Positions 1 to 64,000 of a stretch of 64,000 bases of DNA are shown here, one piece after another; position 1 is the first letter of the stretch; every line of letters starts with the position of its first letter. Location of the stretch: the NCBI GenBank assembly GCA_000165345.1, contig CM000429.1, positions 352,001 through 416,000 on the forward strand, in the 5' to 3' direction. The notes under the pieces were generated by a model that ran no database searches, was not told where the DNA came from, and saw only the letters and a program-made list of their open reading frames with translations. Position numbers and translations under genes: made by a program.

Positions 1-954
1 TAGAAAATATAAATCCAGCTTTGGGGAGAGCTTTATAGTTTTATATTTAATGAAATCTAGATTGAATATTTCTTCTGCGGAAGGTCTTTTATGCGGATCC
101 CTTTCAAACATCAGTTTCAATACTGAATTGAGCTCGCTAGAATAAAACTTTGGTAAATCAGGAACCAGACCATCCTTGACATACTTTCTTAGTTCATCAT
201 AGCTTCTAGCGTAAAATGGAGGCCTTCCAGCTAAAATTTCATAGATACAACAACCCAACGACCAAATATCGCTTTTTTCATCATATTCACCTTTTCCAAG
301 TACTTCTGGAGACATATAGTAAGGTGTTCCAACATGAGTGGTTGCTAGTTGGTTTCTTCCAGTTAAATATCTTGCAAGCCCAAAATCTCCCAATTTAACT
401 ATCATAGTCTTTTGCTCAGGTTTATCAAGGTCTTTGTTAATTCTCGAACCCTCCTGTATTTTATTTTTAAGTTCAGGAGATGAAGAGGCTATTATAAAAA
501 TATTTTGGGGCTTAATATCTCTATGTAGTACCCTATTGCTACGAGTATGACAATAATTTAGTGCGTCTAGAAGTTGAATAAATATTGAGATAACAGTTTC
601 CTCGTCAATACTTAATCCTAACTTTTTCTTTTTCTTGAGAATATTTCCGAGGTCTCCTTCATCGCAGTACTCCATTATAATATAGATTTGTTGGTTTTGT
701 TTGTCTATTATACGATCGATGTATTTAATTATATTTCTATGGTTTAATTTTCGAAGTACATTTACTTCATTAACTATTTGTATTTTTTCTTGCTGTGTCA
801 TATTTTCATAACAAATTTTTTTCCAGACAAATAGCCTTCCATCTGACTTCCTCCTAATTTTATGCACTGTACCAAAACACCCCCTTCCTATTTCTTCAAT
901 TTCTTCATAGTCTTCCTGGATGAATTGGTTTTTGTGCATGGCTTGTTTCTGCAT
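1..954 (-). CDS. Serine/threonine protein kinase of the NIMA-related (NEK) family. The 3' end is truncated by the window edge.
   Basis: Manual minus-strand translation from the ATG at 954-952 gives a complete kinase catalytic core: GRGCFGTVHK (Gly loop), HRDIKPQNIF, DFGLAR, and GTPYYMSPE (the NEK-type activation segment), then subdomain XI HKRPSAEEI. The frame is open through to position 1, so the C-terminus lies outside the window. It is absent from the ORF track because it has no stop codon in the window. Confidence 0.8.
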   Translation of the reverse strand, partial: MQKQAMHKNQFIQEDYEEIEEIGRGCFGTVHKIRRKSDGRLFVWKKICYENMTQQEKIQIVNEVNVLRKLNHRNIIKYIDRIIDKQNQQIYIIMEYCDEGDLGNILKKKKKLGLSIDEETVISIFIQLLDALNYCHTRSNRVLHRDIKPQNIFIIASSSPELKNKIQEGSRINKDLDKPEQKTMIVKLGDFGLARYLTGRNQLATTHVGTPYYMSPEVLGKGEYDEKSDIWSLGCCIYEILAGRPPFYARSYDELRKYVKDGLVPDLPKFYSSELNSVLKLMFERDPHKRPSAEEIFNLDFIKYKTIKLSPKLDLYFL

Positions 955-1136
955 CGTTAATGGACGATAATTTATGGGTTTTGCATATCTATATTAACAA
1001 TACAAACTTTGGGTCTTCCAATGTTTGAAGAACGATCAAAAATTCATAAATAAATCCTTTTTCTTTGTCAACTTACCTCCTTTTTTTTAGCATTACGTGT
1101 TATTACGCATTTCATCCCCACAAATTCTCATGTCAA

Positions 1137-1147
1137 TTTGGCGCCAC
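1137..1147. promoter_or_regulatory. E2F-type site TTTGGCGCCAC in the divergent promoter between the NEK kinase and the 1409 gene.
   Basis: Exact match to the E2F consensus TTTSGCGC. It contains the TGGCGCCA core reported as over-represented upstream of Cryptosporidium cell-cycle and DNA-replication genes. It lies about 190 bp upstream of the kinase ATG. Confidence 0.45.
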
Positions 1148-1408
1148 ATCACATGCTTTATCCATCAAATAAAGTCTCAATAGAAAATTAATTTGGTTGA
1201 GAAAAGTCACAAAAATTTTGATGGATCCTGGGTAAAACTCGTCGGAGTGTTCTTTTGCAAGTTTATTAACGATTTAAAAGAAGGAAGCGGCGGTAAGTAC
1301 CGTTGTTCCATTGGCGCTACCGACAAATCAAAGCGATAAGGAAATAACAACAGCAATAAATTGACTTAAAAGTTTGCTTGAACAAAGTAAAATTTGAATT
1401 TAATCACA

Positions 1409-2146
1409 ATGGAGGGCGGCGAAAATAAGAATCATGTTGGAATGAACTGCTCTCTCGATGATCTTATCAGAAAAGAAGCTCCAAAAAGGCCGAATGTTAA
1501 CAAATCAATTAAGAAAAACACGAGCCGAGGAAAACCCGTGATGAAAAATAAAAAAATGGTTCGTTCGGAGAGAACATTTATTAGCAAGCGGAATAATGGT
1601 TCAGCACAGGTTTCTTCTGGTAGAAACAATGCCAGCGGCTTGTATAGAGGTACATATAAAAAAGAAGGTAAATCACAATCTTTGTATATGAGAAGAAAAA
1701 AAGATTTTCAAATGAGAACTGAATTAAATAAAAATGATAATATACCTGACAAATACTGTGAATTATCCAATTTAGATGAACGTGAAAGAATAATAAAAAT
1801 GATACGTCTTGAGCACAAAGATGAAGACTTCACACTCCAAGTTCTACTAGATTCGAACCCAATAATTATTGTGAATAAAATAACAGGAGTAATTAAATTA
1901 AATTCTTTTAATTGCAGAACTTCAAGTATGCTTGATGTCTGGAATCTGCTATTAAAGCCTCTCGGCTTATCTTTACAGGTTGTAAATATGGGCAGTGACT
2001 GTACAAACTGGTCAATCACTGATGGTAGTTGTTATATGGAAAATTTTAAAGATGGTATGATAGTTCGTGGATCAGGCTCTAGAGATACTGCTAGGAATGC
2101 TCGGTTTTCAATCCTTGAACAACATATTAGGCAGTTAATCATTTAG
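1409..2146 (+). CDS. Hypothetical basic protein of 245 aa with an N-terminal SLDDLIRKE motif resembling the UAP56-binding motif of Aly/REF, UIF and CHTOP mRNA-export adaptors.
   Basis: The track ORF 1394..2146 begins at TTG, and the first in-frame ATG is at 1409 (MEGGENK...). The protein is Lys/Arg/Asn-rich. The motif MNCSLDDLIRK can be compared with Aly MSLDDIIKLN. No RRM is present. Confidence 0.55.
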   Translation: MEGGENKNHVGMNCSLDDLIRKEAPKRPNVNKSIKKNTSRGKPVMKNKKMVRSERTFISKRNNGSAQVSSGRNNASGLYRGTYKKEGKSQSLYMRRKKDFQMRTELNKNDNIPDKYCELSNLDERERIIKMIRLEHKDEDFTLQVLLDSNPIIIVNKITGVIKLNSFNCRTSSMLDVWNLLLKPLGLSLQVVNMGSDCTNWSITDGSCYMENFKDGMIVRGSGSRDTARNARFSILEQHIRQLII

Positions 2147-2223
2147 TTAATTCATGCTCAGTTAGATATAAATAAATATATATATATATGTATATATAAG
2201 TATTTGTTTAATTCTCCTTAATA

Positions 2224-3057
2224 TTACTTTCTCCAGAAGCTCCTCTTTTTTGAGCTCAGTTCTTGAATCTTCTTTGCTAAGGCCTTTTGCTTTTGCTGTA
2301 ATGCTGCATGCTTTTGTTCAGCAATTGCTAAATCTGATTGTAAGAATTTAAGCTCTACGTTGTCTGCACCATAAACTCCCTCATTCAAAGAAATCACACT
2401 AGATAACTTTTGAATATTTTCAATAATTTTTGATCTTTGTTGCAATGTTTCTTTAGCAAGAGCTTCGGCTTCAAGTAATTCTTGATTTGCCTCTTGTAAA
2501 GTCTTAGCATGAATTCTTTTCAGTCTATTAATTTCAGACTTAAATATTCTAAATTCTGATTGAGATAAGCTAAGTCTTCCAACGCATGTTATGCATGGGG
2601 TTCCAGCTTGTTCTTCTTGCTTGATTGCAACAGAAGGTGGCTCCAGAAATACAATTGGTGCTTCCATATTTTTGAATGCTGATGATAACGACATTTTTGA
2701 AATAACATCTGATAAGTTGTCAACTATTCCCAAACTATTTTCTGCAAATATGTTCTTTGGATTGCGCCTAAGTTCTGCGAATTCTTTAATTCCAGCCCAA
2801 TTATCTTCAATTTGTGTAATGTTATTCTTAATATGTACTAGACCCTTCATTATCTCCTGAGATTGGACAACTAATTGGTCTTGTAGTTCAAAATCTGGAC
2901 TATAGTCTTTCCTTGGAGTTGTTACTTCTGGGTAGAAAACTTTAAAATATGTACCAACAGCTTTGGCAATAGTATCTAAAAGCCCAGCTTCACACCCATG
3001 TGGCTTTCCTATAGTGTAAATTAATAAGGTTAATACTACAGAAAACGAAAGTTTCAT
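2224..3057 (-). CDS. Secreted coiled-coil protein with a predicted signal peptide, about 277 aa.
   Basis: The track ORF starts at GTG (3162-3160). The first ATG is at 3057 and gives MKLSFSVVLTLLIYTIGKPHG, a hydrophobic signal-like N-terminus. This is followed by a long heptad-like region (LQEANQELLEAEALAKETLQQRSKIIENIQKL...). Confidence 0.55.
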   Translation of the reverse strand: MKLSFSVVLTLLIYTIGKPHGCEAGLLDTIAKAVGTYFKVFYPEVTTPRKDYSPDFELQDQLVVQSQEIMKGLVHIKNNITQIEDNWAGIKEFAELRRNPKNIFAENSLGIVDNLSDVISKMSLSSAFKNMEAPIVFLEPPSVAIKQEEQAGTPCITCVGRLSLSQSEFRIFKSEINRLKRIHAKTLQEANQELLEAEALAKETLQQRSKIIENIQKLSSVISLNEGVYGADNVELKFLQSDLAIAEQKHAALQQKQKALAKKIQELSSKKRSFWRK

Positions 3058-3136
3058 TTTTGAATGTAAAATTCTTTTTCTTATTTTTAATGACTTGCAT
3101 TTAGGCTCACCTATAATGATAAATGCAATTATATTT

Positions 3137-3507
3137 GCATGCAATTGTTTACATGCATGCACATAGTCACCGCCTAAACATTATAAAATTAATAGCAAAT
3201 TTAATAAAAAATAATTAAAGTAAAGGCAGAATATACCATTGATTTTGAGAAACTCTCAATCAAATTTGTGAAAATAATTTACTCGAAAATAAGCCCTGCA
3301 GCTAAAAGAAAATGAAAATCTACTGCAAACATGTAGAGAAACTAAACAAAAGGGATTAAAGCTCAGTTGCATGCGCTCTAAAATAAATATACAAAATTTA
3401 AATAAATTTGTTTATTATCTTTGAAAAAAAATTCTTAAATTTTTTTGCTGTGCATGTGAACCACAAAGAAGAATTGGCGCCCTCATGTGGTCAATGTTTG
3501 CGCATGC
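3137..3507. promoter_or_regulatory. Divergent promoter carrying four exact GCATGC motifs (3137-3142, 3155-3160, 3369-3374, 3502-3507) and a TTGGCGCC box (3474-3481).
   Basis: GCATGC / TGCATGCA is the ApiAP2-type motif over-represented upstream of apicomplexan genes. The region lies between the 3057(-) gene start and the 3626(+) gene start. Confidence 0.4.
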
Positions 3508-3625
3508 AACACAAAGTCAACGGTATACAAATAAAACAAAGTTTTAGTTAATAAATTAAATCAAATGATTAAAGTTATATTACATATGAGTAGGCTTGCT
3601 AATAAAATTTAATAATTAATTGAAG

Positions 3626-6600
3626 ATGTTAGTTATTACAGAGAAAATCTATCATATAAAACTACTGGTGATATTTCTCGTAATAATAATCAAAATAGGC
3701 GTGGTAAATACTGAACATGATTTGGTTTGTCCAATTGGATATATTTTAGAAGGAAATCATTGTAAATTGTGCGAATCTGGTACATTTTCAAATAAAGAAA
3801 CAAATAGTTGTACAGCTTGTGGAGAAGGTAAATATTCATTTCCAGGAAGCTATTCTCAATCTTTATGTTTCCAATGCTCAATAGGAACTTACTCAGAAAA
3901 AGAAAAATCAAATAGCTGTGAAATTTGTCCAAATAATCAGATTACATCAACTATTGGTTCAACAAAAAAAGAGGATTGTTTTTGTATGCCTGGCTTTAAG
4001 CCAGCAAGTCTAAGAGATGAAACTTGCGTTCAATGCGCTTCAACTGAGTGGTGTTATAGAGTGTCTCCTAATTCCGGAGGGTTTTGGAATGTAGCATCTT
4101 ATTGCTATAGTGTAGATTTAAGTAAATATTCAAAAGACTCGACAACACATTTACTTTGTAATGATATGTCTTTGATGAGCTCAAAAACGGCAAATTTTCA
4201 AATTCCATGTTTTGGAAGTCAATGTGAAAGCTTATACAGGAATAACGAGGTAATTTCAAATAACAATATTAATTCACTTATGGTAGTTAGATGTAAAGAA
4301 GGCAGTTCTGGTTTCCTTTGCGATGATTGCGAGGATGGTTATGCAAAGATAGATGGGTTATTGGGAGAAGTTGGTTCATGCAAAAAATGCAGTTTATTGA
4401 ACTTCACGCCATTTATTTTAAGTAATTTATTTATTTTTGGTTTAATTATTTACTCTGTTTGGGTCTTGCGTTTGGAACCAACTGCAAATGAAGAAGAAAT
4501 GCCTATTGTTCAAGTTACAATTATTAGAACAACTATCCAACACATGCAGTTTCTGGGTCTGCTGATTACAACTAATGTGGTAAGGTTCGAGTATTTTCCA
4601 AATTTAACAGTTGCAATTTCATATTTAGGATCGAGTAACTCTTTTTTACCACTTTTTCAATGTTTATTGTCAAAGTTTGGTATTGATAGACATGGCCCAG
4701 AAGCTTTGAAGATATATTCAATTGTTATATCAACTATGCCTTTTCTCCTTATTATTTTTGCCATAATTGCTGCCCCAATTCTAAGATATTTTAGGGAGAA
4801 AGAGGTTAGAGGTTTTTTATTAGGACGACAAGAAATGGAAGGAGAATGTCTACAATTTCAGAAGTCATATTTTTCTTGGGTTTTTAGCTTATTTATTGTA
4901 TCCTTTTTCTGTTATTTTTCAATGAGTATCAAAAATATTTATTCAATTATTAGTTGTACATCGCTTAACATTGACATTCAAAACCCCACTAATTCATTAA
5001 TGGGTAGTTACGTAACGCCAGAAAGTATGAATTTATTTCAAAATACAAATAATGAAATTCCTGGATTATTATCGGTTGTTTCAATTGCGAAAGAAAATAT
5101 TTGTTGGAGTCATGGACATTTTGTCGCCATATTTTACTCTCTCATTGGTTTAGTCTTCTGGCATATTTTAATACCTATTGTATACTTGCTTTGCATTTAT
5201 TTTGATACAAAAAATGACAAAATTCAACGTAGGAGACTAGTATATGGGTGGTGGATAAGTGGATATGAAAATACAAATATGAATATTTGGGAGATCACTA
5301 CTTATTTGAGTCAAATAATTTACTTGATAGTGATACTCTTGATTGGAATACTTCATACATTTAATTACGTTGTTGCGTATTATGCAGTTCCGGGTGGCTC
5401 ACATTATGAGACTTTAAATCCGCTTTGTTCTCCAATTTTGTCATCATTTTGTTGTATTGTGTTGACTATTTCCTTGGACAGTATTTATAGCTTTGTGAGG
5501 CCAAATTCTCAAGACTTTTTGCGTACAGGCATTCAAAAAGTTGATATTTCTTCAGTAGGCGTCGAAGATGAACTACTAACAGAAGAACAAAAGCAAAAAC
5601 AGAAAGTTGCTTATGGAGGAGTGAATTCAAAACAAACAAGTAGATTGAATTGGAGTTCGTATTTTTATTTTATTCGTCGAATGTCAAGCTTTTCAATTAT
5701 TACAGTCATTTTTGCATCAATACTGCCAAGACTAAATGTAAACATAGAAAATAAGATTGAAAACCTTAGAGGAACATGGATAGATTCTGTGGATACAAGT
5801 CTTATACCACTGGGATATGGAGATTTTTCTATCCGTTTTTTTTCAATATTTTCAGTTATAGTAAATTATTTTTTTATTTTTATAATACTATTTTCGGTAT
5901 TAGGGATAAAGATATACAAAAGGGTTTTGCCGATGCTATCATCAAAATCAAAAGTAGAAGTAAATATCAAGTCAATGAGTGATTTTGCAAGCAGCTCCGA
6001 TTCAATTAAGCAAGTAAACAAGGGAAATCAAGTCAATGGAAGAATTTCTAATATTGGAAATGCATTTGTATCATATCATGATATGAACAAGACTAGTCAA
6101 ATAGGAGATCAAGATGGAGAAAGAGTTGATGACGAAATTTCAATAGAACAACTTATCAGAATGCACTTAAGAACGGATTGTCTGGGGTTTTTATCGCATG
6201 AAGATCGTGTATCTGTTGTGGTCGCAATAAAAAGATGTGATAATCGACAGGAAGGGTTGGCAATTTCACTTAGAGCAACATTAGATTCTAGATTCGGTGA
6301 AAGTGGTAAATATACGTTAATTGAAAATAATTTATTTGTTTGTGAGTCTCTAAGAAGCTATGGATTTTCAGATTTTGGAATGGAGAAATTGATTGAAGAT
6401 TTAATAGAGATACACATTTCTATCACAAACAGAATTAAAAGTGTTAGTAGGAACTCATTAAAAATGGCATTAGATTTATGTATTATTAATTATCCAGAAG
6501 TTGCACAAAAACTGGGCATGGAAGTGATAGTGCCTCCAGATTTGAATTTAAATAATATGAATGAGAAGTCAAACATTGAAACTAATAATAATACAGAGGC

Positions 6601-9600
6601 GTTATATTCCTTACATCTGAGGAAACTACTTGCAAGGCTAAGTTTAAATGCGCTGATCTTGGACATTAGTGATAACTTCTTTAGAATTCCAAGATCAATC
6701 CCTATTTCATTAAGATTAAAGCTAAATAGAGGAACAGGCCTACTGTTTTCTGAACCTAATTTAGAAAATAATGGAATAGAAAATATGGAATTGAACCACT
6801 CTTTGATTAATGAAGATACTAAGGACAAGAAATACAACGTACCTATTCCTGGGTATATTGAAGAGGAATATAATGAACCAAGATCTTTGGATGTTGACCT
6901 AATGTTATCCATAAAGAAATTAACAGAGTGTGACCCAAGAACTGTCTTGGAAGAAACCAGTCATCCAATAGCATTTGAAAAAGCGACAAGAAACTCGATT
7001 ACAAGTGATAAAGTATTACAGACTTTATTTTCATTAATAGAACCTGAGTTTAAGTCCCAACTTAGAAGTTCATTAGAGCTTAATAAAGAAGAATTAAAAG
7101 AGGGTATTGGAGAATTGGACAGAAATCAGGATGAGGAAATTGTTCAATTGTTGTTAGGACTAAATCCAGACGAAAATATTGGTAGCGAAACAATTCTAAC
7201 ATTACTTAATGATTTAGAAACCATTGGTAATAGTACTTCTGATTATATGGATAATAAATCTCATTTATCTGATTCAGAATTTCATTCCCCAGATGAACAT
7301 AAAGTTAGTTCAGTTTCCAAAAAAATAGGATTTTCTTTAAAAAATTTAAAGAATAAAAATAATACAAAAGGTGATATAGTTAATGAAGATAGTAATGCTG
7401 TTCAATCAAAGAACAAAATGTCTTTAAAGCTAAAAAATTCAATATATAATTTATTTCTACTTAGAGTATTGGATCTAAAGTCATGGTTAAGTCAGTATAG
7501 AAAGCAATATATTGAAGAAACTAATAAGAGAATGGAAAGTTTAAGACAGTACAATTATTTGAATTTTGATAATAATTTTACTATACCACAAGGAAATAAT
7601 ACTAGGAATACTTCAAATACTAGTTCAAGCATTGCAGATAATAATAATAGTAATACCAATGGAGTTAATGAAAATAATAATGGCACTATCAATAATAACT
7701 CAATTATTAAATCAAGTGAATTAGACGTAACAGCTGCTGCTTCTTATTCATCAAAAATAAGTATTGAAGCAAAAGAGAATTTAAAAATGATGACAGATTT
7801 GGTATCAAATTTAAATAGATACGCAAGTCCAAGCATGCTTTTTTATTATTTACAATTATGTAAAAGATTAAGTTTAGGTGCAGATTTTACAATGACTTCA
7901 TTAATACCAGATAATTTGTTGTATAAAGGCGTAATTAGCAATGAAGAGGCATTAAGATTATATAGAGAAATTAATCCTAGTTTGAATTTTAATGATAATC
8001 CTCTTGGCTTTGATGTCGCAACTATTCACGAATTTTCAGCATTGAATACACCTAATTTGAATTTAAAAAGAGAGTTGGAATTGACAATAGAATCACAAAG
8101 AGAGTTTAATATGATTTTTCCATCAGCATTGCCATGTATACATTCAATATTTTGGGTTCCTTTTGATATTTATGATGATGACAATTTATGGATAATTCAA
8201 AGTAGAGAAAGACAGAATATTTCTCAGTTACTAGATTGTTTATCAAAGGATCATCCACAAATAATAGAATTACCATATATTGATGAAGAAGCTATGGATG
8301 AAAAAATGGAATGCGTAGAATTTGATAAAAATGACCAAGGCCTAACTAAACAAACATTGTATACATTATTACCACAAATTTCAAATAATGGAGGAATTGA
8401 AGATGGTTCTTGGCTTTGGAGTGAATTACCGATCAGATTTGCAATTGATTTAAATGGTTTAACAATTAGAAAGATGCATTCATCCTCAAATTATCCAAAA
8501 AGCATTTATTTATCTGGAAACCCATTATCAGTTTTAGGTCCTCAATCACCTCAATGGGCATTTATGAGCCATAAATCAGATAGAATTAATTATTTAAATG
8601 GAGTTTGCACTTTGAATTATAATATTATTAATAACAATAATAATAATAATAATATAGATTTTGATTCAAGCACAATATTTGGTGATCAAGCAATAATTGT
8701 TGCCCCAGGTATAGAAGTTAAAGGAACATCATTTACAATTGAAGTTTGGGTGAAATTGCCCCCGTTGTTTGATAAATTGGAAGAAATTAAAGAAGAAAAA
8801 GAATCGGATTCAGAAGTAAAAAATCAAAAAAGTAAATCAAAGTCTAAATCAAGAGCTAAAAGCAGAACAAAAATGGAGGGAAGAATTAGTTCAAGAGCAA
8901 AAAGTAAAAAGAAAAAAGTAGATATGCTATCTTCAAATAAAGATAAAAATCAATCATTATTAAGTCTAAGTAAATTACAAAAGAAACTTGTTGAAATAAA
9001 AGGAGGGAAAGAAGAAGATGATGAAAATGAACAAGCAAGTCTTGATGGAACAAATTCAGAAATCAGTGGAATTCAAAAAGAATCAGATGATTTAAATAAT
9101 GTTAATATGAAGAAAAAATTAGAATTACCAACATTACAAGTCCTATGTAGTACTGATGCAATGGAAGGATTATTTACAGTACATAGACCAACAGGAACAA
9201 TAGGATTTTGGGATAGTAATGGAAGATTTTTAAAATGCGTAATTAAGAATGATCAAAAAGAAATAAATAAGAATGAAATGCAATTTAAAAATTCTTCTTA
9301 TGTTGCATCTAATATTGCAACATTGCAAAATATTTATTCACAATTAGGATTGATAAAAAGAAGTACCTATTGCAAAGAAACTAATCAAGATATTGAACAA
9401 TTTATTAATTACATTGAAGATCCATTAATTCTTGATCCATGGGTTTTAGTACATATTGTTTATAATATGGGATCAATAAAATATTATGTAAATGGTAGGT
9501 TTATTGGTTCAATTAGAAAACCAAATGGTTTAAAAGGTGATATATCAGTAATTGGAGGAGGATTAGAAAGTGGATCAGGATGGGGTTATTTTAGTCAATT

Positions 9601-12600
9601 TAGAGTTTATGGAGTGCATACAAGTAATGAACAAATAAAAAGACGTTATGAATCATATATTTCACTCAATTCAGATAATTCATTTATTACTAAAATTAAT
9701 AAATTAACATCATCAACAATTAATTGGGCATTAACATTATGGAGAAGTGGTGCTGTAGGATTTTTCATATGGAAATATAGTCAAATAAATTTAAAACAAA
9801 ATGATGTTACGTATTTAATAGAATTAATTAATAGAAAAAGAAATGTTTTATGTAATGGAGATATTGTTGATGAGTCAGATAACGATAATAGCAATTTAAA
9901 AAATGGAATATTACTATTTGGTGTAATTATTAGAATATTAAAAGGAGAAAGATCTTTTCCATATTATTATGTATATGAACCATTACCCTATTTAGAAAGT
10001 ATTCAAGATGAGAACAGTGAAAAAAATGAATCAAATAATAAAATACAATTATCACCCATGAAATATAAAATGACTTCAATAACATCACAATTAGGGTATA
10101 GAATAACCGAAGATTATAAGAAAATTAAATTAGATAATGAAAAAGTATATAGAATGAACCCATTATTTTATCAGCCAAGTATAGTACCTGGCCCAGGAAT
10201 GTCAGAGTGTTTATTATTAGCATTTAACACAAAAAGTAATAATTCTGGATTATTGATAACACCACCAATTGAGTTGCAGAAAAAAATTATAAATAAAAAT
10301 AGAAATGCAAAGAATTCTATGAATAAAGATGATCAGAAAAAAAAAGGTAATGGTTTATTGAATGGTAATTTTGATGAAAAAAATGATGAAATATCAGAAA
10401 TTTCAGAATGTTATAATGGTTGGACAATAACTGTATGGTTTCATTATCCATTACTAACAAATTATTCATATACAATAAATAATTCTTCGAATCAAAATGA
10501 TGAGGATATGGTTACGAATAATTCCAAGAAAAAATCTAACTCAGATATTGATCATTATATAGTATTAGTAACGGGTAAAAATGATTCACATATAATAATA
10601 AATGAAAATATGGATGTTGGAGTATACAAAAACTTTTCACAGATCAGCAATAATAATATTAATATTAATAATAATAATAATAGTAATAATAGTAGTAATA
10701 ATAATAATAATTATAATTATTATAATAATTATAATAATAATAATAATAGTAATAATAATAATAATAATAATTACAATAATTACAATAATAATTATTATAA
10801 TAATAATTATTATAATAATTATAATAATAATATTAATATTAATAATAACAATTATATTAATAATAATACAAGCAATTATATTGAAAAGGGCTTTTATTCA
10901 TCTGGGTTTAATTTAAATAAATCAGAATTGCCTATCGGTTGGCATATGTTAACGGTTGTCGGTAAACCAAGAATGGAATATACAAAAACGGAAGATGAGA
11001 AAGAAAGGAGTATAGTTGGAGGAGGAGGATTAGGTTTCACGGAAATTACTAAGCCTATGCAGAAAAATATTAATTTATCAACACAATATAAGTGGTGCCA
11101 AGAATTTTATATTGACGGACAAATTATGGGTATTAGCTCATATTGTACCCATGAAAGTATTGTTATGATTGGAAATAGTTTATTTTTAGAAAATGCATTT
11201 GGAATATTTACATGTCCAAGAATTTTTAGTCACTCATTCTCACCGATGGAAATACATACTGATTTTTTGTCTTACAATTATTTAATAAAAGCAGGAAGTT
11301 GGAATTCAAAAGATGATATTTTATTACAATTTGATTATAACTCTATTACAAAGGAATTTCGTGTATTAGAAAATCCAAGCAACAAATTAAGATATATTTA
11401 TAATTTTGGTTCATCCCAATACTCGAATAAATATGATCAATTAAAAAATGTAACAAAAGACAGACGAAAAAAGAAAAAAAAACAATTATTAGAGGGAAAC
11501 TTGGAAATTGATGACCAATCTTATTGGTTAGATGAGATGGAATGCCAATCACCTTTGTTTAATTATATTGAAACATTTTTGAATAATAACTCATTTGATA
11601 ATGAAGCTAAATATATAATGGCAATAAGTAATAGCATGATTAATCAATCTGAAAGTGAAAGTAATAATAATAATGATAGTGCTAGCAATAATGTTAAAAC
11701 AAATAAGATTAATGATATTCTTGAAAATTTTTCAAATATTAACAAAAATAATAAAGAAGAAGTATGCCAAATAAATGTAAAAAATAATGGCATTATTACT
11801 ATTCATAGAGGGCCAACCAATGAAAATATATGTATTGACCCAACTCAAATTTTTATTCTAGAAAAAAAATCGGGATATTCGACAGAAGGTGGGAGTGTAA
11901 TATTAGAAAGGCCAGTAAGATTAAGTAAGAATTGGTCATGTGAAGTTTGGTTTTATGTTCCTTTTGAGATAACATTTCATCCTTATTGTTTGATATCAAA
12001 TAGTGACGGTATAGGATTTATTGTAATAGGTTTAAATGGTGAATTGGGATCAATACAAAGAAAAATAACAAATATGTATGAAAATAATGGTGTGATTTCT
12101 AAGAAAAATAATAAATATGATTCAAAAGGATATGAAAAGAATAATAATCGATTACAATTTTTATCTTGGGATGTAAATTTGAGAGATCATGTTGATGTTG
12201 GTTGGTACCATATGGTTGTTACATTTAATACAACGCAAAATAACACAATAACAACTTATATTAATTCTCAATGTATTGGAAAGAAGATGAATGCGTTTGA
12301 ATTACCACATCATCAAAGTCCATGGATTGACTGTATTGGTAATTTAAAATCATTCAAAGGAAATTACATTGCACCATTTGGACTATTTGGGCATTTAAAA
12401 ATATATGATTTTGCATTGTCTACGATAGAGGTCGGATTATTGTACAAAAGTTGGATGTGCCATAAAAATTTAAAGAAAGAAATATTAAATCGTCACATTA
12501 AACAAGAAAAATCTGCAATAACTAAGAACTACACTTTGTACAAAAATTTAATGAACAAAAATAATAATTTCAAGGAAGAGGAACGATCTGAAAACAAGGA

Positions 12601-19641: not shown

Positions 19642-20829
19642 TTAATGCAAGAAGTTATCCACAATACTTGTGGGGTTGTTAATGTTAGGTGGTTGCATAG
19701 GCTGTTTCATGGGAGACATGGTTTGCCTGATCTCTTCTAATATATTTGCGTGGCCATTAATGACGTCAACATTAAGCTGTGAGGACTGATGCTTTAGTAG
19801 AATGCTCCAATGAGAGTCTAAAATTTGTGATTGAACTGAAATCATACCGCTTTCAGTATGGCTATTTTTAGTTCTTAGAATAGAATTTAGTAGTTGATAG
19901 GAGTGCTGGTTGGGATTTAAAGTGATAGACGAGTCTATGGGCATAGATATAGAAACGATTGTGTTAGTGTTTACAGGGCACAATTTTGAAAGGGTTTCTC
20001 TGTCAGCATATAACAATCCTTGCTCTTGCCCTACCTGAATAAGCTCCTGAATCGAATCTTTGATTTTTGATATAGCTTGTTCCAGCTCTAATTGAGACTT
20101 TGTGTAAAAGATAATATTTTCATCATTCTCTTCATCTTGCAAAAGTCCAGAGCTCATATCCATATTAAGCTTATAAATATTATGCCTAGGTTTAGTGAAT
20201 AATCCTACTGCTTCAAGTACATTAGTAATATCGTAAAGCCTTCTTCTAGGCACCCCGAGTTTATTTTCTACACTTTGTAGATCAATTTCATATTTTGGGC
20301 TTTGTTTTGCATATTCAATAACCTTTTCAGTAAGTAATAATAAACCACTTTCTGCTCTAGATTGTTCAGAACCTAATTGAGGGCTTTGTCTAGAAGTTAG
20401 TGATGGCGATAAACTCCTCGGAGAGCTAGACGGGCTATTTGAATAATAAGGAGAAGACTGATGATATGAATTTGGAGAATATGGGTAGTTCATATGTGGC
20501 GGCGGCGAAGTCGATGATCTCCTAATATTTGAAGAATTCCGACTTGCTCTTGCAGGACCAGACTGTATTGGAGGGATATCACTAATTAAATTTCTAGATG
20601 GAATGTTAGTCAAAGATGAACTTTTCATCATTGTATATCCAGAAACACAACTGCTTTCACTAAAAATGCTGTCAGATCTATATAGCATACCTGCATTATT
20701 TACTGGGTTGTCATTGTATAACAAAATATTTTCTTCAAAGTTTGGAGAGTTAATTGGCGAATAATCGTATTGTTGAATGTAAGAGCCATCCTGGAGTGTT
20801 CCCAACTCGCCTTGTTGGCTGTGCTGCAT
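19642..20829 (-). CDS. E2F: E2F-family transcription factor with a winged-helix E2F/DP DNA-binding domain.
   Basis: LLTEKVIEYAKQSPKYEIDLQSVENKLGVPRRRLYDITNVLEAVGLFTKPRHNIYKL contains the RRRxYDITNVLEGI signature of the E2F DNA-binding domain (nt ~20154-20346). The N-terminus is Ser/Pro/Tyr-rich and low-complexity. Confidence 0.8.
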   Translation of the reverse strand: MQHSQQGELGTLQDGSYIQQYDYSPINSPNFEENILLYNDNPVNNAGMLYRSDSIFSESSCVSGYTMMKSSSLTNIPSRNLISDIPPIQSGPARASRNSSNIRRSSTSPPPHMNYPYSPNSYHQSSPYYSNSPSSSPRSLSPSLTSRQSPQLGSEQSRAESGLLLLTEKVIEYAKQSPKYEIDLQSVENKLGVPRRRLYDITNVLEAVGLFTKPRHNIYKLNMDMSSGLLQDEENDENIIFYTKSQLELEQAISKIKDSIQELIQVGQEQGLLYADRETLSKLCPVNTNTIVSISMPIDSSITLNPNQHSYQLLNSILRTKNSHTESGMISVQSQILDSHWSILLKHQSSQLNVDVINGHANILEEIRQTMSPMKQPMQPPNINNPTSIVDNFLH

Positions 20830-21206
20830 TGGCTACTTTAATTTTTACTCAAATTTGAACTATCCTATAAAATCTTAAATTATTAGCCCTAACCGCTGTT
20901 CTCTAAATTGACCTGTGCAAAACGAATTTGCGAGGAGCGCCAGAAATAAGGCGCCTTGGTGCTTTTTGCGGTTAATGTAAATTTAGCCCCAATATAAGGT
21001 TTAGTAGCAATTAATTTGAGCAAATTTTTTACTTCAGAGAATAATTTTTTTGCAGTAAATAATATTGACTGCACTCATTGATTATATCGCTCAATTCTGA
21101 TATAGTTTGTTTGGAAAGGCGAGGCCTACTTAATTGGTTTCTCATTTTAGGGAGAGGGGCTAAAAGAATTAGACAACAGTTTCTATTCCGAATTTAGCTG
21201 GTAAAA

Positions 21207-22955
21207 ATGTCATCTTCACGTTCAAACTCGCCATATGATACAGATAGGCATAGAGGAAACTATGAATGGGAGGATAATGATAGAAGGAGAGTTGCAGATA
21301 ATGAGGGGCGCAGAGATCGCGACTTTGACAGTGAAAGAGGAAGAAGGCGTGAGCACTATGGAGGAAGAGATAGAAGAAGAGATTTCAGAAGAAGATCAGT
21401 AGAGAACTCAAGAGGTGGGAGGCATAGGGATGATGAAAACATGGATAAGGGTAAAAATGATGATCAGAATAATTCTCAATGGGAGCGTGAACGCGAAAAA
21501 GAAAGAGACAGAGATAGGGAAAGAGATAGAGAAAGAGATAGAGATAGAGATAGAGATAGAGATAGAGATAGAGATAGAGATAGAGAAAGAGATAGAGAAA
21601 GAGATAGAGAAAGAGATAGAGAAAGAGATAGAGATAGAGAAAGAGATAGAGATAGAGAAAGAGATAGGGAACGAGATAGGGATAGGTACAAAGAAAAAAT
21701 TAAAGATAGAGGATATATGGAAAAGAAGCGATCAAAAGGTTATCGATCAAAAAGGAGATCATCTTCTGTATCTTCAGATGACTCAGATTTGCCCCCAAGG
21801 AGATACAGAGAATTCAAAAGCAGAAATAGGAGGCGTAGAAGAAGTGTTTCTAGCTCTAGGTCATCTAGTGAGGTAAGCAGTTCTTCTGAATATGAAAGGC
21901 GCGACAGAAACTACGAAAGAGGCCGTGGAAGAGATAGGGATCGTTACAAAAGAAGCCGAAGAAATTATTCTTCTGATGAATCTTCTCCTGAGCGAGCCTA
22001 CAGACACAGGGAAAACAAGTATAGTAAAAAACATAAAAACTATTATTCTGAATCAGGATCTAGCTCTGATTCAGAAATCGATCGATCTGGACATAAGAGG
22101 CGCCATGAACCAGACAATTACGACTGGAAAGATAGATCAAAAGACTTTCATGTAGATATCCAAGAGGAAAACCATTCATCAAAGAAATGGCAGCCAGCCT
22201 CTAGCAGCTCAGTTGAGAAAGAAGGATCCGGCTACACTTCAAAGAATAATGTAGATACTTCCAGGAATAATACTAATGTTGAACTGAATAATTACAATTC
22301 AAGTTATGAAGAAGGCATCCCAGAAAACTCCACATGTGTGACTCTTTGTGAGAGGTTAATGGATATTAGAAATATGAGCGAGCCTCAAAGATGTAATAAG
22401 TCAATTGCCAAACTTCTAGATTTGATCCTTGACAATAGCGACGAATTTTTGGCTGAAGATACTGCTGGGAGAGAGCTCACTAAACAACAATTTATTACAT
22501 GGTTTGTAATAAACCAGCAAAATGGTCCCTCTATTGCTGATTCTGAAGTTACATCTTCCAAAATGGAAAATAGGAGGCAAAGGTTTACTAGGGTGAACAA
22601 AAGATTGTTTACCGAGATATCCTCTTCTGAATCATATTCGTTAGACTTTGAAGAATTAAGGGACAAAGAATCTGATGAAACTATTAATACTCAAATAGTC
22701 CTTTATGGATGCAAAAAAGGAAAGCTAATAAGAGTTTATGTTATTAAAGACAAGGATGACCTTACTATGAAGGATAACATATCTCTTAACAAGCTAAAAA
22801 GTCATAAGATTTTTGCTGTTTTTCTTAGATACTTACAAAAGAAAGGAATAAAATACCCGCGTAATAACTACGGAAATGATGAGGACCAAAATCCACATTT
22901 TGACGGGGTCTTTCACTACTACGACTTTGTCAACAATCAAAATATAATAGAGTAA
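21207..22955 (+). CDS. SR-related protein with long (RD/RE)n and RS-rich low-complexity regions and a structured C-terminal domain of unknown type.
   Basis: N-terminal [30 protein letters not shown], then about 60 RD/RE dipeptides, then [11 protein letters not shown] and [27 protein letters not shown]. The C-terminal ~180 aa is non-repetitive. Confidence 0.65.
21500..21690 (+). repeat. Hexanucleotide (GAGATA/GAGAAA)n microsatellite encoding (RD/RE)n.
   Basis: Direct visual repeat agagatagagatagagat... The antisense frame gives (LS)n, which explains the spurious 21476..21691 ORF. Confidence 0.9.
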
Positions 22956-23100
22956 TCTTTAGATGGCATTCGCTGATATAATTTTCACTAATATTGTTTT
23001 TTTTTTATAAGACTATTCGATAAAGCTCAGTCGTTAAATATATAAATTAGTATCTATAAAAGTTTGTGCTAAAATAATATATATAGTATTTTGAAGTATT

Positions 23101-25893
23101 TCAACGTTTCGAGTCCAAATTGGAGGCTCCTGAAACGACCATAACACTATAGCTAATGTTGGAATCATTATTTAGAACATTATTTGTTAAACTGCTAGCC
23201 GCTGTTGCTGCATAGCTTGCATTACTGCCGTTCTTACCATTACCCGATTGCTGTTTTAATCCCTTTGACTGAATACTCGACGATACACTAGACCCGCCGC
23301 TTGTGGAAGATGTAAATGTAGAAGTCGAAGTTGCTGTCAAATTCCCCGATGGAATCGTAACATTATTCACAGTGGGCAACTGCGCTGCGGACTGGTATTG
23401 GGATTGAGACTGAGCTTGAGACTGAGATTGGGATTGCCCTTGGTTTTGATTAGCAACCTCAGAATTCCCATTTGAAAGAGTAGGATGGCGTAGTTTGCCA
23501 TCTCTTGTCCTTAATTCAGCTTCACCATGAGCAAACTTACAATCTGCCTCTAACCAGCAATAGCCACGCATCCAGTGCCTGCAGAGTGCTCTTTTGTAAT
23601 TGTAAGGTTCTCCATGAGCACCAAGAGCAGTTGATGAATCTTCGTCTGTATTAACCGACAATAAATTATTAGAGCTATCATTACTAATGTTCGACATATC
23701 GCTATTAACTGATGCCTGATTTTCAGATCTCCCAGTGCTTGATGAAGTTGTAGTCACACCTCCGCTATTGCTATCATTTTTATGTAGAACTGCGTCAATA
23801 TAGGACACATTTCCTGTTGAAATATTCAAATTTCCCACAACCCCGGGTTTTCCAGAGTTAATTGTATTTTGCTTCGAGTTATTTGCAGAAAGAGCACTAC
23901 CTATATTTAAATTATTTCTGATTGAACCTTCATTTCTCACCCCCATCATGGAGATCAATTTAGGGTTTGAACCAGTTGAGGGGTTATTATTATTAATGTT
24001 CTGGTTTGAGCCTGAAGTGGAAATGCTGGATAGTTTTGGACTATTTGACGAATTCAAGCATTCATTTTGTTGGGAGTTCCCCGTATTTAGCCCATTATTA
24101 TTATTGATGCTAGATGTAACACTAGATATCTTCGTTGAGTCTTTGGATGATGGTATCTGCTTAATTAATGCACTTGTTAATGGAGGAAACGCAGAACTAT
24201 TAAATAACTGTGTATTGGTATTGGTGTCATTAATTGAGCTATTAATATTATTTGAACCGCTGTCCTCATTAATAGCAATCAAGTGGTTATCCATATTAGA
24301 GCCAATTTGCAAGTCTCTATTCTCTAACTTGTTTTCAGTGAGGTTAGAGCCATTAATATATGCCTCATTGACACCACTTTCCACTGAAATTCCGTCTCCT
24401 TCCCCTGTGCATGCATTATTATCTGAATTATCCAAGGGCTTCATATTTTGGTGGCTGCTTAAGGTAGCCCCACCATTATTGCTTCTATTATTTCTCTCGT
24501 TGATATTTACATTGTTGATATGCTCACTGATTAACATATTGTTTTTGTTTTGTGAGTCGCAAATAACTTGGTTTTGCGAATTAATATCAAATCCTAATCC
24601 AAGACAAAACCTTTGAAAATCAACATCGACGGATGTAGTAGATGGTATAATGCCGTTGTGATTATTTGCCTGGTTAAATGAATTCATACTATTGCATGCC
24701 ATTGGATTTTGAACGGTCCAAGTATATATAGAATTATTTTGGTAAATATCTGATGCATTATTTGAAATACTTATTAAGTTTGGTGCCGTAGTATTAAAAG
24801 AGCTAACATTAATGCCTGGTTGATATAAGTTGTCTTTATTTCCTTCATTAATCAAGTCGCATACCTTTTTATCAGTTTCTATAATAGAATTTCTCGTCTC
24901 ACTCAAATTGTTCATTGCGCCGTTGACAATCTTAGAATTTTGTCCATTATTCAGTATGCCATTAGCTCCGTTGTTACACTGTTTCATATGATTTATATTG
25001 GTATTTGTATCAGAAATACCTTCCGTATTGGAGCAATTCATATTTGGATTTAAGTTGTTGCTATTAATATTGTTATCATAAGAGTTAAAATCATGCAAAA
25101 ACCCATTAGATGGAGAATAACCACCACTTGTAGACATCCAAGGATCTGATATAAACGAGCCATTAGTGGAACTTCCCGTAGTATTATGGTTTACTGTGTT
25201 GTTCTGCAATGCTACAGAATTGTGCGAATGGTTCCAAAATCCATCATTAAGCACTCCGCCAAATGGCGATGGCTGAGAATTTGGAATATTTACATTAGGA
25301 GTGCCAACACCTACATTAATCGAGTTCATTCCGCAAACGACACCAGGAATGGAATTCCCCCTCATATATATAAAGCTATCTTGATTAAATCCCTCTCCGG
25401 CACTGGTACTATTACTTTTATAATAAGGAGATGTAGCGCATGTACTAGAGCTACTTGATTGAAATCCTGGATTACAAATGGCAGTAAGGTTTTGTGGTAG
25501 CCAACAAGAAAGATCAAGTGGTAATCCGCCTCCAACTGAAGATAGACAGTTAGTATTGGAGCTAGATCCATTTGGTATAGCAGTAGCTGACACAATCGCC
25601 GCTGGATTCACAGAGTTTATTACACCATTCATAGATATACCAGGATTATTTATAGATATTGACAATTTCTGTCCCTTGTTATTACCTTTAAAAAAACAAA
25701 ATGGGCAGCTTCCGTTATTCTTGTTAATTAATTCATCCTTATAGCAATCTTCACAAACAACTTGCTGGCAACACTGAAGAACTACTCCCGGAATATTATT
25801 CGATATGCCAATTTGTCTTAAACATAATGAACAATCATTTTCTATCTCTGTCAAAGACCATAAAAAAGTGTCATTCGCTGAATCTGTATCCAT
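23101..25893 (-). CDS. RING-finger plus CCCH zinc-finger protein with very long Asn/Ser-rich low-complexity regions (930 aa).
   Basis: N-terminal C3HC4-like cluster CSLCLRQIG...CCQQVVCEDCYKDEL...CPFC (nt ~25683-25836). Near the C-terminus, YKRALCRHWMRGYCWLEADCKFAHG is a C-x8-C-x5-C-x3-H finger (nt ~23520-23600). There is a QSQSQSQAQSQSQ repeat. Confidence 0.7.
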   Translation of the reverse strand: MDTDSANDTFLWSLTEIENDCSLCLRQIGISNNIPGVVLQCCQQVVCEDCYKDELINKNNGSCPFCFFKGNNKGQKLSISINNPGISMNGVINSVNPAAIVSATAIPNGSSSNTNCLSSVGGGLPLDLSCWLPQNLTAICNPGFQSSSSSTCATSPYYKSNSTSAGEGFNQDSFIYMRGNSIPGVVCGMNSINVGVGTPNVNIPNSQPSPFGGVLNDGFWNHSHNSVALQNNTVNHNTTGSSTNGSFISDPWMSTSGGYSPSNGFLHDFNSYDNNINSNNLNPNMNCSNTEGISDTNTNINHMKQCNNGANGILNNGQNSKIVNGAMNNLSETRNSIIETDKKVCDLINEGNKDNLYQPGINVSSFNTTAPNLISISNNASDIYQNNSIYTWTVQNPMACNSMNSFNQANNHNGIIPSTTSVDVDFQRFCLGLGFDINSQNQVICDSQNKNNMLISEHINNVNINERNNRSNNGGATLSSHQNMKPLDNSDNNACTGEGDGISVESGVNEAYINGSNLTENKLENRDLQIGSNMDNHLIAINEDSGSNNINSSINDTNTNTQLFNSSAFPPLTSALIKQIPSSKDSTKISSVTSSINNNNGLNTGNSQQNECLNSSNSPKLSSISTSGSNQNINNNNPSTGSNPKLISMMGVRNEGSIRNNLNIGSALSANNSKQNTINSGKPGVVGNLNISTGNVSYIDAVLHKNDSNSGGVTTTSSSTGRSENQASVNSDMSNISNDSSNNLLSVNTDEDSSTALGAHGEPYNYKRALCRHWMRGYCWLEADCKFAHGEAELRTRDGKLRHPTLSNGNSEVANQNQGQSQSQSQAQSQSQYQSAAQLPTVNNVTIPSGNLTATSTSTFTSSTSGGSSVSSSIQSKGLKQQSGNGKNGSNASYAATAASSLTNNVLNNDSNISYSVMVVSGASNLDSKR

Positions 25894-26302
25894 AGCAGCT
25901 TGAAGGTTTTATACTCTCATCCCCAATATGATTGCCTAATATAATATAAGATTTGCTCTGAAAGCGTTTTTTAATTATAAAACAACTCTCGTTTTCTTTT
26001 TTTTATTTTGGACGATTTTCCCCTTCTCCCTCTTAATAGAATAATATTAAACCTTCTATAGTCAATTCTTAACTGCTAAGCTAATAATACTTAGATTGAC
26101 GGTATTATTATAGGCTATTATTGATTGTTGTCTGGCTGTCTATACCTTTTTGCGCTTTAAACCTTTCCCCCTTAATACACGTACGTAGAAAGACGTATAC
26201 CCACAACTTTCTATTTTACTTTCACTTTCCTCATTCTATTTTCTTAGTCCACTAACAATTTAATGCCCCTTAAATTAACAAGGTCATATGTATTGTCTCC
26301 CA

Positions 26303-26322
26303 CCGCCCATTTGGATGGGCGG
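26303..26322. promoter_or_regulatory. Perfect 8+4+8 palindrome CCGCCCAT-ttgg-ATGGGCGG in the ~900 bp spacer upstream of the RING-CCCH gene and the 26790 gene.
   Basis: The arms are exact reverse complements. It is a GC-rich island in AT-rich intergenic DNA. Confidence 0.4.
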
Positions 26323-26789
26323 CACCATAATTTTAGAAAGTTTAATTGTGACTGAATTTTTATTGACTGCTATAGATGCCCTCCTTTACTGTATGGCTTC
26401 GAAAATATTCGATAGTGCGTGCTAATCCAACCCTTGAATTCCCTGTTAGGATTCCCAAATATGTACATTTCTGTTATAGGCTACTGCTCTTCATTACTTT
26501 GATTTCTTAGCTTCGCATTCTCTACAATATAATTTATACAAGTTCATTATTGGCGCTCACAAAAGCTCCATCAGAGAGGCGCGGATTGACTGTTTTCAAC
26601 TTGACAGTTTGTGGAAATCAATAGTCAGACCGCACCGTTCATTAAAGGCAGCAATTGAACTCGACTTAGAGTTGAATCGAAACTGATCCTTCTCATTCAT
26701 TTGTATACTGTGAATACGAATATGAGATTTTGACTGCTTTACATTAAAATTTTTGCAAGTTAATAAGGTATCGTGATTATTTGGCTTCA

Positions 26790-27368
26790 ATGTTGTCTAT
26801 TTCTCCAATTCGCGGAAATAAAAAAGGCGTTCTACGAATGCCGAATAGTGAGGTAAAGGAAAGAAGCAAACCTAAGTGCTCTGTTGCGTTCTGTGAGACG
26901 GTCGAATTTAGAACTGTTTATGTAACTAAACAAGAGAGACTAGGTCAGTTTTATGACCTAACTCATTGGGATTTCATTAATGAAGACAATCAAGAGCATA
27001 CACAAAACCTTATTGCAGACTTTGCAGCAACATGCATTCCTCTCAAGGATTCAGATGAATCAACTGGAAATCGGAAAATAAAGAGGTTATTCTGGAACTA
27101 CAACGACGAGAATTGCTGTAATAACTTTACTATTTCTTGGCTTAATTCATGCTCTAACGAAGAATCCAGTTTCAGCACTGAAATGGATCAGGACTCAATA
27201 TTTCATCATTTTGAAGATAGTTATTCGAACGAAATCGAATACGATCAACAAGATGTAACATTCCAAGAATTTGATGCTGACTTCAATTGTGAGGAATTTG
27301 AAGACAGTTTAGACGATGATTATTTTATTGAAAGCGAAGAAATTAGTATTAGTATTAGCTACAAATGA
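26790..27368 (+). CDS. Hypothetical acidic protein of 192 aa.
   Basis: The track ORF starts at TTG 26781, and the first ATG is at 26790. The C-terminal half is strongly acidic (DDDYFIESEE). Confidence 0.4.
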   Translation: MLSISPIRGNKKGVLRMPNSEVKERSKPKCSVAFCETVEFRTVYVTKQERLGQFYDLTHWDFINEDNQEHTQNLIADFAATCIPLKDSDESTGNRKIKRLFWNYNDENCCNNFTISWLNSCSNEESSFSTEMDQDSIFHHFEDSYSNEIEYDQQDVTFQEFDADFNCEEFEDSLDDDYFIESEEISISISYK

Positions 27369-27755
27369 GTCTATCTGATCGATTTATCACAATCTATTCA
27401 GTTAAAATATATGATGTTTATATATACTATACTAGAAAAAGTAAGGATTGGTTTTTAATTTATGTAGTAAGAAAAAAGCGAAAGTTTGGATATGTTGATA
27501 TGGCTTATTACGTAAAGGATTCATTTACAACATAGGAATTCATCTTTGGTCAATATTCGAAGCTAAGCCACAGTAATTACTATATTTTTTTATTTGCTTG
27601 TGGCAACTTCAATGACAGAATATTGCGGCTTTTAAAGGCATAAAATTTCCTCCCGCTTAAAGACAAACTTTTAAATTAAGTGTTATGAACAAATTCCTTT
27701 CAATTTTGTAAATTAGGTAGATTTGGATTTTCTACATATTACTGTATTTGGTTCG

Positions 27756-28109
27756 ATGGTAGATTCAGAAGTGACAATTTTTGATAGAATAGTTAGTGGG
27801 GAGATACCATGCAGGAAAATTTATGAAGATGATTTATGTATTTCCTTTCATGACATTAACCCTGTAGCACCAGTACACGCATTGCTAGTTCCGAAAAAGA
27901 GGAGTGGTCTAACAAGGCTTAGCAAAGCTACTGAAACACACAAGGAAATATTGGGGCACCTAATGACCAAAGTTCCGGTAGTTGCCAAACTTTTAGATCT
28001 AGATGACTTTAGAATTGTAATTAATGATGGCGAGAGTTCATGTCAAACAGTATTCCATTTACATATCCACATACTAGGTGGTCGTAACTTTACATGGCCA
28101 CCAGGTTAA
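27756..28109 (+). CDS. HINT: Histidine triad nucleotide-binding protein (HINT/HIT family), 117 aa.
   Basis: The track ORF starts at TTG 27723, and the first ATG is at 27756. It aligns with HINT1 (TIFDRIVSGEIPCRKIYEDDLCISFHDINPVAPVHALLVPKK) and carries the histidine-triad motif HLHIHILGG. Confidence 0.85.
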   Translation: MVDSEVTIFDRIVSGEIPCRKIYEDDLCISFHDINPVAPVHALLVPKKRSGLTRLSKATETHKEILGHLMTKVPVVAKLLDLDDFRIVINDGESSCQTVFHLHIHILGGRNFTWPPG

Positions 28110-28180
28110 GTATTTAATTTAACATTTATTCTCTTTAGCAATTACGATCTCGTATTTTAGTATTTTTGTCTTAATTTGAT

Positions 28181-28198
28181 GGGGGGGGGGTGCATGCA
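28181..28198. promoter_or_regulatory. G10 tract immediately followed by TGCATGCA, about 100 bp upstream of the 28290 gene.
   Basis: gggggggggg (28181-28190) followed by tgcatgca (28191-28198). This is a G-box plus the AP2-type palindrome. Confidence 0.4.
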
Positions 28199-28289
28199 TC
28201 TTCTCTTTGCCCCCTCATGTTTGTTTTACGTCCAGTTAGGAAATGTAGTTGATCTTTAAATTATTACTCATTTGGTTTGTATTTTTCAA

Positions 28290-29687
28290 ATGATAATGGA
28301 GCACGACTCAAATTATGGATGTTCTGGCGAAAATGGTAGGATATATGCTAGTGTGGGATATGAATCCTGTAGCGGAGGCATCACAGAAGGTAATTTGCAG
28401 GTTTCTCATTCTAATCAGCACATAAATATTGATGATATTAGAAACATTAGCCCTCAAAAATTAATTTGTGAGAACTCATCTTGTTTTAATAATAATGATA
28501 ATAATAATTTGTACGAACCTGTAAATTTGACAAATTCATTTATGGATCATAGAGAATCAGGCTCGTTGCCTACTGTTAGGAGAAACTCTATGAGAGGAAG
28601 AAGGAGGTATAGAAGAACACTATTAAGAAACTATGAGCAACCTCTTGGACAAAACTCTCATGGAAATCAAACTTATATAGAGCATTGCGATGACTTTGAA
28701 TCAAATAATCAGAGACGTGTATATTTAAGAAATCCAAACATTGGGGGAGCAAACGGAGGAATGAACTATTCTAGTTTTAAGTTCAATAGTAATTTTGACA
28801 ATTATTCAAAGGTTTCAAAACCTTCTTGGGATGGAGGCAGATTAGTCAAGCTTTTACAAGGGCATGGTTTAAATATAGAAAATTATGAAAAAGAGAACAA
28901 ATGCCTCTTAAACAAAAGTTGGGGTTCCAAACAAATAAATACTCAGAATAGTCAATTAGGTAGTATTAGTAACAATAGAGATTTTAGTACTTCTGCAGTT
29001 TTAAATGGCCAAAGTTACGTTCAGTTAAGCCATATATATCACGGAGTCAATTTAAAAGTTTGTGATGTCGTTGAGCACCAAAAAATATCGAATACGAAGA
29101 ATATACAGAGTCTCCCTTCATATGCAAATGATCAAAAGGATAGTTTTGGGTTATGCCACAAAGAGACTTTAATTCATGAAGGAAACCCGTTAAACCAGAT
29201 TAATCATTTAGAAAAAAAAGTATTTCTCCAAGATAACCTTACAGAAGGTGATTCAATATCAAATGAAAGCCTTGAAACTCAAAAAACAGATAGATTTGCA
29301 CTAGTTTCTTCTTTCGAAAATCAGCATTTATTAAAATCAAATCAAAATATTGAAGATTCCAGCAATATAATTGGAATCACTCATAAAAACTCTCTCTTCA
29401 ACCTTTATGAAAGTTCTAAAGAATCTGACTTTAATTCTGAAAGAAAATACAGTATAACTTCTCTTATACCTGGTATGGATAAACAAGTAGTAAATATTGA
29501 TAATCAGCTGTCGTTTAATATGGAAGAACATGAAAGCGAGCACGCTTCAAATTCTACTTATTGTGATTTAAATCATTCATTATATAATATTTCTCAAGAA
29601 GAACTTTTTATTACTCTTGGAGATACCCCAACATCAAAATCTAACTATAACATTTCAACTATTTTCGTTCCAAATCAAGATTCATGA
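28290..29687 (+). CDS. Hypothetical Asn/Ser-rich protein of 465 aa.
   Basis: The track ORF starts at TTG 28272, and the first ATG is at 28290 (MIMEHDSNYG). It is a long ORF in the local codon style with no recognisable domain. Confidence 0.45.
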   Translation: MIMEHDSNYGCSGENGRIYASVGYESCSGGITEGNLQVSHSNQHINIDDIRNISPQKLICENSSCFNNNDNNNLYEPVNLTNSFMDHRESGSLPTVRRNSMRGRRRYRRTLLRNYEQPLGQNSHGNQTYIEHCDDFESNNQRRVYLRNPNIGGANGGMNYSSFKFNSNFDNYSKVSKPSWDGGRLVKLLQGHGLNIENYEKENKCLLNKSWGSKQINTQNSQLGSISNNRDFSTSAVLNGQSYVQLSHIYHGVNLKVCDVVEHQKISNTKNIQSLPSYANDQKDSFGLCHKETLIHEGNPLNQINHLEKKVFLQDNLTEGDSISNESLETQKTDRFALVSSFENQHLLKSNQNIEDSSNIIGITHKNSLFNLYESSKESDFNSERKYSITSLIPGMDKQVVNIDNQLSFNMEEHESEHASNSTYCDLNHSLYNISQEELFITLGDTPTSKSNYNISTIFVPNQDS

Positions 29688-29833
29688 ATGAAATTTGGAA
29701 TGTCAGTCATTTAAAAATATGCCCAATAGAATTACAAATTAAATACCTAAGATTAATTGTTAATTAGATGTTCAGGAAAGCAAACTAGCCTGATTCTACC
29801 TTCATCTGTTGCGTTTAAAGCAACGCAATAATA

Positions 29834-30604
29834 TTAATCAATAAGAGATTCGAATTGACCGCTTATAGATGAAATAAAGTCCCCATTATCGGAAAAACTA
29901 TACTTCTTTATACGAACAAATATTATTGATCCGACTTTTAAGTTCTTTTCTTTGTTTATTTTGTTTACCAAAGTATTCGTTTCGTATGTTAATGAGTCTG
30001 CCTTTTGAAATTCATATTCATCTCCTTTAAAACTTTTCATGGGAATTACTACATTCAAAATCCCGTAGGTAATTCCAGAAACATGGGATGGAGACACATG
30101 CGAAATACGGCATATTAATAGTTCACCTATTTTAGGTTTAAATACTAAAGCTTTGAATTCTACATTTACAAGAAAAGAACCATTAGGCTCGCAGTCTGGC
30201 ACATATCCGTACGTGTTAACAGTACTTATTTTATGAAAACATATCCAAACTCCTTGAAACTCTGCAATATAGTGAAATAAAAAGCAGCATAAATATTTTT
30301 TTATTGAATCTTCAATATTCCCTATGCTGTTAGGTAATAGCTGAACGGTGCCTTTGACTCGAAGAAGTTCAAAACATTCATTATCATATTCCCCTTTGTT
30401 AATAAAACTCTCTCTAATATTCTGTAGCTGCTCCGTTGAGAGTTTCTCCACTTCTCTTACTGTTTCTTGCATTGAAGAAGGATTTTCTTCAAATTCACTT
30501 TTACCCAGCTTTGCAAGGTTTCTAATGCATTTTCCAATAAGATGGTATGCAACCTCATTCGTCACTACGCATGATTCTTTAACTACCCAAGGAATTTGAT
30601 ACAT
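29834..30604 (-). CDS. RNA polymerase subunit of the Rpb7/Rpc25/Rpa43 family (Rpb7-like N-domain plus S1-like fold). The long N-terminal region suggests the Pol I A43 type.
   Basis: GSFLVNVEFKALVFKPKIGELLICRISHVSPSHVSGITYGILNVVIPMKSF aligns with the Rpb7 core [46 protein letters not shown]. Confidence 0.5.
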   Translation of the reverse strand: MYQIPWVVKESCVVTNEVAYHLIGKCIRNLAKLGKSEFEENPSSMQETVREVEKLSTEQLQNIRESFINKGEYDNECFELLRVKGTVQLLPNSIGNIEDSIKKYLCCFLFHYIAEFQGVWICFHKISTVNTYGYVPDCEPNGSFLVNVEFKALVFKPKIGELLICRISHVSPSHVSGITYGILNVVIPMKSFKGDEYEFQKADSLTYETNTLVNKINKEKNLKVGSIIFVRIKKYSFSDNGDFISSISGQFESLID

Positions 30605-30784
30605 AGCGACATAAATTTTTATTTTCGATTAAATAAATTCTTTGGTTGTGGAATTCTCATATATTAGTGTTTTTAACAAAAAGTGAATATTAGTTTATGA
30701 ATAGTTAGAATATAATTTTAAAAAAAAAATTAATCCGGAAAATTTCAACAAGTTAAAAATAGACCCTTTCTGGGATTTAAAAAG

Positions 30785-30857
30785 TGCTCAAACCAGGATT
30801 CGAACCTGGGTCGCCGCGGCCACAACGCGGTGTACTAACCACCTATACGATTTGAGC
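30785..30857 (-). tRNA. tRNA-His: tRNA-His (anticodon GUG), 73 nt including discriminator A73.
   Basis: Reverse complement: GCTCAAA-TC-GTAT-AGGTGGTTA-GTAC-A-CCGCG-TTGTGGC-CGCGG-CGAC-CCAGG-TTCGAAT-CCTGG-TTTGAGC-A. This gives a perfect 7-bp acceptor stem, a GTTCGAATC T-loop, and the anticodon GTG at positions 34-36. Confidence 0.9.
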
Positions 30858-31061
30858 CTCTGGTATCGAGGCATAACATTTTAATCTTAATATTTATTTG
30901 AAACAAAAAAAAAATAAAACATCACCGGAGCAAAAAACAAGCTTATAATATCCTATTTTAAATAATAAACTAAAGAGGAATTCATATATATGCATATATA
31001 CTTAAAAAAAATACCTTTCCATGATTCGCCCATATTAAGGCAATATCAAAAAAATTTGCAT

Positions 31062-31559
31062 CTAATAATAATGATTATTAGCTGAACTCTTTTTCTTTTG
31101 TTTTTTGTTACGGCTTTTGATCTCTCCTAATGCTCTTGCAGTGCTTTCTGCTATGAACTCCTTTGAAACTTTATTTTGATAAGATTTGCAGCCTATAGAG
31201 TTGTTGCAGCCATTATTTACAATCTCCTCAACTTCCTCTATCTTTCTTAAAGAATCTCCTAAACCAAACTCCTTGAGAATTTCATCTATATCGTCATCCA
31301 AAGCGTTGAGCTTTTGTTGTCTTCTAGCTGCACGTGAACATTTACCTTTAATTAAAGGAAGAAATATATTTGAAGACTCTATTTCTAGGAAATGATCGCT
31401 TTCTAGTTCATTGAGTTGTTCAAGTTGCTGCTCAACTGAAGTTTTGTTCGGTAAATTATCTTCATTAAGAAAAACGTGATCATCCTCCTCAATATCCGCC
31501 CACCTAATCTCTCTTTTCATCATGGAAGTCCGTCCAATCCCAATAATGTTCGAGCTCAT
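31062..31559 (-). CDS. Hypothetical small acidic/basic protein of about 165 aa.
   Basis: The track ORF begins at TTG, and the first ATG is at 31559 (MSSNIIGIG...). It has a basic C-terminal tail (KSRNKKQKKK). Confidence 0.4.
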   Translation of the reverse strand: MSSNIIGIGRTSMMKREIRWADIEEDDHVFLNEDNLPNKTSVEQQLEQLNELESDHFLEIESSNIFLPLIKGKCSRAARRQQKLNALDDDIDEILKEFGLGDSLRKIEEVEEIVNNGCNNSIGCKSYQNKVSKEFIAESTARALGEIKSRNKKQKKKSSANNHYY

Positions 31560-32023
31560 CTCCCACAATTCTCTCCCTCCTCCTCAGTATGTAGCCTATA
31601 ATATATATTATTCAAATATTCTAAAATGATTCACGGCTATAATTAGTAATTTATTATGAAACTTTCAGTTATAAACCATTACTTTGACATTATTTCTGGG
31701 CGCCGCCTGTTTATAATTTTTTTTTTCCTAAATATTTTTGGGAATTACTTTAGAATTAATTTATCAAAGATTTTAATATTAAGTTCTTCCCATTGAATAA
31801 CCTCAAATGTATTGATACGCTAATTAGTCTAATATGTGACAGAAGATTAATACCGAGCCTGAATTTATTTTCATTACTCTGGAAAACAAAACAATTCAAA
31901 AATTGTCTTTATTATTGTTACTCATAAATATGGTGTAAGTTACTATCTAATATTGCCTTTTTGGTAAATGTTAATTAGAAGTTAAAAATGGGGATAATGT
32001 TTTATCGACCATTTTTGTTTTGA

Positions 32024-32041
32024 TTTTTTTTTTTTTTTTTT
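32024..32041. repeat. T18 homopolymer in the 5' intergenic region of the large PHD gene.
   Basis: Direct observation. Confidence 0.9.
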
Positions 32042-32330
32042 GGCTTTTCCTCTATCTATTTTTTAACTAGTATAACTTTATTTATTAAGCTGAAAGTAGT
32101 GAAATAGGATACATGCGATAGATCGTAATTATATCAAAATTTTGATGATAAATTAAACTTAAGTGATAAAACTCGCCTTTCTTAATTATTGATTAAAATG
32201 CGGTAGTATTGGCTGCATTACTCCAGCCCAAAGTCTATTCAATTTATTATATTATGATTCTATATTTCTTAAGCTAGCAAAAATAGATTATAAGGCTGTA
32301 TAAATTTTTAAAATAATATGACAAATAGAG

Positions 32331-35300
32331 ATGCTTCAAAGTAGTGGAAAATTAAGAAAGAGCATTCGCATAGAACCTAGTATTTATCAGGCATGGGTGC
32401 CTCCGATTTTTTCAGAGCCCAATCGCGAAGACGAAATAAAGATTTCATTTAAAAAGGTAAGTAAAATCTAATATATAAATATCCTACTGTGAATTTGTAC
32501 ATTTTCATTTACTTGTTCTAACTCCTTTTATTTATTTTCTTCAGTGCGAACGTTTATATGATCCGAACCTTGTTGAGAATGAACAAACTGATAAAAAAAC
32601 CGATGAAACCCTCAAAAATTTAAGATTTTTACTTAGGAGCATGGAAACTGATTTTAACTACCTCTCGGGAGAAAAAATATTGGAATATATGTCTAAAAAT
32701 GTGTCGGAATCGCAACGCTTTCCTTCCTATGCAGAAAAATTAATACTAACACGAGATGAGGATCTAAACGTAACTAGTATTTCTCCTATAAAATATAAAA
32801 CTGACTTGAATAGGATTAAATTATTCAAGGATGAGGTTTGCTGGTCCATCAATAAATCTCAAGACTCCATGACAACTCAAAATAAGAATTTATTAGACGA
32901 AACAAAAATATCTGGTAAGGCTATTAACGATAAATCATACGTGGATTCTAGCCCCATCTCCTATGGAAAACTTTGGGAAAAAACGATAAATCAACATATT
33001 TTTATTAGCATCATAGACAATTGGAAGAAAAGTGTTGGTTTTATATTTAATGATAGCTACAAGAACCTAAAATATACTTTGAACGAGGGAATTGAGCTGC
33101 TACAAGAGGGGATAGCACTAAATAATAAAATTAGACTTCCAGAATTGGAAACTCTCGTAAATGCTGTTGAAGAATCGCTAGCATTCGAAGAAAAAATCAA
33201 AAAATTACTCTCTATAGACGACCCAACAGTAAATTTAGGAGCTCTCAAGTCTCCTTGTAAGATCCCAATTACAGAGTTATGTGAACTATTGAAAGAAGGA
33301 GAAAGCTGTTCGTTTAGGTCAAACTATTTGGATTTCTTGAAATGCCAATTAGAAAAGTTGAAGTCATGGAGGAGCAATGTACAATCTGCAATAATTGAGA
33401 AAAATTTGGATAAGTGCAAAGACTTAATAAAAGATAAAGACGAGATACTTATAGAAGTTCCAGGAATAAATGACCTTACCGAGCAAATAGCAGCAAGCAA
33501 CTGGATTGAAAAGGTTGAAAGAAGCCTTAGCCGTCCAATGAAATTTAATTTTGCAGAAAATTTATTAAATGAGCCCGCATCAAAATTTTTGGATGAAAAA
33601 AATGTGGCAGCTAAACAACAATTAATTAATAGAGTCCAAAAGGCTCAAGAATGGCTCAATGTTGTTCAATCTCCACCTTTTATATATAGCTTAGTTTCTG
33701 CCTGCAAAACTACAGCTCCAAATGACATATCTGAAGTAACACAAAAAATTATTGATCAAGCAAAGATAGAAATGGAAGAATCTAAAAATTGGAAGCTCCC
33801 AAGACCTACTGAATATGAAAAAGTTTGGCTTGAAAGTTCCACACTCAAAATTATTATTCCTTTGATGAAATATATGGAGCCTGTATATTTACGTTGGAGA
33901 AAATGGAACAAGAAATATAAAAGACTTATGGATGGACTGTGCATTTATATGGAAGCACAACTTATTTTAGAGGAAGCAGAATATACATTATGCGACTATC
34001 TAGATATGAGTGAATACCTTCCAGAATTACGCAAAAAAATTAAAGAGAGTGGTGATTGGCTAAATACTAGCAAGGAGTTTCTCAACACGATCTCAGACTT
34101 TCACACAAAACAAGATATTAACAATGTATCTTCAAGTATTTGGAATACTGTTGCCGGTATAAAAAAAGGAAGTGAGTTTTCAAGGCTTGAAATTCAACAA
34201 GCTTTAGACTTCATGAACTCCCAGTTTCATGAACGCTTAAGTTATGAAAAACTGAAGCAATTAATAGAAATTGGAAACGAGCTTACTATATATGAAATGA
34301 CAATCTTGCAAGAACTTACGTCCTGTCAAGATAGCTGTGAAAAATGGCTCAAAAAGGGAAAAGAATATTTAAAATGCTCTAAGATATCTGGAATTAACAT
34401 TGCAATGGTAATAAGCCTGTTATTAGAGCGTAGCTGCATTCTTGTTTCAAAAGAAACAGAAGATTCTCTTTTTGCTGAATTGCATTTCATCATTTGGAAA
34501 ATGGACATTAATGAGATCCAAGCTCCTATTAATGACTACGAATTAAGTTCGCTTATTGAAAGATTTAATGAAGTGAAGTTATATTTTGACTTTGATCATT
34601 CTAACTTGGCAAAAACACAAAATGAAAATCAAACCCAACCTAATAAATTGATCGCTCTATCCTTACCTAATATAAAAAAAGAAAATGAAGAATCAGACCC
34701 TCAAAATAATGAAGAGTTATTAGCTCATCACTCAAGCGTATGCGAAAATAATACTACACAATCTGAAGCAAGCTATGATCCAAAAAGTCCTGAAATTAGC
34801 ATTGAAGAAATAGATATTCAACAAATAAATATTTCACACTGGAACCAGATTAAAGAACTAGAAGCTGCCGCATTTATTACAAAACTACAAAATATCTTAA
34901 TTTATTGGACCAACTTAATTCATGAGTATGAGACTGAAAAGAAAGAAGTTGAAGTTTGGCGTAGTATTTTGGAAGACCTCAAGCATCTTCCAATTTCATT
35001 TAATAAACTTGAATTAAAAATCAACAAAATAATAAGTGATTATGATCGAATTATTTCGATTCTAAAATGCGGAGATGAAGAGTCTAATCATTTGCCAGAT
35101 TTAAAACACCCGTTTTCACTTTTATATTCTTATAAGAGACTTAATGAACTAAATATTGAGGTTTCCAACCTACCAGTGAAAATTTCTGAATGGGACAAAT
35201 GGCAAAAACACTTGGATGAACTAAACCAATGTGATGATTATACCCTCTCAATGTTCTCTTATTTGAAAGAGACAGAAATTATAGTTTCAAATTGTGAAAG

Positions 35301-38300
35301 CACAAGTATTGAACAAATTGAGAGGAAAAAGGTGATGGATTACTTAAATAATATAAACGAAAGACTTGTTTCAAATTCTGTTTGGGGTATTACTGACTTC
35401 AAAAGAATTTTAATAGATTTGAAGTTTACAGGTAAACTGATTCAGGACTTATCTATTTGTGAGTGTTGGATAAAAAGTGTAAAGGGAGATTCCTCAAATG
35501 ATCCAATGGGAATCGAACATTGGAATAGCTTGCTTCAAAGAGGAAGAACAATTAGAATAATTGACCACGAAATTTTCAATAAATTCGAAGCTCAAGTTAA
35601 GCAGTCAATAGAATGGAATGAAATATACTTCACAGCTCTGCATTCGGATGCATTTTGCAAAGTTATAAAGTATAAAAGGAATAGTAAACCATCTAATAAG
35701 ATAATTTACGAAATTGCAGAACTTTTGGTTAGAGTAGATTATGGAATAGGCGAAAGACTCGTTACTTTTAGAGAGCTAAGACAGAGCGTAAATTCTTTTG
35801 TAGAACTACGTAACCAGGGAATTAAATATTTGAATATATGTATTAATGAAAGAAGAGATAAAGTTTTTTCTAGGTTATTAAATAAATATTTGAATCAATC
35901 CCAAGTTTCTACTCAACAAAACTCAGAAGTTATAGACCAAATAAATTCAATTAAGCAATTTACATCTGATTTAAAGAACCTCCTGGAAAGCTGTAATCAA
36001 CACACAATTTCTATGGATTTAATAAGTTATATACAAGATGAGATTCTATTGCGTGAAATCAATCAGAAAATGTTCAACGCACTAATTAATCAAGAAAATC
36101 CTTATTTCACAACAAATTTATATGGTTATTCTGCTGCTTCAAATGATTCAAAGATCCCCACATTCGATGAAGCAAATGATATTGTTAACTTTATTAGAAT
36201 TAATGATTTAAATATTATGCCAGAAAACTATTCAAACATAAATGAGACCAATGGCTCTCAAACTCAGCTTTCATTTGAAATTCATGAAAAAAGTCAGCTC
36301 ACAATCAAAGAGCTTAAAGAAATAGTTTTGAATTCTGAATCTGTTTTAATGAAGGGCCTTGATTCAACTGGAATGTTAATTGAAAAGAAATACATTGATG
36401 TTGATCTGTTCAAAAAATTTAGGAAAGCTGTATATATTTCTAGTGAATGGTTGAAAGTTTTCAAGATTAATCATTTTAACATAATTGATAACATAAAAGC
36501 TGAAAGTTTTTATAATAGAGAAGTTCCAAAAAACTTGTTATCACTTAACGTTAAATCTTCAATAGATTATTTGTTAAAAGAATATCTTAAGAGCCAAGTA
36601 AGTGAGCTCGTGATTAATTCAGTACCAGAAAAAGAATGTGCTATCAATCAAGTCAAATTTGAGTTAAATTGGAATCAAATCCTTGAAAGATTTAATGAGT
36701 TGGAGATGAATGATTTAATCCAATTTAAAGGGAAAAATAATGATATTATTAAGAGATTGTTACATACTTTTGAAGTGGCTGATGAACGCTTAGATGATTA
36801 TTCAACAAAGCTTGATGAGAATATTCTATGCAAAAATGAACAATCTTCCGAGGAAGTATTTTTTGATGACTATTCAAAATATAGTGCCCCTTTATTTTTA
36901 AACCTTTTGCATTATTTAAGGAATAATAAGAGTGCTTTATCGAATTTTGCCGATGAAAAATCTTACTATGAAAGCCTACTCAACTCTATTAAATCACATA
37001 TAAATCTTAAATATTGTATCCACTTATCCGATGAAGAAAGATTAAATATTCAACAATTCGAAGAAAGTTTAGGTGTCAGCAGTAATTATAGATTAAGCGA
37101 TACAGAATTACAGAAAAATGAAACCATACAGGATCCAAATATATCAACTCAAAATATAAAATACAAAAGAAATAAGAGATCTAAATCGCTAATTAATGGA
37201 GAAAGGGTTAATGAAGAAAACATTGATAGTATTATCAATATATTAAGGAATATTGAAATGCCAAGTATCGAATTATCTCTTTTCCTAATCAATTTTGGAA
37301 AAAAGTTTGTTAAATTTGAATTAAAAGAATTCTCAAATTTATGTAAAATGGTTGAATTTTCTTTGCTTTGGATGGCCTTAGTTATTACTAAATTCCCAAA
37401 TTTTATAAAAGCGAGCCTGGGAGATGATATCAGTGAAATAAGTGGCATTGAAGCAATAAAAAAACAAAATAGTCAATTAGTTTTTGAAGATTGGGAGAAA
37501 AATGTTTGTTTTGATTTTTTCAGTACAAACAATATTTGTCTCGGTACTATTAATACTGGCGAAATAGCAAACTCTCAATGTAAGCGTCTTCAAAATACTT
37601 TGGAACTCAAAGAATTCGTCTCTTTAATTGAGACATGCGATCAATTACCAATTCAAATACCAATTAAATCGAGGCTTGTAAATATTCTTGTGGATGCATT
37701 AAAATGGACAATCTCCGCTAGAGAAGCAATATTACTATTACCTAGAAATACAATATTATGTCCATGGGTACATATTGAAGGAATAGTGGAAGAAATTACT
37801 CTACGCTCAAAGAATAGTCAAATAATGAAAACTATTGGCCTTGATAAGAATATTTATAATATCAAAGATGAAGAAATTATGAATATCATATCAAACTTCA
37901 ACGCTAATGAATATGAAACTTGTTCTAATTTTGAAAAGAATGGTGAAGTAGACATTCAAGTTAAAAAACTTCCAAGGCCTAGAGGAAGACCTAAAAGAGA
38001 ACAGGTTTGTGTGACAAAAAACGAATCACAATTTGAAGATATATTTAATAATATATGCATGGATTACAAAGAAATAGATCGCTTGCCTAATTGCGTTTTT
38101 CCAAAGTCATTTTATTTGTGGTTGTTAAATGAAAACAACAATAAATATTTTAGTGTTCAAGATTTGATGTCTATTACATCCAAGGATGAAGATAATAAAA
38201 ATTCCAAATTAAATAATTCCCAAAACTGTAATTCAAACATTGGATGGGAGAACGGTTACTTTTATTGGAATAAAAGCGGTAGTTCAGCTTCAAAAGAATC

Positions 38301-41271
38301 CATTGTTGAAGATGACTGTGGAAGTGATTGTAAATTGCAATATATTGGATTGATTGATCCCCAAAATTATCCAAAGAAGGAGGTTTATAAAAGCAAATTA
38401 TTGTTAGATTTTATCCTTTGCATTGAAGTATACAATAACATTCAAAACAATCCTGCAGAGTTGTGTTCTATTTGTTCCAATTTCAGAAAACGAAAACATA
38501 CTAATAATATTTCACCTCTAAACTGTAACTCTAGCTGGATTGTTTGCGAAGAATGCAGCCGTTGGTACCACCAGGATTGCGTTGGGTATTCCTCCAAGTC
38601 AAATAATTTTCCAGAGAAGCTATCAAATGGTTCTAATTCAGCAAATGAATTGTCATCTTGGACTTGCCCATCGTGTAGTTTGAGGTCTTCAACTTCAATT
38701 GGTCGTTCTAATTCAATTATTAACTTATTAAAAAACAGCAATAATCTTGAACTTTTTCATAGTAATAATGCTTACATACTTTCGGATATACACTGTAAAT
38801 CTATTGATCGAGCAGAAAAGAATAAAACTTATGATAAATCATTAAAAAGAGAAGTCCCAACTTTAGAAAACCTTAAGCAAATCATGAAGAGCAGTTTCTC
38901 TGATAAAATTTCTTTCATTAGGCTTCATGAAAGAAACGTAATTGCAAATACATTTTATCTATTTAATGTTTGGGTGAATGACTTTTATAGAATATTAAAA
39001 TGGGACCCATTTGAGTTTTCTGAATTTAATTCTTCAGTTTTCTTTGATCCAGCTGAGATTCAAGAACGCATAATGAATAAACAAATACTGAAAGAAAAGA
39101 GTGATCTTCTGGATAAAGCTGAAGAAGACGAAAATTTATTAAAGGAAAAACATATAGAGCATGAACAAGCTGTTGCTATGTCTGATATTACGCAAACTAG
39201 CCGTAAAGGTAGACTACTTAAAAACAAATTATCAGCAAAGGAGATGCTAAATCCTAAATTGAATTCCATTAAACCAAAGAAGGGAAGAAAGAGACGCTTG
39301 CTATTCCCAAGTACAGTTACTAAAAAACAAATTAGAAGAAGTTTTCCCTGTATGATTGATAACTCAGCTGGCACTCTACAAATAAACTTTGAAACGGTCT
39401 TCAAGGATATCTCTCCCGGCTGTAAATATAATATCGATCTAGATTATATAGGCAAAAATAAAATAATTGAAGCTGGCTTATCAAAGCCTTTAGAAATTGA
39501 TGAAATTATGAATTTGTATATTATTGGGTCTCTAATTGGTTTGGACGGAGCTGTTGAATTTGAGTGGTTATACTGTATATTAAAATATTTGGTATTCTTC
39601 AATTCTAAATTCGGATTTTATAACGAAAACCTTGCGTTACTAAACAGTTTTCAGCTCTCTGAAGAATTATCATTTATCAATACTCTCAAAAATCAAAAAA
39701 GACTTTCTTGGGAGGAATTCAAATATATCTTAGTTCATTTTTCACCAAACTTTCCAATAAAGCTTAATTCTTGCAAAATTTTTTATTTGAATTTACCAAA
39801 GTTGAGATCGATAAAACTAAAATGTAAATCAATTTTAGATTATATTAAAAATTCTAGCCAGGAAAACCTTACAAAACCTCAAAGTATTGATCAAAATAAT
39901 CGAAATTTGTTTACAGATCACGAGCAACACAAACTAAATGGGAAAAACTTTAAAACTGAGTTAGAGTCATTGTTAATTGGCATCGTCAAATCTGGAATAA
40001 TCATTCCTGAAGAAAAGATTGTTTCCCATTTATTGTTCACATACTGTTTGGAATCTATTTTACTGCTATATGGAAAACAAATTTCAAGTGTATATTGTAA
40101 CCAACTTAATCCAAAACCTTTGCATTCAACATTAGTTAATATTAATCAACACATTTTATTTTGGAAAGAGTCAGATGCTAATCTTTCAAAGATATATGGA
40201 ACCAGATTCATTCCTCCAGAATATAATGGTTTTGTTTTAGAAAATGAAGGCTCATGTTTCCAAAATCAGGAAAACAAACCCTTGTTGCGCATTCAACGCT
40301 TTATTAAATATTGTGAAACAATTCAAGAATCAATAAATCAATGCAATGAATGGAATGAAAGATACAAATTTTTAATGGAAACACCAAATGAATTTGAGAT
40401 TTATGTTAAGTTTCTTAAGCAGGGGCTAAATCTACCTTGTATTTACCCTACTGTATATTCTTTTGGAAATATATTAGCTTCAATAGAGAGCTACGAAGAC
40501 TTTGTAAATCAAGTTTTTGAAAGCCCAAGTAATGCTAGCTCGCTTACAAAAGCTTCAAATCCTCCAGGTAGCTTCAAACCATCATTTGCGCAAACAGTTG
40601 GTGCTATAGTTGGCTCCAGCCAACCCTCACTGAACCCAAAATTTGAAAATATTCAAATATTAAAAAATGTAAGGGAGTTCTTAAAAGGACTTCCTATTCA
40701 GAAGAGTGATTTAATTTTAAAAATAGACCAAATGGAAGAAAATACCCAACGTTTTATTGAAGGTATCAAACAAAAAATGCCGCAATTAAAGCAACTTAGT
40801 TCAACTGAAGCGTTAATTTCCCAATTACAACTAATTAAAGAAGAAGCGATTCACAAAGTTCCAATAATTGTCAATAATGTGCCTGAACTTAGGGAGTTAT
40901 TGAGTAATATCCCTGATTTTGGCTCCCCTCATCACAACTTGTTATTAAGAACTCAATTTCTTATGTCATTACAATGCCCAATTGCCAAGTTAAGGAAGCC
41001 ACTCAATCCATTCCCAAATATCCCGGAAGCTTCTTCTAGCCTATCTAGTGTCGTTGGACAAAGCCAAAATAACGAACTTCATCAGTCAGAAACTAAAGGA
41101 GAACTTATGGACTCTCAAGGAAATAATTCTAACAAGTCAATCTTACATGCGCCTGGCGGCGCAAATAGTAAAATTAACACATCTTGCCAACTACCAAACA
41201 GTATGTCATTTATCTGGCAAAACTTAGTCCAACAGGGGAGTAATCCTATGAGTCATTACTATTATAAATAA
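32331..41271 (+). CDS. Very large (about 2918 aa) nuclear-type protein with an AT-hook and a PHD finger. It has two exons: 32331-32456 and 32545-41271.
   Basis: Exon 1 is ATG 32331...AAAAAG (42 codons, MLQSSGKLRKSIRIEPSIYQAWVPPIFSEPNREDEIKISFKK). Exon 2 begins at TGC 32545, is in frame with the long ORF 32641..41271, and has no stop between. The AT-hook RPRGRPKRE is at nt ~37977-38003. The PHD finger CSICSNFRK...CEECSRWYHQDC...CPSC is at nt ~38461-38680. Confidence 0.6.
32457..32544 (+). other. Spliceosomal intron (88 nt, GTAAGT...TTTTCTTCAG) in the large PHD/AT-hook gene.
   Basis: Canonical GTAAGT donor directly after codon 42. It has a pyrimidine tract plus a CAG acceptor and is AT-rich. 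Splicing joins phase-0 exons in frame. Confidence 0.6.
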
Positions 41272-41386
41272 AATTAACTGATCTCATATATAATTATTGA
41301 TTGTATTTTTTAGCTTAGTACTCTGCTATAATTTTTTTTTGTAATTCGAGCTTATACATGCAAACTTTCCCCTTTGTGAAAAAATT

Positions 41387-42014
41387 ATGGAAAACTTAAT
41401 AATTATGTGGAGTTTAATGAAAAGTTGTTGTTATTCAATTGGAGGAAGCTCTTGCACAGATCCTGTCAATTTTAATGCAGATTGGTGTAGTTTGATACAT
41501 ACAAATGATGAGGAATCAAAAAATTTTCAATATAAGTTGAACTCCTCTAAAAGAGATGAATCTTCAGAAAACCAGAAAAAGATATCAATGAGCTCCACAG
41601 ATATTAATGATCTCGTAAACTATTTTATTAAATGCGCATTAAATGGAGTATCTGTCGATATTTATGATCAAGCAAGTCAGTCTTTTGTTTCAGGCAAATA
41701 TTTTATCAACAGAAATTTGAATATTATTACATTTAAGTCACCTGTACATACAATAATCATTCCATTTAAAGCTGTAAGTTTATACTGAGGTAAACTGTCC
41801 AATTCTTACAAAATCTTAGATAAATACACTCCTAAACAGTTCTGAATTTAACTACTTGTATTCAAACAGCCATAACATGTCAAGCGACCACAACAAGCAA
41901 ATTATTACGATTATTTTCGATTCTAATATGGAAAAAAGTGACACAATTCCAATTCTATTTAATGATCAAAGCTCCGCCAACAATTTCTTACTTGTGGTCG
42001 AGATTCTGAGGTAA
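41387..42014 (+). CDS. Candidate two-exon gene (exons 41387-41773 and 41820-42014, about 193 aa) with a 46-nt GTAAGT...TCTTAG intron. It is hypothetical and possibly a PH-like small domain protein.
   Basis: The unspliced ORF ends at TGA 41786. However, GTAAGT sits exactly at a codon boundary (41774). The acceptor cttacaaaatcttag (ending 41819) reopens the same frame for 64 more codons (INTLLNSSEF...IITIIFDSNMEKSDTIPILFNDQSSANNFLLVVEILR) up to TAA 42012-42014. Confidence 0.35.
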
Positions 42015-42339
42015 GCTGTAACTCAAATAACCCTGGAAAGCTATCTAACAGAATGCAGATACAATGAAATGAGCGACGAGAACTACAGGGAAAACTCAGA
42101 CGAGTCCATGGCTGAGAACAAAATTCCAAATTTGCAGTGAATTGAACAAGAGATAATAAAAGGTTAAGAAAAATGAAAATAATGAAAAAAAAGTACTGTT
42201 AGTTTAAAATACCTATTTAACAGCTTTCCTAGACTCGAGAAGATCCATAAAATCGATATTTATCTAACGTAATAAACTTATGTGAGAAACAGCTCCCATA
42301 GGATACGTAATTAATTATCACGTAGGATAATTTAACAGC

Positions 42340-42663
42340 TTATGCTGCTCTCTTTCTCTGTTGCTGAATAATATCAACAAGTTCATCTCGCTTCTTCTTG
42401 GCTCTTCTTTCAGTCCCCAAGCGTGCTCTAGCAAATCTCATTGCTCTCTTAGCTGTCGATGCAGACCCAACCTTTAATAATTCCATCATTCTCTTTTCAT
42501 ATGGTGCGAAACCTGCAACTTCGCGAATTACCTGTCTAACCAAGGCATTTCTTGCAGAAAGCTTTCCCTTGCGCGAACTTGGTCTGGGTCGTTGTGGTCT
42601 CTTAGTCACAATAAAGCCGGTATTCAAGCCAACTACGGTTCCTGTTGAAATAGATGAGGTCAT
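42340..42663 (-). CDS. RPL36: 60S ribosomal protein eL36 (L36e).
   Basis: GLNTGFIVTKRPQRPRPSSRKGKLSARNALVRQVIREVAGFAPYEKRMMELLKV matches human RPL36 (GLNKGHKVTK...[36 protein letters not shown]). Confidence 0.9.
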   Translation of the reverse strand: MTSSISTGTVVGLNTGFIVTKRPQRPRPSSRKGKLSARNALVRQVIREVAGFAPYEKRMMELLKVGSASTAKRAMRFARARLGTERRAKKKRDELVDIIQQQRKRAA

Positions 42664-43021
42664 TGTTACAATTCAAAGCTTGCCCAATTAAGACTTCGCT
42701 AACTCTGATTTAACGCTGCAATATTATTATTTTGAAGTCAATAAGAACTAATAATAGTTAAATAGCAATCGTTTTAATAAAACATATACGTTTTAAAAAT
42801 AAAACTAACATTTGTCTCAGCACATGGCGGTATTGAGTTGCCGCCTCTTCGGTAACTCATCTATTTTGTCAGCTGTGACAATTAATCAACTTGTCCTGAA
42901 ATATTTCTGGGCAAGTGAAATGAATGTATCTATAAAGTTAAGTCAGTTATTATACATAAAGGTAATTGATATATTGAATTTGAAACGCTAATATTCCCCT
43001 TAAATCTTCTAAATACGTGCA

Positions 43022-44407
43022 ATGCCAAAGTTTAAAAAGAGTAAAAACAAGCCTTCTAGGAACAGAAATCCTCTACATGTAGATATTGAGTCTGCAAGTT
43101 GCCCATACTCAAAACCAAGAAAAATTAAACCAATAGATTCTTCCCATGACTCCCTTTATGATAACCTTTCTAATGAAGAACAATTTTCTTCTGAAGTGCC
43201 AAAAAATATTGGAAAAAAAATCTTGAACGAGGCGAACCGACAGCTTAATGACTTCTACGATGATGAAATTCAGGAACATATTATTTACGAAGAAACAAAT
43301 GAATCTGAAGAAAAATCTAATCTTCCTATTGATAGTGCCGGTTTTATATATATTGATGAAAGTGGAATAGGAACGGCTGATGATATGGGACTGGATAATT
43401 CTTATTGGAATGATTTATTAAAAAATTATGAAAATGAAAATCATTCAAGTCAAAGCATTCGAAATCAAACGGGTTTCATAGACACTATTGTTTCTAAGCT
43501 ACGTGAGAAGAGTTCAGATAGAAAACCTTTAGAAATATCTGAAAGTTGTCAAAACTCTAATATTCCCGAAAAGGTAACTCAAGTTTATACTTTAATCGGT
43601 GAATGGCTTACCAAATATAAATCTGGAAAACTTCCAAAAGCATTTAGTATTATTCCGAAACTCGAAAATTGGGAGGAAGTTGTATTTCTTACTAATCCAC
43701 ACAATTGGTCTCCAAATGCAATGAATGAAGCAGTAAGAATTTTTTCTTCAAATCTATCCCCAAAAGACTCACTAAAATTCTATTCAAAAATTTTATATCC
43801 TACTATTCGAACGAATATATCTCAAAATTATGGCAAACTGAATTATCATTATTACCAAGCACTTAAAAAAGCTATGTTTAAACCTGCTGCATGGTTCAAA
43901 GGTATCTTATTGCCCCTTGCAGAAGATGAGTCTTGTACAATCAAAGAAGCCATAATTATTGGGAGTGTATTAAGTAAAGTTAGTATTCCTGTTCTTCATA
44001 CTGCTGCTGCAATTATCAAGCTCTCACAAATTAAGGTGTGGAATACATGTCAAACACATTTTATAATGGTTCTGCTATGTAAGAAATATTCAATGCCTAA
44101 GAAAGTAATTGATGAGTTGGTTGATAATTTTACCAAATTTGACCAAAAATTCCTGCATTATAATGACTCTTCACCATTATTTTCACAAAATAACATCAAC
44201 CTAAATTCAACAAACGTTCAAACAAATAGTATTTTACCTGTAACTTGGCATAAAACTCTGCTGGTATTTGTTCAAAGATACAAATACGAGTTTTCATCCG
44301 ACCAAATTAATAGATTAAATGATCTTGTCAAAAACCAATATCATTATTTAATCTCTCCTGAAATTATTCGTGAACTTTCTCACTCGCTAATTAAAGTTCC
44401 GAGTTAG
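43022..44407 (+). CDS. BYSL: Bystin / Enp1, a pre-40S ribosome biogenesis factor.
   Basis: MPKFKKSK start. [22 protein letters not shown] matches human [67 protein letters not shown] matches [45 protein letters not shown]. Confidence 0.9.
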   Translation: [461 protein letters not shown]

Positions 44408-44524
44408 ATTTCGACTTTATAATGAACAAGATTCTACATTAAAATAGTATATTATATTCAAAATCAAATTTCATAATTAAATTATAATTATTAAAGTGCC
44501 ATTGAATTGTATGATTTATTTATT

Positions 44525-47500
44525 TTAATAGAAATCGTCTTCCTTCAAAGACATACGAGCTATGCTCAACGCACTGTTCATATATTTATCAATAAATTCT
44601 TGTTTCTTAAACTCTGGTGAGGTTTTGGAGTAGTAAATAGCCTTTATTGTTGAATGAGACCTTGTACGTTCTTTAGAATTGATCAGTTTGCTGAATGTGT
44701 TGTAGAGGTGTTCAATAGTCATTTTATTATTAATATAATCTATTGCTCTTTGTAGATTAAAACTTTCTGAGAGGTCGCCTACGTAACGAATTTCATCCCA
44801 GTAATGGTTAAGCTTCTGATTAAATGAATTCCCTATTGATTTTGCTTCTTGTATTAATGCGCTTTTAATATCTTCAAACATGTGACTTTCCATATTTCCT
44901 AGCTTTCTGGTTGAAAACTCGTATAATGTATTACGTATAATCGACTCAATTTTTTCAACTGAATTATTGTTGTCTCCCTCAACTCCTACAACCAACAACC
45001 TGGTACTACTTATAGGAACAATATTTGCAAAAATAATATATCCTAATTGTTTGTTTGTCCTCAAATTGTCATAAATATATCCTTGAATAATTGGCTGTAA
45101 TGCCATTAAATGTAATTTTTCTTCAAAAGATGGGACTCCAAACTGGTAAAATGCCAATACAGTGTTATTAATATCCTCAAAAACTGGATTTATTAAGGCA
45201 ATATCAATCGGCCTTGTAAGTTTGTGGATTTTTTTTTTCATTGAATATTTATCATTAAGTGATAAAATTTTGCTATTTAATACAAACTTCTCAATTAGAT
45301 ACAAAGATTTATTCTTGGAAATATTTCCCTGTAAATATGCAATAATTGATTGTCTATGTAATAGCTTGTATGCCCAACTATTAAACAATTCGCATTTATT
45401 GTATCCTTTATTTGAACTTGAACCCAAAATTGTTTGTGTATATTCAAGTATGAATGAAATAAATTTATGTCTATTTTTGCTGGGATTTTGATTTTCTATT
45501 TCAACGAACATTCTGTTAATAAAGTTTCTATATTCCCACTCTGTGTATTCTCCATTGGTTTGCAATGACTTAATTATTAACATAATTTTAGAATATGTTG
45601 TATCTTCTGAATTAAAAGCATATTTAGAATTATTTAGCTCTGCAATGATTTCATTCAAAATGCTGCAATCAAAATTAGAAATATTTGCAATTTCTGATGC
45701 AACTATTTCGTTCAAAAGAATGTCGATATCATCTGAATACCCAAATGTATCTATGCTTATTAAGATACCCTCGACATCCCATTCTATATAAAATGACATT
45801 CCGCATTCACTATACCTCTCAATTTTTTCTTTAATCAAAGTATCTAAAATATACGTAATAATTTCTCCCCAAACTTGAGTTTCAATTCCTTTATTATATC
45901 TCCTTGGAAACTTGAGAAGTATTTTTATTCCGATTTTATGACTTTTTTTTACAGGACCATTCCACCAAATATTAGCTAACATGGAATCTAACCTTTGCGG
46001 AGTTGATAAATCTTCTACCTCTTGAATTATTCTTAAATTAATTGGCGAACACTTTTCTGGAGTTGGTAATTTTATTTCGTTTTCTTCTCGCTCATTAAAT
46101 TTTGTTTTTTTCCAAGCATTTAATGTTTTTATGGGAATGTCTTCAATAGCGTGCTTAACATGAAAAAATTTCTCATAAGTTCCTGAAAATTCCTGTTCAT
46201 CACTTACTAAAAATAAAGTATCAAATGGCGAAATAGCATTCAAAATCTCGTAAATTAAATTTTCATCAACATCTTCGATTAGAATATCTCCACTTAATGC
46301 TGCATGAACTCCGTATTGAATCATCTTGGAACAAATTTCTGATGTGGAATGCATAGGTGAACTTTCTAACATTTCTGTGTTTGTGATGAACTCTCTCTCT
46401 GTTAATGATCTTATTCCTTGATAAACCTTTAATAATTCTTTGCTTTCTTTTAATTTGTTGATATATTTATAAATTAAACCAATTATTTCGAATTGATTTT
46501 TTAACCCTTCTGATGTTAATTCCAATTGATAGATGAAAATACTACCAAATGTATAATTTTCATATACTGAGTTTGAATTTGTTATATAATTGTTTTTTTG
46601 TAGAAACCAGAAGAGTGAGTTTTTTTGTTTAGAATTAAGAATATATGATAAATAAATCAACGGCTGTTTGACAGGAGAAATTAAACGAGCTGGAAATGAC
46701 CAAATTAACCACAGTAAATCGCGTCCGCCGAGAGATTTTACGTGGATCTTCTTACTCAAATATTTTTGATCAATTATGGATTTGTTCAAAATGCCATGCT
46801 CTTTTTTTAGTGAACTGAATTCGCATTGTCCATCATTATCGATTAAAACTCCAGAAAAATATTTTTGTAATAATTTTTCCTGATCTGTTAAACTTCTCTT
46901 TGAAGATAAAACAATAAACATATTTATTCCACAATAATATTTTTTATACATTTTTTTAAGTAGTCTTGGGATTGATATCCCTAATTTATTTGGAATGTCA
47001 ACCAATGTTTCAATATTTCCTGTTGTGAATTGTGACATTGGCTTATTTGTGTGAGTTTTTAACATATGAAATAGACGATCAAATTCATTGGGAATATTTT
47101 TCAAATGCTCTGAATTTATTATATGAATTTCTTTTTCAATAACATTTTCATAAAATAAAGGATCTATAAAAAAGTGTGAAAAGCGATCTAATCCTTCTTC
47201 CAAGTACTCTTCCCCAATTTCATTAAAGTAGATTGTTCTTTCTTCTGAAGTATATGCATTGTTTTTTCCACCATGTTGGGCCATAAATTCATCGTAGCTT
47301 TCAGGAGCCGGATACTTTTTTGTCCCCAAAAAAAGCACATGTTCAATTAAATGAAATAATCCCAAAGCATAAACAGGATTATTAAAAGATCCAACTTTTA
47401 TCCCAACAGTAAAACCTGCTTTTTCTGAAAATTTATCTTCTATCAGCAGTGCAGTAATTCCATTTTCTAAAGTGATGTTTTTATAGCTTCTATCGTCTGT

Positions 47501-47608
47501 TTTTGGCTTTAAAACAGAGTAGCCTGATTTCCAAATAGAGCTTGAGCAGCTAAGCGAAATTTCATTGTTGATACTGATAATTATAATAAATAAAAGCAAG
47601 CATAGCAT
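44525..47608 (-). CDS. Secreted insulinase-like M16 metallopeptidase (inverzincin) of 1027 aa.
   Basis: N-terminal hydrophobic signal MLCLLLFIIIISINNEISLSC. The inverted zinc motif HLIEH (HxxEH) lies at nt ~47339-47353 in the context GLFHLIEHVLFLGTKKYPAPESYDEFMAQHGGKNNAYTSEERTIYF. Its length fits a four-domain M16 architecture. Confidence 0.8.
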   Translation of the reverse strand: MLCLLLFIIIISINNEISLSCSSSIWKSGYSVLKPKTDDRSYKNITLENGITALLIEDKFSEKAGFTVGIKVGSFNNPVYALGLFHLIEHVLFLGTKKYPAPESYDEFMAQHGGKNNAYTSEERTIYFNEIGEEYLEEGLDRFSHFFIDPLFYENVIEKEIHIINSEHLKNIPNEFDRLFHMLKTHTNKPMSQFTTGNIETLVDIPNKLGISIPRLLKKMYKKYYCGINMFIVLSSKRSLTDQEKLLQKYFSGVLIDNDGQCEFSSLKKEHGILNKSIIDQKYLSKKIHVKSLGGRDLLWLIWSFPARLISPVKQPLIYLSYILNSKQKNSLFWFLQKNNYITNSNSVYENYTFGSIFIYQLELTSEGLKNQFEIIGLIYKYINKLKESKELLKVYQGIRSLTEREFITNTEMLESSPMHSTSEICSKMIQYGVHAALSGDILIEDVDENLIYEILNAISPFDTLFLVSDEQEFSGTYEKFFHVKHAIEDIPIKTLNAWKKTKFNEREENEIKLPTPEKCSPINLRIIQEVEDLSTPQRLDSMLANIWWNGPVKKSHKIGIKILLKFPRRYNKGIETQVWGEIITYILDTLIKEKIERYSECGMSFYIEWDVEGILISIDTFGYSDDIDILLNEIVASEIANISNFDCSILNEIIAELNNSKYAFNSEDTTYSKIMLIIKSLQTNGEYTEWEYRNFINRMFVEIENQNPSKNRHKFISFILEYTQTILGSSSNKGYNKCELFNSWAYKLLHRQSIIAYLQGNISKNKSLYLIEKFVLNSKILSLNDKYSMKKKIHKLTRPIDIALINPVFEDINNTVLAFYQFGVPSFEEKLHLMALQPIIQGYIYDNLRTNKQLGYIIFANIVPISSTRLLVVGVEGDNNNSVEKIESIIRNTLYEFSTRKLGNMESHMFEDIKSALIQEAKSIGNSFNQKLNHYWDEIRYVGDLSESFNLQRAIDYINNKMTIEHLYNTFSKLINSKERTRSHSTIKAIYYSKTSPEFKKQEFIDKYMNSALSIARMSLKEDDFY

Positions 47609-47843
47609 TTGTATTTTTTTGATATCTTAAATATTTAATTATTTACTACGTAAATTATGCATGCATGTACTCATGTAAATATTTTCTGCGTTAAAAATTA
47701 TCAAAAGTAAAAAAGGATTACAAGAATATTTAATGCAGATACTTTTATTTCAGTAAATTTAGCAAATAATTCCTAAATCATTAAGTTCTAATTCTTTGAA
47801 GTCATTCATGAAAAATTGTTCATATTAACAATTATTTTGTATA

Positions 47844-49826
47844 TTAATGAGACGAAACATCTAGAAGGCTTATTTCATTAGAATGCTGTTCTAATCCATC
47901 ATTTATTCCGCTAGGTATTGGGTGAAAAACTCGTGTTTCAGAGTTTGAGTTGTTAGATACCATTACATCAGTTTTTTTTTTTTTATTATCTATTTTAAAT
48001 TCATTTGAACTATTTTTTTTTTTTATTTGCGGTAATCTCCTTTGTTTTGACCTCAAAGAATTCAAATAATACTTAATTGCTTTATAAACCGATTGCCAAT
48101 GCATAATACTTGACGTAGATTCACGAACAAAAGTTCCTTTTGAAGCAAGTCCATCTATTGATATAATTCCCTTTGACCAAGGTAATATTTCATTTGAACT
48201 TTTTTCTATTCTCTTTTCAATATGAAAAATAAATACTTCAAATTGTTCTTTGGAAAACTCCATTATTTGAGCAGGCCAAAATGTACACTTATAGTTTACC
48301 CATACTAACTCACCGATTTGAAATTTTGACCCTGGTTTAAGCTTATTTCCATGGGCTTTACAATAGTCACAAAACCAATCATTTTTTGTGATTTTATTCG
48401 CCTGGCTTTGACATGTCAGGTGATATATGTATCCACAATTTACGCACATATTCATACTCTCTTTCCCATTTCTTGGAACCTTACAAATATAGCACTTCCA
48501 TTCTGAATCTTTGGGTAATGAATGCCTAAAAAATACAGGAATATTTAATTGAAAGTTTTCGTCTTTTATATCGTTGTTAATAGAATTGCTCTCCGACTTT
48601 ATTGATTCGAGTTCTAATTCTATTTTTTCCGTTTTGTCACACCGTAAATTATTTAACAAGTTTTTCTGCTCAAGTAATTTCTCATTTGTCTCGCCTTTTA
48701 AATCTGAATTGTTTTGAAGAACTTTTTGTCCAATTCCAGCGAATATCATGTCAATTAGTTCTTCTTTTGTAATATCTTCGGATTTTTCATCAATAGAAAT
48801 CGAAATACCTGGATTTCTTCTTTTTAGTATTTTCGCAACAATATACTTAGGAAGGCAAGAAATTGCTGCATATAAATACATCTTGAAGTTCTCAACATCT
48901 ATTTTATCATTGTAAAAACTTGTATTCTCTATTTTTCCGTTTGAGTTTTTACTCGATTCGGATTTATTCGAATTTAAATTAGAACTTTTTTCCAATTCAA
49001 AAATGTGATTATTTCCATTAATTACTTTTCTTAGTGTATTGTATGTACTTAAATGATCCATTTCCTTATCGTCAAAATGAAATCTATTGTCAGAGTTGTA
49101 ATTAAATAGAGTTGTATCTTCATTTGTTGAGCTTTGAAAGCCAGAATTAATCTTTGAATTGTATTGACTATTCTCAGTATATTGAGTATCCACTAAAGAA
49201 TTTAATATTTGATTGTTTTGAAGTGATTTTTCTTTACTATTTGATAAATACTTATTTGAATTACTATTCTTGCAATTTTGAGAAATACTTTCGTATTGAG
49301 TATTTTGGAATGCTTTATAATAAATACATCTTCCTCTATGGCTTATAAATCCTTTGACACTAAAATAAATTTTCTTGCAATAAATACATCTCACTCTCAA
49401 ACTGGATTTAGTTGGAGTAAATGCATAATTGCATTCTACCTTGATTTTACCTTTTTTTATAGATACCTTTCCTTCTTGCCAGTTTAAATCTAAATTGTTT
49501 TTTGACTTGTTCTTGAAATCGGAATCGAAAGTTACATCTTGGCTCATCTTTCCCTTTAACGCTTCTAGTGAAATGCAATTTTGATTCCCTAACTCATCAA
49601 CCGGGCTCGCGCTATTATTATGGTTATTGTAATCATTGGAATTATTTGCCTTCTCAAGTAAATTAGAATTAAATTTTTCTTGCGTGTTAAATATATAATC
49701 GCTTGTTTGAGTGCAACCTTGGAATATCGAATTCCCCAGAAAATCTTTCTCTACTTCATTTATAGTTCGGATATCTGCAACAGTTTCTTTATTATTTTGA
49801 GAAGTGTTTAGGATATTAATAAACAT
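47844..49826 (-). CDS. Chromatin-reader-type protein with a PHD finger and a PWWP-like domain (660 aa).
   Basis: CYICKVPRNGKESMNMCVNCGYIYHLTCQ...WFCDYCK is a C4HC3 PHD finger. It is followed by IGELVWVNYKCTFWPAQIMEF, a PWWP-type motif. There is an extra C2HC-like cluster, CIYCKKIYFSVKGFISHRGRC. Confidence 0.65.
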   Translation of the reverse strand: MFINILNTSQNNKETVADIRTINEVEKDFLGNSIFQGCTQTSDYIFNTQEKFNSNLLEKANNSNDYNNHNNSASPVDELGNQNCISLEALKGKMSQDVTFDSDFKNKSKNNLDLNWQEGKVSIKKGKIKVECNYAFTPTKSSLRVRCIYCKKIYFSVKGFISHRGRCIYYKAFQNTQYESISQNCKNSNSNKYLSNSKEKSLQNNQILNSLVDTQYTENSQYNSKINSGFQSSTNEDTTLFNYNSDNRFHFDDKEMDHLSTYNTLRKVINGNNHIFELEKSSNLNSNKSESSKNSNGKIENTSFYNDKIDVENFKMYLYAAISCLPKYIVAKILKRRNPGISISIDEKSEDITKEELIDMIFAGIGQKVLQNNSDLKGETNEKLLEQKNLLNNLRCDKTEKIELELESIKSESNSINNDIKDENFQLNIPVFFRHSLPKDSEWKCYICKVPRNGKESMNMCVNCGYIYHLTCQSQANKITKNDWFCDYCKAHGNKLKPGSKFQIGELVWVNYKCTFWPAQIMEFSKEQFEVFIFHIEKRIEKSSNEILPWSKGIISIDGLASKGTFVRESTSSIMHWQSVYKAIKYYLNSLRSKQRRLPQIKKKNSSNEFKIDNKKKKTDVMVSNNSNSETRVFHPIPSGINDGLEQHSNEISLLDVSSH

Positions 49827-50254
49827 TGCGAACTTTTTAATAAAATCTTGATCGATTGCGCCCCCCTATTGTTTATTAGTGACTGTTTAATAATTACTCG
49901 TAATTAGTACAAAATTCAACTTACATCATGTTTTATTTCTCCATTTTCGAAATGACTTTGTGCGCTACTCATATTTTCCTTCTAAATACATTTGAAACGT
50001 GTCCGATCAAACCTAAGTTCTCATTAATTTGATGAAAATTCATTAATATTATTCTAGTCGCATGCAATCATTTATTTACCACTTCTTTCTTTCATGCATG
50101 CAACTAGTTAAACCCGCCATAATTTCGTGGGAACCTCGATAACATGCCAAATAACCCACTAATACATGAAAAATTGGTAGAAAATATACATTTATTATAG
50201 AAATGAAAGCTCAAAAGCTACTAAAATCTACAACCTACATCCTACAAAGAAAAG

Positions 50255-52585
50255 TTAAGATAGCTTACAGAATCCATTAGAATATGAGTCATACCAAAGG
50301 GGATTTTGCCATGTGTCAATGCAAGAAATTGATGAGGAATCAAAGTCCCAGGAATTACAATCATTTTGACTTGAGCTTTCATCTTCTTGCTGAACTTCTG
50401 CAGAGTATACAGTTGGAAGGGTACAAGATACAGATGAATTAAAGAACTTTGAACCAACTGAATAATGAGGGACAGAGGTCGAAGCTTCAGAGCTTATTGG
50501 ATTTTTATCTGTTGTTGGAATACAAAACATATCAATGTTTAAATAATCACAATTCCATGACTCTGTAGCAACCAAGTGCTTGTTAAAGATTGTATAATTC
50601 ACTTGATCATGTTCTATTTGCTCGTTATTCTGAGACAAGGTATTATGGGTGTCCTGATCCAATTGGAAGGATGACAGCGTTTCCGCCTTTTCCTCATTTT
50701 CCGTACTATTGGAATTTCCAACACAAGAACTCAACCCTACCGAAGATTGTACGGTCGTCTCTTCGCTCCATCGGCTTGTTTCAGTGTTAGAATAAAAGTA
50801 TGTCCCAGAAGAAATATACATTGTTTTGTTTGGATCTTCTAAAAATGGTCCATCATAGGTTGAGAAAGACTGGCATGGAGAGGAGGTATAAGAAGAAATA
50901 TTACAGTAATTTGTGTTAGGCGAAACTGTGGTAGATGCTTGATGATGGACAGGCGTTGAAACAGAAAACTTATTACCAGAAACCATGCTATTCCTGCTAT
51001 CCGAACACTTTCTGGATAACACACTATTGCTCAATTTACCTCCAATCCGACTTGGATATGAGTCAATACTTGAACTTTGCGTTGGACTTTGGTGTATACT
51101 ATTTATAGGGCTTTCCTCTGCATTACTTACAACATTCAGTTTTAAGCAATTTCCTCCATAAGATTCTTCGATACCTACCATTATATTGTTTTCGCCAGTG
51201 TTCAAACCGCAATTAACATCGAATGAAAGTTGCTCACTGATTGAAAAGTTTTCTGCAAAGCTGTGCCTTTCATCTACATGAGTTTCGGTTAATTTGTTAC
51301 CATCAATAAAAATATTTTGAGCACAGTGATTGTTTATTTCTAACAGCGAGCTTTTTGAACTGCTATTTTTGTAATTCATTCCGGTTGTATTGGCCTGGCT
51401 GCATACATCAATTGAAGGTTTATCAATAGAAATATTACTATAACCGCAATGTAATCCTACCTCGCTTGAGCCAGAAACTAACTTCCCTGATCCTTCTGGA
51501 ATATCATTGGTAACTGTATTCGTTAATGAAATGCCTTGAAACCCAATTATTGAAGAACAATAACATCGCTGATTATTACCGCATGTTTGGCAATCAAATG
51601 TAGAGTTAGAACAAGCTAGATTCGAACTCGCCGAGTAAGGTGATGACCTAAATGAGATTGGTTTGATGCATTGGCCATTATTAATCGCCGCATTAAGATT
51701 ACAACTTGCTGGATCATTTTTCAAGTTATCATTGGGAACATAAGCGTTCAAATTTTCAGTAAGGTCATGAGAGATAGCTTTACGGTCTTTGTTAACTGCA
51801 TTATTCATTATTGAAACATTTCTACCGTTTGCCACTAAATTTTTACCAACAATTCCACTTATTTTATATCCCACTCCGCCCATTCCTCTTGAATAACTTT
51901 GCCTTTGAGAATCATAATTTTCCTTATTCATTCCTATTTTTTGTGTTTTTAATAGCCCAATAGTTGAACAATTCAAATTATTGTTCATACCTATCTGTAA
52001 AGGTAAACATTTACCATCACGTTTTTTTCTTTGCTTCATCCAACAAGCATTACAGACCCTTAACTTTGATTCGACCGAACATACCGAAATATATCTCCAC
52101 TGAGGAGTTTTTGTAGCAGAGCAAATCTGACAAAAGTAATCAGACCTGTCTAGGGGTGGCCTTCCTGCCCTCCTCTCATTTGTTTGTTTAAGTTTACTAT
52201 CCATATTTTTCATTGATTGAATTTCAGTATCAAAATACCTGGTATTTTTATATCCAAAAATCATGTCTCCCTCACTATTACCATCGCCACCTACATTTCG
52301 CACTGAATCTATCAATATACGATCACCCGATATAACATTATTTAATGGCTGTTGTCCTAACATATTAAGAAAAGGATAATTCTCAAGGCATTGAGAGTCG
52401 CCAGATAAAGTTCTTGTGCCAATGAGAGACTGATCATCAGATAATATATCACAGGATGTTAAGTTAGTCAAAATATTGCTCCTTTTAACTAGCTTTTCAT
52501 CTTTGCTTTGAATAATATTTTCAATAAGAGGAATAGCAATGGACCCACCATTCATATTTCGATTAGTTTCAATTTGCGATTTCAT
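50255..52585 (-). CDS. GATA-type zinc-finger transcription factor (776 aa) with long Ser/Asn-rich regions.
   Basis: CQICSATKTPQWRYISVCSVESKLRVCNACWMKQRKKR (nt ~52043-52132). It has the GATA hallmarks CxxC...TPxWR...CNAC and a basic tail. Confidence 0.7.
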   Translation of the reverse strand: MKSQIETNRNMNGGSIAIPLIENIIQSKDEKLVKRSNILTNLTSCDILSDDQSLIGTRTLSGDSQCLENYPFLNMLGQQPLNNVISGDRILIDSVRNVGGDGNSEGDMIFGYKNTRYFDTEIQSMKNMDSKLKQTNERRAGRPPLDRSDYFCQICSATKTPQWRYISVCSVESKLRVCNACWMKQRKKRDGKCLPLQIGMNNNLNCSTIGLLKTQKIGMNKENYDSQRQSYSRGMGGVGYKISGIVGKNLVANGRNVSIMNNAVNKDRKAISHDLTENLNAYVPNDNLKNDPASCNLNAAINNGQCIKPISFRSSPYSASSNLACSNSTFDCQTCGNNQRCYCSSIIGFQGISLTNTVTNDIPEGSGKLVSGSSEVGLHCGYSNISIDKPSIDVCSQANTTGMNYKNSSSKSSLLEINNHCAQNIFIDGNKLTETHVDERHSFAENFSISEQLSFDVNCGLNTGENNIMVGIEESYGGNCLKLNVVSNAEESPINSIHQSPTQSSSIDSYPSRIGGKLSNSVLSRKCSDSRNSMVSGNKFSVSTPVHHQASTTVSPNTNYCNISSYTSSPCQSFSTYDGPFLEDPNKTMYISSGTYFYSNTETSRWSEETTVQSSVGLSSCVGNSNSTENEEKAETLSSFQLDQDTHNTLSQNNEQIEHDQVNYTIFNKHLVATESWNCDYLNIDMFCIPTTDKNPISSEASTSVPHYSVGSKFFNSSVSCTLPTVYSAEVQQEDESSSQNDCNSWDFDSSSISCIDTWQNPLWYDSYSNGFCKLS

Positions 52586-53212
52586 ATTAATAACTGCTCA
52601 TAAAAAGTCACAAATAAATGCCATATATCTCTTGACTTATCTTGAAATAATTTATTTGTAGGTATCACCAACAAATATACCTGTATCAAAAATAAAAGTC
52701 GATCTATTTCGTAGATCAAAAACATAGAGTATCAGAATGATACAAAACCCAATAAAAATGACCAGTATTGGCGATACTCTTCAGAGAGCTTGAAATAATT
52801 ATCTCTCAATACCTTAATTTTAAAATGTTATTCAATCTAAATAGTATCTTATAAAGTGCACAATTTACAATGATGCATTAGATCATGAGCAATTTTACCT
52901 GAATAATCCTGTCGTTTATCAAATACCTGAAAACTTAATGAAATAACACACTCAGCACCTTTCATAAACTATCTCCTTTCAAATAGAACTACCCTCAATT
53001 GGAACTGCATTGACCACAATAACAACTGCACAAAGACATGCGCTGCAATCTGGACAACCATCGTCTCCCCTTTAACCCACAGCCCGCGCCCTGAGGCGGT
53101 TTTTTTGGATATTCACTTCTGTATCAATCTTGAGAGCGGTATAATAAACCTAGTGATGAAATTAAAAAAAACTTTAAGATTTAATCGAAAGAATCATTTG
53201 GCATGTAGCCTT

Positions 53213-54096
53213 CTAATTATATGTATGGATACTAGGTCTCAAATGGCCACCATCACCTAGGCCACTGCAAATAACAAGGCTATCTGTTGAGATAGACATT
53301 CTAGTTACGCCACAGTTCAAGTGATTTAATCTAAGCCAACCGCTTGTGGGGTACTGGAGTCCCTTGCAAAACATGTATCGAATTACATTACCATGGCAAA
53401 CAATAATGTCTACATTATCTCCAAATGACTTTCCATTCTTAGAGAAGTATGTGTTAAATGCGTTATCTATTCTTTCCTTATCTTTTACAATCTCTCCTAT
53501 AGTTGGTTTAAATCCGCTGACAGAAGGGCTGGGAGCAATTGGAACTCCTTCTGCCAGATTGGGATCTTCGATCAACTTTACTCCAGGAAAGTATTTTGAA
53601 ATTATTGTTGCTGTTTCCTTAGCCCTTGTTAAATTCGAGTGATAAATTGCATTTACCTTTTCTCCATACTGTTGCGAAAGATATTTGCCAGTTTCTTCCG
53701 CCTGTTCTTTCCCAAGATCGGTTAGTACCTTCTCTTCATCTTTTGCAGCAGACGTTATATACTGGGCATGTCTAACTAGTATATTTTGGTGCCACTTGCG
53801 TGCATTATCACTTACAACCTTACCATTTCTCTTGTTTTCATGTTTATAATTACCATCCCAATTTGGATTCCAATTAATTGAATCTTTCAAATAGTAACCA
53901 AAATTCACAAAAGAGTAAATGGTTACTATGCCACTTAATATTATTGATGATGTGGAAAACTTTGCAAACCTATACAGCTTGGATGAAGCAAGTGTTTTTT
54001 TATTGAATAAAAAAGAAAAGTTCATTTTTCTTTCTTTCAACTGAAAGTTATTTGCTCTTGCTAAAAATGAGTATTTCCTAAGGGAACTAAAAATAG
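53213..54096 (-). CDS. PGAM5: PGAM5-like histidine phosphatase (phosphoglycerate-mutase family) with an N-terminal anchor.
   Basis: The track ORF begins at TTG 54139, and the first ATG is at 54096. There is an N-terminal hydrophobic segment, then a WNPNWD motif (WDxNWD, nt ~53855-53872) as in the PGAM5 multimerisation motif. The catalytic RHA/RHG (ILVRHAQY) and CHGNVIRY motifs follow. Confidence 0.7.
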
Positions 54097-54232
54097 ATGC
54101 TAGCATTGCTAATGAAAAATTTGTTAAATTGGTTAGCAAATAAAACTCTTAAGTTTAAATAGCGCTAGTAACGATACCTCACAAATTGAGCGGTTCTAAT
54201 TTTCTTTTCTATAACTTTATTTAAGTAACAAA

Positions 54233-64000: not shown

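Follow-up and report, generated by a model that had tools for sequence, protein, structure and literature searches.

The GGCGC, GGCGCC and TTTGGCGC boxes that recur upstream of genes in the 64-kb stretch of Cryptosporidium parvum DNA analysed here (hereafter, the window) are probably instances of a genus-wide 'E2F-like' promoter element which would be bound by E2F/DP and would count the E2F gene itself among its targets. An E2F gene with such boxes in its promoter is an already published finding for this organism (Oberstaller 2013; Xiao 2025 preprint), and the window contributes no element of a new type. Our additions are modest: footprinting across the genus, in 10 species; the observation that distances between boxes and start codons (ATG) are kept; and the finding that the gastric-clade E2F promoter is without a consensus box.

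The E2F gene and its protein

The open reading frame (ORF) at 19642–20829 on the minus strand encodes a 395-aa protein which is an E2F-family factor. Pfam E2F_TDP (PF02319) matches it at aa 160–220 with 60.7 bits, against a cut-off of 25.7, and likewise matches 10/10 of its Cryptosporidium orthologues; the winged-helix DNA-binding domain so delimited, which includes RRRLYDITNVLE, is encoded by 20170–20352 (minus strand). Together with the alignment to E2F4, this score bears out the E2F-family DNA-binding domain that a sequence-only reading of the window had proposed. The protein is identical to the C. parvum entries EAK88437.1 and QOY43472.1 and shares 99% identity with its C. hominis orthologue. 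Orthologues were found by protein similarity search in 10+ Cryptosporidium species, and the best matches outside the genus are E2F1 and E2F3. Given the exact C. parvum match, the gene would be the chromosome-1 E2F, cited as cgd1_1570 (PMC3734150, PMC11337648) and tagged cgd1_1560/cpbgf_1001560 elsewhere (PMC12246861).

Residues 156–217 align to the DNA-binding domain of human E2F4 (1cf7_A), where RRxYD and, on the N-terminal side, the segment SR.E..L.LLT are both kept. The surrounding context is of E2F and not of DP type (YDITNVLE), PRRRLYDITNVLEA aligning to KRRIYDITNVLEG of E2F4. This RRxYD segment is invariant across 10 species, and the domain as a whole is nearly invariant among the 10 Cryptosporidium species, those of the gastric clade included. 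The AlphaFold model of the protein has an overall pLDDT of 43 and is confident at aa 155–222 (76–86) and along a helix at aa 236–269 (65–76). When the confident part of the modelled DNA-binding domain was superposed with Foldseek, it fitted 1cf7_A with a TM score of 0.84 and an rmsd of 1.8 Å; the entries listed beyond 1cf7_A are generic winged-helix proteins with E > 0.001.

The long helix at aa 236–269 (20022–20124, minus strand) stands where E2F factors have their coiled-coil dimerisation region. A weak match to E2F_CC-MB (PF16421) at aa 246–313 scores 18.1 bits in the C. parvum protein, under the cut-off of 33.9; the same profile is detected in 8 of 10 orthologues at E ≤ 0.1 (best 1e-6), with scores below or near threshold. 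The marked-box region of the model has a pLDDT below 50, and a profile search of the PDB with the protein returned the DNA-binding domains of E2F4 and E2F8 only, with no CC-MB structure. As the protein holds one DNA-binding domain, it is classed as a typical E2F and not as an E2F7/8-type factor. The Pfam scan of the protein gave no DP-domain match, and no DP gene lies within the 64-kb window; the annotated DP genes of C. parvum are cgd7_3650 and cgd8_1850 (PMC12246861; 10.1101/2025.01.17.633476). The statement, in the sequence-only reading, that Cryptosporidium retains E2F/DP agrees with the literature, in which the pair is kept there and missing in other studied apicomplexans (PMC3734150, PMC12246861).

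Enrichment of the motif in intergenic spacers

The window has a G+C content of ~31% and long, densely packed ORFs. Counted over its whole length, the word TTSSCGC is not significantly enriched (11 occurrences against 6.4 expected, a count reached by 6/100 shuffles), and it is this figure that could be cited if the boxes were attributed to chance occurrence of a short GC-rich word, or to a by-product of base composition. The whole-window count is unremarkable because the signal emerges only once coding DNA is left out. Within the 8.95 kb of intergenic spacer, compared with 500 dinucleotide-preserving shuffles, GGCGC occurs 16 times (2.74 expected), TGGCGC 7 times (0.96), TTSSCGC 6 times (1.35) and GGCGCC 4 times (0.28), and each of these counts was reached by 0/500 shuffles. 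Among the control words in the same spacers, GGCC is depleted, while GCAGC and GGAGC are without significant enrichment. A motif frequency beyond base composition, on which the sequence-only reading had made its proposal depend, thus holds for the spacers of the window and not for the window as a whole.

The location of the core is equally restricted: spacers have a density of 1.79/kb and coding DNA one of 0.24/kb, and all 7 convergent (3'-3') spacers of the window are free of GGCGC. In an unbiased ranking of 5-mers and 6-mers from promoter-bearing spacers, GGCGC is the first 5-mer, and GGGGG/GGGGGG, GGCGCC, GGCGG and GCATG/TGCATG also stand at the top of the lists; these words belong to motif families already described in C. 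parvum, namely E2F-like, G-box and AP2_1 (PMC3734150). The sites are, moreover, peaks of conservation in otherwise diverged spacers and are retained in position. Spacer shuffles, control words, conservation peaks and positional retention together refute an origin by chance or base composition, to which we accord practically no credence.

Individual sites and their conservation across species

We compared the syntenic locus of C. parvum with those of C. meleagridis, chipmunk genotype I, C. ubiquitum, C. canis, C. felis, C. ryanae, C. xiaoi, C. andersoni and C. muris; the NEK end was compared in four lineages (C. parvum, C. felis, C. ryanae and C. muris). Pooled over the 10 species, the density of GGCGC is 1.58/kb for promoter spacers, against 0.22/kb for coding DNA and 0.09/kb for convergent spacers, with flat controls, and a ~7-fold promoter-versus-coding enrichment is present in all 10.

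The canonical TTTSSCGC has two matches in the window, at 1137 and 14584, both intergenic; the T-run of this consensus is missing from many boxes. The second of these matches, the canonical E2F-type site TTTGGCGCGCAA (14584–14595, plus strand), lies ~157–168 bp upstream of Rpn5/PSMD12 (12748–14427, minus strand). Boxes form the conservation peaks of the Rpn5 and E2F upstream spacers in the 10 species. In the Rpn5 spacer the sole cluster of invariant columns is TTGTCTT.GCGC.GCCAAA, the core is found in 10/10 species, and GCGCCAAA is the top conserved window (0.95 vs a mean of 0.41). The first match, TTTGGCGCCAC (1137–1147, plus strand), stands ~183–193 bp upstream of a NEK-type kinase, a minus-strand ORF with its ATG at 954 which runs off the left edge of the window. 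In all four lineages an E2F-like core is found in this promoter at −170 to −191, as GGCGCC at −174 in C. felis, CCGCCA at −170 in C. ryanae and GCGCGG at −190 in C. muris.

The divergent 245-aa gene (1409–2146) has TTGGCGCTAC (1311–1320, plus strand) ~96 bp upstream, its core standing at ~ −96 in C. parvum, −96 in C. felis, −81 in C. ryanae and −128 in C. muris. A further site, TTGGCGCC (3474–3481, plus strand), is located ~145–152 bp upstream of the gene for a 3,008-aa extracellular protein (3626–12652), where GGCGCC occurs at −145 in C. parvum, −146 in C. felis, −166 in C. ryanae and −155 in C. muris. For the Rpn5, NEK and 3474 sites, the distance from the ATG is kept as far as C. muris. The sequence-only reading had named these three sites at the same coordinates, and its assignments of the downstream genes to NEK and Rpn5 were also correct.

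Additional cores occur at 26552 and 26578 (GGCGC, spanning 26552–26582), in the divergent spacer between the CCCH zinc-finger gene and a 192-aa gene, where 6/8 intestinal-clade species have them; at 31699–31704 (GGCGCC), ~144 bp upstream of a 165-aa gene (31062–31559, minus strand); and at 61919–61923 (GGCGC), in the divergent spacer of the DDRGK and 512-aa genes, at −105 and −62 from the two ATGs. The strict core is found in 0/10 species in the divergent DUF2009–WD40 spacer, so that absence is conserved too. Of 96 GC-rich 5-mers followed in the four lineages, only E2F-like (GCGCC, CGCCA) and G-box (CCCCA, CCCAC) words are positionally retained in at least 2 of 11 promoters. Judged by these sequence comparisons, the boxes are functional, selected promoter elements, under purifying selection across Cryptosporidium.

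Breadth of the motif and the regulon question

The sequence-only reading had taken its sites to suggest a small E2F regulon serving cell-cycle and proteasome genes (a cell-cycle kinase and the proteasome lid), coupled with possible autoregulation of the classical E2F1 type. This proposal draws on the NEK and Rpn5 promoters, which hold the two best canonical TTTGGCGC sites of the window, both intergenic and conserved, and on the two boxes in the E2F promoter. The strict core, however, occurs within 400 bp upstream of 11 of the 27 window genes, and of 15 when GGCGG/GCGCGC variants are included, with the nearest site at a median distance of 164 bp. These genes are of unrelated function: box-bearing genes include the neighbours of a secreted 277-aa protein and the genes for the 3,008-aa Ephrin_rec_like/Laminin_G protein, the CCCH zinc-finger protein and the DDRGK protein. 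Conservation at the neighbours of the secreted protein and at the 3,008-aa gene is as deep as at NEK and Rpn5.

The same breadth is documented on the scale of the genome. E2F-like motifs, the commonest upstream motif in C. parvum, are overrepresented upstream of genes in 163 of 200 expression clusters, amounting to 2,379 genes, and the clusters concerned peak at every time point (Oberstaller 2013, PMC3734150). In sporozoites, the E2F motif is dominant in ATAC-seq peaks (Xiao 2025 preprint, 10.1101/2025.01.17.633476). Repression and derepression of the E2F1 type is further disfavoured in C. parvum by the lack of a known Rb orthologue (PMC3734150). In view of this breadth, in the window as in the genome, the pairing of NEK with Rpn5 is a selection from a general element, and the small regulon, together with its E2F1-style loop, is a highly improbable account which we do not uphold. 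The E2F-like box is not limited to cell-cycle and proteasome genes; it is a proximal promoter element of a general kind.

Boxes upstream of the E2F gene

Two boxes precede the E2F gene. Box A, AAGGCGCCTT (20948–20957), has a palindromic GGCGCC core 121–126 bp upstream of the ATG; box B, TTTCTGGCGCTCC in the E2F sense (20934–20946, minus strand), lies 108–112 bp upstream of it. The sites claimed earlier for this spacer, GAGCGCCAGAAATAAGGCGCCTTGG within 20935–20965, are present exactly as described. Box A (AGGCGCCT) fits the consensus published for C. parvum, [A/T][C/G]GCGC[G/C][A/T] (consensus: PMC12246861), at every position, and box B (TGGCGCTC) agrees with it at 7/8 positions; neither box fits TTTSSCGC. 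A TAACCGC/GCGGTTA inverted pair flanks the boxes; across the window this pair is not enriched (4 vs 2.06 expected, a count which 16/100 shuffles reach).

Cores are present in the E2F promoter of 8/8 intestinal-clade species, and in six of these they fall between −107 and −129 from the ATG, with the boxes 13–15 bp apart. The GGCGCC of box A is kept in C. meleagridis, chipmunk genotype I, C. ubiquitum and C. canis, and a GCGCC core in C. felis, while no 8-bp window of the spacer is more conserved than TGGCGCTC of box B (0.85 vs a mean of 0.51). The second box has degenerated to GCCGC in C. canis, and the boxes of C. ryanae and C. xiaoi have turned over yet persist. In C. muris and C. andersoni, no consensus core is found within 500 bp of the E2F ATG: the promoter has only AAACGCC at ~ −150, with TCGCGA and GGCGGC beside the divergent neighbour gene, and a loose 4-mer search for hidden boxes in the gastric-clade promoter and ORF start found none.

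Autoregulation of E2F through its two boxes is a plausible candidate feedback, in keeping with the preprint, which finds E2F motifs at the E2F/DP genes and says that these "may autoregulate" (10.1101/2025.01.17.633476). Since the consensus core is missing from the C. muris and C. andersoni promoter, such feedback would not be genus-wide. We advance only tentatively, as a possibility with the odds against it, that the intestinal clade alone has the feedback input to the E2F gene, whether by gain in that clade or by loss in the gastric one, alongside a position-constrained box which is genus-wide and serves genes of any function. If true, a master-regulator loop would have been rewired within the genus despite a near-identical DNA-binding domain.

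Proposed mechanism and alternatives

The E2F-like element typically sits ~60–260 bp upstream of start codons, and each gene of a divergent pair often has a box of its own. In the mechanism that we consider probable, the chromosome-1 E2F, one of two annotated typical E2F factors in C. parvum, would contribute a winged-helix domain in which RRxYD is intact and, after it, a coiled-coil region predicted to pair with a DP partner encoded elsewhere. Binder, sign of regulation and feedback are what we infer here: E2F/DP heterodimers would bind the boxes and, chiefly in sporozoites and early asexual stages, would drive or allow the transcription of a large fraction of genes. The E2F gene may be one such target, through its two boxes 13–15 bp apart at ~ −110 and −125, and E2F-family feedback could take the form of auto-regulation or of cross-regulation by the second E2F.

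The element may also be general and functional, as argued above, and yet be bound by some factor which is not E2F/DP, or it may be a GC-rich element that excludes nucleosomes or works as core promoter; in either case its likeness to an E2F site would be coincidental. Such an explanation would suit a motif that is near-ubiquitous and tied to no single expression profile; presence upstream of genes of every profile is unusual for a stage-specific factor (PMC3734150). It would also accommodate the many bare GGCGCC palindromes without a T-run and the core-element-like constraint on position relative to the ATG, and very few putative Cryptosporidium regulatory components are experimentally confirmed, according to a 2025 review (PMC12246861). 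Against it, firstly, the DNA-contacting RRxYD and the fold match E2F4, a recogniser of a CGCGCG-type core (Zheng 1999, via PMC3734150). Secondly, among the tested ApiAP2 domains, those giving motifs on protein-binding microarrays did not bind the E2F-like motif (PMC4117751). Thirdly, among the apicomplexans studied, E2F/DP occurs in Cryptosporidium only (PMC3734150). Lastly, composition-matched GC-rich controls lack enrichment. We judge another factor, or a purely structural element, unlikely, and favour recognition of the boxes by E2F/DP.

E2F/DP is not known to be kept in any other apicomplexan genus and the box is the commonest Cryptosporidium promoter motif, which makes the identity of its binder central for gene regulation in these parasites. 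Well-footprinted test sites are now at hand in the paired boxes at 20934–20957 and in the invariant Rpn5 site at 14584–14595. The upstream region of cgd1_1570 is a moderately active promoter in transfection (PMC11337648), so that the questions of binding and feedback are directly testable.

Comparison with known systems

With typical metazoan and plant E2F factors (E2F1–6; E2F4–DP2–DNA, PDB 1CF7) the C. parvum protein shares a single winged-helix domain with RRxYD (38% identity to that of E2F4; model rmsd 1.8 Å) and a helix which follows at the place of the leucine zipper or coiled coil, and DP partners are annotated in the genome according to the literature. Unlike them, it has a long, low-complexity, Ser/Pro-rich N-terminus of ~155 aa, a marked box that is weakly detectable, and no recognised pocket-protein-binding transactivation motif, in an organism without an Rb orthologue in the literature. 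Apparent targets also differ, being most of the genome in Cryptosporidium and a G1/S set for typical E2F1–6.

The mammalian E2F1 promoter is autoregulated through paired E2F sites near its start site. The promoter described here resembles it in having two closely spaced E2F-type boxes proximal to an E2F gene, with positions here taken from the ATG. It differs in that the boxes are GGCGCC and TGGCGC in place of paired TTTSSCGC, that there is no Rb axis, and that conservation of the boxes extends over the intestinal clade of Cryptosporidium only. Likening it to the metazoan E2F1 promoter has its limits, as C. parvum has no known orthologue of Rb or pocket proteins (PMC3734150); a further limit is set by the C. 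muris and C. andersoni E2F promoter, which is without the boxes.

The closest counterpart of our observations is the E2F-like motif family already published for C. parvum (Bankier 2003 as cited; PMC3734150; 10.1101/2025.01.17.633476). The organism is the same, as is the motif ([A/T][C/G]GCGC[G/C][A/T], TGGCGCCA, GGCGGG); the published family is likewise restricted to upstream regions and has been given the same proposed trans-factors; the two agree in everything essential.

The E2F locus and other genes of the window

Divergent from the E2F gene (19642-20829, minus strand) lies an ORF at 21207-22955 (plus strand), encoding an Arg/Ser/Asp/Glu-rich protein in which a Pfam search found no domain; a 12/18-bp tandem repeat at 21495-21685 within it encodes (DRER)n. 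The two genes have a common upstream spacer, so that the E2F boxes also lie ~250-270 bp from the ATG of this ORF. In C. andersoni and C. muris, the two 'convergent' spacers that border the E2F gene and its RS-rich neighbour measure 1.4-1.6 kb, compared with 93-344 bp in intestinal species. They occupy 6409-7792 and 11237-12812 at the syntenic locus of C. andersoni (L007), and 6114-7644 and 11234-12809 at that of C. muris (L008), and may contain non-coding RNAs or genes that went uncalled. In C. muris, an additional 399-aa gene separates the 245-aa gene from NEK.

A second putative transcription factor of the window, besides E2F, is the 776-aa product of 50255-52585 (minus strand), whose GATA zinc finger scored 28.6 bits against a cut-off of 26.8; the sole GCGCC core of its upstream spacer is at -505. 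Other features include a tRNA-His (GTG) gene at 30784-30857 (minus strand), in the spacer separating the RPA43-like gene from the 165-aa gene; 73 AAT repeats (poly-Asn) at 10649-10868 within the 3,008-aa gene; and a 1,808-aa ORF (54233-59659, plus strand) whose 3' end shares 8 bp, 59652-59659, with that of a HAD-hydrolase ORF (59652-60896, minus strand).

E2F-type sites and neighbouring promoter words

A good bipartite E2F-type site, TTCGCGCCAA at 18872-18881, falls within the DUF2009 coding region, and TTCGCGC recurs at 19079-19085. The site could have occurred by chance, or could mark an internal or antisense promoter; E2F motifs have been reported in the promoters of C. parvum lncRNAs (PMC7840661).

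Both boxes upstream of the E2F gene are enclosed by a perfect 7-bp inverted pair, TAACCGC (20890-20896) and GCGGTTA (20968-20974), both arms of which are kept as far as C. canis in A1, the cross-species alignment of this spacer. CGGTTA within the arm matches the Myb core, CNGTTR. Word ranking found ACCGC/GCGGT enriched in promoter spacers (13 observed, 3.6 expected); over the whole window, the 7-mer TAACCGC/GCGGTTA showed no enrichment (4 against 2.06).

At Rpn5, the E2F-type site is immediately adjoined by TTGTCTT in the Rpn5 sense (14596-14603), the conservation of which, 0.93 across six lineages, nearly equals that of the site itself. Some 45 bp nearer the ATG is a C-rich G-box, CCCCACAA, with a conservation of 0.90, and the region bearing these three elements looks like a composite promoter.

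Window-wide, G-runs were enriched in promoter-bearing spacers (GGGGG, 24 against 5.0 expected; GGGGGG, 17 against 1.6), as were TGCATG (19 against 3.3) and GCATGC (8 against 1.1), with a strength equal to that of the E2F-like core in the same spacers. These words are the already published G-box and AP2_1 motifs, respectively.

What the first reader, a model, noticed from the sequence alone, without database searches (positions are those of the whole stretch)
32331..32640. Unannotated 5' exon and 88-nt canonical intron extend the huge PHD/AT-hook gene
The six-frame track starts this gene at 32641. However, an ATG at 32331 opens a 42-codon exon that ends exactly at a GTAAGT donor (32457). A pyrimidine-rich tract and CAG acceptor (ending 32544) re-enter the same frame 32 codons upstream of the annotated ATG, with no intervening stop. 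Introns are rare in this genome type, so this one is likely to be missed by ORF-based annotation. It adds about 74 aa to the N-terminus of a protein of about 2900 aa that carries an AT-hook (RPRGRPKRE) and a PHD finger. That pairing suggests a chromatin-associated scaffold.
Basis: seen in the sequence. Interest (0 to 1): 0.5.

Follow-up and report, generated by a model that had tools for sequence, protein, structure and literature searches.

The report
Real but already annotated 5' intron

Summary
The window is Cryptosporidium parvum chromosome 1. Every coordinate in the finding checks out: ATG 32331, a 42-codon exon, a GTAAGT donor at 32457, an 88-nt intron with CTAAC, a pyrimidine tract and CAG ending at 32544, then 32 in-frame codons to the ORF ATG at 32641. 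Shuffled sequence gives such an arrangement in 3 of 5000 trials.

The spliced 2950-aa product is letter for letter identical to GenBank QOY43464.1 (CPATCC_000252), WKS76064.1 and WRK30556.1. Only the 2004 model (EAK88431.1, 2876 aa) and ORF-based gene calls lack exon 1.

The donor sits after codon 42, phase 0, in all ten Cryptosporidium species examined. Intron lengths are 66-88 nt, and all nine introns read through in frame hit a stop. Exon 1 is the best-conserved part of the protein (64% identity to C. muris, against 36% for the rest). It encodes an N-terminal motif ([IV]R.[DE]...YQA.V.P.F) that is recognisable in Theileria, Babesia, Besnoitia and Chromera homologues.

By-products:
- The C. 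bovis and C. xiaoi public models still lack this exon.
- The C. hominis UdeA01 and C. andersoni models use doubtful acceptors.
- An upstream ATG at -13 is conserved across the genus.
- A resemblance to the ELM2 domain is weak and failed every formal test.

Verdict: real, ordinary, already known.

The parts
32318..32344 (+). Upstream ATG and an 8-codon out-of-frame uORF (MTNRDASK*) that overlaps the main start codon. It belongs to the transcript only if transcription starts upstream of 32318, which is not known.
   Evidence: Sequence. TAATATG at -13 and the uORF stop are kept in all 10 Cryptosporidium species examined.
32331..32456 (+). Coding exon 1: start codon plus 41 codons. Encodes the conserved N-terminal motif SIRIEPSIYQAWVPPIF.
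   Evidence: Identical to the start of QOY43464.1. One variable site in 126 nt across 4 species. 64-86% aa identity to C. muris, C. bovis and C. canis.
32457..32544 (+). 88-nt GT-AG spliceosomal intron, phase 0: donor GTAAGT 32457-32462, CTAAC 32518-32522 (putative branch A at 32521), pyrimidine tract 32523-32541, acceptor CAG 32542-32544.
   Evidence: Same position in 10 species, lengths 66-88 nt, with a 4-nt indel in C. meleagridis. In-frame stops on read-through and 22-30% GC in the nine introns analysed.
32545..32640 (+). The 5' part of exon 2 that the ORF-only model leaves out: 32 codons, CERLYDPNLV...LRFLLRS.
   Evidence: The C.[LV]Y.P motif just after the junction is conserved across the genus and seen in Theileria.
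32641..41271 (+). Rest of exon 2, which is the 2876-aa ORF reported by six-frame translation, including the stop codon at 41269-41271.
33022..34092 (+). PLU-1-like helical domain (PF08429).
   Evidence: Pfam 49.3-58.9 bits against a cut-off of 28.5. The AlphaFold model is confident and all-helical over residues 180-560 of the spliced protein.
37975..38001 (+). AT-hook-like motif RPRGRPKRE.
   Evidence: Sequence only. No Pfam AT-hook hit was reported.
38521..38676 (+). PHD finger (PF00628).
   Evidence: Pfam E 6.9e-06, 26.4 bits against a cut-off of 24.

Best explanation
Window 32331-41271 (+) is one two-exon protein-coding gene of Cryptosporidium parvum chromosome 1, listed as CPATCC_000252 in the IOWA-ATCC annotation. 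Transcription starts somewhere upstream of 32331. The spliceosome removes an ordinary 88-nt GT-AG intron (32457-32544). Translation from the ATG at 32331 then gives a 2950-aa nuclear-type protein. Its layout is: a short, probably disordered N-terminal region carrying a strongly conserved linear motif (encoded by exon 1 and the first codons of exon 2), a PLU-1-like helical domain, an AT-hook and one PHD finger. What is shown here: the signals, the frame, identity to curated models, and conservation of position and coding sequence across the genus. What is taken from the literature: the general statement that all introns in that annotation have RNA-seq support. What is inferred: that the N-terminal motif is a docking site for a partner protein, and that the protein acts as a chromatin scaffold.
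For: 1. All signals and frames are as described.
2. Chance expectation is about 0.06%.
3. The spliced translation is an exact match to QOY43464.1, WKS76064.1, WRK30556.1 and the EukProt C. parvum entry.
4. The annotated gene in CP029780.1 spans exactly window 32331-41271 with this intron, and the window differs from that record at 1 of 13,941 bases.
5. Baptista et al. 2022 (PMC8744675) state that introns of that annotation are 100% supported by RNA-seq.
6. The donor follows codon 42 in C. parvum, C. hominis, C. tyzzeri, C. meleagridis, C. canis, C. bovis, C. xiaoi, C. muris, C. andersoni and an unnamed Logan species. Intron lengths are 88, 88, 88, 84, 67, 79, 79, 66, 66 and 75 nt. The nine introns analysed are 22-30% GC and all carry in-frame stops.
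7. Among four close species the intron is 13.6% variable plus a 4-nt indel, while exon 1 is 0.8% variable. The ORF averages 10.7 variable sites per 126 nt, and no ORF window has fewer than 2.
8. At larger distances the exon-1 amino acids are kept (86%, 71% and 64% identity, against 59%, 47% and 36% for the rest) while synonymous codons change. Against C. muris, 11 of 25 identical-aa codons are the same codon. This is the signature of coding constraint.
9. The exon-1 motif aligns with the N-termini of Theileria, Babesia, Besnoitia and Chromera homologues found by an exhaustive HMMER search.
Against: No RNA data could be examined here, so the RNA-seq support rests on a general statement in a paper and not on junction reads for this gene. 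The transcription start is unknown. An upstream out-of-frame ATG at 32318 would compete with the main ATG if it lies within the mRNA. Two public models use other acceptors: C. hominis UdeA01 with a 229-nt intron and C. andersoni with a 90-nt intron. Minor alternative splicing in those species therefore cannot be excluded. The functional statements (docking motif, chromatin scaffold) are inference only. The AlphaFold model is of low confidence for residues 1-177.
Confidence: 0.95

Rival explanations
1. The old single-exon model is right. Translation starts at the ATG at 32641, and the upstream 'exon' is an untranslated leader or a chance short ORF.
For: This is what the 2004 annotation (EAK88431.1 / XP_628004.1) and ORF callers give. 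The C. bovis and C. xiaoi public models also start at the equivalent Met.
Against: The exon-1 peptide is the best-conserved stretch of the protein across the genus and is recognisable in other apicomplexans and Chromera. Synonymous changes accumulate while the amino acids are kept. The 32 codons upstream of 32641 are also conserved as protein. The upstream DNA of C. bovis and C. xiaoi holds the same exon and intron.
Confidence: 0.02
2. The donor at 32457 is used, but with a different acceptor. One option is the C. hominis UdeA01 model (CUV04106.1, 2903 aa), which joins exon 1 to YMSKNV and implies a 229-nt intron. The other is regulated alternative splicing or intron retention.
For: CUV04106.1 and the C. 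andersoni model OII71517.1 show that annotators have picked other in-frame AGs. C. hominis, C. tyzzeri and C. meleagridis have GGAG|TAT at that site.
Against: C. parvum has GGAA at that site, so there is no AG. The alternative would delete 47 residues that include the columns F79, N80, S83 and E85, which are invariant as far out as Chromera. CAG 32542-32544, with its pyrimidine tract and CTAAC, is kept in the close species. Later C. hominis models (PPS96948.1, KAL3129866.1) are 2950 aa.
Confidence: 0.02
3. The conservation of exon 1 reflects a DNA- or RNA-level element, such as a promoter, a leader structure or an overlapping uORF, and not protein coding.
For: There are no synonymous changes in 40 codons among four close species, modestly more conserved than the rest of the gene (Fisher p 0.014-0.02). 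A conserved uORF overlaps the first four codons.
Against: Against C. bovis and C. muris the synonymous sites of exon 1 are as diverged as elsewhere in the gene (57% and 44% same codon, against 48% and 45%) while the amino acids stay. Rfam finds nothing there. Nucleotide constraint from the uORF could add to coding constraint over the first 14 nt, but it cannot replace it.
Confidence: 0.01

Closest known systems
C. parvum IOWA-ATCC gene CPATCC_000252 (QOY43464.1; also WKS76064.1 and WRK30556.1), named 'PHD-finger/AT hook containing chromatin protein'
   Same: Identical 2950-aa product, same start codon, same 88-nt intron and same stop.
   Different: Nothing. This is the same gene model.
C. parvum Iowa II 2004 model EAK88431.1 / XP_628004.1, 'chromatin protein with an AT hook and a PHD finger domain at the C-terminus'
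   Same: Same locus, same 2876-aa ORF.
   Different: Lacks exon 1, the intron and the first 32 codons of exon 2, and so lacks the conserved N-terminal motif.
KDM5 / JARID1 / PLU-1 histone demethylases
   Same: Shares a PLU-1-like helical domain (PF08429, above the Pfam cut-off) and a PHD finger.
   Different: Pfam finds no JmjN, ARID, JmjC or C5HC2 domain in the 2876-aa ORF product (E up to 0.01) or in the first 700 residues of the spliced protein (E up to 10). There is no significant sequence match or fold match to any solved KDM5 structure. It is not a demethylase by any test made here.
Apicomplexan and chromerid 'PLU-1 family' or 'lysine-specific demethylase-like domain' proteins (Theileria equi XP_004833557.1, Babesia bovis XP_001610738.1, Besnoitia XP_029216712.1, Chromera Cvel_6656)
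   Same: An N-terminal [IV]R.[DE]...[YR]QA.V.P.F motif followed by a PLU-1-like domain.
   Different: Lengths differ widely, from 770 to 4860 aa. The piroplasm proteins are short. The T. equi gene has its introns at other positions, codons 94 and 140. None has a tested function that I could find.
ELM2 domain (PF01448) of MTA1, CoREST and MIER, and the apicomplexan 'extended ELM2' (EELM2) proteins of MORC/HDAC complexes
   Same: Motif-level resemblance: IR[IV]..YQA.VP, then [LV]Y.P, then a helix. There is a weak Pfam ELM2 hit over residues 18-66, which spans the splice junction. The region is predicted to be disordered on its own, as the ELM2 N-terminal arm is, to my knowledge.
   Different: The score is below the Pfam cut-off (15.3 against 21.7 bits). 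Only 2 of 15 family members hit ELM2. No SANT domain follows. The profile search of PDB sequences, hhalign against the published EELM2 alignment and the large-database profile search were all negative.

Membership tests
GT-AG (U2-type) spliceosomal intron | GT at the 5' end with a consensus-like donor | tested here: met
   GTAAGT at 32457-32462. GTAAGT or GTACGT at the same position in 10 species.
GT-AG (U2-type) spliceosomal intron | AG at the 3' end preceded by a pyrimidine tract and a branch-point-like YTRAY | tested here: met
   CTAAC at 32518-32522, pyrimidine tract, CAG ending 32544. C. muris and C. andersoni lack a YTRAY match.
   The spliced product is 2950 aa with a single terminal stop. 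Read-through stops after 4 codons. In-frame stops in all nine introns analysed.
GT-AG (U2-type) spliceosomal intron | Position and phase conserved in orthologues, with the intron evolving faster than its flanks and taking indels that are not multiples of 3 | tested here: met
   Phase 0 after codon 42 in 10 species. Lengths 66-88 nt. 13.6% variable sites in the intron against 0.8% in exon 1. A 4-nt indel in C. meleagridis.
GT-AG (U2-type) spliceosomal intron | Spliced RNA observed | not testable with these tools
   No read data are available here. Baptista et al. 2022 (PMC8744675) state that all introns of the annotation holding this model are supported by RNA-seq.
KDM5/JARID1 demethylases | JmjC catalytic domain, with JmjN, ARID and a C5HC2 zinc finger | tested here: not met
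   A Pfam scan of the 2876-aa ORF product (E up to 0.01) reports only PLU-1 and PHD. A scan of the first 700 residues of the spliced protein at E up to 10 adds only two sub-threshold chance hits. The sequence search of PDB entries is empty.
PLU-1-like domain proteins (PF08429) | Match to the Pfam model above the gathering score | tested here: met
   49.3 bits for the ORF and 58.9 bits for the spliced N-terminus, against a cut-off of 28.5.
PHD finger proteins (PF00628) | Match above the gathering score, with a Cys4-His-Cys3 pattern | tested here: met
   26.4 bits against 24. CSICS...CEECSRWYHQDC...CPSC is seen in the sequence.
AT-hook proteins | GRP core flanked by basic residues | tested here: inconclusive
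   RPRGRPKRE is present, but no Pfam AT-hook match was returned. DNA binding was not tested.
ELM2 domain (PF01448) | Match to the Pfam model above the gathering score | tested here: not met
   15.3 bits, E 0.038, against a cut-off of 21.7. Only 2 of 15 family members give any hit.
ELM2 domain (PF01448) | Usually followed by a SANT domain; binds class I HDAC | tested here: not met
   No SANT or Myb hit in Pfam. HDAC binding cannot be tested here.
Apicomplexan EELM2 domain (Oehring et al. 2012) | Profile similarity to the published EELM2 alignment | tested here: not met
   hhalign of the family N-terminus against 11 sequences from Additional file 18 of PMC4053738 gave probability 0.2% and E 0.3, over 15 columns only.

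The most novel reading that the evidence does not exclude
Exon 1 and the first codons of exon 2 encode a previously unrecognised, very divergent ELM2-like docking arm ([IV]R.[DE]...YQA.V.P.F, then [LV]Y.P). This arm would define an alveolate family of PLU-1/PHD scaffolds and recruit a partner such as a class I histone deacetylase. Its translation would be gated by a genus-conserved uORF that overlaps the start codon. The 2004 single-exon model and today's C. bovis and C. xiaoi models would then have cut off the functionally most important part of the protein.
Probability: 0.2. Interest if true: 0.4.

Novelty: already known. Interest (0 to 1): 0.12.

Why it matters
For C. parvum this changes nothing, because the current reference annotations already contain this exact model. 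The practical value is small and is about curation.

1. It shows that sequence reading alone can recover a correct splice model in an intron-poor genome.
2. The same 5' exon is still missing from the public C. bovis (KAH7646903.1 / XP_067181782.1) and C. xiaoi (KAK6587645.1) models.
3. The C. hominis UdeA01 and C. andersoni models use acceptors that delete conserved residues.
4. Anyone still using the 2004 cgd1 protein would miss the most conserved 74 residues. That matters for orthology searches, epitope tagging at the N-terminus, and knock-out design.
5. The conserved N-terminal motif and the conserved upstream ATG are leads for work on an uncharacterised apicomplexan chromatin protein family.

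Tried and rejected
- Word-indexed homologue search with the first 700 aa of the spliced protein returned nothing, although identical proteins are in that collection. I treated this as a limit of the tool. The exact-match look-up and the exhaustive HMMER search gave the answers instead.
- Initial idea that the window is an ascomycete yeast, because of GTAAGT and CTAAC. Rejected: neighbouring genes encode E2F/DP, DDRGK and ephrin-receptor-like proteins, and the exact matches are to Cryptosporidium.
- Sequence search of PDB entries with the ORF: no hit.
- ELM2 or EELM2 homology of the N-terminus. The only support is a sub-threshold Pfam hit. The per-member Pfam scan, the profile search against PDB sequences, hhalign against the published EELM2 alignment and the profile search of the 5.8-billion-protein database were all negative. 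Kept only as a lead.
- AlphaFold2 model of residues 1-620. The exon-1 region is low confidence (pLDDT below 50 for residues 1-177), so it gives no structural insight. Foldseek of the model against the PDB found nothing at E <= 0.001.
- An ancient intron shared with piroplasms. Rejected: the T. equi homologue has introns at codons 94 and 140, and none at the homologous site.
- A purely nucleotide-level explanation for the conservation of exon 1. Rejected, because synonymous sites diverge normally against C. bovis and C. muris.
- Literature searches for this gene or for its Toxoplasma or Plasmodium counterparts found no functional study. A possible link to TgPHD1/PfPHD1 could not be tested and is not claimed.
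- Supplementary files of Baptista et al. 2022 are not held, so gene-level RNA-seq support could not be read.
- Rfam scan of the whole window: only tRNA-His.
Full report
**1. The observation**

- An ATG at 32331 opens a 42-codon exon (MLQSSGKLRKSIRIEPSIYQAWVPPIFSEPNREDEIKISFKK).
- The exon ends directly at GTAAGT (32457-32462).
- The next 88 nt are 23% G+C. They hold CTAAC (32518-32522), a pyrimidine-rich run and CAG (32542-32544).
- From 32545 the frame of the big ORF is open for 32 codons up to the ATG at 32641. That ATG is where a stop-to-stop ORF list starts the gene (32641-41271, 2876 aa).
- Unspliced, the exon-1 frame stops after four more codons, and the ORF frame is closed at 32476.
- Splicing gives a 2950-aa product.

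In 5000 dinucleotide-preserving shuffles of the 500 nt upstream of 32641, an equivalent arrangement arose 3 times, and 23 times with a loose donor pattern. Of 24 long ORFs in the window, only this one and one other have such an upstream model.

**2. Where the window comes from**

Neighbouring ORFs encode E2F/DP, DDRGK, bystin, an insulinase-type peptidase and an ephrin-receptor-like repeat protein. The window is 31.5% G+C and gene-dense.

An exact-sequence look-up settled the origin. The 2876-aa ORF product is EAK88431.1 / XP_628004.1 of Cryptosporidium parvum Iowa II. The bystin neighbour is also an exact C. parvum match. The window differs at 1 of 13,941 compared bases from C. parvum record CP029780.1.

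**3. The model is already annotated**

It also equals WKS76064.1, WRK30556.1 and the EukProt C. parvum entry.

In CP029780.1 the annotated gene spans 8941 nt. That corresponds exactly to window 32331-41271, and removing the 88-nt GTAAGT...CAG intron reproduces the deposited protein.

The paper describing the IOWA-ATCC annotation reports 1926 gene-model updates and says its introns are 100% supported by RNA-seq (PMC8744675). The earlier re-annotation raised intron-containing genes from 4.3% to 10.8%, with a mean intron length of 99 nt and 22% G+C (PMC4637869). This intron fits those figures. I could not see gene-level read evidence, because the supplements are not held.

ORF-based calls on a Logan assembly split the gene into a 46-aa and a 2876-aa product.

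**4. Comparative test**

I fetched the orthologous loci of nine further species:
- C. hominis, C. tyzzeri and C. meleagridis;
- C. canis, C. xiaoi, C. bovis and C. muris;
- C. andersoni;
- an unnamed species from a Logan assembly.

In all ten species, exon 1 is 42 codons and is followed at once by GTAAGT, or GTACGT in the gastric clade. Intron lengths are 88, 88, 88, 84, 67, 79, 79, 66, 66 and 75 nt. All ten introns end in YAG. The nine analysed are 22-30% G+C and all contain in-frame stops.

Among the four closest species:

| Region | Variable sites |
|---|---|
| Intron | 13.6%, plus a 4-nt indel |
| Intergenic DNA upstream | 12.3% |
| ORF | 8.3% |
| Exon 1 | 0.8% (1 of 126 nt) |

No 126-nt window of the 8.6-kb ORF is as conserved as exon 1.

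Over larger distances the pattern is that of a coding sequence under strong selection:

| Comparison with C. parvum | Exon-1 aa identity | Rest of protein |
|---|---|---|
| C. canis | 86% | 59% |
| C. bovis | 71% | 47% |
| C. muris | 64% | 36% |

Synonymous codons diverge as elsewhere in the gene. Against C. muris, 11 of 25 identical-aa codons in exon 1 are the same codon, compared with 45% in the rest.

The T. equi homologue has introns at other positions, so the intron is not shared with piroplasms.

**5. Other public models of the same gene**

- C. hominis UdeA01 (CUV04106.1, 2903 aa) keeps exon 1 but joins it to YMSKNV, using an AG (GGAG|TAT). C. parvum lacks that AG and has GGAA. The choice removes 47 residues, including positions invariant as far out as Chromera.
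- C. andersoni (OII71517.1) uses an acceptor 24 nt further downstream than C. muris, dropping AKCLYNPK. The 66-nt acceptor is present there too.
- C. bovis (KAH7646903.1 / XP_067181782.1) and C. xiaoi (KAK6587645.1) start at MRSMETDFN. Their upstream DNA holds the same exon 1 (MLQSSGKLRKSIRVEPSLYQAWVPPFF...) and a 79-nt GTAAGT...CTAG intron. This gives corrected products of 2880 and 2877 aa.

**6. What the extension adds**

An exhaustive HMMER search with the first 700 residues found 18 representatives. They are Cryptosporidium orthologues and 'PLU-1 family' proteins of Theileria, Babesia, Besnoitia, Cardiosporidium and Chromera.

Their N-termini share a motif, [IV]R.[DE]...[YR]QA.V.P.F, that lies entirely in exon 1. 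A [LV]Y.P element follows just after the splice junction, and an F-N-x-[LI]-S-x-E element lies a little further on.

An AlphaFold2 model built from a 12-sequence alignment is confident and helical for residues 180-560, the PLU-1-like domain. It is of low confidence for residues 1-177. That fits a linear docking motif in a flexible arm, but it proves nothing. Foldseek against the PDB found no significant match.

Pfam gives a weak ELM2 hit for residues 18-66, spanning the junction (E 0.038, 15.3 bits, cut-off 21.7). The motif does resemble the ELM2 signature. However:
- only 2 of 15 family members give any ELM2 hit;
- a family profile finds no ELM2 protein among PDB sequences or in the large protein database;
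- hhalign against the published apicomplexan 'extended ELM2' alignment is not significant.

I therefore do not file the protein as an ELM2 or EELM2 protein. It remains a lead.

The protein is not a KDM5 demethylase either. Pfam finds only PLU-1 and PHD, and there is no JmjC.

**7. Mechanism and confidence**

The best explanation is an ordinary, constitutively spliced GT-AG intron in the 5' coding region of a two-exon gene (confidence 0.95).

The signals, the frame, the identity with curated models and the evolutionary signature are shown here. RNA support is taken from the literature. The role of the N-terminal motif is inferred.

The rivals each get about 1-2%, for the reasons given above. 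They are the single-exon model, a different acceptor, and a non-coding conserved element.

**8. Verdict**

The feature is already in the current C. parvum, C. hominis, C. tyzzeri, C. meleagridis, C. canis and C. muris annotations, so novelty is 'already known' and interest is low.

The modest new points are the two still-truncated models, the two doubtful acceptors, the deep conservation of the exon-1 motif, and a conserved upstream ATG (see the items noticed in passing).

Noticed in passing
window 32318-32344 (+); same offset in L002-L004, L006-L009, L011, L012: An out-of-frame ATG lies 13 nt upstream of the main start codon and opens an 8-codon uORF (MTNRDASK*) that ends 11 nt inside the main ORF. 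'TAATATG' at -13 and the uORF stop are kept in all ten Cryptosporidium species, although the rest of the upstream DNA cannot be aligned between clades. This could be translational control by leaky scanning, or part of a start-site element. The transcription start is unknown.
   Followed up: partly
L008 1209-1500 (C. bovis VHIT02000054.1) and L007 1209-1500 (C. xiaoi JAWDEY010000036.1): The public gene models (KAH7646903.1 / XP_067181782.1 and KAK6587645.1) start at MRSMETDFN. The same 42-codon exon 1 and a 79-nt GTAAGT...CTAG intron lie just upstream, unannotated. The corrected products would be 2880 and 2877 aa.
   Followed up: yes
L004 about 2627-2855 (C. hominis UdeA01 LN877947.1); L011 1127-1216 (C. 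andersoni): These two public models use the shared donor but different in-frame acceptors, giving 229-nt and 90-nt introns. Both delete residues that are conserved in the family. The C. hominis alternative AG (GGAG|TAT) is absent from C. parvum (GGAA, window 32682-32685).
   Followed up: yes
window 41405-42140 (+): The next gene downstream is annotated in CP029780.1 as a 213-aa product spread over 736 nt, which implies about 94 nt of intron (two GTAAG-type candidates are visible). The plain ORF there (41387-41788) is 133 aa. The C. tyzzeri (133 aa) and C. hominis UdeA01 (152 aa) models differ from it, so annotation of this gene is inconsistent between species.
   Followed up: partly
window 47844-49972 (-): This is the only other long ORF in the window with a 5' exon-intron model of the same kind: ATG 49972, a 16-codon exon, a 59-nt intron from 49924 to 49866 (GTAAGT...CACTAATAAACAATAG), then 13 in-frame codons before the ORF ATG at 49826.
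   Followed up: partly
window 32331-32456: Among C. parvum, C. hominis, C. tyzzeri and C. meleagridis, exon 1 has no synonymous change in 40 degenerate codons. About 10% of such codons differ from C. meleagridis in the rest of the gene (Fisher p 0.014). The excess conservation disappears in comparisons with C. bovis and C. muris.
   Followed up: yes
window 32331-32640; proteins P0025, P0026, P0027, P0032, P0033, P0036, P0038: The N-terminal motif [IV]R.[DE]...[YR]QA.V.P.F followed by a PLU-1-like domain is shared by uncharacterised proteins of Theileria, Babesia, Besnoitia, Chromera and unnamed metagenomic eukaryotes. It looks like the ELM2 signature but fails every formal ELM2 and EELM2 test.
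   Followed up: yes
window 30785-30857 (-): tRNA-His (GTG anticodon) lies between the RPA43-like gene and the 165-aa gene upstream of the locus. It is the only Rfam or ARAGORN hit in the 64-kb window.
   Followed up: no
window 32043: This is the single base difference between the window and C. parvum record CP029780.1 over 13,941 compared bases. It sits next to the long T run at about 32024-32041 in the intergenic region.
   Followed up: no
tool behaviour: The word-indexed homologue search found nothing for the first 700 residues, although identical and 97%-identical proteins are in the same collection. An empty result from that tool should not be read as absence for this gene family.
   Followed up: no
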